Of a stretch of 47,767 bases of DNA, positions 1 through 47,767 are shown one piece after another. Made by a program: the position numbers and the translations under genes. Under the pieces are notes generated by a model. It made no database searches. It was not told where the DNA came from and saw nothing but the letters and a program-made list of their open reading frames with translations. Every line of letters begins with the position of its first letter. Positions within the stretch are counted from its first letter, which is position 1. Location: the NCBI GenBank assembly GCA_024546615.1, contig GCA_024546615.1_5040.1, one strand, 5' to 3'. This stretch comes from Escherichia coli. Its GTDB lineage: Bacteria; Pseudomonadota; Gammaproteobacteria; Enterobacterales; Enterobacteriaceae.

Positions 1-35
1 GACATACCCCGAACGAGTTTTAACGGGGTATGTGG
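1..35. repeat. Right end of repeat copy B (continues from 47502-47767 across the window junction); contains hairpin ATACCCCG-N12-CGGGGTAT (4-31)
   Basis: Bases 1-35 match 15476-15510 with one mismatch; 8-bp inverted repeat read directly. Confidence 0.8.
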
Positions 36-94
36 CAATGACGGGACAGTCATGTTAAAATCGTGGCATTAGAGACAATAGCGTGGGGGCTATC

Positions 95-535
95 ATGACA
101 AGACCTCTGACTGAGAAACAGGAAGCATTCTGCCGCGCGTTTGTGGAAACGGGTAACGCAAGTGAGGCATATCGTCGCTCGTATGATGCGAAGAACATGG
201 GGCAGAACACCATCGCCGTGAAAGCATCGGAAATGCTCAACAAGGATAATATTTCGGTAAGACTGCGACAGTTGCGCGAGGTTCACCAGAAGCGCCACAA
301 TGTGACGGTTGATTCGCTCGTTGCAGAACTGGAAGAAATTAAAAACGTCGCACTGTCTGCCGAGACGCCGCAATCATCCGCAGCTGTGGCGGCAGTTCTC
401 GGTAAAGCGAAACTGATGGGACTGGATAAGCAACTGGTTCAGTTGTCCGGCGGTCTGGATAATGTGAATACAAATATCAATATTACCGCCGAAGATGTGA
501 AAGTATTTAAAAAGGCGTTTAACGATGAATTTTAA
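95..535 (+). CDS. Terminase small subunit
   Basis: N-terminal LTEKQEAFCRAFVETGNASEAYRRSY motif typical of terS; RBS GGGGGC before ATG 95 (track ORF starts at GTG 83); directly upstream of terL with overlapping stop/start. Confidence 0.8.
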   Translation: MTRPLTEKQEAFCRAFVETGNASEAYRRSYDAKNMGQNTIAVKASEMLNKDNISVRLRQLREVHQKRHNVTVDSLVAELEEIKNVALSAETPQSSAAVAAVLGKAKLMGLDKQLVQLSGGLDNVNTNINITAEDVKVFKKAFNDEF

Positions 536-1973
536 TTCTCCAAAAGAATTGAAATTACTACGCCTCGCACTTGAGGAAGATTTTACTTTATTTGCCCGTT
601 TCTTCTTCAAAGTTTTAAAAGGGACTAAATTTGTATTCAGTGAGCACCATCATGTAATTTGTGATGCGTTGATGGATGTATTTTACGGTCGCACCACTCA
701 TTTAATAATTAACATGCCGCCCCGTTATTCAAAAACCGAACTGGCTGTTAAATTATTTTCCGCATGGTGTTACGTTAAAAATCCAAAGTGTGAATTTATT
801 CACCTGTCGTATGCTGATATTCTCGCACTGGATAACTCCGAATCAATTAAATCAGTTTTGAAGTCTGAAGAGTTTCAAAAACTGTGGCCTCATGTGACCA
901 TTAAGGCGAACAAGGATTCGAAGAAAGCGTGGGGTACTGAGCAGGGCGGGGTATTTTACGCGACGGCTGCGGGCGGTCCTATCACGGGTTTTGGTGCGGG
1001 TAAGCTGGACGACTTTGAGAACGGTAACGGATTCGGTGGTGCAATCATCATCGATGACCCGTTGAAGCCAGATGATGCGTATTCTGACCCAAAACGTAAC
1101 GGTGTTAACCGTCGATGGGATGAGACCATCAAATCGCGTTTTAACTCCACGAAGACGCCCTGCATCGTCATCATGCAGCGTCTCCACGAAGAGGACTTCT
1201 GCGGAACACTGCTGAAGGATGAGGAATATAATTTCCGTCACCTGGTACTCCCCGCCATTGTTGATGAGGGTTTACCGACAGAGCGCGCATTGTGGCCACA
1301 GAAACACTCTCTGGACGCTCTCAAAGCGATGCAGAAGAAAAACTCGTACATGTTTTCCGGTCAGATGCAGCAACGCCCCTCACCGCTCGGAGGCGGCATT
1401 CTGAAGGGGTCATGGTTCGGACGCTACACCGTTGTGCCAAAGCTGAAATACAGGGCGATATTCATCGATACGGCACAGAAAGCCAAAGAGCACAATGACT
1501 ACCAGGTTGCTGAACTGTGGGGGCTTGGTGAAGATGGATACCTGTATCTCCTCGACGTCATGCGTGACAAGTTCGAAGCGTATGAGCTTGAGGTAAAAAT
1601 CCCTGACTTCTGGAACAAGCATCGCAACGACAAAAACGGTCGTTTGCGTTATATGGCTGTCGAGGATAAATCATCCGGTACAGAACTTATCCAGAAGATT
1701 CGCCGCAAAATTAAGCCCGTGATACCTGTGCGGGAGATACCACGTGGACCGGCGGCAAATAAATTAACCCGTGTGATGGACGTACAGGGTTACATTGAGT
1801 CAGGATATGTTAAGATACCTGAAGATGCCCCATGGGTTCATGACTTCGTTACGGAGTGTGAAGCGTTTACTGCTGATGACACACACGCTCATGATGACCA
1901 GATTGACCCAATGTGTGACGCAATTAGTCAAATGCTCCACAATGGCAAAGCAACCGTTTCGGAGATTTTATAA
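525..1973 (+). CDS. Terminase large subunit (ATPase plus C-terminal nuclease)
   Basis: 482 aa; P-loop-like PPRYSKTE, acidic IIIDDP, C-terminal DDTHAHDDQID nuclease-type motif; position after terS. Confidence 0.8.
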   Translation: MNFNSPKELKLLRLALEEDFTLFARFFFKVLKGTKFVFSEHHHVICDALMDVFYGRTTHLIINMPPRYSKTELAVKLFSAWCYVKNPKCEFIHLSYADILALDNSESIKSVLKSEEFQKLWPHVTIKANKDSKKAWGTEQGGVFYATAAGGPITGFGAGKLDDFENGNGFGGAIIIDDPLKPDDAYSDPKRNGVNRRWDETIKSRFNSTKTPCIVIMQRLHEEDFCGTLLKDEEYNFRHLVLPAIVDEGLPTERALWPQKHSLDALKAMQKKNSYMFSGQMQQRPSPLGGGILKGSWFGRYTVVPKLKYRAIFIDTAQKAKEHNDYQVAELWGLGEDGYLYLLDVMRDKFEAYELEVKIPDFWNKHRNDKNGRLRYMAVEDKSSGTELIQKIRRKIKPVIPVREIPRGPAANKLTRVMDVQGYIESGYVKIPEDAPWVHDFVTECEAFTADDTHAHDDQIDPMCDAISQMLHNGKATVSEIL

Positions 1974-1975
1974 AC

Positions 1976-3388
1976 ATGGCTAAGGCTGCTAAAACAAACC
2001 TTCATCTCATGCCAGCCCGGACTACCGATGGGCTGGTAAACGTTGTGTCCGGCTTAGGAACATGGAAAGCGAAACGCTCCCACAACATGTTCCAGTATGC
2101 TGCGCTGAATAACTGGCAACAACTTGACGCGGCTTACCAGACGAACTGGCTGGCTCGTCAGATTGTGGAAATACCCGCAGAGGATATGTGTCGTGAGTGG
2201 CGCACCATCAAGTGCAAGGAAGCTGATGACATCCGTATCGAAGAGGACCGCCTGATGGTCCCTGCCACCGTCCAGGAGGCTCTCACATGGGCACGTCTGT
2301 ACGGTGGTGGTGGTATTCTCATGCTGACCGGTCAGGACTTGTCAAAGCCGCTCGACGTGCGCCGTATTCGTAAAGGTGATTTGAAGCGTTGTATCGTGTT
2401 TGACCGTCATGACATGTCACCGCTCACTATGAACACCTGGGACATTCTGGCACCCAACTACATGATGCCGGAGTATTACACCATCACCGGCGGTGGGCAG
2501 CAAATCCACTGGACCCATTTTGCGCGTTTCAATGGTAAGCGTATCCCACGTCGCCAGATGGTCCAGACTCAGGGGTGGGGCGACAGTGAGTTACGCGTGT
2601 GCCTCGATGACATCATGGACATGGTTGCGTCGAAGGACGGCATTGCAGAACTGATGCAGGAAGCTAACGTCGATGTGGTTAAACGTGAAGGGCTGTCCGA
2701 TGAGTTAGCCAGTGACCAGGATGACGCAATTGTGTCGCGTTACACCCTGTTCAGTCAGATGAAATCACTGGTGCAGATGGCCCTGCTGGACGGTGATGAA
2801 TCGTATGAACGCAAGACGCTCGACCTGGGCGGTGTTGCACCGGTGCTTGAGACGTTCATGACGTGGATCAGTGGTGCAGCTGACATTCCTGTTACGCGCC
2901 TGTTCGGTACTTCAGCCAAAGGTTTAAACGCCACGGGTGAAGGTGACATGAACAACTACAATAACTCCATCCGCGCCAAACAGTTAACACAGGTTGACCC
3001 TGGGCTGCGCCAGCTTGATGAGGTGCTGGTGCGTAGCGCACTGGGTTACTGGCCTGACGACTTTAACTATGAGTGGCGACCACTCGCGCAACCTAACGAA
3101 TTACAGATTGCACAGGCCGCCAAAATCCGCGCTGATAAGGATATGCTGTATCTTGCCGAGGGGATAGTGAAGCCGTCACAAATCATGCGCAATCTCGAAT
3201 CATCTGAAGAATATCAGTTTGAAGATGGTGAGATAGATAAACAAGCTTCAGTTGAGTTGGATTACATCGCGTCTCCGCCCGATGACGAACCGAAACTCAC
3301 GGAACAACAGGACGCATTCTGGATACGTTATAACCAGTACGCGACTGATGGCTTGTCTCACGATGAGATAATGGCAAAACTATCCTAA
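1976..3388 (+). CDS. Portal protein (putative)
   Basis: 470 aa ORF immediately after terL; size and position typical; no motif check possible. Confidence 0.6.
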   Translation: MAKAAKTNLHLMPARTTDGLVNVVSGLGTWKAKRSHNMFQYAALNNWQQLDAAYQTNWLARQIVEIPAEDMCREWRTIKCKEADDIRIEEDRLMVPATVQEALTWARLYGGGGILMLTGQDLSKPLDVRRIRKGDLKRCIVFDRHDMSPLTMNTWDILAPNYMMPEYYTITGGGQQIHWTHFARFNGKRIPRRQMVQTQGWGDSELRVCLDDIMDMVASKDGIAELMQEANVDVVKREGLSDELASDQDDAIVSRYTLFSQMKSLVQMALLDGDESYERKTLDLGGVAPVLETFMTWISGAADIPVTRLFGTSAKGLNATGEGDMNNYNNSIRAKQLTQVDPGLRQLDEVLVRSALGYWPDDFNYEWRPLAQPNELQIAQAAKIRADKDMLYLAEGIVKPSQIMRNLESSEEYQFEDGEIDKQASVELDYIASPPDDEPKLTEQQDAFWIRYNQYATDGLSHDEIMAKLS

Positions 3389-4000
3389 TCTACCCGAGAT
3401 GTACCTTGCATACAGTCTCGAAGCGGTACATCTCGGGTATTTTTTGAAAAAGTAGAAGTATGCTTCTTGGTCGAATTTATTACCTTTCGAACGATTTATT
3501 TCTCTCGGCAATAGGCAGAGATTTTCCGAAGTATGTAACCCTCTGACATCCACGCCGCGCAACGGAATGATGTGGTCTACTTCGAGATTACCGCCAAGTA
3601 GCTTCGCGTATCGGTAAAGTTGCGAATAGACTTTTTCCACATCTTTACCGATTGAGGCCTGTGTTAAGTTTGCTCTTCTTTTGACCACTCTGGTTGCGAA
3701 CTTATCCTTGTTGGAAAGATAATGCCTTTTTGATTTATCAGCATACTTCTTGGGATTTTTTCTTTGCCAATCAATCACCCTTTCAATAATGACGTGTTTG
3801 TTTTGTTTGTAATACTCTTCTCTATATCGTGAAACTTTTTCTACGTTCTCGGATTGCCATTTCTTGTTGTATTGGGAAGTATGTGATTGATTCTGCTCAT
3901 TCCACTTTCTCTTGTACTCTTTTCTCATCTCTTTCCATTCTGAAATTCTAAGAGCATATTCGCTGTCTGTTTCAGTTTCTTTTTGCTTTGGTTTAGTCAT
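3380..4000 (-). CDS. HNH homing endonuclease
   Basis: C-terminal LEVDHIIPL...NLCLLPREINRSKGNKF HNH motif; basic N-terminus; RBS AGGTGG; inserted antisense between portal and head genes. Confidence 0.8.
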   Translation of the reverse strand: MTKPKQKETETDSEYALRISEWKEMRKEYKRKWNEQNQSHTSQYNKKWQSENVEKVSRYREEYYKQNKHVIIERVIDWQRKNPKKYADKSKRHYLSNKDKFATRVVKRRANLTQASIGKDVEKVYSQLYRYAKLLGGNLEVDHIIPLRGVDVRGLHTSENLCLLPREINRSKGNKFDQEAYFYFFKKYPRCTASRLYARYISGRLG

Positions 4001-4062
4001 GCTGTGCCACCTGTGATAATGTCGAAGTTAAAAAAAATCCCGACTTCCGCCGGGACATGTGG

Positions 4063-4629
4063 TTATGCTTTCCGATACCCCGCATCATACAGAATCTTAA
4101 CCGCACCGATTGACACGCCGGACAGCCGAACCATCTCATCAATCGCGCGTTCCGCTTCGGTGCGGAGTGGGCGCAGACGACCCGGTGCAAAACATGCAGA
4201 CCGTCCAGCACCTTTATCGTCCCAGTAAACGACCGCTACATCATTTCCGTCACTTGTGGTTTTATGTGCGATGACCTCAACAATTTCACCTTCCGCCGGA
4301 AGAATACCGTCGAAGTCAGTCTCTATGTCGTATGTACCAATGGTGAATTCCACATCAATACCAACCGGCGGCAAACCTGTTCCATCCCAGCCGACTGCCT
4401 CGTACTGTTCACGTGTGACAATTGCTGTTGCATGATTACACACCTGAGGTAAGTGACCAAGTAGCTTGTGACTTACGTGACTATCCATCCACTCATCATC
4501 TTCGTCTTTCTCCGGCTTATGGACGAAACCCCATACACTTCCTTCCTCTTCCTGTGCGATGAATTTAACACCCTCCGGCCAACCGCCACGCTTTGGTAAT
4601 TCCTGACGCAATAGTTCAAGTAATGTCAT
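4063..4629 (-). CDS. Acidic hypothetical protein (188 aa)
   Basis: About 34 D/E versus about 19 K/R; ATGA stop/start overlap with next gene; member of minus-strand operon driven by promoter at 5390-5418. Confidence 0.5.
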   Translation of the reverse strand: MTLLELLRQELPKRGGWPEGVKFIAQEEEGSVWGFVHKPEKDEDDEWMDSHVSHKLLGHLPQVCNHATAIVTREQYEAVGWDGTGLPPVGIDVEFTIGTYDIETDFDGILPAEGEIVEVIAHKTTSDGNDVAVVYWDDKGAGRSACFAPGRLRPLRTEAERAIDEMVRLSGVSIGAVKILYDAGYRKA

Positions 4630-4883
4630 TTTGTCTCTCCTGTTGCTTTAGCGATGGCTGCGCTGGCAAGCGACATTTCAGACTCATAGTGCTCATTCCA
4701 GTTTTGTTTTTGACCAGCCCGAAGCATTCTCCGCAACGCTTCCAGTAGTTCCGGAGCGGCGCAGAACAGTCTGGCGTCAGATTCGGTTTCTACTTGACCA
4801 ACAACCGTTACCCATTTTTCTGTTTCATCGGCAATGGTATATTCGCCAATGCTATCTTGCGTGTATACGAGCTTACGTGTCAT
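4626..4883 (-). CDS. Small acidic protein, paralog of 5056-5352
   Basis: Shares ELLEAL and C-terminal AAIAKATGETK with 5056-5352; duplicated DNA segment at gene 3' ends; RBS AGGAGA; start trimmed to MTRK. Confidence 0.5.
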   Translation of the reverse strand: MTRKLVYTQDSIGEYTIADETEKWVTVVGQVETESDARLFCAAPELLEALRRMLRAGQKQNWNEHYESEMSLASAAIAKATGETK

Positions 4884-5059
4884 CTCTCTTCTCCTGTTGC
4901 TTTTTGGATGCAAATAGCATCGAAACCACTATAGTTTTTATTGAAAATTGCACTTATGTTTTCAGCTGCCTTTTCACATGCATCATGATTAGAAAACTCA
5001 GCCGTTGTTACCGCTGGTCCTTGATATGACGCAACAATGATAAACAGAATCCATGTCAT
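4880..5059 (-). CDS. Small protein with hydrophobic N-terminus (about 59 aa)
   Basis: MTWILFIIVASYQG... read from minus strand; ATGA overlaps with neighbours; not in ORF track (below cutoff). Confidence 0.3.
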   Translation of the reverse strand: MTWILFIIVASYQGPAVTTAEFSNHDACEKAAENISAIFNKNYSGFDAICIQKATGEER

Positions 5060-5352
5060 TTTGTCTCTCCTGTTGCTTTAGCAATGGCTGCTTCAGCTTT
5101 CGAAGTGTTGACGTAAATACATGCGCGAGCTTGCAAATCCTGCAACGCTTCCAGTAGTTCTGAATTGATTTGGTATACGTCCGTTGCTAGCTCAACAATG
5201 TCAATGGTCGCGGAACCATCGCGTCCTTGTTCATCTTCACCGTATACTTCGAACTCACCGTTTAAAAAGTCTTCCGAACCGGATTCATACTGTGAAAGTT
5301 CGTATAAAAAATACATTGCATTGTTACCGTAGGTCAGTTCTCGTTTACCCAT
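5056..5352 (-). CDS. Small very acidic protein (98 aa)
   Basis: About 20 D/E versus 7 K/R; first gene after promoter 5390-5418; RBS AGGAGA; start trimmed from track ORF to MGKRELT. Confidence 0.5.
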   Translation of the reverse strand: MGKRELTYGNNAMYFLYELSQYESGSEDFLNGEFEVYGEDEQGRDGSATIDIVELATDVYQINSELLEALQDLQARACIYVNTSKAEAAIAKATGETK

Positions 5353-5389
5353 CTCTCTTCTCCTGTGATAATATTTAACTAACACGTAC

Positions 5390-5418
5390 ACTCTATACCA
5401 CACTGACGGAGTCGTCAA
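5390..5418 (-). promoter_or_regulatory. Sigma70-like promoter TTGACG-17-TAGAGT overlapping palindrome TGACGGAGTCGTCA
   Basis: -35 is rc of 5413-5418, -10 is rc of 5390-5395, spacer 17; drives minus-strand acidic gene operon. Confidence 0.55.
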
Positions 5419-5420
5419 GC

Positions 5421-6206
5421 ATGTCACGACAAACAGAGCTGAATTATTATCGCCAGTTGAAACAGGTTGCCCGGCTTGTTCGTGAGGATGTGGACGCCAA
5501 CATCGTACCACTGGTGAAACAGCTTGCGCCGGAGTACACCGCTGACGGCTGGAGCGATACTATCACCTCGGCAATTAACCAGTTGCTTACACGGTGGCTT
5601 GGTGCGTTTGCTCGTCGTCAGGCTGAAACCATTGCGTCACAGTTTGTACAGACTGCGGCAAAGGATAACGCCCGTACATTCGCTATCAATCTGTACGGCG
5701 GTGATACACAGTTGCAGGAATATCTCAGCGCCGCATCGTATCAGAACGCTAAACTTATTCAGTCTATCCCGGCTCAGTATCTGGAGCAGGTGCAGAACAT
5801 TGTCATGACCAACATGCGTAACGGTATGCGCCCCAGCTACATTGAGCAGGCACTTGTTAAGCAATTTGGTATCACGGAACGTCGCGCTAAACTTATCGCC
5901 CGGGACCAGACCAGTAAAATACAGGGCGACATGAACCGCATTCGTCAGACGAACAGCGGTATTGAGTATTTCAAATGGGTAACGTCACAGGATGAGCGTG
6001 TGCGTCACAGTCATGTTGAAGTTGCAAAGCGTGATGTGGGATTCGGTGAAGGTGTATTCCGCTGGGATGATTTACCGGTTGTCGATGGTGTACCAACATT
6101 TCCCGGTCAGCCAATAAATTGCCGCTGTGTGGCAAGACCAGTTACAGCGGCACAGGTGGAGCGTAACAAAAAGGCCGGTAAAACCGACCCAAATGTTAAG
6201 CGTTAA
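5421..6206 (+). CDS. Head morphogenesis protein, Mu F / SPP1 gp7-like
   Basis: C-terminal motif ERRAKLIARDQT...YFKWVTSQDERVRHSH...NCRC typical of Phage_Mu_F family. Confidence 0.8.
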   Translation: MSRQTELNYYRQLKQVARLVREDVDANIVPLVKQLAPEYTADGWSDTITSAINQLLTRWLGAFARRQAETIASQFVQTAAKDNARTFAINLYGGDTQLQEYLSAASYQNAKLIQSIPAQYLEQVQNIVMTNMRNGMRPSYIEQALVKQFGITERRAKLIARDQTSKIQGDMNRIRQTNSGIEYFKWVTSQDERVRHSHVEVAKRDVGFGEGVFRWDDLPVVDGVPTFPGQPINCRCVARPVTAAQVERNKKAGKTDPNVKR

Positions 6207-6355
6207 TCCGTTACTTTTACAGAAGCTGTGACAAGAATCGCAACGAAGAGAAACCATCCCCATCCTTCTTTACCATTGAAAGCCAACCAAGCAGAGCACA
6301 CTATTGCAAAAAGTGTCGGTAATTTTATCAACGCAACAATAATTATGTCTTTCAT
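6203..6355 (-). CDS. Small membrane protein (about 50 aa)
   Basis: MKDIIIVALIKLPTLFAIVCSAWLAF...; RBS GAGGTGGG; below track cutoff. Confidence 0.3.
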   Translation of the reverse strand: MKDIIIVALIKLPTLFAIVCSAWLAFNGKEGWGWFLFVAILVTASVKVTD

Positions 6356-6510
6356 TTCCCACCTCGCACAATGCGGCACATATCGTTATAGATGACCGGG
6401 TGTTTGCGACAACCGCATAGATTATTGTTGTGACAAGCTATCAAACTGATGTCTTTTCCGGCATACCTTTTAAACCACCAACGACGCCACAGAAACCACC
6501 TGAGTACAGT
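6356..6510 (-). CDS. Small Cys/Trp-rich protein (about 51 aa)
   Basis: RBS GGAAGGG then ATG on minus strand; MTVLRWFLWRRWWFKRY... Confidence 0.25.
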
Positions 6511-6616
6511 CATTTTCCCTTCCACGTTTCAATTAAACTTTCAATACCCAGGAACAGTAAGTAACCGAATACCAACGTTCCGAACCAGTGGTCGGCAATG
6601 AAGTTGAGTACGTCAA

Positions 6617-6805
6617 TCATTTCCCACGTCCTCTGAACACACGGTTTATCACTTCCCACAGTCCGGCAAATACAGCAACCGGACCAAATGCAACAATTGC
6701 CCACGCCTGCCACTTATATTCCAGTTCCATAGGCAGCGTGTTGATTGTTACTATAATTACCCACCCTGCAAGCAGAATAATCAGTACACCTTTAACAATA
6801 CCCAT
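6617..6805 (-). CDS. Small two-TM membrane protein with basic C-terminus (holin-like topology)
   Basis: 62 aa, two hydrophobic segments, C-terminal RVFRGRGK. Confidence 0.35.
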   Translation of the reverse strand: MGIVKGVLIILLAGWVIIVTINTLPMELEYKWQAWAIVAFGPVAVFAGLWEVINRVFRGRGK

Positions 6806-7002
6806 TAACCCAACACCTTATTAACAAGTTGATTCATCTCGACCCAGCGCTGAGATACTGACCCATCCTCTTTGGTTGCGGTGAATGTCACAATATCTTC
6901 GAGGGAGTTCATTTTGAAGTTTGTCACGGTGATGACGCCGTCCACATCGATAAATTTGTCATTGTTGCGGAGCATTACCGCCTTGATTGGTTTACAATTC
7001 AT
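6805..7002 (-). CDS. Hypothetical protein (65 aa)
   Basis: Tightly packed minus-strand ORF with overlapping stop/start. Confidence 0.4.
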   Translation of the reverse strand: MNCKPIKAVMLRNNDKFIDVDGVITVTNFKMNSLEDIVTFTATKEDGSVSQRWVEMNQLVNKVLG

Positions 7003-7190
7003 TTTCCATACGCCTCACGTAATGTAGCGTTAGCGAGCGCCCAATCTTCATGCTTGCGTGCAATCTGTTGTGCGGCCTTTAACAGTTCTTTATCGACAAT
7101 GCGCGCCTCTGATGCAGGGCGGTTGTAGCCTGGAAGTAATGTGTTATCCAATGGCAAGCTCCCATGCGGCTTTATTGTTGAGATATGCAC
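6999..7190 (-). CDS. Hypothetical protein (63 aa)
   Basis: Minus-strand ORF, ATGA-type overlap with neighbour. Confidence 0.4.
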   Translation of the reverse strand: MHISTIKPHGSLPLDNTLLPGYNRPASEARIVDKELLKAAQQIARKHEDWALANATLREAYGK

Positions 7191-7350
7191 ACGTGAGTCC
7201 AGATTTTTCCGTGATTATGAATATTCTACAACCAACATCGTCGATAATATGTCCGTATTTGTACTCCGATGATGTTGGTTTGAATTCGTAACACTTGCCA
7301 TTCGTTAAGTAATCACAATTAGTCGGTACGTTGTTTGTAAATACTTTCAT
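7144..7350 (-). CDS. Hypothetical protein (68 aa)
   Basis: Minus-strand ORF in small-gene block. Confidence 0.35.
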   Translation of the reverse strand: MKVFTNNVPTNCDYLTNGKCYEFKPTSSEYKYGHIIDDVGCRIFIITEKSGLTCAYLNNKAAWELAIG

Positions 7351-7468
7351 CTCTCAAACCCTCTCTGCTGTTGATAAACTGAGTATACGTCATCCCTGAC
7401 GAACCCGTCAACATAAATATTTAACCCAAATCACAACGCCGACACAAAGTAGGAGGTAGTCCATAGTG

Positions 7469-7669
7469 TCACTCCTGCGGCGGCTCGGGTAACGGTTGCC
7501 AGTGGGTTACATATTTACCGTAGTGATTCCAGAACGACTTTCTCCCGTCGTCAGGAACAATGTAGTAGTCGTGCTGAACTGCGTTATTCAACGTTTCATA
7601 CACCAGGAACTCTTTATCGGTACTACCGTTACCCGGCAACATCTCACTACACTTAATCCAGTTTGCCAT
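7469..7669 (-). CDS. DUF551-like protein (paralog of 40954-41157)
   Basis: MANWIKCSEMLPGNG...W...PLPEPP matches MSEWIKCSEQMPEPG...W..MPEAP of 40954-41157. Confidence 0.55.
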   Translation of the reverse strand: MANWIKCSEMLPGNGSTDKEFLVYETLNNAVQHDYYIVPDDGRKSFWNHYGKYVTHWQPLPEPPQE

Positions 7670-7847
7670 ACAATGTCCCCACTCGTTTTAAATCGCGCCG
7701 TGCGTGACAGCTATAAGTACCATCGTCCCACTGCACATAGTAGCGCGGTGGCTCATCAGTCATTACGTTTGCGACAACACCCGTAACGACACCGTTGGGG
7801 AACAACTTCACAAGTGTTCCGGTTGGATAACGTGGAATGGTTGTCAT
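7653..7847 (-). CDS. Hypothetical protein (64 aa)
   Basis: Minus-strand ORF upstream of DUF551-like gene. Confidence 0.4.
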   Translation of the reverse strand: MTTIPRYPTGTLVKLFPNGVVTGVVANVMTDEPPRYYVQWDDGTYSCHARRDLKRVGTLYGKLD

Positions 7848-7974
7848 AATTACTCACCCTCATACAGCGGTTTCAGTTGATACCCGAACATGACAGCGTT
7901 GTTATGCGCCACACTGCCCGCGCGGACCAGATATGTCGTACCGCGGTTGGTTGTCACTTCGTATGCGTATGGTT

Positions 7975-8340
7975 TCATTTGTCACCCTCCGACAGTTCAT
8001 CAATCAGACGCTCCAGATACCAGCGGGCCTTTTTCACATCTTCCAGACCGTTCTTCTCTTCGTAGCGCCACAGGTATTTAACAACGTTTGCCACACATAC
8101 CGCCTCGATACCAGTTTTACCAACCGTGGCGGCTTCGATAGCATCGATACACTCAATACCACCTTGTGTGTAGTGTGACGGATGATTGACCATGTCATTG
8201 ACTGCTACGGGTTCACGTTGGGCGATGATTTTTGATGTTTCCTCATGACTATTATATTGACAAACATAGTCACTGTTTACATTTTTAAACCTATCACCCA
8301 GTGAATAACCCTCGGAGCAATAATGCCTATCGGAGTACAC
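7975..8340 (-). CDS. Hypothetical protein (121 aa)
   Basis: First gene of minus-strand block downstream of promoter at 8462-8490. Confidence 0.5.
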   Translation of the reverse strand: MYSDRHYCSEGYSLGDRFKNVNSDYVCQYNSHEETSKIIAQREPVAVNDMVNHPSHYTQGGIECIDAIEAATVGKTGIEAVCVANVVKYLWRYEEKNGLEDVKKARWYLERLIDELSEGDK

Positions 8341-8443
8341 GTCACGATATAGTGCCCAATCCGGCGCACCTTCGAAGTCCTTTTCGCTACCTTTAATGTA
8401 TCACCATGTGGTCATGTTGTATCTCCTATGAAATATATGTATT

Positions 8444-9586
8444 ATGTGTTTAACGATTATCACTATGGCATACTCTGACGGACTCGTCAACATGCAAATC
8501 ACCGTAACACACAATGACCGTAAAAGTTTTGCACTGAACTCCCAACGTGTTTACACGGATGAGGGATTCCTGCGTGTGCCGGGTAAAGCCGCTCGTACCG
8601 GTATTCAGGAGTATCTTGCTTTGGAACTGGGACTAAAAGACCGCGCACCGAATGACATTATCCGTGTATACCGTCCCGCCGAAGAAGTGTTTAACGATGC
8701 GTCGCTTCAGAGCTATCTCGGCGCAGATGTCACGAATAACCATCCTCCCACATTTGTCAACGCTTCCACGTACCGTAATACCTCCGTTGGTGTTGTAACG
8801 AGTATCGGTCGTCAGGACGGCGATTTTGTCATTGTGGATATGGTCATTAAGGATAAAGACGCGATTAAGGCTGTCGAAACCGGTAAGTGTGAGTTGTCAG
8901 CCGGTTACACGGCGGTGTATGATGATACACCAGGGACAACGCCGGAAGGTGAACCGTATGACTTCCGACAGACCCAGATTAAAATTAACCACGTTGCAAT
9001 TGTTGACCGTGCTCGTGCGGGTGCAATGGCGCGTATCTTCGATAATATGGAGAAAAAACCCATGTATCAAATCACCACTGACACCGGGGTAAAAGTCGAT
9101 GTGGCGGATGCTGTGGTAGTAGACGCGTTCAAACGCTTAGAACAGCGTGTCAGTGACGCAGAAGCCGCCAAAGAAACCGTACAGGCTCAACTCGACGCAG
9201 CACTGGAACAGGTTGCCGACCTGACCACCAAATGCAGCGATGAAGCCCTGAAAGCACGCGTGGAAGCAATTGCACGTGTTACCACCTCAGCACGTAAAGT
9301 TGCTGGCGATGAATTCACCTGTGACAGCGTGGACCCGGTTGCAATCAAACGTGCCGCTCTTGCTGTTAAACGTCCGTCTGTTGACTGGGCTGACAAATCT
9401 GCCGCCTATGTTGAAGCCGCTTTCGATATGGCCGTGGAAGAACCAGTGAAACCTGTGGTAGACTCACAACTTGAGCAACTGGCTAAAGATGGTGCTAAAG
9501 ACATCAAACAGCCGGTAGCCGACGCAAAACCTGTACTGTCCCGCGCACAAGAAGCACTGCTGCGTCAGACTGGCAAACTTAAATAA
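8444..9586 (+). CDS. Putative prohead protease/scaffold (DUF2213-like N-domain plus coiled-coil C-domain)
   Basis: Position before decoration-like and capsid genes; Ala/Glu-rich helical C-terminal half; true start uncertain (ATG 8444, 8465 or 8492). Confidence 0.55.
   Translation: MCLTIITMAYSDGLVNMQITVTHNDRKSFALNSQRVYTDEGFLRVPGKAARTGIQEYLALELGLKDRAPNDIIRVYRPAEEVFNDASLQSYLGADVTNNHPPTFVNASTYRNTSVGVVTSIGRQDGDFVIVDMVIKDKDAIKAVETGKCELSAGYTAVYDDTPGTTPEGEPYDFRQTQIKINHVAIVDRARAGAMARIFDNMEKKPMYQITTDTGVKVDVADAVVVDAFKRLEQRVSDAEAAKETVQAQLDAALEQVADLTTKCSDEALKARVEAIARVTTSARKVAGDEFTCDSVDPVAIKRAALAVKRPSVDWADKSAAYVEAAFDMAVEEPVKPVVDSQLEQLAKDGAKDIKQPVADAKPVLSRAQEALLRQTGKLK
8462..8490 (-). promoter_or_regulatory. 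Sigma70-like promoter TTGACG-17-CATAGT overlapping palindrome TGACGGACTCGTCAA (8476-8490)
   Basis: Spacing read directly; faces minus-strand small-gene block. Confidence 0.5.
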
Positions 9587-9597
9587 GGGTGACATAG

Positions 9598-10086
9598 ATG
9601 GCTATTACTGCAACCAGCTACGGTCTGAATCACGACGCAGCCTTTACCGGGATGGTCGCCGACGGACAAGTAGCAAATATCGTTTCTAAAATCAACGATG
9701 ACACCGCAACCGTCGCATACGGTAAAGGTGTTGTGCGTAGTGGTGAGAAAGGTTTTAAGGCTGCAACAGCCTCATCCACCGCTGATGACTTCGTGGGCGT
9801 ACTGGTCCGTGAACTGAACCGCTCTTACGCTGATGGTGCAACTTTCGGTGCTCCGGTTGACCGTCCGGCATCCGTACTCACCGCTGGCGTAATTTGGGTA
9901 ACCGTAGCGGAGGCTGTTGCCGTTGGTGACGCTGCATTCCTGCGTGTTGGTGCGACTCAGACCGGTGATTTCGCTAAAGCAGCGGGTTCTGCAGCAACTC
10001 TGTCGGTTGCAATTCCGGGCGCTAAATTTCTCACTGCCGCAACCGCCGGTGGTCTGGCTAAACTGTCTCTGGTTGTTGGGGGTTAA
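9598..10086 (+). CDS. Head decoration / DUF2190-like structural protein
   Basis: 162 aa Ala/Gly/Val-rich protein between scaffold and capsid; RBS AGGGTGA. Confidence 0.5.
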   Translation: MAITATSYGLNHDAAFTGMVADGQVANIVSKINDDTATVAYGKGVVRSGEKGFKAATASSTADDFVGVLVRELNRSYADGATFGAPVDRPASVLTAGVIWVTVAEAVAVGDAAFLRVGATQTGDFAKAAGSAATLSVAIPGAKFLTAATAGGLAKLSLVVGG

Positions 10087-10088
10087 TA

Positions 10089-11123
10089 ATGGATAAGTTA
10101 AACAGCGTTGTACTTGACGCACAGACTATCGCGGGTAACCCGTGGGTCAAACAGTATCTGGACGGTCAGAACGCTATCAACGTTCCGGCTGAATTCCGTG
10201 ATGCTGACGGTGGTATCGCGTTCTACATCTCTCAGCTGGCACAGGTTGAGCAGACCGTTTACGCGACTCCATATGCAGATATTACCTATCTGCAGGATAT
10301 TCCGGTTGTGTCCGGCATCCCGGAACATGCGAACCATTGGGTGTACCGCTCATATGATGGCGTCACGGTTGGGAAATTCATCGGCGCAAACGCTATGGAC
10401 CTGCCACACGTCGCCCAGTCTGCAAAACTCCACACTGTACCGCTGAACTACGGTGGTATCGAGTGTCACTACAGCATCGACGAGCTGCGTACCACTGCGT
10501 CTCAGAACATGCCGATTGACACCATGCAGCAACAGTTGGCGTATCGTGGCTATGAAGAACACAGTCAGAAAGTGGCTTACTTCGGTGACTCACAACTGGG
10601 AATGGCCGGTCTGTTTAATAACAGCAACGTTACAGCGACCAGTGCAACTGTTGACTACACCACTGCCACCGGTCAGGAGCTGTTCAACATGCTCAACGAC
10701 CCACTGTTCGACGTCATCAAACTGTCCAAAAACTTCCACCTGCCTAACACCGTTCGCGTATTCCCGGACCTGTGGAAGCGCATGAACAGCACGCTAATGA
10801 CTGGTTACTCCGACACCACCGTAATGGAGTTTTTCAAAACCAACAACGCGTACACTCTGATGACCGGTCAGGAAATTGACATTCAGGTTCGTTTCCAGCT
10901 GACCGCTGCGGAGCTGGCTGCGGGCGGTGTGTCCAACGGTTCGAAAGACCGCGTGCTCATTTACGAGAAGAACGACCGCAACCTGGGTGTTGCTAAGCCG
11001 ATTCCGTTCCGTATGTTGGCACCACAGAACAAAGGTCTGGCCGTAACTGTACCGGCAGAGTATAAGATTTCAGGCACCGAAATTCGCTATCCTCTGAGCG
11101 CAATCTATCTCGACATGCTGTAA
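10089..11123 (+). CDS. Major capsid protein (lambda gpE-like fold presumed)
   Basis: 344 aa; position after scaffold/decoration genes; followed by strong intrinsic terminator. Confidence 0.7.
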   Translation: MDKLNSVVLDAQTIAGNPWVKQYLDGQNAINVPAEFRDADGGIAFYISQLAQVEQTVYATPYADITYLQDIPVVSGIPEHANHWVYRSYDGVTVGKFIGANAMDLPHVAQSAKLHTVPLNYGGIECHYSIDELRTTASQNMPIDTMQQQLAYRGYEEHSQKVAYFGDSQLGMAGLFNNSNVTATSATVDYTTATGQELFNMLNDPLFDVIKLSKNFHLPNTVRVFPDLWKRMNSTLMTGYSDTTVMEFFKTNNAYTLMTGQEIDIQVRFQLTAAELAAGGVSNGSKDRVLIYEKNDRNLGVAKPIPFRMLAPQNKGLAVTVPAEYKISGTEIRYPLSAIYLDML

Positions 11124-11146
11124 TACCTACCCTCAGCGACATCCCA

Positions 11147-11172
11147 AGCCCTCTTCGGAGGGCTTTTCTTTT
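11147..11172 (+). terminator. Rho-independent terminator after capsid gene
   Basis: Hairpin AGCCCTC-TTCG-GAGGGCT followed by TTTCTTTT. Confidence 0.7.
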
Positions 11173-11219
11173 GTCTCCTCTTGGGTTATAGTTACCACCG
11201 TCTTAAGAGGAGGAATTCC

Positions 11220-12800
11220 ATGTTCGTAGAAAGAGCAAAAAAAATACATAAAGGGAAATACGACTATTCCAAAGTGGAATATGTAAATAATAAAACACCC
11301 GTGACGATAGTTTGTCCGGTGCACGGTGATTTCGTTCAAATACCGCAGGGACACCTGAACTGCGAAATAGCGTGTCCAAAATGTAGAATCGACGATGTTT
11401 ATGACCGAATGATACAGCGGGCACGGGAGATTCATGGTGACAGATACTCATACGTCCGGGAATCATTCGTTTCCGTAGTCAAGAAAATGTCTATAATTTG
11501 TCCTGTACACGGGGTGTATCGGATGACACTGAACAACCATGTTCACAATGGTGCGGAATGTAAACCATGCGCACTGGCGAAACGTGGAGAATCACAACGG
11601 AAGACACTTGACAGTTTTGTGGAAGACGCGAAAAAAGTTCATGGTGACAGATACGATTATTCCAAAGTTATTTACGAGGGCAACAAAAAGAAAATAACCA
11701 TCACTTGTGCAAAACATGGTGACTTCAAACAGGAACCATATTCACATCTTTCGGGAAGAGGTTGTCCAAAATGCGGTCTCGAATCCAGAGCAAGCAAAAG
11801 TATGAGTACTCTTGAAAGATTCATTCACAAAAGCAGAGCTATACACGGTGACAAGTATGATTATTCTAAAGCGGTGTATAAAGGTAGTGACCAAAAACTA
11901 ACCATAATTTGTCCGGTGCACGGTGAATTTTCCCAATACGCAAATAACCACTCTACTCTTGGTCATCAATGCCCGACGTGTTCAAAAGCGGGTGTGTCCC
12001 GAGGTGAATTTGAAGTCTTCAACTTCGTCCGTTCCATCTGTCCCGATGCGGTACAATCCGACCGTACAACCATTGGACCGCTGGAACTTGATGTTGTAGT
12101 GCCGTCGCGCAATCTGGCAATTGAATTTAACGGTCTGTACTGGCACGATGAGCGCACGAAAGACAAGAAGTATCACATCGCCAAGCGTCACCGCGTGGAA
12201 GCCGCAGGATACCGTCTGATAAGTATCCGTGAGGATGTCTGGAATGAGCGCCGTGAGCAGGTAGAAAATATCATTCGCAACGCGCTCGGCGTGACATCCG
12301 ACAAAGTGTTTGCCCGTAAATGTGACATCGTGGAAGTTTCGACGTCTGAAGCGAAGGTATTCATGGAGAAACACCACGTGCAGGGTTTCCGGGGTGCGAC
12401 CGTTCATTATGGTTTGCAACATGATGACACCTTAGTTGCTGTGATCAGTCTGACAAACTGGCAGAAAAAGAACGAATGGGAACTGGTACGATATGCAACC
12501 GCGTGTAATGTCCCGGGTGGACTGTCCCGCTTGTGGAAACATGCTACCACGGTTAACAGCATCGTCCGCGCCTATTCATACGTTGACCGGGATTTGTTCA
12601 GCGGTTCCAGTTACGCTAATGCCGGTTTCATACTTTCAGCCACAACAGTAGGATTCAGGATCGTAAATGGTTGCACAACCGAATCGCGTGAGAAGTGGAA
12701 CCGCGCACCAGACGGAATGACACAGACGCAATGGTACGAATCAGAAGGTGTATCACGCATCTACGATTCTGGACAGGACAAGCTGTTATGGGTAAAATGA
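11220..12800 (+). CDS. Homing-endonuclease-like protein: four tandem zinc-ribbon modules, Vsr/DUF559-like nuclease core, unknown C-domain
   Basis: Four repeats of ...HGDxYDYSKV.Y...K.TI.CP.HG.F.Q.P..HL.G.GCPKCG; then ELDVVVP...LAIEFNGLYWHDE resembling Vsr FVDGCFWH motif; RBS AGGAGG; inserted after capsid terminator. Confidence 0.6.
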   Translation: MFVERAKKIHKGKYDYSKVEYVNNKTPVTIVCPVHGDFVQIPQGHLNCEIACPKCRIDDVYDRMIQRAREIHGDRYSYVRESFVSVVKKMSIICPVHGVYRMTLNNHVHNGAECKPCALAKRGESQRKTLDSFVEDAKKVHGDRYDYSKVIYEGNKKKITITCAKHGDFKQEPYSHLSGRGCPKCGLESRASKSMSTLERFIHKSRAIHGDKYDYSKAVYKGSDQKLTIICPVHGEFSQYANNHSTLGHQCPTCSKAGVSRGEFEVFNFVRSICPDAVQSDRTTIGPLELDVVVPSRNLAIEFNGLYWHDERTKDKKYHIAKRHRVEAAGYRLISIREDVWNERREQVENIIRNALGVTSDKVFARKCDIVEVSTSEAKVFMEKHHVQGFRGATVHYGLQHDDTLVAVISLTNWQKKNEWELVRYATACNVPGGLSRLWKHATTVNSIVRAYSYVDRDLFSGSSYANAGFILSATTVGFRIVNGCTTESREKWNRAPDGMTQTQWYESEGVSRIYDSGQDKLLWVK

Positions 12801-12832
12801 CAACGGGTAAGTATTGCAACTAAAGGTGATTT

Positions 12833-13590
<758 letters not shown>

Positions 13591-13599
13591 GGTAATTGA

Positions 13600-14226
13600 A
13601 TGTCGGTAACAACTTACGAAGTTCTTTCTGCTAATACAGTTAGCGAACTCGTTGCGCTCGTCAATGCTGCAACAGGTAAAACGCCACTTGGTGAGATATT
13701 CATACAAGGTGGTGCGCCTCGACAGGTGGTTGTCACAGGTGAGCCGGTAAGCGGGTACATCTCTGACGATTATCAAGCAGTTGTTGGTGTAGACCCTCAG
13801 GGTCTGGCTGACGCTGTGACGGCTGTCATGACTGATGACATTCAGCCATTGGGTGCTCCAATCATCCGCAACAATACAATGATTCAAATGATGGGAACCG
13901 TGACCCCTTCAAGTGGCGGCTCTGTGGCGTGGGATAATATTACCGGGAAACCTGCTGTTATCGCCGCAGGTGCGAACGCCGCCGCAGCACGTACCGCAAT
14001 TGGCGCGGGTACTTCAAGTCTGGTCATTGGCACAACAGCATCAACGGCAATGGCTGGTAATAAGTTCACACAAGGGTCAGCGGTAACCAATGTCGGCTCG
14101 CAGACGGTATCGGGAGAGGATGCAACCTCCGTGGCCACCTCGGCAACCACGGCTGTTAACGTGGTTGCGACAAAATTAAATGACCTGCTTACCCAGCTGC
14201 GCGCCTCCGGCATTATCGCATCGTGA
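13600..14226 (+). CDS. Hypothetical structural protein (208 aa, Ala/Thr/Gly/Ser-rich C-terminus)
   Basis: RBS GAGGT; low-complexity C-terminal half. Confidence 0.4.
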   Translation: MSVTTYEVLSANTVSELVALVNAATGKTPLGEIFIQGGAPRQVVVTGEPVSGYISDDYQAVVGVDPQGLADAVTAVMTDDIQPLGAPIIRNNTMIQMMGTVTPSSGGSVAWDNITGKPAVIAAGANAAAARTAIGAGTSSLVIGTTASTAMAGNKFTQGSAVTNVGSQTVSGEDATSVATSATTAVNVVATKLNDLLTQLRASGIIAS

Positions 14227-14227
14227 G

Positions 14228-14677
14228 TTAACTTCCGGTACTCCCAAAACCACCCTGACGGTCAGTTTTCTGTTGGGGTGGTTCATTGATTTGCTTAAAC
14301 GTCACTTGTTCGACCGGAATCAACATCCCCTGTGCAATCCGGTCACCGTGATTAACCCAGAACACACCTTCACAATGGTCAACATCCTGCGTCAACTTGA
14401 CCATCAATTCACCGGTGTAGTCACTGTCAATGACGCCGGTGCAATTTGACAGACGGACATCACTGTTAAATCCGTGACCACTGCGTGAGTAAATCATCAA
14501 AGCGTACCCAACTGGTATATCAAATTTAAGCCCTGTAGGAATGATTACGGGCTCACCGTTGCGAACTGGTACTGGTTCATCAAGTACAGCATAAATATCG
14601 AAGCACGCGCTTCCTGACGTTGCATACGTTGGAATACGTGCGCCAGGGCGTGACAGGTAAATGTTCATCTCACTCAT
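14228..14677 (-). CDS. dut: dUTP diphosphatase (dUTPase)
   Basis: Motifs SRSGHG, GVIDSDYTGE and C-terminal GGFGSTG; track ORF trimmed to MSEMNIY start with RBS GGAGAG. Confidence 0.8.
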   Translation of the reverse strand: MSEMNIYLSRPGARIPTYATSGSACFDIYAVLDEPVPVRNGEPVIIPTGLKFDIPVGYALMIYSRSGHGFNSDVRLSNCTGVIDSDYTGELMVKLTQDVDHCEGVFWVNHGDRIAQGMLIPVEQVTFKQINEPPQQKTDRQGGFGSTGS

Positions 14678-14756
14678 TTCTTCAACTCTCCAGCCGTATT
14701 GTGCGCGGTTAAGCGCGATAAATTTATCTTTCGTTGTGAATAAAACTGTTCCAGAT

Positions 14757-15155
14757 TTATGCTTTACTGCCCACATATTTAATCACCATATATCCTGGTC
14801 TGGCGGAAAGTGAGACCTTGTGTCCGTATATCCACGCGGTTTTGTATACGTATGTTAACTGTGCGGTGCGCAATTTAATGTCCGAATATGTTGCTTTAGT
14901 TCTCCAGTTCCATGTGAACTCATCGCCCGGTTTTGCTCTTTCAAGGGCGTCAAGGAGGATGATACGCTCATACGACCTTACCCCACGTGATACGCGTCTC
15001 CTGGTTTTGGGCTTCCCTCGTGCCAGACTTCGTTTATCTGGTTTTCCACTTTTTGTAATTCGTATCAGTCTCTGTGATGGCTGTGCGACATCTTGAGGGA
15101 CACTCTCTTCTGGAACAGAATTTATTTTTTTTAAAATATAAGCTGCAAATGACAT
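14757..15155 (-). CDS. Basic hypothetical protein (132 aa)
   Basis: Lys/Arg-rich; first gene downstream of promoter at 15187-15215; RBS AGAGAGG. Confidence 0.5.
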   Translation of the reverse strand: MSFAAYILKKINSVPEESVPQDVAQPSQRLIRITKSGKPDKRSLARGKPKTRRRVSRGVRSYERIILLDALERAKPGDEFTWNWRTKATYSDIKLRTAQLTYVYKTAWIYGHKVSLSARPGYMVIKYVGSKA

Positions 15156-15186
15156 GGTGTTATTCCTCTCTGTAATTTACAAAATG

Positions 15187-15215
15187 AGTATATCAGTGGC
15201 TGACGCATTCGTCAA
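15187..15215 (-). promoter_or_regulatory. Sigma70-like promoter TTGACG-17-TATACT overlapping palindrome CTGACGCATTCGTCAA (15200-15215)
   Basis: Spacing read directly; at left boundary of repeat copy A. Confidence 0.55.
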
Positions 15216-15510
15216 TACCTCATTTACCCCGAAATACCCGAGGCATCGGGGTGGCGAATTTACTTTCACAATCATAGGTTTACGCGCATAACCGAAAACC
15301 ACGTACATTCTTCCCCTCTTCCCTCTTATAAACCCTATAATATATACATTATGTATTATACTACATTTATACTATATATTATATACTCTCTATTACTACT
15401 AATTACTATTTTATAAGGGTATAAGGGTAATAAGTAATAAGTAACAGAAAACTAAAGAGTTTTTTATACCCCGATGACATACCCCGAACGAGTTTCAACG
15501 GGGTATGTGG
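15211..15510. repeat. Repeat copy A (~300 bp, about 93% identical to 47502-47767 plus 1-35): hairpins, AT-rich TATA-rich core, TAAGGGTA/ATAAGTA short direct repeats
   Basis: Direct by-eye alignment of the two copies; hairpin CCCCGA-N13-TCGGGG near 15228-15252 and ATACCCCG-N12-CGGGGTAT at 15479-15506. Confidence 0.85.
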
Positions 15511-15559
15511 ATACCGGTGCAACGTTGTGTGATAATGTCTTGACAAATGAGGGCACACC

Positions 15560-16063
15560 ATGTCAGTCAATATTACAGAATTGCAAAAAGCTAAAGGTAT
15601 CATCCGCGACAGGCTCGGGCGATTTGTTAAAGCCAGTAATCGCGTCGTTACTGTTGGGATACATGAGGACGCTGGTGAACATCCTGACTCTGGTATGACG
15701 AATGCGCAGCTTGGTGCATTGCTGAATTACGGTAACCCGAGTAATAAATTGTATGGTAATCCCGCACCTATCCCTCCTCGTCCCTGGCTCGTCCCCGGAG
15801 TGGAGAGTGGTAAACAGGATATCGTGGACACCATCGCTCACGGTGTAGCTAATGATTTGCCGCTTGAACAGGTACTGGAGCAAGTAGGTGCATTTGCGGC
15901 TGGTGCGGTACAACAATACATGACTGATTTACATCAACCGCCAAACAGCGCGTACACTATTGCTCAAAAGGGTTCCAGCAATCCGCTTATTGACACGGGC
16001 GCTTTACGCGCGAGCGTGACATACAAGGTCAGTAACGAAAAACCTGATGAGGGTATCTTATGA
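15560..16063 (+). CDS. Tail completion / HK97 gp10-like virion morphogenesis protein
   Basis: C-terminal PLIDTGALRASVTYKV motif typical of gp10-like family; RBS GAGGG; first gene after repeat copy A. Confidence 0.5.
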   Translation: MSVNITELQKAKGIIRDRLGRFVKASNRVVTVGIHEDAGEHPDSGMTNAQLGALLNYGNPSNKLYGNPAPIPPRPWLVPGVESGKQDIVDTIAHGVANDLPLEQVLEQVGAFAAGAVQQYMTDLHQPPNSAYTIAQKGSSNPLIDTGALRASVTYKVSNEKPDEGIL

Positions 16064-16413
16064 GTCTGTCAATGCGTGGTCATATTGACAACGTGTTTAA
16101 ATCTGTACCGGCGACACACGTGGGTAAATCTGGCTCATACGTGGACGGTATCTGGACCCCCGTGACATCCGGACCGGTTGCATTCACGGTGAACATTCAA
16201 CCACTGAGCGACAAGGAAATTGATTTTATGCGTCAGGGCGGTCAGCGCATCGTTGACCCGCGCAAAATATACGTCAACAATGGTGACCTTGACTCAATCG
16301 CGCTCGATGGTGAATGGGTATTCCTGGGTCAGCGCTGGAAAGTCATTCGCACTGACAATCGCCCGTGGCGTAAATACTGTAAGGTAATTGTGGACCGCTA
16401 TGACCAACAATGA
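16060..16413 (+). CDS. Hypothetical tail-associated protein (117 aa)
   Basis: ATGA overlap with upstream gene; RBS GAGGG. Confidence 0.45.
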   Translation: MSLSMRGHIDNVFKSVPATHVGKSGSYVDGIWTPVTSGPVAFTVNIQPLSDKEIDFMRQGGQRIVDPRKIYVNNGDLDSIALDGEWVFLGQRWKVIRTDNRPWRKYCKVIVDRYDQQ

Positions 16414-16924
16414 AATCTTTGCGGCTCTCAGGCCGCATATACTCAACGTGACGGGCGTCAGCGAGTGTATCCTTGCCGACCCCAACGGACCGTCTCCGGA
16501 CGGCCCATACGCGTCTGTGCGTCCACGTCAAAGTATCCGTGAGCGCGGTCAGGCGAACATCATCATGACCGACGGTGCAAATGATACTATCGTGTACGAA
16601 GTCCGCGCGCAGATTGTCGCATCCTGTGAAATTAATTTCTTCCGTGGTGAAGCAATGCGGTACGCCGAAATGCTGAAGGAATGCCACAAGCGCCCGGACG
16701 TGTGCTGGTCCCTGTGGCAAAAGGGGATTGGCTGGGGTGGCACTGAACCGGTTAACAACCTGACAGCGCTGCAGGCGAGCAACTTTGAACAGCGTGCGCA
16801 GATCATCGTTAAACTGCTTTACGAAGCGGTGAATACGGTGACAGTGAATAACATTCTGCACGTTCCGGTTAATGTGTGGGACGAGTACAACAGAGTATTA
16901 CTTTCTGATGAAATTTCGATATAA
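16400..16924 (+). CDS. Hypothetical tail-associated protein
   Basis: Track ORF begins at TTG 16388; first ATG at 16400. Confidence 0.45.
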   Translation: MTNNEIFAALRPHILNVTGVSECILADPNGPSPDGPYASVRPRQSIRERGQANIIMTDGANDTIVYEVRAQIVASCEINFFRGEAMRYAEMLKECHKRPDVCWSLWQKGIGWGGTEPVNNLTALQASNFEQRAQIIVKLLYEAVNTVTVNNILHVPVNVWDEYNRVLLSDEISI

Positions 16925-16964
16925 TGGTCAACGTGTGCACACTGTAACTTACGAGGACTCGTAA

Positions 16965-18101
16965 ATGTCTTTTCCAGTTGAACAAATCATCCCAATCACG
17001 ACCCGGATTTCTCCGGCGGGATTGGGTACAGCAAACTTCGCTTCCGCGATGTTGTTTGCTAAAAACTCCGAACTCCCGAGCGGTTTCACCAAAGACACGG
17101 TTCGTACCTACTATTCCACCTCTTCTCTCGCCGCTGACTTTGCCCCCACGACCGAGACGTACCAGGCCGGTGCCAAGTTCCTCGGCTCCACCCCCGCGGT
17201 ACCGAAACTTACCGTGTGGGCCACCGCTGACGATGATGCGGATATCAAAGCGACGCTGGCTAAGGCGTTCGATAAGCATTACTGGTACTGGACGCTTTTC
17301 ACCAAAGACGTGCTGGCAACAGAGGCAAACGTATTGTCGATTGCATCCTGGTGTGAAGAGAACAGTGTCATGTTCCCGAACAGCCAGACCGGTGAGGCTG
17401 TGGCTAAAATTCGCAACCCTGACGCCAGCGATGACATCTGTTCACAGCTGAACACGCTGGGCTATCGTCACGCGTTTACCGTTGCTCATGCAACCGACCC
17501 GTATGCGGCCTATGCGCTCATCAAGCATTCTGCCTCAGTCAATTACAGCGCTGATAACAGCACTATTGACACTGAGTTTAAAAAATCTCCGGGTGTTGCT
17601 GCCGAAGACCTGTCCGACACCGAACAGAATGCGATGGTCACCAAACGTTGCGCATTCTACAGCGTGCTGGACCTGCAAGGTAGCACCGACAGCGGTCGCT
17701 GGCTGCAAACGTGGTCGCACAGTACCTACGGCGAGTCTATTTCCGATATCGTCGATTTGGACGCATTTGTGAACTCTCTGCGTGTGGAACTGTACAACAC
17801 TATCGTTAACCAGACCACCAAACTTCCGCAGACTCCGGTCGGTCAGGAAGCGCTCATCGGTGCGGCTAAACGTGTCGGTAAACAGTACATCCGTAACCGT
17901 TATCTCGGTCCGCGCAAATACACCAGTCCTGACACCGGTCTGGAAGCGTACACCGATGGCTTCGAAGTGCTGACCAAAGCGACGGATATTCTCGACCTGT
18001 CCGATTCTGACCGCGCGGCGCGTAAGTCTGCACCGATTAACATGCGCGTGTTCAAAGCTGGTAGTGTCCGTATCTGTGACGTCACAGTCGACGTTTATTA
18101 A
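16965..18101 (+). CDS. Putative tail sheath-like protein
   Basis: 378 aa gene immediately before a 138-aa tube-like gene, chaperone and tape measure; assignment by gene order and size only. Confidence 0.4.
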   Translation: MSFPVEQIIPITTRISPAGLGTANFASAMLFAKNSELPSGFTKDTVRTYYSTSSLAADFAPTTETYQAGAKFLGSTPAVPKLTVWATADDDADIKATLAKAFDKHYWYWTLFTKDVLATEANVLSIASWCEENSVMFPNSQTGEAVAKIRNPDASDDICSQLNTLGYRHAFTVAHATDPYAAYALIKHSASVNYSADNSTIDTEFKKSPGVAAEDLSDTEQNAMVTKRCAFYSVLDLQGSTDSGRWLQTWSHSTYGESISDIVDLDAFVNSLRVELYNTIVNQTTKLPQTPVGQEALIGAAKRVGKQYIRNRYLGPRKYTSPDTGLEAYTDGFEVLTKATDILDLSDSDRAARKSAPINMRVFKAGSVRICDVTVDVY

Positions 18102-18114
18102 TGGAGAATGACCG

Positions 18115-18531
18115 ATGTCATTAGAAAACTTTTCCACAAGTAACACGGTCATCACAATTAATGGCCGAATCATTACTGATTTTGGCGAGTCTGACCCGCC
18201 GTACACCGACGAGCCGATTGACGCATCCACTGCATTACGCCGTGGTCTGGGTGGTAACGCTATTCGTCTGGACCGCATCAACCCGGGTCGTCGTGTCACG
18301 CTGAACCTCAACCCCGGCTCGGCTGACTCCGCGTATATCAACGGGCTGTTTCTGAGCAAGGCCAACATTGAATTGACCTATACTCAGATTGGTACACTTG
18401 ATGCCGCCGTCGGTGCGGAAGGTGTGATTGTGAACGATGGTCCGCGTGGGCGTGGTGGTCAGACGATTACCGATGACCAGTGGATTTTTGAGTTCAATTC
18501 ATGGACTGCGACAAAGGGTCCGGCAAGCTAA
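18115..18531 (+). CDS. Putative tail tube protein
   Basis: 138 aa; follows sheath-like gene; RBS GGAGA. Confidence 0.45.
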   Translation: MSLENFSTSNTVITINGRIITDFGESDPPYTDEPIDASTALRRGLGGNAIRLDRINPGRRVTLNLNPGSADSAYINGLFLSKANIELTYTQIGTLDAAVGAEGVIVNDGPRGRGGQTITDDQWIFEFNSWTATKGPAS

Positions 18532-18536
18532 ATGAA

Positions 18537-18569
18537 AGGGGCCTGATGGCCCCTTAATTATTTTCTTTT
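18537..18569. terminator. Bidirectional intrinsic terminator
   Basis: Hairpin AGGGGCC-TGAT-GGCCCCT followed by T-rich tract; sits between convergent genes. Confidence 0.6.
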
Positions 18570-18806
18570 ACTCCGAATGTGAAAGTCTGCTTTACCCATC
18601 ATATCTTTACGCCAGCAAACGCCGGTACCCATATACGCCGGGTCGTCACTTTCCGCATAACCAAATTCATTTTCATGATATGTGCAAATCGTGTCGGTCT
18701 GCCCGTCATAAATCTGGAATTGCTCACCTTGTTCAGCGTGGGCGCTGTTGCAGTAAATTGTTACAGCCATGATGACTGCTAACTGAATTTTAAATTTGTG
18801 AATCAT
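18558..18806 (-). CDS. Small secreted protein (moron candidate) with signal peptide
   Basis: MIHKFKIQLAVIMAVTIYCNSAHA then EQ...; Cys-containing mature part; own promoter and terminator; antisense to tail genes. Confidence 0.5.
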   Translation of the reverse strand: MIHKFKIQLAVIMAVTIYCNSAHAEQGEQFQIYDGQTDTICTYHENEFGYAESDDPAYMGTGVCWRKDMMGKADFHIRSKRK

Positions 18807-18836
18807 TTTGTACTCTCCTGTTGTTCTGTTGGGGTA

Positions 18837-18865
18837 ACTATAGCTCATCTTGACGAGTCCGTCAA
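18837..18865 (-). promoter_or_regulatory. Sigma70-like promoter TTGACG-17-TATAGT overlapping palindrome TTGACGAGTCCGTCAA (18850-18865)
   Basis: Spacing read directly; drives secreted moron gene. Confidence 0.55.
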
Positions 18866-18925
18866 TAATTGATTGATGATTTCGCCAAGTGTACACTGTA
18901 ACGACTAACAACCGGAGAAATAACA

Positions 18926-19300
18926 ATGTCACTTGTTAAAACTTTTACCGCAGGCGATATCACAGTGAACGCCGCGATGCCTTCCGCAATTGAGCAGGAC
19001 GAACTGCTATCCCTGGTGAGCGCACAGTTTATCGCACACGCCGCTAACGTTTACAAAAACGGTGGTGAACTCGGTGTTAAAGATGTAACGCTGTTGCTCA
19101 CCGCTGTACCGCACCATATCAAGCAACGTATTGTCGAGGTGCTCCTGAGCAAAGCGATGGTAGCGGGTACCAACACGAAAATTACAGTGAATGATTTCCC
19201 CGGTAAAATGATGACGCTGAATACTCTGCTGGCTGAATTGTTTCTGTGGATTTACGCTGATTTTTTCGATTACGTGCAAAACGCAAACAAAGACGAGTAA
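18926..19300 (+). CDS. Tail assembly chaperone (gpG/gpE-like)
   Basis: 124 aa gene between tube and tape measure; slippery heptamer near 3' end. Confidence 0.55.
   Translation: MSLVKTFTAGDITVNAAMPSAIEQDELLSLVSAQFIAHAANVYKNGGELGVKDVTLLLTAVPHHIKQRIVEVLLSKAMVAGTNTKITVNDFPGKMMTLNTLLAELFLWIYADFFDYVQNANKDE
19261..19267 (+). promoter_or_regulatory. Putative -1 programmed ribosomal frameshift slippery site T_TTT_TTC
   Basis: Heptamer in X_XXY_YYZ register of chaperone frame; -1 frame is open from 19261 to 19521. Confidence 0.45.
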
Positions 19301-19521
19301 GGGGCACCGGTCGACCCAGCCCGGTCAACTGGTACTTCATGCGGGTTTGCACGGGTATCGAAGGAGTGTGTCCACCTCTTTGTACATGGGCGCAGTTAAA
19401 AGATGGTACAATATCGCTTGCTGAAGTCGAACAATTTCACTTTGCGATGGATGAATTGCAGGGTAAGTATATTGAGGCGATAAACAATGCAAGAAATTCC
19501 CCTAAACAACGGCGCGGCTAA
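19261..19521 (+). CDS. Frameshift extension of tail assembly chaperone (gpGT/E+E'-like product)
   Basis: -1 frame open for 86 codons from the slippery site; contains track ORF 19339-19521. Confidence 0.4.
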   Translation, partial: FFRLRAKRKQRRVRGTGRPSPVNWYFMRVCTGIEGVCPPLCTWAQLKDGTISLAEVEQFHFAMDELQGKYIEAINNARNSPKQRRG

Positions 19522-19783
19522 CGCCCATCAGACCTTCACGGTCAAGCTGGGCGACAACGTTCTCGACTTTGCGCTGGATTACATCAGCTATACCGACAAG
19601 CCCGCGTGGACAATGACTGTTTCACAGGATGGTATCAACTACATCACCGGTGCAATGCTTGTTCCAAACGCTGAGGTCAGCAAAGCATACCGCGCCGGAC
19701 TGGGTCGCTTCTTCTTTGTGGGCGATGAGGTAACCATCGACAACCTCGGCGTTGATAACCATCTTCTGTGGGTGCCTGAATAA
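19487..19783 (+). CDS. Hypothetical protein (98 aa)
   Basis: ORF between chaperone extension and tape measure; stop overlaps tape measure start. Confidence 0.4.
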   Translation: MQEIPLNNGAANAHQTFTVKLGDNVLDFALDYISYTDKPAWTMTVSQDGINYITGAMLVPNAEVSKAYRAGLGRFFFVGDEVTIDNLGVDNHLLWVPE

Positions 19784-21120
19784 TGGCTAATGTGATTACG
19801 CAGTTTCTGGTCGGTCTCGGCATCTCTTACGATGGTAAAGGTGCTGAACAGGCTGAAAAAGATATCGACAACCTCGGCAAATCGGCGGAGCAAGCCGGTA
19901 GTCGGATGGACGATGTTGGCAAGTCCCTCGACCAGGGTGTTAAAACTGGTGTAGAAAATTCAAAATCGCGCATCATGAGTCTGGTTGCCACATTTAAAGG
20001 TGCCGGACTTGCTATGTCCGGTGTTGCCGCAGGTGTCGGCGCAGCGTGGGCGTTTGAGTCGAAGAAAGCACAACAGGCTTACGACCTGAACAACCAGCTT
20101 GCAACCAGTCAGTTCGGACCGACTGAGGTTTACGGACTTGGCGCACTGGCTGAACAGCGTGGCGGCGACCGGCAAGCAACGACAAACAGTCTTTTAAATA
20201 TCGAGCGTGGAATTAACCGCATTCAGACCGGTGACGCCGGGATGATTCAGCAACTGGCGGTTGCAGGAATTCGTGTTGATAACCCCACAGGGCGTACACG
20301 CGAGGGTATTTACAGTGACATCGCCGGGCAGTTCCAGCGCCTCGATACGACACGTCAGAGCAACGTAGCGGATATTTTAGGTCTCGACCCGGCTACCGTC
20401 AGAGTATGGCAGGAGTTCGGCGCTACAACGCTGGAAGTGTCAAAAGCCCGCGCCGCTGAACTGGGTTACACCGAGAAGCATAATGCGGCACTGGATGCAA
20501 TCAATCAGACCATAATTGACACTCAACAGAAAATGGAAGGACTGGGTAACACTATTGCAGATGTTCTCGCACCCAGCATCAAAACCTTGTCCGACAGTTT
20601 CCTGTCTGCTGCCACTGGTTTTACAAACTGGCTGAAAGCACACCCCGATTTACCGACAGATATCATAAGTGGCAACTGGTACGATAAGTATATTGTTGGT
20701 AGTGCCAATGATACGGCAGAGTGGATCAAGGAGAAAACAGGCTTCGACACTCGGAACATTGGGAGGTCTTTTAGCGCTGAGAATAATCCACCAAAACCAG
20801 ATTACGACTATACCCGGAAGCCGGAAGATAAACCGTATCAATCATTCGTGTGGCAGCAACCAGCGAAAGATAAAAGTATAACCAACGACGGTTCGTATGG
20901 CGCTGAAGCGAGTCCGATGACCGATAACTACGCTCAGCAAAGTCGGCAGATGAGTCAGATTATGGAATCCATAAACCGTCCGATTCAGCTTAACGGCAAT
21001 TTCACCACACAGGGTGACGTGATACTGGACGGTAACGCAATTGGCCGCTACACCGTGAATCATCTCGAGACACAGGTGTATCCACAGGCGATTGACCAGA
21101 CCCGGCAAAGGAGTTATTGA
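19783..21120 (+). CDS. Tail tape measure protein (short, 445 aa)
   Basis: Position after chaperone pair; helical Ala/Gln-rich sequence with hydrophobic segment. Confidence 0.5.
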   Translation: MANVITQFLVGLGISYDGKGAEQAEKDIDNLGKSAEQAGSRMDDVGKSLDQGVKTGVENSKSRIMSLVATFKGAGLAMSGVAAGVGAAWAFESKKAQQAYDLNNQLATSQFGPTEVYGLGALAEQRGGDRQATTNSLLNIERGINRIQTGDAGMIQQLAVAGIRVDNPTGRTREGIYSDIAGQFQRLDTTRQSNVADILGLDPATVRVWQEFGATTLEVSKARAAELGYTEKHNAALDAINQTIIDTQQKMEGLGNTIADVLAPSIKTLSDSFLSAATGFTNWLKAHPDLPTDIISGNWYDKYIVGSANDTAEWIKEKTGFDTRNIGRSFSAENNPPKPDYDYTRKPEDKPYQSFVWQQPAKDKSITNDGSYGAEASPMTDNYAQQSRQMSQIMESINRPIQLNGNFTTQGDVILDGNAIGRYTVNHLETQVYPQAIDQTRQRSY

Positions 21121-21122
21121 CA

Positions 21123-22547
21123 ATGGATTTGCGCCAGTATGAAATACTCATTGATACAAAGAATTTCATTACACAGTCGTACCCGATGCTTCGGTGCTCG
21201 TTCGATGTGACAACGTATACCGGTGACAGCCTGAGTACCTGTGAGTTTCGCTTGTGGAACCTTGCGCCCACAACGAAGATTGAACCGAATCAGACCGTTG
21301 TTTTTCGCGCCGGGTATCAGTCGCGCATCGGTCAGATTTTTACCGGGTTTGTCACCAACGTTTTCACCATTCGTGACGGTACTGACATCATCACCCGTGT
21401 GACGTGTCGCAGCGGCAGTAACGTGCTCGACGGTGGGACAACGAGTGCGAGTTTCGGTAAGAGCGTGACATTATTTGACGTCTTGACCAGTCTCGCACAG
21501 GACTGGTCGAAACCGTTATATCTTGTCAATAGTGTGGACAAATTTACCTCCATTGTCATGGCTGGGGGCTATAACGTCAGCTCCGATATCAGTAAGGAAC
21601 TTGACATTCTGGCCAAAGCATACGGCTTCGAATGGCATCTGTACGCCGGACAGGTGTTCGTCGGATTTCCATCTGATGAACGTAAAGCCACGCCCATCAA
21701 AATCAGTTCCGCCACCGGGATGATTGACGCACCCACGCTTCACGGCGGCATTGATGGCGTATTCTGTGACGTTAAAATGCGTCTTGACCCCCGTATGACA
21801 CCCGCATCAGTGCTTAATATTGAATCTAAATGGCCTAAATTCGATTTCGGCGCGGTAGAATTCCAGTCAACCGTTGACGCTAAACTGGAAGGTGACTGGA
21901 ACGTTCAGACCATTCAACATACCGGCGACACACACGGTCCCGACTGGTACACGTTTGTCAAAGCTGTGCGCGCCGGGTCAATGGATACCACCACGACAAA
22001 TACTGATGTTGGTAATCGCCTCATTTACGGTCGTGTTGGCGTGCAGGGTGAGGACGCCAGTCAGCAGCAGGATTTCCGTACCGAGGTGCGTAAACTTGGG
22101 CAAAGTCTGGGTATCAGTCCAAACTGGATCATGGCTGTAATCTCTGCGGAGTCTAACTTCAATCCGCAATCAAAGAACAGTAAATCTGGCGCAGTGGGTC
22201 TGATTCAGTTTACTAATGCTGGTTGGACGAGTGCGTTTCAGAGTAAGTATGGTCGTAATAAAAATATCATACTGTCAATGACTGCAGCCGAACAGGTCAG
22301 AGGTCCTATTACTGATTATCTCAATCAGTACAAAGGGCGTTACAAAACGATGGGCGATGTGTACATGGCTGTATTTAGTCCGGCATTCATCGGTAAACCT
22401 TCCACTACCGTGATGTACACGTCACCGTCCAGAGCGTACAATCAGAACGCAGGGCTTGACACGGACCATAAAGGTTACATTACCGTCGGTGACGTGTGGC
22501 GGCGTGTTGAGGAACGATTCAGACAAGGTAAGGCGTACATGTTATGA
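21123..22547 (+). CDS. Tail protein with C-terminal lytic transglycosylase (SLT) domain
   Basis: C-terminal AVISAESNFNPQS...GAVGLIQF motif; RBS AAAGGAG; track ORF starts at TTG 21117. Confidence 0.6.
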   Translation: MDLRQYEILIDTKNFITQSYPMLRCSFDVTTYTGDSLSTCEFRLWNLAPTTKIEPNQTVVFRAGYQSRIGQIFTGFVTNVFTIRDGTDIITRVTCRSGSNVLDGGTTSASFGKSVTLFDVLTSLAQDWSKPLYLVNSVDKFTSIVMAGGYNVSSDISKELDILAKAYGFEWHLYAGQVFVGFPSDERKATPIKISSATGMIDAPTLHGGIDGVFCDVKMRLDPRMTPASVLNIESKWPKFDFGAVEFQSTVDAKLEGDWNVQTIQHTGDTHGPDWYTFVKAVRAGSMDTTTTNTDVGNRLIYGRVGVQGEDASQQQDFRTEVRKLGQSLGISPNWIMAVISAESNFNPQSKNSKSGAVGLIQFTNAGWTSAFQSKYGRNKNIILSMTAAEQVRGPITDYLNQYKGRYKTMGDVYMAVFSPAFIGKPSTTVMYTSPSRAYNQNAGLDTDHKGYITVGDVWRRVEERFRQGKAYML

Positions 22548-23194
22548 GTTTAATTAACCTTCTGGTAAAGCGCGGCCCACAGCTTGGGTCGCTTCAGTTC
22601 GATGCCGTCCTGTCTGATGACCTTGATGCCAGCGTGGATATCGTGCAGTACCCCATTGAGACAGGTACGCCAATTGCAGACCACATTATCTATCAGCCTA
22701 TTCGTTACACGATGACAGGTGCGGTATCGAACAACCCGTTGAAAGTTAGTATCACCGATTTCACCGGGGTATTGACAAATCTCGTCGATGATAATCCGTT
22801 CATTGCAGCGGGTGCCGGTCTGTTCGCGGGGTGGTTAAGCGGCTCGAATGAAACTCGCTCCAGTACGACACTGAACACTTTGCTTGATTTCATGTACTCC
22901 GGGCAGGTATTCACAGTGGATACGGGTGAAATCACGCTGAATAATATGGTCATTCAGCGTATCGGGCGCTCTAAAGACCCGGAGAATGAGAACGGACTGA
23001 TATTTGTTGCTGAACTACAGCAGATTGTCACGCTTGACCGCGTGGCGAACGGTTCACAACCGGCACAATATCAGCTGAACAGTAACGACGTTTCCAGCAC
23101 ATCCATATCAGGACTGATTGAGCGTGGTTACATCAATGTGAAAACAGCTGCAACGAATGTTGCTGACCAGGTTACGACACTTTTGGATTTGTAA
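22544..23194 (+). CDS. Putative baseplate/tail assembly protein (216 aa)
   Basis: Stop/start overlap with upstream gene; position in baseplate module. Confidence 0.45.
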   Translation: MSLINLLVKRGPQLGSLQFDAVLSDDLDASVDIVQYPIETGTPIADHIIYQPIRYTMTGAVSNNPLKVSITDFTGVLTNLVDDNPFIAAGAGLFAGWLSGSNETRSSTTLNTLLDFMYSGQVFTVDTGEITLNNMVIQRIGRSKDPENENGLIFVAELQQIVTLDRVANGSQPAQYQLNSNDVSSTSISGLIERGYINVKTAATNVADQVTTLLDL

Positions 23195-23220
23195 AAAAAA
23201 ATCCCGCCACGGAGGGCGGG
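23193..23220 (-). terminator. Minus-strand intrinsic terminator (A9 tract then CCCGCC-ACGGAG-GGCGGG)
   Basis: On minus strand reads hairpin followed by U9; on plus strand the hairpin lacks a U tract. Confidence 0.5.
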
Positions 23221-23229
23221 TGAACGCTA

Positions 23230-23745
23230 CAGAGAGATGATACAGCAGGCTGGGTAGTTCAGGTAAAGGCTGTCCCTTAACTCAACTATCTCGCTATCAT
23301 TGTCATGTTTCGCAACGTTACGTTGATAACTTCGGCTTAACCCTGCCGCTGGGAGATACAGGAATCACCTCCTGTCGGGATGTTTAAGGTTGTGGTGGTT
23401 GGAATCGAACCAACTCCCATCGGTGCGCTGCCGATTGCAATACGCGCGGTATTCCGCTACATGACTAGTATTTTCACAGATACCTATTTGCTAGCTCGCC
23501 ATTGAGCTTCACCACAACGGAAAGAGCACTGAGACACGCGTCCGTGTCGCCTGCGCAATGGGTTCGAGTTCCGCTGATATGCGCCAATGCTCTTACCTGT
23601 TATGTGGTCGAACCGCCACGGTGACCAACCGCATTCGTGCATGCCTGGCTACACATTTCGGCTACCCGCTGATGCGAAGGAATAGGACACCCCGGACCGC
23701 TAAAGACACATGTGCTATATGCCTGTGAATAAATAATTACATTGT
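23230..23745 (-). ncRNA. Candidate minus-strand non-coding transcript with tRNA-like T-arm/acceptor module
   Basis: No credible ORF; inverted repeats GTTGTGGTG (23390-23398) and CACCACAAC (23509-23517); T-loop-like GTTGG-TTCGATT-CCAAC on minus strand; upstream TTGACA-type promoter, downstream terminator. Confidence 0.25.
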
Positions 23746-23796
23746 TTGACGTGAGTGTCAATAGTATACTTGACATTATTTTCACAGGAGGGCGAC

Positions 23797-24471
23797 ATGA
23801 CCGACATTAACCAGCGCCGCTCGTTTTTACAGAACGTCACCAATGACACGTTTTTCGAGAACATGAAGGACGTGTACACATGTATCCCGGGTTACGTGCT
23901 GACGTTCGACCCAGACACACAGCGCGCACAAATTCAACTGGGAATTACCCGGACTGATGATGTCGCTAAAACTACGTTCGACCCACCGCCCATCGTGGAT
24001 GTTCCTGTAAGTTTTCCGGGTGACGACTTCGTACTGGAATTTGCCGTCAATCCGGGTTGTGAAGGTATGGTACATTTCAGTCAACGTTGCATTGATGGAT
24101 GGAAGCAGACTGGCGGTATTGCTGCTAATCCCGTTAAACGCTTTCACCACAAACAGGACGCAATGTTCGTACCGGGTATCCGTTCACTTGACAACCTGAT
24201 TGCAAGTTTTTCCAACGATGGGATACGCCTGCGTAATGCCGACGCGTCACAGCACGTCTGGTTAAAGGGTGATGGTTCATGCATAATGGCTAATAGGAAC
24301 GGCAACGTTCAACTTCTTGCAAACGGCACGGTGAGTATCAACGGCGTGACCATTGATAAAGACGGGAATATCACCGCTCTGAATTCTCTGGTGCTAGATG
24401 GCAAAGAACTCAACGGTCACACTCATGGCGGCGTTGCTTCCGGTGGTGCTAATACGGGGCCGAATAACTGA
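23797..24471 (+). CDS. Baseplate spike / gpV-like protein
   Basis: Position before gpW-like and gpJ-like genes; RBS AGGAGGG; track ORF trimmed to MTDINQ start. Confidence 0.5.
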   Translation: MTDINQRRSFLQNVTNDTFFENMKDVYTCIPGYVLTFDPDTQRAQIQLGITRTDDVAKTTFDPPPIVDVPVSFPGDDFVLEFAVNPGCEGMVHFSQRCIDGWKQTGGIAANPVKRFHHKQDAMFVPGIRSLDNLIASFSNDGIRLRNADASQHVWLKGDGSCIMANRNGNVQLLANGTVSINGVTIDKDGNITALNSLVLDGKELNGHTHGGVASGGANTGPNN

Positions 24472-24818
24472 TGACAGTACGCAAATTAGATGAAGACGGT
24501 GACATCGTTACCCAGGGTTCGATGTTCATCACTGAACAACTGGAAATAGAACAGACGATACGTACTCGTCTGCGCCTGTTTCTGGGTGAGTATTTCCGGG
24601 ATGTGACTGACGGCACACCGTGGTTTCAGGAGATACTCAACAAACAAACTTCTATGGATGTCCGCGAAGCGCGTCTTCGTGAACGCATCGCTGGTACTCC
24701 TGGTGTCCAGCAGTTAACCAGTTTTAGTACGAACTTTGACATCGACAACAAAACTTATACGGTCACCGCCAGCGTGTTGACCTCCTACGGATTATTAACG
24801 GTGACCGAGAATGGCTGA
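24471..24818 (+). CDS. Baseplate protein gpW / gp25-like
   Basis: 115 aa, size and position of P2 gpW; precedes J-like gene. Confidence 0.55.
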   Translation: MTVRKLDEDGDIVTQGSMFITEQLEIEQTIRTRLRLFLGEYFRDVTDGTPWFQEILNKQTSMDVREARLRERIAGTPGVQQLTSFSTNFDIDNKTYTVTASVLTSYGLLTVTENG

Positions 24819-26019
24819 ATTAACCAGTACCGGCTATAGTGTAAAATCACAGAATGACTGGTTCGACGAAGAAAAACAGTTATATCTGGATATTGACAGT
24901 AACTGGAATCTTGACCCGTCCACTCCTGATGGGTTGAAGATAGCACATGATGCTGAAATCTTCTCCGCGCTCGATGAGGTGTTGCAACAGGCGTACAACT
25001 CCAAAGACCCGAACAAAGCCAGCGGCTATGACCTCGATGTGATTTGCGCGCTGACGGGTACTGTACGGAGTGAAGGTACCGCATCTACTGTTACAGGGTT
25101 CGTGCTAACGGGTACCCCTGGTACTCAGGTTCCTGCAGGCACACGCTTTGAATCGTCTGTGACGGGTTATCGATTCACACTCGACCAGACGTGGACGCTG
25201 GATAGTTCAGGCACAGCAACGGTCAATATCACCTGTACCACGGTTGGCGAAATCGAAGCGGACGCTAATACCATCACAACCATTGTGGACACGGTTGCTG
25301 GATTGGTGTCAGTTAACAACCCTACTCCCGCAACACCCGGTACAGCTGCTGAATCGGATGGGTCGTTACGCCTTAAACGAGCAACGGCTGTAGGTCTGCC
25401 GGGTAGTAACCAGGTTGATTCAATGCTGGGTCAACTGTTCAATGTGGATGGTGTACGTCGAGTGCGTGTCTATGAGAATGACGAGTCCACAACCGACAGC
25501 AACGGTCAACCCGGCCACAGTATTGCACCCATCGTCGATGGTGGTACGGATGATGACGTAGCAATGGCTATCTACCTTAAAAAGAATCCGGGTGTCACAC
25601 TTTATCAGGCTGGAACACCAGTAACGGTAACTGTCACATCGCCTACTTACCCGACAATGTCCAAAGATATTAAATTCAGTCGTCCCGTATATGTGGACAT
25701 GGTGGTAGCTATTGAAATCAAAGATGACGGTACGCTACCGTCCCAGGCAACCCTTGAACCACTCATTCAAGATGCCATCATGGAATACGCTGCAGGTGGT
25801 CTGATTCCGACGGAGTACGGTTTTAAGCCGGACGGGTTCGATATCGGTGAAACAGTCCCGTACAGTTCACTTTACACGCCCATTAACAAAGTTATTGGTT
25901 CATATGGTAACAGTTACGTTAACAGCATGACGTTGAATGGCGGCACAGCGAATGTTACCATTGAGTTTAACGAATTATCCCGCTGGACAACATCAAACAT
26001 CACGGTGACCATCGTATGA
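24811..26019 (+). CDS. Baseplate J-like protein
   Basis: 402 aa; position and general resemblance to Baseplate_J proteins. Confidence 0.55.
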   Translation: MAELTSTGYSVKSQNDWFDEEKQLYLDIDSNWNLDPSTPDGLKIAHDAEIFSALDEVLQQAYNSKDPNKASGYDLDVICALTGTVRSEGTASTVTGFVLTGTPGTQVPAGTRFESSVTGYRFTLDQTWTLDSSGTATVNITCTTVGEIEADANTITTIVDTVAGLVSVNNPTPATPGTAAESDGSLRLKRATAVGLPGSNQVDSMLGQLFNVDGVRRVRVYENDESTTDSNGQPGHSIAPIVDGGTDDDVAMAIYLKKNPGVTLYQAGTPVTVTVTSPTYPTMSKDIKFSRPVYVDMVVAIEIKDDGTLPSQATLEPLIQDAIMEYAAGGLIPTEYGFKPDGFDIGETVPYSSLYTPINKVIGSYGNSYVNSMTLNGGTANVTIEFNELSRWTTSNITVTIV

Positions 26020-27650
26020 CCATTATCAAACGCGCAGACCTGGGTCGGCCTTTAACGTGGGACGAACTGGATGATAACTTTCAGCAGGTTGATGATTTGA
26101 CAGCCGCCGCATCGGCGGCTGTATCAAGTGCTGCTGCTTCAGCTACAGCCGCTGCCGGTAGCGCTGCGAATTCACTTAATAGTGCGAATAGTGCTGCTGC
26201 TTCTGCAGCTAACGCATCTGCAGCACTTGTGAGCGCTGTTAAGCGTACCATCACTTTCACGACCGGTGGTACTTTAAATAGTAATCTTGACCGTATCAGT
26301 GACGGTACTTATCTGTATTACTGGACTGGGTCTTACCCCGTAACTGTACCTGCTAATTCCACTGTGGATGGTACCGGTGGAATCGCCGTAGGATACTGGG
26401 CGGTTGATAACGACCTTTTACTTCGAGAATCGTTAAGTTCAGACGAAGGAACTACCAATGTCGCAAAGCTGGGTAATAAACCTCTTGTCGCGATCAGTTA
26501 TTACAAAAATCAGGGGCTGTCCGACCAGGATGCTGTACAGGCTGCTTTCGATGAATCCAGCAACATCACTTTTGATGTCAATGTAACTCTAACCAGCGCG
26601 ATAGCGTTTGATCGTTCGGAGCCGTGCACTGTTATTTTTTCCCCAGGAATTACAGTCACGAACACCAATTTCCTGCCTAGAATGATAACTCATCCGAACC
26701 ATAAAATATCAGGCACTACGTTCAGAACAAAACAATATAGCGCTGTGAATTCTGATGGGACATCGGTAACGCACCAGGCTATGGCTGTTGAAATGGCTGT
26801 CCATGACACGCTGTCCAGCGGGCCGAGCTATGAACCATTTGTTGCTCTCATGGCGGGCATTGAGTCTTTTAACTGTGAGCGGCAGAAATTGTGGGCAATG
26901 AACCTGTTAACTAACGCCCATAATCTGCAACCCGGAGACGAGGTTTACGGGGTTGAGATTGATTGCAATATTGATGGTGACGTGGGTAACGGTACTTATG
27001 TTGGCTGTTACATCGCTGGGATTGGAGATCTATCCACATCATCTGGGGCTGATGGTATTCGCGTTCAGCGTCTACGTAACGGAGTCGATAAGTGGAATTG
27101 TGGTATCAGAATTTTTGATTCGGTAACGGGGCTTAGCATTACGGATGCCGCAACCTACTCTATTTTTGCTTCAGGTGATGCCCCTATAGTACGCAGAAAA
27201 ACGACGCAGAATGGTAGCTGGTCATATATACATCAGATTTCGGCATCTGTAACGCCGTGGGGTGTGGATGATTATGGCGATACATATTCCCGTCGTTTGT
27301 ATCTGGGTACTGGAGATGGGAAGTCTAAAAACAGGGTCAACCTGGACGGTGGGGTAAAATTCTACACCACTAACGCCGCCGTTTCTTGGGGCGCTATCCC
27401 TGTAAATGGTTACGTGGACAAAGATGTAACGACACTGTTTGGCATTTCCATCGCTGACTGGACGAACTACACACTGGATGTAACGCCGTTTGGATACTCG
27501 GGAGCCATGCCAGTTGTAGCGGTACAGGTTTATATTAGCAGCGATAAAACGCAGGCTCACGTGCGCATAATTAACATTAGCGGCTCGGCTTTGTCCGCGT
27601 GCAATGTTGGATTGAATGCAAAGTTGTGCGGACACTCATCGACAAACTAA
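26016..27650 (+). CDS. Tail fibre / tailspike-like protein
   Basis: N-terminal Ala/Ser-rich tract AAASAAVSSAAASATAAAGSAANSLNSANSAAASAANASAAL typical of tail-fibre N-termini; follows J-like gene. Confidence 0.5.
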   Translation: MTIIKRADLGRPLTWDELDDNFQQVDDLTAAASAAVSSAAASATAAAGSAANSLNSANSAAASAANASAALVSAVKRTITFTTGGTLNSNLDRISDGTYLYYWTGSYPVTVPANSTVDGTGGIAVGYWAVDNDLLLRESLSSDEGTTNVAKLGNKPLVAISYYKNQGLSDQDAVQAAFDESSNITFDVNVTLTSAIAFDRSEPCTVIFSPGITVTNTNFLPRMITHPNHKISGTTFRTKQYSAVNSDGTSVTHQAMAVEMAVHDTLSSGPSYEPFVALMAGIESFNCERQKLWAMNLLTNAHNLQPGDEVYGVEIDCNIDGDVGNGTYVGCYIAGIGDLSTSSGADGIRVQRLRNGVDKWNCGIRIFDSVTGLSITDAATYSIFASGDAPIVRRKTTQNGSWSYIHQISASVTPWGVDDYGDTYSRRLYLGTGDGKSKNRVNLDGGVKFYTTNAAVSWGAIPVNGYVDKDVTTLFGISIADWTNYTLDVTPFGYSGAMPVVAVQVYISSDKTQAHVRIINISGSALSACNVGLNAKLCGHSSTN

Positions 27651-27668
27651 CACAACAGGAAAATAATT

Positions 27669-27899
27669 ATGGCGGGTGAAATGAATCAACTGACAGAAAA
27701 AGAACAGATTGTGTTGTCCTTAATGAATTTACTGGGGATGGATACGAATCTGACAGCGCAGGCGATGGAGTTTATTGGTAACAGCGTTCTCAACTATCAA
27801 CTTGTCATCAGATATTTTAGTGCCAGTGATTTAACTGATGATGCGTCTAAATTGACTGAGGCAATAGATAAAGCTACTGCCGCAAAAGTGCTATTCTAA
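27669..27899 (+). CDS. Hypothetical protein (76 aa)
   Basis: RBS AGGAAA; between fibre genes. Confidence 0.35.
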   Translation: MAGEMNQLTEKEQIVLSLMNLLGMDTNLTAQAMEFIGNSVLNYQLVIRYFSASDLTDDASKLTEAIDKATAAKVLF

Positions 27900-27944
27900 A
27901 ATTCACTCGAGGTATGGTTATATGAATTATCAACGGTACTCAGT

Positions 27945-28664
27945 GTGATGAACTTCTTCTTCTCCACATCCTACTTCGTACCGCTGACAATTGTCAGCGG
28001 CTACGTCACAACTGAGTCAGATGCTCCGAATCGCATCTACGCTCAATATCGCAACAAGCCAAAGGCCGCCGCGTGGTATAACATCGCGCGTAGCCTGGCT
28101 ACGCAGATTGCAGATGCGGCCACAGCTGTCCGCATCATGTACGCGATCGATGCGGCGCAAGGTGCACAACTTGACATTATTGGGCGCATTGTGGTGGTAC
28201 CTCGTGACTTTATGGGTGAAGTCACAATGGAAACGGCGATGTGCGCCAGTGATGTCAATGGTCCGGCTGAATTCGGTGACACCTCTGCAATGTGTAGTGC
28301 GCCATCTGTTGACCAGTCGATGGCAATGTCGGACACATTGTATCGTCTCGCAATTAAGTCCAAGATTTTAAAAAATAACTCGTATTCCACGATTGAAGAT
28401 ATTCTCGCCGGAATGAACTTCCTGTTACCCAATGCACAGGTTACCCGCCTGGTTGATGGTGAGGATATGAGTTTCTCTGTGGAATTCTACGGAAAAATCA
28501 CAGAGCTTGAACGGTGGGCGCTTCTCAATGCTTCTTTCGTTCCGAAGCCACAGGGTGTAAAATTCAATGGTTTCCTCGAGGCTTATGATTACGTACAGGC
28601 AGGTGACTCATCAACACAATTTGGTGACTCATTGGCACAAGCGACCGGATTTATAGGAGTTTAA
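27945..28664 (+). CDS. Putative baseplate/tail fibre-associated protein (239 aa)
   Basis: ORF possibly translationally coupled to 8-codon leader ORF (27923-27949); family not recognised. Confidence 0.4.
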   Translation: MMNFFFSTSYFVPLTIVSGYVTTESDAPNRIYAQYRNKPKAAAWYNIARSLATQIADAATAVRIMYAIDAAQGAQLDIIGRIVVVPRDFMGEVTMETAMCASDVNGPAEFGDTSAMCSAPSVDQSMAMSDTLYRLAIKSKILKNNSYSTIEDILAGMNFLLPNAQVTRLVDGEDMSFSVEFYGKITELERWALLNASFVPKPQGVKFNGFLEAYDYVQAGDSSTQFGDSLAQATGFIGV

Positions 28665-28667
28665 ATA

Positions 28668-29351
28668 ATGGCTTTAGACCGCAGCAACCGCTACCCGGGA
28701 CGGTTCGAGAATCCCACAAGTGCATCACCCCAGGGCGCATTTAAAAACCGCACATCACCAACAGCACAAGATGGCTCTTACTTTGAAGCGGACTGGGCTA
28801 ATGACTGGGATGGTTTTTTCGGGCGATTACTAACCCTCGCAGGGGTTTCTCCCAATGGTAACGTGGACACAGCTTCGTCCAGTCAATACTATGACGCACT
28901 GAAATCTCTGTTTCTTCAACGTACTGACCCATTCGGAGATATCAATTCGGATGGCACGGTGGAAACGGCTCTCGCAAATCTTGGTTTGGGAACAGCAGCA
29001 AAAAGGAATGCTGATGCAAGGCTAATTAATGGCATTCCGGACATGTCTTCATTTCGCGGGGATATGATAGGGAATGGCTATATTAAAATCCCAATTATCG
29101 GCGCTAGCGGAGGACCGCAGACATTTATTTTGCAGTGGGGTGTGCATTCGACTTCTCCGGGAAGCAATGCCGCCTATAACCTGAATATTGCTTTTCCCAC
29201 CAGCCTACTATGGGCCTCTGGGGGGCGCGGCGCCCCAGGGTCAAATGCACCAATGAATGTCGGACCTGAAGGGGCGCAACAAATTAGAATTCAAAACTAT
29301 GCACCTGGCGGCGTAAACGAAAATTGTTTCTGGATTGCGATTGGTTATTGA
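28668..29351 (+). CDS. Tail fibre protein (distal/receptor-binding candidate)
   Basis: GASGGPQTFILQWG resembles the conserved LIIQWG motif of side tail fibre C-domains; immediately precedes Tfa chaperone; RBS AGGAG. Confidence 0.5.
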   Translation: MALDRSNRYPGRFENPTSASPQGAFKNRTSPTAQDGSYFEADWANDWDGFFGRLLTLAGVSPNGNVDTASSSQYYDALKSLFLQRTDPFGDINSDGTVETALANLGLGTAAKRNADARLINGIPDMSSFRGDMIGNGYIKIPIIGASGGPQTFILQWGVHSTSPGSNAAYNLNIAFPTSLLWASGGRGAPGSNAPMNVGPEGAQQIRIQNYAPGGVNENCFWIAIGY

Positions 29352-29361
29352 GGGGATAAAG

Positions 29362-29781
29362 ATGAAAAATGTTTATAAGTTTCATAATGGTTTATTTTAT
29401 CCGCCAGAGGTGGAATATGAGGCAATACCTGCTGGCGCGGTAGACGTATCAGAGGGTGAGTACAGAAAAGCATTGGGCCGCGCCCCTGGCGCCACATTTT
29501 CTGTCGATGACTCCGGAATTGTTACTGTCATTCCTGTTCCAGAACCGACGCGAGAACAATATATTGCTCAGGCTGAGACGCATAAACAGTTCTTGCTGGA
29601 GGAGGCGAGGCAGAAGATTTACGTTTGGCAAACTAAGCTCCTGATGGGGCGCAAGCTCACTGAGACAGAATCAGTCAATCTAAATTCCTGGATGGATTAT
29701 ATTGAAGCTCTAACCGAGATTGACACTAGTACAGCGCCGGATATCAGTTGGCCCACATCTCCGGGGGAATCGGCCAGTTAA
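29362..29781 (+). CDS. Tail fibre assembly protein (Tfa)
   Basis: C-terminal LNSWMDYIEALTEIDTSTAPDISWPTSP matches Tfa signature ...W..Y...L..(I/V)D.S.APDI.WP; RBS GAGGGG. Confidence 0.7.
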   Translation: MKNVYKFHNGLFYPPEVEYEAIPAGAVDVSEGEYRKALGRAPGATFSVDDSGIVTVIPVPEPTREQYIAQAETHKQFLLEEARQKIYVWQTKLLMGRKLTETESVNLNSWMDYIEALTEIDTSTAPDISWPTSPGESAS

Positions 29782-29782
29782 C

Positions 29783-30167
29783 ATGCTCAGGGTCGGTTGT
29801 TACATCAGCCGACTTAACCTCGTTTTTATAAACCATCCACGCTGACAGCTTAGCTTTGTTGGCGTCGCTGATTTCACCCAGCATCAACTCTGTCCGCCAG
29901 TCTCTGACTATGATAACTGGGACGGTAGTCAGTGGGTAACAGACTCAGATGTCCAGCATGTTGCAGCCGTCACAGTCGCTGAACTGTACGCACAGCACCT
30001 CATTGATACAGCAATGCAGTCCGTTAGCGTCATTCAGCTAAAGCTACAAGCTGGCAGACGCGGAAAAGACGAAACTGAATAATGTTCTGGATTACATCGA
30101 TGCGGTGAATACTGTAGACAAGTCCAGCGCACCAGACATCACCTGGCCGACCCCCGCCAGTAATTAA
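29783..30167 (+). pseudogene. Decayed second tail-fibre-assembly gene (in-frame TGA at 29843-29845 plus frameshift near 30042-30082)
   Basis: Frame A encodes ...DYDNWDGSQWV...AELYAQHLIDTAMQSV...; frame B ends ...KLNNVLDYIDAVNTVDKSSAPDITWPTPASN with Tfa signature. Confidence 0.55.
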
Positions 30168-30427
30168 CGAAAAACCTGACATCCTTTCCACCACTGTTGC
30201 CACCGGGACACCCTGTCCCGGTCGTACATTAACACCTTCCCGTTATCACGCATGACATCGGCTGCAATGTTTGGATCACCACCCGTGGTTTTCAGTTCCC
30301 CACTCACTGTCATTAAATCATTCGCCGGGGGTGGACACAGTTGCGTCGTAGACGTCGAGCAACCCACTGTTACGCACACACTCAGCAATACCAGGGTCTT
30401 TGATACGGTCGCGATAAACTGTGACAT
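30164..30427 (-). CDS. o-spanin (Rz1-like outer-membrane lipoprotein), overlapping i-spanin gene in another frame
   Basis: MSQFIATVSKTLVLLSVCVTVGCS signal/lipobox-like then CPPPAN proline-rich region; starts inside i-spanin gene and extends beyond it. Confidence 0.5.
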   Translation of the reverse strand: MSQFIATVSKTLVLLSVCVTVGCSTSTTQLCPPPANDLMTVSGELKTTGGDPNIAADVMRDNGKVLMYDRDRVSRWQQWWKGCQVFR

Positions 30428-30656
30428 ATTTAACAACCTCTTTATCTCGTAATTCATTGCGCTCCCGCTGTGCTTCCAGCAGTGCTATATCTTTGTCGTT
30501 CAGTTCAGTCTGGAGGTTGTCACGCTTTTTGACGAGGGTTTTATACTCTTCAAAGTCATCCAGCTTGACCGCATTTTTACCCGAAAAATAACCCATAGCA
30601 TACACTGCAACCATTATGCTACCGATTACCCCGGCGAGTATCACGTTGCGCATCAT
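30318..30656 (-). CDS. i-spanin (Rz-like)
   Basis: N-terminal TM (VILAGVIGSIMVAVYAMG) then charged coiled-coil region; ATGA overlap with endolysin stop. Confidence 0.55.
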   Translation of the reverse strand: MMRNVILAGVIGSIMVAVYAMGYFSGKNAVKLDDFEEYKTLVKKRDNLQTELNDKDIALLEAQRERNELRDKEVVKYVTVYRDRIKDPGIAECVRNSGLLDVYDATVSTPGE

Positions 30657-31216
30657 TTCTCCCCCAGTGTATACAGGCACAAATACTCCTCCTGTTCCCG
30701 GCGAATTGGCTGTCCGGAACAGTTGTTACTTTTAATGCGGCAGTCTTTACCGCCATCGAATACCCAACGTGGGATCTGTTTGCACGCATTCTTCCAGTCG
30801 CCTTTTTGCAGCAACTTAAAGAATGTTGACCCCTTACATTTGGTAGGTCCGATATTGTATGGACAGAACGATGCGATGCCGACCTGTTGCACCGGGTTCA
30901 GTTTTACCGGAATATTCTCACGTACCCACTGTAACGACTTCTGTGCTTCTTTATCGTTCAGAAGGTCACACTGCTTTTCGGTAAGTCGCATACCCTTTGT
31001 CACCGGCTTACCATCGATGCGCGTCACACCCCGGCAGATGGTCCAGATACCTCTACCGTCCTGGTACGCAGTGGTGCGATTACCTTCTTTCTCGTTCAGA
31101 AATTGATTAAACAGGTCCGTTTGTGTGACCACTCCGCCCCCTAATGCAAATACTGCGAGGAGTGCCGTCATTTGCTTACTTAAAGGATTTTTCATTTTGT
31201 TACACTCGTTGTACAA
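30653..31216 (-). CDS. Endolysin, T4-lysozyme-like glycoside hydrolase with N-terminal SAR-like hydrophobic segment
   Basis: EGNRTTAYQDGRGIWTICRGVT catalytic-region motif; N-terminal MTALLAVFALGGGVV; true start may be ATG 31195. Confidence 0.75.
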   Translation of the reverse strand: MYNECNKMKNPLSKQMTALLAVFALGGGVVTQTDLFNQFLNEKEGNRTTAYQDGRGIWTICRGVTRIDGKPVTKGMRLTEKQCDLLNDKEAQKSLQWVRENIPVKLNPVQQVGIASFCPYNIGPTKCKGSTFFKLLQKGDWKNACKQIPRWVFDGGKDCRIKSNNCSGQPIRREQEEYLCLYTLGEK

Positions 31217-31268
31217 TTAAGCTTAATCCTAACATACAAAGGCGACAAAATGTACAAGACTAAACCAC

Positions 31269-31333
31269 GTAAAGCAGGTGACGCGGGCGGTGCATGTATT
31301 AAGCCCCGTGGTAAAGCAGGTGACGCGGGCGGT
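31269..31333. repeat. Two 23-bp direct repeats GTAAAGCAGGTGACGCGGGCGGT with 42-bp period
   Basis: Exact repeat at 31269-31291 and 31311-31333; lies within small ORF 31250-31360. Confidence 0.8.
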
Positions 31334-31363
31334 TCCAAAGTAAAACGCCGGACCAAATAAACA

Positions 31364-31774
31364 ATGTACACCTTCCTGATTGCCTCACTAATCGTCAGAC
31401 CCCGGAGAGCCTCGTTTCTCTTCGTGCTGGTGGCAACTCTCTTTCAGGAGTTATGTGGTAATCTGGATGGTTCGATTTATTTTTTCCTCGCCGCATTTTG
31501 TGATTTCATCGTAGCCGGTGTTCTGTACCATTTCGGAACATCCCGGAAGTCTCTCGACATGATGCTTATCAGCATTGTTTCCATGTCGATTAATCTGACA
31601 GGCTGGCTCCTGTGGTTTTTCTATCAACCGCTCGATGTCTATGTGGCAATGTTCACGGTGCTATACTGTGCGGCAATCCTCACGATACTGAAAAAGGATA
31701 GTGACGATGCTGGAGGTATTGCGGTTCATATCGACAACTCTGGTCATCATCCTTATGCTGGCGCAGGTCGTTGA
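31364..31774 (+). CDS. Multi-pass membrane protein (136 aa)
   Basis: Four hydrophobic segments; divergent from lysis genes. Confidence 0.45.
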   Translation: MYTFLIASLIVRPRRASFLFVLVATLFQELCGNLDGSIYFFLAAFCDFIVAGVLYHFGTSRKSLDMMLISIVSMSINLTGWLLWFFYQPLDVYVAMFTVLYCAAILTILKKDSDDAGGIAVHIDNSGHHPYAGAGR

Positions 31775-32082
31775 GTGGTACATCAAAGCGAGAAAACATT
31801 ATGAGCTTTACCGGAAACACACAGGTCGGAACGGCAGTGGCAAGCGGGACGACTGTGACGGGTCTAATGACTAAGTATAACATCACCCCGGAAACTATCG
31901 GTATCTTCGCAACACTAGTGGGTATCGTACTTTCTCTGGTGATGATTTACGGCCACATAAAGCGTATCAGAAATGAATCGGCGGAACGCAAGGAAAAGGA
32001 AGCCATTGCAAGAATTGAAAAGGAAAAGGCAGAGATTGAACTTGCTGAAATGCGCCGAAGGATGAACAACCCGGCGCAGTGA
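31771..32082 (+). CDS. Membrane protein with single TM and charged coiled-coil C-terminus (holin candidate)
   Basis: TM IGIFATLVGIVLSLVMIY then ERKEKEAIARIEKEKAEIELAEMRRR. Confidence 0.4.
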   Translation: MSGTSKRENIMSFTGNTQVGTAVASGTTVTGLMTKYNITPETIGIFATLVGIVLSLVMIYGHIKRIRNESAERKEKEAIARIEKEKAEIELAEMRRRMNNPAQ

Positions 32083-32100
32083 TGCGCCGGTATTCTTGTT
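32071..32100. terminator. Bidirectional terminator hairpin CCGGCGCA-GTGA-TGCGCCGG plus T-rich tail
   Basis: Between convergent genes ending at 32082 (+) and 32099 (-). Confidence 0.55.
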
Positions 32101-32314
32101 ACCACTCCGCAATTAGTACCGGATTAATCATATCTGCGCGGCGATTACCGGTATCGGCCCAATCACCTGTTTCTGATTTTTTAAAATAATTCAGAGCATT
32201 TTCTTTAGAACCCACAATTGATTTCACCAATGCAGTGTAACCCCCGACGCCATCGAAGAAAAAATAACAGATTACCCCATCGATTTTGTCCACTGCTTCA
32301 TAAGCTTGTTTCAT
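32099..32314 (-). CDS. Hypothetical protein (72 aa)
   Basis: RBS AGAGAGGG and ATG downstream of promoter 32347-32375; track ORF trimmed to MKQAYEA. Confidence 0.45.
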   Translation of the reverse strand: MKQAYEAVDKIDGVICYFFFDGVGGYTALVKSIVGSKENALNYFKKSETGDWADTGNRRADMINPVLIAEW

Positions 32315-32346
32315 CTTGTCTACCCTCTCTGTTGTTGATATGAATA

Positions 32347-32375
32347 ACTCTAAACTACTTTGACGCACTCGTCAA
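32347..32375 (-). promoter_or_regulatory. Sigma70-like promoter TTGACG-17-TAGAGT overlapping palindrome TTGACGCACTCGTCAA (32360-32375), embedded in 3' end of upstream gene
   Basis: Spacing read directly. Confidence 0.5.
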
Positions 32376-32948
32376 CGGTAAAACTAACTTTTCTGCTTCC
32401 TGAATGTACCAGTCGTAATTCAGTGCTCCCCAGTCGAAGTCTTTAGCGTCGGCACACTCTGTCACCTTCCATCCTGCACACATACTTGTTTCGCGCACTG
32501 CATCGTGCTTACTGCGACTCTTCGTGTGGATACGCTCGTCCCACGGTGTACCAATGCTGTCGAGGTCGCCCGGTTGACCTGTAATCTCACGCATTACCGC
32601 ATTGTACACATCGTCCTTGACACCATTCTTACGCTTCCATGTACCTGGTGTACCAGTGGGCGGTAACAGCTTGACCAGTGACCCACCGTTACGCGAGATA
32701 AATACACGTGTGGTATTCTGCATCTCCTGTTCAGCGCCCCACTCAGGCCAACGCATCACCAGACGTGCCGAACGAGGTACTTTGGCGCGCAGCATGAAGT
32801 CGAACGGGTCACGGTGCTGCGTGATGAACGTGCGGATGTCAGTGTCAAACAGAAGTGCGGCTTCAGCGGCGCGGGCAACAATCATCGCCGATGGGTCTTG
32901 ATGCCACTGGTATTTGTACTCGTAACACCCTTTTCTTTTAATTTTCAC
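32355..32948 (-). CDS. Hypothetical protein (197 aa) sharing GTPWDERIH motif with 37785-38834
   Basis: Motif DSIGTPWDERIHTKS versus DSTGTPWDERIHSTS in the 349-aa protein. Confidence 0.45.
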   Translation of the reverse strand: MKIKRKGCYEYKYQWHQDPSAMIVARAAEAALLFDTDIRTFITQHRDPFDFMLRAKVPRSARLVMRWPEWGAEQEMQNTTRVFISRNGGSLVKLLPPTGTPGTWKRKNGVKDDVYNAVMREITGQPGDLDSIGTPWDERIHTKSRSKHDAVRETSMCAGWKVTECADAKDFDWGALNYDWYIQEAEKLVLPLTSASK

Positions 32949-33828
32949 GGGTTGCCTCCAGCATTTCTAAAATTCGATTGTCCCATTTCAACCATTCGGT
33001 ACAACCATCAAAACCAGATAGTCCAGCATTAACGAAAGAAGAATGAGTTAGTTTTTCGATAAATTCCATTTTTCCACCTATGCCAGATAAAACTCGGAGT
33101 AACTGAAAATCAAATGGCGTACTTCTTTTCAATTTCCTCAAGCGATATTTATAATTATTGCTGATACCGACCTTCATATATTCCCCACCTTTGGAAGCAA
33201 GTACATAAAGGGAAGCCATCTGGTTACGTTTAAATCCACTCTTAGAACAGTCTTGACATCCTTGTCCACCGGATACGTGATCTATAGCCAATTTTTCAAA
33301 ACTACCGTGAACAGGGCAAATTATCTTTATTTTATGATGATTACCTTTATATTGAGATTCCGAATAATCATACTTATCCCCATGTACTGCGCGGGCTTTC
33401 TCAATCCATTCTTCGGTGTTATAAAGAGGAAGTCGTCCTTTTCCAGGACCTCCTGCGCATTTCGCGCACCCGTGGCCTTTTAGATGATTGCCGGCTAATT
33501 GGAGGAATTCCCCATGCTCTCGACAAATGATTATTATTTCTGAATGTCGTTTTTTATACTTAACCTTCGAATAATCATACTTATCTCCATGTACTGCACG
33601 GGCTTTCTCAATCCATTCTTCAGTGCTGGATTTTTTTGTCCCACCACAAACTGGGCAGCCGGAACCAGAACAGTGAGACGTGGGTTCTTGTCGGAAATCT
33701 CCATGCAATCGACAAACAATGGTCACTTTATGTTTTGAAGTACGATACTCGACCTTCGAATAATCATACTTATCTCCGTGTACCGCACGGGCTTTCTCAA
33801 TCCATTCTTCTGTGTTCAATCTTCTCAT
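32938..33828 (-). CDS. Homing-endonuclease-like protein: three tandem zinc-ribbon modules plus C-terminal T5orf172 (GIY-YIG-like) domain
   Basis: Three repeats of EEWIEKARAVHGDKYDYS...; C-terminal YVLASKGGEYMKVGISNNYKYRLRKL...GCTEWLKW; contains three ~55-bp DNA direct repeats. Confidence 0.6.
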   Translation of the reverse strand: MRRLNTEEWIEKARAVHGDKYDYSKVEYRTSKHKVTIVCRLHGDFRQEPTSHCSGSGCPVCGGTKKSSTEEWIEKARAVHGDKYDYSKVKYKKRHSEIIIICREHGEFLQLAGNHLKGHGCAKCAGGPGKGRLPLYNTEEWIEKARAVHGDKYDYSESQYKGNHHKIKIICPVHGSFEKLAIDHVSGGQGCQDCSKSGFKRNQMASLYVLASKGGEYMKVGISNNYKYRLRKLKRSTPFDFQLLRVLSGIGGKMEFIEKLTHSSFVNAGLSGFDGCTEWLKWDNRILEMLEATREN

Positions 33829-35348
33829 TCTATTACCATTATGTAATTATTCACATCTCGCTGATAGAGAGATTTCACAATATCAGTCTCCAGATTCAAC
33901 ATTGTTGTTTTTTCCCAAGACTTACATATGGATTCCACCAAAATTTCATATTTGTTTTCATAAAAAATGACGATTCCGTCAGTATTAGTTTGCGGTACGA
34001 TTAATCCGGGTACACGAGTTACAAGTTGGTCTACCAACATTGCCAAACAGAGTTGACCTGTAATAGTAATACTCAGGAGACACTTATGGTCACAAAATGG
34101 GCTAAATTTACTCCCCATGTTCCCAAATGTACCATTAAGAGCAAGTTTCAATGCCGCATCAACTGTTTTATCTCCCGCTCGTTTTGCATCACGACGACGA
34201 ATGAACAGTTGTTCATATACGTCGCAAAAAGTTTCACTAAGGTGTTCCGGATAGTACCTATTCTTTATACTAATGGAAGGGTACATACTTGTACAGTCTT
34301 TGTTTTGTAAATTGTGTGTTTGGGTAGAATGCACAACGTAGTTCGGAATACTACTGTGAATACCTCCCAATCCGAACGAATATTCGACACCATCAACTGT
34401 GACGGTCATATCACTAAACACACCTTTTGTGGTCAGTAATTCGTCCTGTTGTTTCTTCGTGAGTACAACCCCACGAATGCGTTCCAGAATTTGATTGAAC
34501 TCCGGTCGTTCGAATTTGATATAAGGGGGTATGCAATCTGCAAGTGCAATACGTTCACGAATGGTTACTCCGGAGCAATCTACCCCGGCCTTTTCCAGCT
34601 CGTGAACGAATATATCTTTGCCGATTTTAGTGTCGGCGTGGTTCATGAAGTTACGTCCGTATTGCTTTGTCAGTTCCTCACGGAAATGGATTTTGTCGAG
34701 TGAACGTACAAAGAATTTCAGCGTCTCTCGCACGTCGTGTTTGTTATATACGATGAGGATATCTTTCTGCGCATCGTTCAGCACCATTCCGACCGGGAAT
34801 GGCAGGTCTTTTACGTTGGGGGACTGCATGCCCACTTCCAACGCCTTCAGACTGGTGCGCCGGGCTTTATTATCAAAGTGATGAATTTTGTACAGGTCAA
34901 TCTGCTCGAAAATCTGGTCGCGGTCCCATACAATTTCGGGCCACTGACCTTCGGGTTTAATTTGTGATTGTGCTTTTGTGTAAATCTGTTCCAGTGTACA
35001 GCCTGGTGTATTGACCACGTAGTGCAACACCGGATAGTCGAATGCCAGGTTATTAAATCCAATCCCACGGGCCTTACTACATCCCAGGTTGAACACAAAT
35101 TCGATTAATTGCGGTTGCTCGTTTTTGCGGTCACTAATCTCGAAGATTAACTCCATACCCGTCGCAGCGTGAATAAATGAGGCAGTGAAGATATTCGGAT
35201 ACGTCTCGATGTCCCATCCCCAGTCCCGCGGGTCCAGTGGTGCAACGCTGGAGAACGCCGAATCAGCCCCACAGTGAGGGCAATTGTGGAGGTCAGCGGG
35301 ATAATTTTTACCGCAAGTTGCATCCTCGCATTTTGATAAATAGTGCAT
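33825..35348 (-). CDS. Compact family-B DNA polymerase with 3'-5' exonuclease motifs and N-terminal zinc finger
   Basis: Exo I WDIETY, Exo II FNNLAFDYPVL, Exo III YNKHDVRE; motif A DCTSMYPSI, motif B KLALNGTFG, motif C TNTDG; N-terminal C-x4-C-x11-C-x2-C. Confidence 0.7.
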   Translation of the reverse strand: MHYLSKCEDATCGKNYPADLHNCPHCGADSAFSSVAPLDPRDWGWDIETYPNIFTASFIHAATGMELIFEISDRKNEQPQLIEFVFNLGCSKARGIGFNNLAFDYPVLHYVVNTPGCTLEQIYTKAQSQIKPEGQWPEIVWDRDQIFEQIDLYKIHHFDNKARRTSLKALEVGMQSPNVKDLPFPVGMVLNDAQKDILIVYNKHDVRETLKFFVRSLDKIHFREELTKQYGRNFMNHADTKIGKDIFVHELEKAGVDCSGVTIRERIALADCIPPYIKFERPEFNQILERIRGVVLTKKQQDELLTTKGVFSDMTVTVDGVEYSFGLGGIHSSIPNYVVHSTQTHNLQNKDCTSMYPSISIKNRYYPEHLSETFCDVYEQLFIRRRDAKRAGDKTVDAALKLALNGTFGNMGSKFSPFCDHKCLLSITITGQLCLAMLVDQLVTRVPGLIVPQTNTDGIVIFYENKYEILVESICKSWEKTTMLNLETDIVKSLYQRDVNNYIMVIE

Positions 35349-35365
35349 CTCTGTTCCTCTCTGTA

Positions 35366-35392
35366 AGAAAAGCCCCGTGAGGGGCTTAATTG
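35366..35392 (-). terminator. Hairpin AAGCCCC-TCAC-GGGGCTT plus U-rich tail on minus strand, upstream of polymerase RBS (terminator/attenuator)
   Basis: Read directly; followed on minus strand by RBS AGAGAGGAACAGAG and polymerase ATG. Confidence 0.45.
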
Positions 35393-35527
35393 TTAACCTT
35401 TCGTATACTTATTTAAACCATTCTGGTTAATGTATTCCCGGCGTTGCTCCTGCACCTGTTTGATAGCCTTTTCCAGTTCGGCTAGCTTTTCATCAAACTG
35501 TTTCAGTCGCTGGTCATGTTCGGTCAT
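35393..35527 (-). CDS. Small coiled-coil protein (44 aa)
   Basis: MTEHDQRLKQFDEKLAELEKAIKQVQEQRREY...; RBS AGAGAGGTG; below track cutoff. Confidence 0.3.
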   Translation of the reverse strand: MTEHDQRLKQFDEKLAELEKAIKQVQEQRREYINQNGLNKYTKG

Positions 35528-35575
35528 GATGCACCTCTCTGTTAAATTACCCCGGCTTGCACCGGGGCGTTGTGG

Positions 35576-36388
35576 TTATGCTACTTTCTGACAGTGTTGC
35601 GCGATTAACTCTTCGCTCCAGCCGGGCATGCCGAGCAATTGTGCTTTGGTGTACACCGTGCCGTTGTAGCTGTACTTCTCTTCAACAACCGGCGGAGGTG
35701 TTACCAGCAGGTCAGTTGCTGGCGGCGGTGTTGCAGGTGCTGGGGCAGCCGGGGCTGGGGTTGATGCTACCTGAGCGGGTGCGCCAGCACCGAACACGCT
35801 TGCTGCATCCGGACCGCTGCCTTCACGAACAATCGCTTCGCCAGGACGTGACAGTTCGAGCAGGTTTGGGTTCAGATACACGCCCGGAGTTTTGGACGGC
35901 TTATTACCCTTCGCTACGATGTTCACGCGGACATAATCGCCGAGCTTAATAGCGTTTACGTCCTGAATCGCATCGAGCGGATTATATTTGCCAACATGAT
36001 AACAGTTGTACGGGATGCGGGTGTTCAGGTGTAATACCCAGTGACCGCGTTTGTATTCGTCGCTGTTTGGCGCGTGACCGGCTTTGTTTGGGATGTCGCT
36101 GTCACCGTCGATTACTTTCCAGGAAAAGTCCGGGCGACGAGTGGTAGCAACATCATAACCGTTCTCAGCGTCCAGTGCCGCCATAACAATTTGTTTACCC
36201 CATTCGGTATCTTTCCAGTCTGCTTCGCCAGTTTTAGGGATTGCGATACCGATGTAAATTTCTTTAACCGGCTGACCATCTTTACCAATAACCGGCTGCT
36301 TTGTGACATCATCAGTGCGTACATTTTGTTTCAGCGGGTGACCGTGAATCAGGCGAGCAACAGGGGTAACGAAAGTAAATTGAGCCAT
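35576..36388 (-). CDS. ssDNA-binding protein, DUF2815-like
   Basis: Pattern resembles DUF2815 phage SSBs; Pro/Ala-rich linker and conserved C-terminal tail; adjacent to Cas4-like nuclease. Confidence 0.55.
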   Translation of the reverse strand: MAQFTFVTPVARLIHGHPLKQNVRTDDVTKQPVIGKDGQPVKEIYIGIAIPKTGEADWKDTEWGKQIVMAALDAENGYDVATTRRPDFSWKVIDGDSDIPNKAGHAPNSDEYKRGHWVLHLNTRIPYNCYHVGKYNPLDAIQDVNAIKLGDYVRVNIVAKGNKPSKTPGVYLNPNLLELSRPGEAIVREGSGPDAASVFGAGAPAQVASTPAPAAPAPATPPPATDLLVTPPPVVEEKYSYNGTVYTKAQLLGMPGWSEELIAQHCQKVA

Positions 36389-36442
36389 CTTGTAAATCCT
36401 CTCTGCTAAGTGTGGGAGACCCTCTGTCTCCCGGTGATTTGA

Positions 36443-36471
36443 ATACTACGTTAGTTTGACGAGTGCGTCAA
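36443..36471 (-). promoter_or_regulatory. Sigma70-like promoter TTGACG-17-TAGTAT overlapping palindrome TTGACGAGTGCGTCAA (36456-36471); 5'-UTR hairpin GGGAGAC/GTCTCCC at 36414-36432
   Basis: Spacing and hairpin read directly. Confidence 0.5.
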
Positions 36472-36474
36472 CAG

Positions 36475-37602
36475 TTATTTTCGGGAAAATACATTTTTAA
36501 TTGCACGTTCATCGACCTGTTCCAGTTTGACACCCGTGACAGGTGTTTCAGCGTACTGCTCCACTACGGACGGATCGATACCCTTTTTGACACACTGTGC
36601 GGGTGTGTCCAGTTCCTGCGGCTTACGCACATCAACACCCTGCAACTCCGCCATGAATATAACCTGGTCCACCGGAACATCTTTCTTCCAGCGCTTGCGA
36701 CCATACGTGGTTTTAGCGCTGTAGAATGTCACGTGTTGCCCCTGTTTAATCTCGTGTAGGGCTTGTTCTTCCAGACCGCTGAGACGCATTTTAATCATCT
36801 CCTGTGCACGCTGCAGAAGTCGCAGTTCGACACCCAACGCATGACCGGACAAGTTGTGCGTCTGCAGCGATGTCACGTAATCGATACCGGCGTAACTCTG
36901 TTGCTTCAGTGTGTCACAGTGCGCACGTGCGCTACAGTCGAGACAGTGTGGTCCGGGTGTACACAGTGGGGCGGCGTCCAGTACGCGGGGCATCGTCTCG
37001 TTCACCTGCTGTCGGTATGCGCACAGTTCATCGTATGTGAGCGCCCATTTGCGCACTGTACCCTCACTGGTGAATCCGCGAGGCTGCACGATGACCAGTT
37101 CGATAATGTCCGGCGGTGTCTGGAATTGCTCGCAAATGCTGAATGCTTCAATTAACAGCTGCCAGTTTTCAAACGGGTCAACAATGCGGTGACCGAATTT
37201 AGCGTCCCAGACGCGTAACACCTTCGCTTCCGGTACATATACCCACGCATCGGGGATACAGTACCAGTCGCTGTAACCTGGTACAGGACACACTTCCTCA
37301 ACGTGAAGGTCATGTAGTCGCTCATGACTGTTACAGTAACCCCATACCTCGTTAAAATACTCGCGGGCTGCGTCAAACAGTTCGTCCGTGATAACAATGC
37401 CATCCTTTGACAGACTACCTACCAGGTCACTGAATGGCTCATTTTTGAATAACTTCTGAGCCACTTCGTGTGCTGCCCGGCCCTCAAGCCGGGATTGTGA
37501 CGGTTCGACGTCCAGTGGTGGATAAGCCTGCTGCGCCCGGAATGACCCATTACAGGTCATCCATTGTCCGGCATCAGATACTTTGGGTAGTTGTGTGGTC
37601 AT
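36475..37602 (-). CDS. Cas4/RecB-family PD-(D/E)XK nuclease (DUF2800-like) with Cys4 cluster
   Basis: N-terminal Cys (MTCNG) plus C-terminal C-x2-C-x5-C (CLDCSARAHC); VWDAKFG resembling motif III. Confidence 0.6.
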   Translation of the reverse strand: MTTQLPKVSDAGQWMTCNGSFRAQQAYPPLDVEPSQSRLEGRAAHEVAQKLFKNEPFSDLVGSLSKDGIVITDELFDAAREYFNEVWGYCNSHERLHDLHVEEVCPVPGYSDWYCIPDAWVYVPEAKVLRVWDAKFGHRIVDPFENWQLLIEAFSICEQFQTPPDIIELVIVQPRGFTSEGTVRKWALTYDELCAYRQQVNETMPRVLDAAPLCTPGPHCLDCSARAHCDTLKQQSYAGIDYVTSLQTHNLSGHALGVELRLLQRAQEMIKMRLSGLEEQALHEIKQGQHVTFYSAKTTYGRKRWKKDVPVDQVIFMAELQGVDVRKPQELDTPAQCVKKGIDPSVVEQYAETPVTGVKLEQVDERAIKNVFSRK

Positions 37603-37781
37603 TTCAACACCTTTGATTTCACGGTGTATTCATATTTTCTGTTATTACTCTTATTCTTTTCAGAAGCGATATTGACAGCCTCTTTCTTATCAACATAAAC
37701 ATCAACCACTTCTGGTTCGAATTTACGTCCAAACGGTGATTGATATTCTTTCATTAAAATATAAACTTTAGCCCCTTGCAT
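37599..37781 (-). CDS. Hypothetical protein (60 aa)
   Basis: RBS GGGGGAGTGAGA; ATGA overlap with downstream gene. Confidence 0.45.
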   Translation of the reverse strand: MQGAKVYILMKEYQSPFGRKFEPEVVDVYVDKKEAVNIASEKNKSNNRKYEYTVKSKVLK

Positions 37782-37784
37782 CTC

Positions 37785-38834
37785 TCACTCCCCCAAATGC
37801 GCTTTAACACGTGCCACGAACGGACCGATTTTATCCGGGTGGGCGTTCAGTTCCTGTACCGACGACATGCCATCCTGCGCCAGTAGCATATTCACCGTTA
37901 CCACATCAATCTTGCCGTGACGCTCGGTCAGGAAGGTCATGAGGCGCGGGAAGTCCCATATGGTGTGGTCTACCATACGCTCTAACGCTGGAGAGACAGT
38001 GCCCGACGGTGGGAAAGGAACGCCGTCATCGAATTGCGGCACAGGTGGTGCAACAACTACCGGCGGCGGTACAGGCAGTGGCGGAATACCCGCAACGGTT
38101 TGCTCGGTTACCACACCTGCGTCAGTGTGGAAGTCGTCACCCGGAGGTGTTACAGCTGGTTCGACGTCGTCGCTTTCCCCAACACCAACACCACCGTTGC
38201 CGCCAGAGCCGGGTCGGCGGTCTGTATCCCAGGATTCATCGCCCGGCGGTGTTACGGGTGGTTCTAGCATCTTGTTAGAAGCTTCGATGAGTTCGTCGAC
38301 TTCTTCTCGTGTGGGTTCACCAATTTCCACGGGTTCCAGGGCTTTAACTTCTTCATCAGTCATTACTGGTGTTTGAGTATGCGACTCAGCTTTCACCGAC
38401 TCAACAAATGCTGCCCACTCTTCTTCATCCATATCCTTCGGCTTACGACGCAAACGCCACGTACCGTCCACATTGAGCGCTTTGCTGGTAGAGTGGATAC
38501 GCTCATCCCACGGTGTACCGGTTGAGTCGGTAGTGGGTGGGTCGATATCCGGTTTAACTGGTACGCACAATTCAACCATTTCGCGAGTTACTTCAATACT
38601 TCTCCCGTCACGGGGAGCCAGTGACTCAACCTGTTGAGCGGTCGTGTCGATTTCCGGCTCATCCATCATTTGTGGCGCGGGTTGTTGCAGTGCTTCAGTG
38701 CCGATAACCAGTGGGGTTACGGTCACATCGACCGGGTAACCATCTTTTTTGCTGGCAATTTCGATAAGCGCTTTACCGAATTGAAACAATGCGATGGTAT
38801 CATCGTTCGGGATGGTCAGTGTGATGTTACTCAT
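37785..38834 (-). CDS. Acidic, proline-rich hypothetical protein (349 aa)
   Basis: First gene of leftward replication block; low-complexity Pro/Glu/Asp-rich regions; shares GTPWDERIH motif with 32355-32948. Confidence 0.5.
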   Translation of the reverse strand: MSNITLTIPNDDTIALFQFGKALIEIASKKDGYPVDVTVTPLVIGTEALQQPAPQMMDEPEIDTTAQQVESLAPRDGRSIEVTREMVELCVPVKPDIDPPTTDSTGTPWDERIHSTSKALNVDGTWRLRRKPKDMDEEEWAAFVESVKAESHTQTPVMTDEEVKALEPVEIGEPTREEVDELIEASNKMLEPPVTPPGDESWDTDRRPGSGGNGGVGVGESDDVEPAVTPPGDDFHTDAGVVTEQTVAGIPPLPVPPPVVVAPPVPQFDDGVPFPPSGTVSPALERMVDHTIWDFPRLMTFLTERHGKIDVVTVNMLLAQDGMSSVQELNAHPDKIGPFVARVKAHLGE

Positions 38835-38868
38835 GTCTCTCTGTTCTCCGTTGTTGTCGATGTGGTGA

Positions 38869-38897
38869 ACTCTATATCACCATGACGCAGCCGTCAA
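38869..38897 (-). promoter_or_regulatory. Sigma70-like promoter TTGACG-17-TAGAGT overlapping palindrome ATGACGCAGCCGTCAA (38882-38897)
   Basis: Spacing read directly. Confidence 0.5.
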
Positions 38898-38911
38898 TAC
38901 TAATTTTAAAT

Positions 38912-38954
38912 TTGACACGGGGTGGGTGGTGCGACATAATGACGCCATCGTCAA
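38912..38954 (+). promoter_or_regulatory. Sigma70-like promoter TTGACA-17-CATAAT with palindrome ATGACGCCATCGTCAA (38939-38954) overlapping -10/+1
   Basis: Near-consensus hexamers; palindrome in operator-like position. Confidence 0.55.
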
Positions 38955-38974
38955 TATTTGAGAAGGAGTGAGAG

Positions 38975-39151
38975 ATGAGCCAAATTAAACGCAAAGTAAC
39001 ACATCGTGTTTGCCCTTTATGTGGGTATGTAATGACTCAACTGGAAATAGACAGACTTCGTTTTCCGGTTGAGTGCCCCAGATGTGGCGAACACAACACA
39101 AACGAGTTTCAACCTCTCAAATGGGAGTCCGACAACAGTGACACAAATTAA
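38975..39151 (+). CDS. Small zinc-ribbon protein (58 aa, C-x2-C ... C-x2-C)
   Basis: RBS GAAGGAG; VCPLCG and ECPRCG pairs; below track cutoff. Confidence 0.45.
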   Translation: MSQIKRKVTHRVCPLCGYVMTQLEIDRLRFPVECPRCGEHNTNEFQPLKWESDNSDTN

Positions 39152-39298
39152 ACAACTGCTCCGGCCTTCTTACGGCTGGTACAACTCGGTCAGTAAGAAG
39201 GACAAATGGTTCCTCGACGATGTGCAGATACCGATGTATGTGGCACGTAAACTAATCAGAAAAGCACGTATGGTTGAATCGAACAGCGTGCGCAAAGT

Positions 39299-40957
39299 GT
39301 GGGAGATGTGATGCAACTGCGCCCATATCAGTCCAGTCTTGTGACTGGGATCAATAATTATTGGTCAACAAACCCACGGGGTAAAGTGCTGGCGGTGCTT
39401 GCGACAGGTGGTGGGAAGACTGTTATTTTCTCATCTATTATCGCTGCCGAACAAGGTGCGACATGTGCCATTGCACACCGCCAGGAACTCGTCAGTCAGA
39501 TGAGTCTCACGCTTGCCAAAAACGGTATCTATCACCGCATTGTCGGTTCGAATAAAACCGTGAAAAACTGTGTGAAGATTCACATGGATGAATTAGGTAA
39601 GACATTTTACGACGCTGGAAGTAAACACGCGGTCGCCAGTGTGGACACAATCATCCGGCGTGGCGAGCAACTTGCCAACTGGTTACCGTCTGTTCGTCTG
39701 TGGGTTATCGATGAGGCACACCATGTACTTAAAGATAACAAATGGGGCAAAGCCGTGCAGATGTTCCCCAATGCTCGCGGGCTGGGGGTTACAGCTACAC
39801 CGTGTCGTGCGGATGGTAACGGTCTGGGAAGTCATGCAGATGGCGTGTTTGATACTATGTTCGAAGGCGTGGCAATGGGGGAACTCATACGAGATGGGTA
39901 TCTGACCGATTACAAAATTTTCGCACCTCCCAGTAGTTTCTCACGTGAACAAATTAAGGTGAGCGAGTCCACGGGGGATTTCAACCTGAACCAGATGAGG
40001 GAGGTCGTTAACGGCTCATCACTGGTGACACACGATGAGAAAACCATCACCGGTGATGTTGTTGCTCAATATCTGAAAATTGCCCGTGGTAAATCCGGCG
40101 TGACATTCACTGTCGACGTGGCGAGCGCTGAGGAAATCGCGGAACAGTATAATAAAGCAGGTGTCCCGGCAGCGGCAATAAGCTGTAACACTCCTGACCT
40201 TGAACGATTCGCAGCGGTGCGAAAATTTAAAAATAAAGAGATATTACAATTAGTTAACTCCGAGATTCTGACCGAGGGCTTCGATTGTCCCGGCATTGAG
40301 GTTGTTTCATTCGGTCGTCCAACCGAATCGTACAGTATGTATAGTCAAATGTTTGGCCGCGCCCTCAGACCATTACCAGGTAAAACCCACGCAATTATTA
40401 TTGACCATGTGGGTAACGTCATGCGCCACGGTTTACCGGATGCACCGCGTGAGTGGAGTCTTGACCGTCGGGAGCGTCGCACGGGTAAAAGTGAACCATC
40501 TACGGTGCGTGTGTGTACAGCTTGCGCGGCAGTGTATGAGCGGTTCCGTGACGCGTGTCCTGACTGTGGCGAACCTGTGCCAAAACCGGCGCAACGTAGT
40601 GGTCCCGAATTCGTAGACGGTGACCTGTACGAGCTTGACCCGGACGTACTGGCGCAGATGCGTAACGAGGTTGTGGGAGCACGTGAGACACCCGAGGCAA
40701 TGCGTGACAGACTGACTGGTCGCTACATGCCACAAGCTGGTGTCATAAGTGAGGTACGAAAACAAATAAAACGTCTTGACGCGCTCGTCAAACTGGACCA
40801 TACTCTTGCTCAGTGGGCCGGTTATCGCCGTGCGGAAGGTCTGAGCGACAGCGAAATATTTCGTAAATTTTACCTGACGTATGGTGTGTCATGGCTGGAG
40901 GCGCAGGCGCTCAAAGCGGCTGATGCGGATAAATTACGGGAGAGGATTGGATTGTGA
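39299..40957 (+). CDS. SF2 DEAD/DEAH-box helicase
   Basis: Walker A LATGGGKT, motif II VIDEAHH; RBS GGGAGA. Confidence 0.75.
   Translation: MGDVMQLRPYQSSLVTGINNYWSTNPRGKVLAVLATGGGKTVIFSSIIAAEQGATCAIAHRQELVSQMSLTLAKNGIYHRIVGSNKTVKNCVKIHMDELGKTFYDAGSKHAVASVDTIIRRGEQLANWLPSVRLWVIDEAHHVLKDNKWGKAVQMFPNARGLGVTATPCRADGNGLGSHADGVFDTMFEGVAMGELIRDGYLTDYKIFAPPSSFSREQIKVSESTGDFNLNQMREVVNGSSLVTHDEKTITGDVVAQYLKIARGKSGVTFTVDVASAEEIAEQYNKAGVPAAAISCNTPDLERFAAVRKFKNKEILQLVNSEILTEGFDCPGIEVVSFGRPTESYSMYSQMFGRALRPLPGKTHAIIIDHVGNVMRHGLPDAPREWSLDRRERRTGKSEPSTVRVCTACAAVYERFRDACPDCGEPVPKPAQRSGPEFVDGDLYELDPDVLAQMRNEVVGARETPEAMRDRLTGRYMPQAGVISEVRKQIKRLDALVKLDHTLAQWAGYRRAEGLSDSEIFRKFYLTYGVSWLEAQALKAADADKLRERIGL
40776..40804 (+). 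promoter_or_regulatory. Internal promoter TTGACG-17-CATACT with palindrome TTGACGCGCTCGTCAA inside helicase 3' coding region
   Basis: Spacing read directly. Confidence 0.4.
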
Positions 40958-41157
40958 GTGAGTGGATTAAGTGTAGTGAGCAGATGCCTGAACCTGGTGT
41001 TCCGGTGTTAGTAGTCAGTATGATTGGTAACGCCGTTCAAAACAATGTGTACGAATGGGACGGTCGAACATGGAGCGATTTTCGAAACGATTATGGCGAA
41101 TATGAACCAGAAGTATTTACACACTGGATGTCAATGCCGGAGGCTCCGCGTCTATGA
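40954..41157 (+). CDS. DUF551-like protein
   Basis: MSEWIKCSEQMPEPG... paralogous to 7469-7669. Confidence 0.55.
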   Translation: MSEWIKCSEQMPEPGVPVLVVSMIGNAVQNNVYEWDGRTWSDFRNDYGEYEPEVFTHWMSMPEAPRL

Positions 41158-41627
41158 CACCAACACTTCTCGAATGGCAACGTAAACACGGTATCACGGC
41201 TGAGGCGCTGGCTGACCTTGTGACAATGGTGGGACTGGATGTCCCACGCTCAAGCAAAGGTACGCCTGAAGCGCGTGTACAGGATGAGGCGCGACTACTG
41301 GCAAGCAAAATGGGCTGGCGACTTTTTCGCAATAATGTGGGTGTTCTGAAAGATGAGCGGGGTGTACCGGTACGCTACGGCATCTGCAACGACTCCCCGG
41401 CGATGAACAAGCGTATCAAGTCGAGCGACCTCATCGGTATCCGCCCCGTGGTTATCACGCCCGATATGGTCGGGTCAACCATTGGACAGTTTGTGGCGCG
41501 TGAGGTAAAGAAAGCCGGGTGGAAGTATAAAGGTACGGAACACGAACAGGCACAGCTTGCATTTGGGACACTTATTATCGGGCTGGGCGGTGATTTTAAA
41601 TTTTGGTCAGGGGAGGGGGAGTTGTAA
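41154..41627 (+). CDS. VRR-NUC domain nuclease
   Basis: WRLFRNNVG...SDLIGIRP...REVKKAG pattern; typical neighbour of phage helicase/primase. Confidence 0.55.
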   Translation: MTPTLLEWQRKHGITAEALADLVTMVGLDVPRSSKGTPEARVQDEARLLASKMGWRLFRNNVGVLKDERGVPVRYGICNDSPAMNKRIKSSDLIGIRPVVITPDMVGSTIGQFVAREVKKAGWKYKGTEHEQAQLAFGTLIIGLGGDFKFWSGEGEL

Positions 41628-41631
41628 GGGA

Positions 41632-41660
41632 TTGACCACTCCGTCAACCTGTGCCATACT
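41632..41660 (+). promoter_or_regulatory. Sigma70-like promoter TTGACC-17-CATACT overlapping palindrome TTGACCACTCCGTCAA (41632-41647)
   Basis: Spacing read directly. Confidence 0.5.
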
Positions 41661-41689
41661 GCAACAAATCACCTAATGGAACCGAATTT

Positions 41690-41968
41690 ATGAGCAAAGA
41701 ATACATTTTAGAAGTAGCTTACACAATGGCGCAGCGCGACGGCTTTGGCACTCTTACCCGCGACGGCGTTGCGGCTGAGGCTGGCGTGGCGATGGGTTCA
41801 GTTAACCATCACTGGGTCAGGATGTCCGCACTTCGTGAAGCAGTGATGCAACGGGCAGTGGAAGAAGAAAACCTCGAATTGATTGGACAGGGAATGGCGC
41901 TGGGTGATAGCGTTGCCAAATCCGCACCACTGGAGCTACGCACCCGCGCACTGACCACCCTGCTTTAA
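41690..41968 (+). CDS. Small HTH protein, TetR-like N-terminal fold (candidate transcriptional regulator)
   Basis: TLTRDGVAAEAGVAMGSVNHHW resembles TetR-family HTH; track ORF trimmed to MSKEY start. Confidence 0.45.
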   Translation: MSKEYILEVAYTMAQRDGFGTLTRDGVAAEAGVAMGSVNHHWVRMSALREAVMQRAVEEENLELIGQGMALGDSVAKSAPLELRTRALTTLL

Positions 41969-41990
41969 TAACTAAAACAGAGAGACAGAG

Positions 41991-44348
41991 ATGACACATA
42001 TGAATCCCCCTGTGCAGGGGGCTGATTCCCTGCACTTTATCGTCTGCAAAACAGTACCTTCACAGAAGAAGCCGGGACGTACGGAGAAGATGCCATGTAA
42101 CGCTGCCGGTGATGTGGTCAGTCTGCACGTTGCGGACCGGATGTCTCACGCTCAGGCAGTTGCGGCGGCTTCCGCACTGGGTGAGTCATATCGTCCCGCG
42201 GTTATTCTTACGGGTGACGGACGTTTCTGCGTGGATATCGACGGCGCACTGCAGGACGACAACACCTGGTCGCCGCTTGCGCTGGAGTTATGCACCACTT
42301 TTGCCGGTTGTTACGTGGAAGTGAGCAACAGCGGTAAAGGCTTGCACATTTTTGGTTACAGCCCGTCCATCCCCGAACATGCCTGTAAAAATATTCCACT
42401 ACACATTGAACTGTACACCTCTGACCGTTTTATCTGCCTGGGGAGCAACGCACGAGGTGACATGATGTTCAACGCATCTGCGCCGCTCAACGCCACGGTT
42501 GCACGTTATTTCCCGCAGACCGAACAAGTTGCGGCGGTGGAGTGGACAACGACTCACGCTGAAGGTTCGTGTCCGATTGAGGATGATGTGAAACTCATCG
42601 AAAAAGCCTGTTCCAGTAAAGGCGGTGTCGCGGCTGTTTTCGGTGGTAAAGCAACATTCAAAGACCTGTGGACGCGCAACGTTGAGGTACTGAGTGATGC
42701 GTATCCGGATGAGGACCGTGAATATGACGGGTCAAGCGCTGATGCAGCATTAGCCCAGCATCTGGCGTTCTGGTGCGGCGGTAACTGTCAACGTATTGAG
42801 CGTCTGATGCGTCTCAGTGCCCTTGTCAGACCAAAATGGGACAGCCATAAGAGTTACCTTCAACGCACCATCCTGGGCGCTTGCGCACGTCAGACGACTT
42901 ATTACAGCGTCGGTGCACCAATTGAACTGGTAACTCCCGCGCAGGTTGTCGAGACGGGTGCGCCGGTTATCCGCAGTGGGTATCAGTTCATTGGAGGCTC
43001 ACAGCTTGTTGACCACTTCAAAGGCTGCGTGTATGTGGCAGACAGTCACCGCATTCTCACACCTAACGGTCAGATGCTGAAGTCCGAGCAGTTTAACGCG
43101 ATGTACGGTGGTTATGTGTTTGCACTGGATGACGGTAACGAAAAGACCACCAAAAAGGCTTTTGAAGCGTTCACCGAGAATCAGTGCATCATGTTCCCGA
43201 AGGTTGATCGCTCGACATTTCGTCCGGATTTGCCACAGGGTGCAATCATTGAGGAGGATGGTCTGCGTCACGTCAATACGTACATACCGGTGACGGTGGC
43301 GAGCGCCCCCGGCGATGTGACACCTTTCCTCACTCATCTGGCCAAACTGTTACCCGTCGAGCGCGACCGTGACATTCTGTTGTCCTACATGGCAGCGTGT
43401 GTACAGTACAAGGGTGTAAAATTTAAATGGGCACCATTGTTACAGGGTGTTGAAGGTAACGGTAAAACACTGTTCACACTGTGCGTAATGGAAGCGGTCG
43501 GGTCACGTTACAGCCACATGCCGCCAGCGCAGGAAATTGGTGAGAAGTTCAACGCCTGGTTGTTCGATAAAATATTTATCGGCGTGGAGGATATTTATGT
43601 CCCGGAGCAAAAACTCGAACTGATTGAGACGCTCAAGCCGATGATTACCGGCGAGTACCTCGCCAAGCGTGCGATGCAACAGGACCAGGTAATGCACCGC
43701 CTGTGTGCTAACTTCATGTTTAACAGTAACCACAAGAACGCCGTGCGCAAGACCGCTAATGACCGCCGGTTCGCCATTTTCTACACCGCGCAGCAGGAGC
43801 ATATGGACATTGTGCGCGATGGTATGGGTGGCGACTACTTCCCCAACCTGTATGACTGGCTCAAACGTGGCGGTGGATTTGCAGCCGTAACGCATTATCT
43901 GGAGAACTACGCCATTCCCACACAACTTAACCCGGCGACACATTGTCAGCGTGCCCCGGAAACAAGTAGTACCCACGAGGCTGTGACAGCATCACTCGGC
44001 AGTGTCGAGCAGGAAATTATGGAAGCAATCGACGAGGGTCGCACGGGCTTCGCGGGGGGCTGGGTGAGTAGTAAAGCACTGGATAATCTGTTACGCCAGA
44101 TGCGCGCTGACCGCGCTGTGCCGGTGGGTAAACGTCGCGACATGATGCGCCAACTGGGTTACGACTGGCACCCGGCGCTTAAAGACGGGCGTGTGAATAA
44201 CGTAATAATGATTGATGGTGGTAAACCGCGTCTCTACATCAAGATTGGACATATTCATGCTAACCTCACAAATGCGGCGGACGTGGCGCGCCATTACGCA
44301 GCAGCACAGGGTGATACAAGTGCGTTAGCCTTTGCAGAAACTAAATAA
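41991..44348 (+). CDS. Primase-helicase (P4 alpha/D5-like, SF3 helicase C-domain)
   Basis: 785 aa; Walker A GVEGNGKT, Walker B FIGVEDIYV; N-terminal primase-like domain; RBS AGAGAGACAGAG. Confidence 0.7.
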   Translation: MTHMNPPVQGADSLHFIVCKTVPSQKKPGRTEKMPCNAAGDVVSLHVADRMSHAQAVAAASALGESYRPAVILTGDGRFCVDIDGALQDDNTWSPLALELCTTFAGCYVEVSNSGKGLHIFGYSPSIPEHACKNIPLHIELYTSDRFICLGSNARGDMMFNASAPLNATVARYFPQTEQVAAVEWTTTHAEGSCPIEDDVKLIEKACSSKGGVAAVFGGKATFKDLWTRNVEVLSDAYPDEDREYDGSSADAALAQHLAFWCGGNCQRIERLMRLSALVRPKWDSHKSYLQRTILGACARQTTYYSVGAPIELVTPAQVVETGAPVIRSGYQFIGGSQLVDHFKGCVYVADSHRILTPNGQMLKSEQFNAMYGGYVFALDDGNEKTTKKAFEAFTENQCIMFPKVDRSTFRPDLPQGAIIEEDGLRHVNTYIPVTVASAPGDVTPFLTHLAKLLPVERDRDILLSYMAACVQYKGVKFKWAPLLQGVEGNGKTLFTLCVMEAVGSRYSHMPPAQEIGEKFNAWLFDKIFIGVEDIYVPEQKLELIETLKPMITGEYLAKRAMQQDQVMHRLCANFMFNSNHKNAVRKTANDRRFAIFYTAQQEHMDIVRDGMGGDYFPNLYDWLKRGGGFAAVTHYLENYAIPTQLNPATHCQRAPETSSTHEAVTASLGSVEQEIMEAIDEGRTGFAGGWVSSKALDNLLRQMRADRAVPVGKRRDMMRQLGYDWHPALKDGRVNNVIMIDGGKPRLYIKIGHIHANLTNAADVARHYAAAQGDTSALAFAETK

Positions 44349-44370
44349 GCCCTTCGGGGCTTTTTTTTTT
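44347..44370 (+). terminator. Intrinsic terminator GCCC-TTCG-GGGC plus T10
   Basis: Read directly. Confidence 0.75.
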
Positions 44371-44380
44371 GCAATTAGTA

Positions 44381-44409
44381 TTGACGGACTCGTCAATAGG
44401 GCGTATATT
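44381..44409 (+). promoter_or_regulatory. Near-consensus sigma70 promoter TTGACG-17-TATATT with palindrome TTGACGGACTCGTCAA (44381-44396)
   Basis: Read directly; preceded by conserved GCAATTAGT. Confidence 0.65.
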
Positions 44410-44458
44410 TAATCACATGAAAGGCGGAACTGTTCCACCCCACGGGGAGAATAAGAAA

Positions 44459-44584
44459 ATGAATTATCAACCACTCAAAAATAAATGTCGTGCTGCGGTC
44501 ATTCGAAAAGCATGGCGTGACGCACCAGAAGGAAAAGCCAAAGTGGCAATGCTTACTTGGGCGGACAAGTTGTGGAATAGTTGA
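44459..44584 (+). CDS. Small basic protein (41 aa)
   Basis: RBS GGGGAGA 8 nt before ATG; flanked by promoter and terminator. Confidence 0.35.
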   Translation: MNYQPLKNKCRAAVIRKAWRDAPEGKAKVAMLTWADKLWNS

Positions 44585-44590
44585 CAATGA

Positions 44591-44616
44591 CAGCCCCTGA
44601 ATGGGGCTTTTTTTTT
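44591..44616 (+). terminator. Intrinsic terminator AGCCCC-TGAAT-GGGGCT plus T9
   Basis: Read directly. Confidence 0.75.
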
Positions 44617-44626
44617 GCAATTAGTG

Positions 44627-44655
44627 TTGACGAGTCCGTCAAGGTAGGTTATCTT
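44627..44655 (+). promoter_or_regulatory. Sigma70-like promoter TTGACG-17-TATCTT with palindrome TTGACGAGTCCGTCAA (44627-44642)
   Basis: Read directly; same GCAATTAGT upstream context as 44381. Confidence 0.6.
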
Positions 44656-44689
44656 TAACTCATCGGAACAACAACAGAGAGGAATACAA

Positions 44690-44881
44690 ATGCGTAAGTT
44701 TCAAAAGAAGACGATAAAAGAATTTCAAATGTTTCTTGAAGAGATGGGACTTTCTATTTACGGCCCACACATGGTCGGAAATACACAATATCACGGGTGT
44801 ATGGATTACTCAGCGGAAGAAATCGTTAAACGTAGAAAGTTATTTGATAAAAACCAGATTGATATCTCAGAGGATTACTAA
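44690..44881 (+). CDS. Hypothetical protein (63 aa)
   Basis: RBS AGAGGAA. Confidence 0.45.
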   Translation: MRKFQKKTIKEFQMFLEEMGLSIYGPHMVGNTQYHGCMDYSAEEIVKRRKLFDKNQIDISEDY

Positions 44882-44885
44882 CCAA

Positions 44886-45059
44886 ATGAAAAACATTATC
44901 AGTCATCACAAACTATCTGACATGTTGGGTAATATGACCGAGGTTCAGGCACTGACCATGCTGTCACGTATGCGTACACAGGCTGACCGGGAAGGGCTAT
45001 GTGTCACTCGTCTCATTGTTGGAGGTAAGGTACGGGAGATGTGGATATGGAAACACTAA
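44886..45059 (+). CDS. Hypothetical protein (57 aa)
   Basis: First ATG of track ORF 44736-45059 after upstream stop; weak RBS. Confidence 0.3.
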   Translation: MKNIISHHKLSDMLGNMTEVQALTMLSRMRTQADREGLCVTRLIVGGKVREMWIWKH

Positions 45060-45262
45060 GTTACTGCCAGTTGATGGAGCGCTGTTTGGCAGCTGAGGCG
45101 CGGGTGGTGGAACTGGAGAAATATAAAGCTGCATTTATAACGTGGCAAGACAAAACAGAATGGGTGCAGAAGGATTCACGCTTTGATATTTTGTTACCCT
45201 GGGGCAAGCATCGAGCGGACGTACTGAAAGAGTACATTGAATTGCTGGAGCGTAAACCATGA
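45041..45262 (+). CDS. Hypothetical protein (73 aa)
   Basis: Overlapping start/stop arrangement in operon. Confidence 0.4.
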   Translation: MDMETLSYCQLMERCLAAEARVVELEKYKAAFITWQDKTEWVQKDSRFDILLPWGKHRADVLKEYIELLERKP

Positions 45263-45555
45263 TTAAATATTTACCACTTGTAGCGCTCCTGGTGGGCGCT
45301 CAGGCTCACGCGGGTGTGATTGCAGTGAGTGATGAAGCACAGGTCGCTAACATGCTCTTTAACGGATGCAGCGCTCAACGTGCACAAATGGGCGTGCAGG
45401 AAATTATTAAACAGGCTAACCCGGGCGATAATCCTGCGGTGACTGACCTTATCATTAAAGGTTACAAGTTCGGCATTGATTACCCGAATGTCGGATGCAA
45501 CCAGTTCTTTACAGTTGTTATCGACCAGTTAGTTAACGCCAGGAGCAAAGCGTAA
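45259..45555 (+). CDS. Secreted/periplasmic protein with signal peptide (98 aa)
   Basis: MIKYLPLVALLVGAQAHA then GVIAV...; two Cys. Confidence 0.5.
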   Translation: MIKYLPLVALLVGAQAHAGVIAVSDEAQVANMLFNGCSAQRAQMGVQEIIKQANPGDNPAVTDLIIKGYKFGIDYPNVGCNQFFTVVIDQLVNARSKA

Positions 45556-45656
45556 TGACTATTCTGACGGAAGAGAAATTACTGGCCGATGTGAGTGCGG
45601 GGATGAGTGGTCACGCCATTGCGAGAAAGTATGGTATGACCCCCCGGCAATATTAA
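45555..45656 (+). CDS. HTH-containing N-terminal segment (33 codons) ending at stop just after a C6 tract; likely 5' part of the downstream gene
   Basis: RBS AGGAG; ...AGMSGHAIARKYGMTP then stop; the +1 frame continues as GNINRRIKRLGARGL... into the 45706 ORF. Confidence 0.4.
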   Translation: MTILTEEKLLADVSAGMSGHAIARKYGMTPRQY

Positions 45657-45705
45657 CCGCCGCATCAAACGTCTCGGTGCGCGCGGTCTTGGTCACGGTG
45701 GTGAT

Positions 45706-46680
45706 GTGTCCCGCTTTGTGCCGGACGGTTACAAGGTAAAAGGTACATCGTCACTAGTGAAGGAGGATGGGACTGTAGCGCTGCAATGGGTTAAAACCGA
45801 TGTGGACGCCGAGCGCCAGTTGAAAATGATGCAGGAAGCGATTGCGGCGCTTACAGCGGATATTAAGCCGGTTAAATTACCCGGGTTTACCGGACACCCC
45901 ACCTCGGAGAATCTTTGTAACCTGTACACTGTAAGTGATTTTCATCTGGGGATGCTGGCGTGCCTGGAAGAGTCCGGTGAGGACTGGGATATCAAAATAG
46001 CGGAGGACATGTTTGTTAAGTGGTTCAGCGCTGCCGTTGAGATATCACCGTGGTCACATACAGCCGTAGTGTCACTACTGGGCGACCTGATGCACAGTGA
46101 CTCGCTGGCCCCGGTAACTCCGGCGAGTGGGCATGTGCTGGATGCAGACAGCCGGTATTTTAAAATGATCCAGGTAACAATGCGAATGGTGCGCCGGGCG
46201 ATTGAAATTGTCGCGCTGAAACACCCGCAGGTGCACATCGTTGTATCACAAGGTAACCACGACGAGACAGGTATGTTATGGCTCACCAGCGCGCTTGAGA
46301 TGATGTACGGACACGATGACCGTGTGACTGTGGACACATCGCCGGACGTGTTCAAAATGTTCCGCCACGGCGACACGGTACTCTTTTTCCACCATGGTCA
46401 CAAGGTGCGATTTGCCAGCATTGAGCCGGTAATGATTTCCCGGTTCCGCCGCGACTATGGTGAGACAAGTTACGCATACGCCCACGTGGGTCATCTGCAT
46501 CACCAGAAAATTGTCGAGAGTAATTGTATGGTGGTCGAACAACACCGCACGCTGGCGGCTAAAGATGCGTATGCGGCCCGGGGAGGATGGTTCAGTGGGC
46601 GCAGCGCCAATGTCATTACATATCACAAGCAATACGGTGAAGTCAGTCGTCAGTCAATCAGTCCGGAGATGTTGAAATGA
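45706..46680 (+). CDS. Calcineurin-like metallophosphoesterase
   Basis: Motifs DFHLG, LLGDLMHSD, GNHDE, FHHGH, GHLHH; track start is GTG; reading frame is open upstream to 45640. Confidence 0.6.
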   Translation: MSRFVPDGYKVKGTSSLVKEDGTVALQWVKTDVDAERQLKMMQEAIAALTADIKPVKLPGFTGHPTSENLCNLYTVSDFHLGMLACLEESGEDWDIKIAEDMFVKWFSAAVEISPWSHTAVVSLLGDLMHSDSLAPVTPASGHVLDADSRYFKMIQVTMRMVRRAIEIVALKHPQVHIVVSQGNHDETGMLWLTSALEMMYGHDDRVTVDTSPDVFKMFRHGDTVLFFHHGHKVRFASIEPVMISRFRRDYGETSYAYAHVGHLHHQKIVESNCMVVEQHRTLAAKDAYAARGGWFSGRSANVITYHKQYGEVSRQSISPEMLK

Positions 46681-46840
46681 TTAGTTATGATTTCGATGCG
46701 GGTTGTATCTGGTTTCGCGTGTTCGGTAAAGGGATTTTAATTATTGACCGGTCTATTCATCCTCCGCTGTTTAGTGTGAGGACCGGAAGGAAAAAGGAAT
46801 TCAGAATAGGGAAATACGGAATACAGTTAATCAGGTAAAT

Positions 46841-46871
46841 AAAAGGCCCGCATTTAGCGGGCTTTGTTTTT
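46841..46871. terminator. Bidirectional terminator GCCCGC-ATTTA-GCGGGC flanked by A- and T-tracts
   Basis: Between convergent genes ending at 46680 (+) and 46873 (-). Confidence 0.65.
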
Positions 46872-46872
46872 A

Positions 46873-47451
46873 TTATCTCCCACAGTTGCGACATTTGCCA
46901 TTCGCCACATAACGTTCTGCAATAATATTACAGTGCTTGCAAGGCTCATACGGAATATACCAGCGTTTGCCATCAGCGATAGCTTGCTGGCGCGGCGATT
47001 TAATTTTAATGATGCCGACGTGGATTCCTGCTTCACTCAGTAACAGGGCGTTTTTCATCGTCTCTAACTGTTCATTCAAAACGGAAATATTGTGCTCAAT
47101 CATTGCGATGTTCTCACGCAGTGCATCGGCTTCACCAGTAGTGCTAACAACGGCTGATTTTGGTTTTTTCCATTCCCCTGTCATGCGCTGCTCGGTTAAG
47201 CAGAAGACACATTTGCCAGCAGTGTTACGGACACCCGGATGTCCACATTCACTGTTCGGTTTCTTCTGCACCCTCCACGAACGACCATCGTTAAGACCGT
47301 CGAGAACTTTCTGATAGAGTTCATTACGTGCAGGAAGACCCATGTTTTTCGCTTTCACAAAATTATAGTGGTCATCAAGTGTACAAATACTGCACAATTC
47401 TGTTTCTTTAAATTTTGTATCGCCGTGACAATTATCTCTGAGATGAATCAT
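46873..47451 (-). CDS. Cys-pair-rich (zinc-finger-like) hypothetical protein (192 aa)
   Basis: Three C-x2-C pairs; RBS AGGAGAGAAAC; first gene downstream of promoter at repeat B boundary. Confidence 0.5.
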   Translation of the reverse strand: MIHLRDNCHGDTKFKETELCSICTLDDHYNFVKAKNMGLPARNELYQKVLDGLNDGRSWRVQKKPNSECGHPGVRNTAGKCVFCLTEQRMTGEWKKPKSAVVSTTGEADALRENIAMIEHNISVLNEQLETMKNALLLSEAGIHVGIIKIKSPRQQAIADGKRWYIPYEPCKHCNIIAERYVANGKCRNCGR

Positions 47452-47476
47452 GTTTCTCTCCTTCTGTAGAGTATAT

Positions 47477-47506
47477 ACTATAAAACAATAGAGAATTACG
47501 GGTCAA
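47477..47506 (-). promoter_or_regulatory. Sigma70-like promoter TTGACC-18-TATAGT at left boundary of repeat copy B (half palindrome only)
   Basis: Read directly. Confidence 0.45.
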
Positions 47507-47767
47507 TACCTCATTTTACCCCGAAATACCCGAGGCATCGGGGTAGCGAATTTACTTTCACAATCAGCAGCTTACGCGCATAACCGAAAACCCCGTACAT
47601 TCCTCCCCTCTTCCCTCTTATAAACCCTATAATATATACATTATGTATTATACTACATTTATACTATATATTATATACTCTCTATTACTACTAATTACTA
47701 TTTATTAGGGGTATAGGGGTAATAAGTAGTATAGTACTGAAAGGTAAAGAGTTTTTTATACCCCGAT
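47502..47767. repeat. Repeat copy B (continues into 1-35), about 93% identical to 15211-15510
   Basis: Direct alignment by eye; same hairpins and AT-rich core as copy A. Confidence 0.85.

Follow-up and report, generated by a model that had tools for sequence, protein, structure and literature searches.

A unique C5-to-C6 allele splits the HTH-metallophosphoesterase reading frame of a Jedunavirus-like phage: recent slippage mutation or sequencing error?

Towards the end of the window, i.e. the whole 47,767-nt stretch of DNA analyzed here, a short open reading frame (ORF) that begins like a helix-turn-helix (HTH) protein terminates shortly after a run of six C, while the +1 frame continues through a complete metallophosphoesterase-like domain. 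The original prediction interpreted this arrangement as a single HTH-metallophosphoesterase gene interrupted at the homopolymer, and listed a frameshift mutation, a sequencing error and a phase-variable site as possible causes. The locus raises the question of whether the two ORFs are indeed one gene and, if so, whether the extra C is a base of the phage DNA, a product of sequencing or assembly, or a functional element that is used by the ribosome or by the phage population.

The window constitutes a complete Jedunavirus-like phage genome of ~47.8 kb, whose nearest relatives in GenBank are ~90% identical to it. Seventy-three phage records match the locus at 80-92% identity; nearly all are Klebsiella phages of the genus Jedunavirus, and they are accompanied by Pectobacterium phage PEAT2 and Escherichia phage ZCEC13, the genome of which is colinear with the window. 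Origin from an E. coli prophage was considered and rejected, since a megablast search of the locus against E. coli genomes returned no match. The ends of the window join: a direct repeat of ~300 nt (93-97% identity) occurs at 15211-15510 and again at 47502-47767 plus 1-35, and as the latter copy runs over the joined ends, we regard the window as a complete genome that is either circularly closed or permuted. The repeat itself resembles a duplicated intergenic block, possibly a regulatory one. Elsewhere in the same genome, the DNA polymerase gene (minus strand, 32355-35348) is split into ORFs 33825-35348 (507 aa) and 32355-32948 (197 aa), between which, overlapping both, lies a 296-aa ORF (32938-33828) with Pfam matches to T5orf172/MUG113 (GIY-YIG-like) and to a treble-clef zinc-finger, which is similar to the 'endonuclease-like protein' encoded at 11181-12800. 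It looks like a polymerase gene split by a homing-endonuclease gene; the polymerase is uninterrupted in SBP and ZCEC13, and BUCT_49532 is annotated with two polymerase pieces.

The elements on which the original prediction was built, namely the AGGAG, the ATG, the C6 run, the TAA that follows it and the +1 frame open to 46680, are all present in the sequence (Table 1). The frame-0 ORF encodes MTILTEEKLLADVSAGMSGHAIARKYGMTPRQY and reads through the lesion as ATG ACC CCC CGG CAA TAT TAA, while the +1 frame is open from 45640 (it reads PPGNINRRIKRLGARG..., also given as PPGNINRRIKRLGARGLGHGGDV...) up to its own TAA. The run at 45640-45645 is the sole C run of at least 6 nt in the window. The gene belongs to a chain of translationally coupled ORFs flanked by terminators at 44592-44608 and 46843-46865, and the GGAG at the Shine-Dalgarno position is kept in the relatives. 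The primase gene is separated from the small-ORF operon of the split gene by two similar cassettes (44347-44409 and 44592-44655), each of which comprises a G+C-rich hairpin with a T9-T10 tail followed by a promoter-like TTGACG-17-TATNTT. Two neighbours bear misleading names in the relatives: the 98-aa protein (45259-45555) appears as 'transketolase protein', and the 192-aa Cys-rich protein (46873-47451, minus strand) as 'DNA double strand break repair ATPase' or 'Rad50'. Pfam supports neither name, and each protein matches only a PHROG family of unknown function.

Table 1. Features of the split gene and its immediate surroundings (positions in the window)
Feature	Position	Strand	Description
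Shine-Dalgarno AGGAG	45541..45545	+	Read from the sequence; 9 nt 5' of ATG 45555
5' gene fragment, frame 0	45555..45656	+	33 aa: HTH helices 1 and 2, three out-of-frame residues, TAA (45654-45656)
C6 homopolymer, frameshift site	45640..45645	+	Exactly six C; codons Thr29-Pro30/Gly31
Rest of the gene, +1 frame	45646..46680	+	Recognition helix (residues 30-42), linker, beta-hairpin subdomain, metallophosphoesterase core; TAA 46678-46680
GTG, Val51 of the intact protein	45706..45708	+	First canonical start in the +1 frame, and the only one that could give the 324-aa product without the HTH
53-aa ORF	46677..46838	+	ATG overlaps the metallophosphoesterase stop (ATGA); final gene before the bidirectional terminator 46843-46865

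Comparison with the relatives leaves little doubt about the ancestral arrangement. All of them carry one gene, typically of 1125 nt and 374 aa, and not a single orthologue is split, so the interpretation as one interrupted gene holds and the two-gene outcome that could have refuted it was not encountered. Phages P5026, KLPPOU148, PEAT2 and Geezett each carry the orthologue as one coding sequence of 1125 nt, compared with 1126 nt for the window span 45555-46680; all 60 of the listed GenBank phage matches to 45555-45720 measure 165 nt against 166 nt in the window, and the sole gap in the alignment with relatives is placed in the C run. Each of the 42 related loci that were fetched yields one tblastn HSP in one frame, starting from residue 1 of the repaired protein, and a single gene of 374-385 aa is found in all 10 further metagenomic contigs that were identified via the 53-aa ORF. 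Against every relative, the C6 run holds one additional C. The three closest genes, which come from Logan and ENA assemblies, show 95.2-96.6% nucleotide identity with exactly one gap and read ATGACCCCCGGC (C5), so that the window allele is a one-C insertion that expanded C5 to C6 in an ancestrally single gene, as the alignment shows. Across 29 relatives the five bases of the site are GCCCC, GCCCG, CCCCC (in-frame C5, in 6 of the 29 loci), GTCCG, CCCCT, GTCCC or CCCCG, none of them out of frame.

Deletion of one C, which had been predicted to yield a fusion of about 375 aa, gives a protein of 374 aa. It aligns from end to end, at 99% identity, with P0001, an actual protein of the same size (E 1.4e-250), and its residues 4-374 match positions 4-390 of the 390-position profile of PHROG 704 (E 1.7e-144); on both counts the match is far beyond chance. 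The first 30 residues of the frame-0 fragment already share 97% identity with the start of the 374-aa protein encoded at loci L030/L031. A degenerate pattern with the in-frame spacing was found in 23 IMG/VR contigs, while the corresponding pattern with the 6-nt, frameshifted spacing of the window had no match there, and neither did the exact 30-mer across the C6 site. Three hits of the frameshifted pattern in JGI metagenomes and one in GTDB genomes turned out to be unrelated chance matches, devoid of blastn similarity to the gene. Within the collections searched, the window allele is thus shown to be unique. The exact 98-aa, 324-aa, 192-aa and 73-aa products of the window are likewise not on record, and the 53-aa ORF alone is; the identical 53-aa protein is encoded 3' of an intact gene in all 10 contigs shown, among at least 24 that carry it.

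A structural model adds to this picture. The AlphaFold model, built from P0001 (pLDDT 91.8), comprises an HTH made of helices 6-14, 19-26 and 30-42, a low-confidence linker at ~41-50, a beta-hairpin at 59-83 and a phosphoesterase core that begins at about residue 117. The first two helices fall in the frame-0 fragment, and the frameshift at residues 30/31 coincides with the turn that opens the HTH recognition helix. According to the model, the resulting 33-aa peptide is devoid of DNA-reading capacity, and a product re-initiated at GTG 45706, which corresponds to a residue of the linker, would be an enzyme without the HTH. Could the locus nevertheless represent two genuine genes, one for a 33-aa peptide and another for an independently initiated 324-aa phosphoesterase? 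GTG 45706 does follow, at a distance of 3 nt, a weak GGTGGT motif (a poor Shine-Dalgarno sequence), and proteins of 274-311 aa that have no HTH, and which may be fragments, occur among distant representatives of the family. The break, however, cuts through a folded HTH of three helices and separates helix 2 from the recognition helix, and the +1 frame encodes the missing helix without a start codon. Moreover, every orthologue is a single ORF in which this GTG is a conserved internal Val codon, and neither the sequence nor the alignment of the relatives offers evidence for a dedicated start there. We consider two separate genes to be scarcely credible.

How old is the extra C, and is it present in the DNA at all? 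The repaired gene differs from its closest relative by 31 synonymous and 5 non-synonymous codons, and this comparison reveals no second lesion on either side of the frameshift. The codon differences show, as far as sequence comparison goes, that purifying selection acted on the gene practically up to now; together with the missing second lesion, this implies that the extra C either has a very recent origin or does not exist in the DNA. The latter reading, in which a homopolymer miscall of sequencing or assembly turned a genuine C5 into C6 in the consensus and the 374-aa gene of the phage itself is intact, must be taken seriously, and we place its probability only somewhat short of even. Exactly one homopolymer C separates the window from its three closest relatives, it sits in the only C run of at least 6 nt in the genome, the gene is otherwise intact and has evolved predominantly by synonymous changes, and the frameshifted state occurs in no other genome of any collection searched.

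The rest of the genome speaks against an error, albeit mildly. A tblastn comparison with the ORFs of up to nine relatives (at least 90 aa, then at least 45 aa) revealed no other genuine change of frame. Apparent frame switches at 44332-44410 and 39069-39252 were dismissed, because they correspond to short ORFs over a terminator/T-run or to alternative arrangements of small genes, and not to frameshifts. Long ORFs contain about 20 further runs of at least 6 nt, among them A8, T8 and T7, and none of these is out of frame. Homopolymers as clean as these are unusual for strongly error-prone data, although a single residual error in the C6 run is entirely plausible; they argue mildly against data prone to homopolymer errors and, combined with the lack of any other frame change, mildly in favour of a real mutation.

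Our preferred reading is that the C5 run gained one C in a real slipped-strand insertion that became fixed in the isolate, to which we assign a probability of about 0.5; that the extra C is in the DNA is what we infer here. Three considerations weigh against it. A consensus error in the only C6 run of the genome predicts an identical pattern of a unique allele, an intact gene and purifying selection. In addition, the gene is conserved in every relative examined, so that its loss would normally be selected against, and several platforms could plausibly leave a single homopolymer error uncorrected in 48 kb. Whichever of the two holds, the window copy belongs to the PHROG 704/Jedunavirus orthologue group, either as a disrupted or as a mis-sequenced member. 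We judge the extra C to be a non-programmed single-base lesion, which on the preferred reading arose at the very tip of the lineage.

The word 'non-programmed' requires justification, as the lesion happens to create a sequence known to promote frameshifting. In a scenario of programmed +1 frameshifting, as in prfB and Ty1, the C6 run would be a functional design: with the minor Arg codon CGG next in line, tRNA-Pro would shift by one base from CCC to CCC, and the full-length protein would be made in regulated amounts. The frame-0 CCC-CGG is indeed a known slippery motif, a +1 slip at this site regenerates the exact ancestral MTP-GNINRR, and the phage uses CGG only sparingly for Arg (6.1 per 1000, compared with 19.6 for CGT). 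In E. coli, CCC-C causes up to ~1% of spontaneous +1 frameshifting (PMC4519876), and m1G37 and EF-P counteract the slip of tRNA-Pro (PMC4519876 and related work). The described system thus shares with the lesion the same frame-0 CCC-CGG, at which a +1 slip restores the ancestral frame and peptide; it is, however, a translational error of ~1% that is highest at the second codon (PMC4519876 and related work), while the motif in the window is located at codon 30 and was born by insertion.

Nonetheless, programmed frameshifting at the C6 run is very improbable. All other orthologues are in frame and their run varies (GCCCC, GCCCG, GTCCG, CCCCT and others), no Shine-Dalgarno-like stimulator is found upstream of the site, and the downstream RNA shows no significant structure (z 0.19 against shuffled sequences for the 121 nt of 45620-45740), so that neither the conserved slippery arrangement nor the stimulatory element of a prfB/Ty1-type site is found here. 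Besides, in-frame CCC-C occurs 11 times in the other long ORFs of the genome without consequence, and the known spontaneous efficiency reaches only ~1%. We found no sign that the slip is used at the site in the window. If the C6 allele is real, the CCC-CGG slip motif, the minor CGG codon and the restored peptide make a trace of full-length protein plausible by analogy. Transcriptional slippage was also considered and rejected, since a C6 run is too short for it.

Phase variation, the third of the causes listed originally, would have the C tract lengthen and shorten at high frequency, so that the gene would be alternately active and silent among the phages of a population. Such behaviour has been reported for poly-G tracts in Campylobacter phages, and a G/C homopolymer close to the 5' end of its gene occupies the classical position of a contingency locus. 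Hypermutable tracts usually have a length of at least 8, however, and six C are shorter than the tracts known to behave in this way. Synonymous substitutions interrupt the two to five C found in the relatives, so selection does not maintain a tract, and the off state is seen in none of more than 100 related sequences. What we observe is a tract of 6 nt in the window and a single, in-frame length class elsewhere, which is not the signature of a contingency locus, and we therefore judge phase variation highly unlikely. From the original list, a frameshift mutation and a sequencing error stay equally viable, while the phase-variable site fails on a short, unconserved run and on an out-of-frame state that no other genome exhibits.

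Returning to the slipped-strand insertion, its course and consequences may be envisaged as follows. The C5 run would gain one C by slippage, and the new allele would become fixed in the isolate, e.g. if the phage was plaque-purified on a permissive host that does not require the gene. The ribosome would then stop after 33 codons, with the break at the start of the recognition helix, which would result in a null or strongly hypomorphic allele. We infer at most two minor products: a little of the HTH-less enzyme, made by re-initiation at GTG 45706, 50 nt past the stop, and up to ~1% of full-length protein, made by a spontaneous +1 slip of tRNA-Pro on CCC-C that would restore M-T-P-G-N-I-N. The ATGA overlap indicates that the 53-aa ORF is translationally coupled to the metallophosphoesterase gene, and given the chain of coupled ORFs, early termination may also lower expression of this downstream ORF.

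A more elaborate version, in which the C6 is real and not simply dead, would have it provide either a tunable, low level of the full-length HTH-nuclease via the slip of tRNA-Pro or an on/off mixture of C5 and C6 genomes. We regard it as a long shot. Were it true, the level of the slip-made protein would be sensitive to the status of host tRNA-Arg(CCG), m1G37 and EF-P, or a C5/C6 mixture in the stock would turn on and off a gene that carries a cost on some hosts; in either case the locus would represent a newly arisen recoding or contingency site.

The protein that is split in the window copy is predicted to be a DNA-binding metallophosphoesterase, probably a nuclease. All five calcineurin-like motifs predicted from the window sequence were found (DFH, GD, GNHD, HHGH and GHLHH), and the metal-binding residues D128, H130, G176, D177, N234, H235, H280, G312 and H315 are invariant in an alignment of 81 family members. 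The core exhibits the beta-alpha-beta-alpha-beta sandwich fold of the calcineurin-like metallophosphoesterase superfamily. Nevertheless, the Pfam model Metallophos_2 scores only 13.2 bits, under the cut-off of 27, and Metallophos is matched at E <=0.01 by 21 of the 81 family members; by these profile comparisons the family is a divergent branch of the metallophosphoesterases. It is a very large one: a search gave 5,269 hits in the scored candidates, and at 50% identity the members fall into 4,617 clusters. A typical member has 370-420 aa, with an HTH at the N-terminus that is recognized by a wide variety of Pfam HTH models, followed by a Metallophos domain that is divergent.

The closest described counterparts are the 374-aa Jedunavirus/Peatvirus orthologues collected in PHROG 704 ('DNA repair exonuclease'), including PEAT2 gp23 (YP_009702210), Geezett gp78 and SBP gp43, which are 94-99% identical to the repaired protein; homologues that are ~60% identical occur in Jerseyvirus Salmonella phages. 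The window gene shares with these orthologues its genomic position, 3' of the primase gene and small ORFs and 5' of the 53-aa ORF and the terminator, and the order primase, small ORFs, gene, optional PNKP gene, 53-aa ORF and terminator is kept. It differs from them by the extra C and by the split into 33 aa and 324 aa, seen in the window copy only, in place of one uninterrupted ORF of ~370-390 aa. The names attached to this family (exonuclease, calcineurin-like phosphoesterase, wHTH protein, transcriptional regulator, oxidoreductase) represent annotation only. Searches of NCBIfam and of PDB sequences for a function gave no match, and a literature search revealed no functional study of the HTH-metallophosphoesterase family.

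According to structural comparison of the model, the nearest neighbours of the core belong to the nuclease branch, namely PolD DP1, Mre11 and SbcD, with ~190-215 residues aligned structurally at 14-18% sequence identity; no PDB chain matches the window protein at the sequence level. Unlike these three, the window protein carries an N-terminal HTH and a beta-hairpin subdomain, and while Mre11 and SbcD have a partner in Rad50/SbcC, none was identified for it.

For annotation, these results mean that the two ORFs belong together as one frameshifted gene (a pseudogene or a 'low-quality, frameshift' entry), orthologous to the Jedunavirus gene for the 374-aa HTH-metallophosphoesterase, in place of a pair of hypothetical proteins. 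Provided that the lesion is real, the isolate is a natural knock-out that can be compared with its intact relatives with respect to the function of the enzyme, which belongs to a very widespread (>4,600 clusters at 50% identity) and experimentally uncharacterized family. The gene family itself is already known and widely annotated, a gain of one base in a short homopolymer is commonplace, and as regards frameshifting or phase variation the locus adds nothing new.

Two further observations concern the evolution of the orthologues. They form two allelic classes, with ~95% and ~54% amino acid identity to the window protein (loci L006, L008, L011-L015, L017-L018, L020-L021, L023-L025, L027-L029, L040 and L045 compared against L001-L005, L010, L026, L030-L032, L037-L039, L041-L044 and L046). 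Both classes share the N-terminal 30-90 residues and reside in otherwise similar Jedunavirus genomes, which suggests recombinational exchange of the catalytic part. Finally, the closest relatives (L030-L032, L037 and L038) carry, between the metallophosphoesterase gene and the 53-aa ORF, a gene for a 164-aa HAD/PNKP-type phosphatase (at 11122-11616 or 3510-4004 of the respective loci), which is missing from the window (46677-46680) and from several other relatives. The frequent pairing of the metallophosphoesterase with PNKP in these gene neighbourhoods hints at a role in the healing of nucleic-acid ends.
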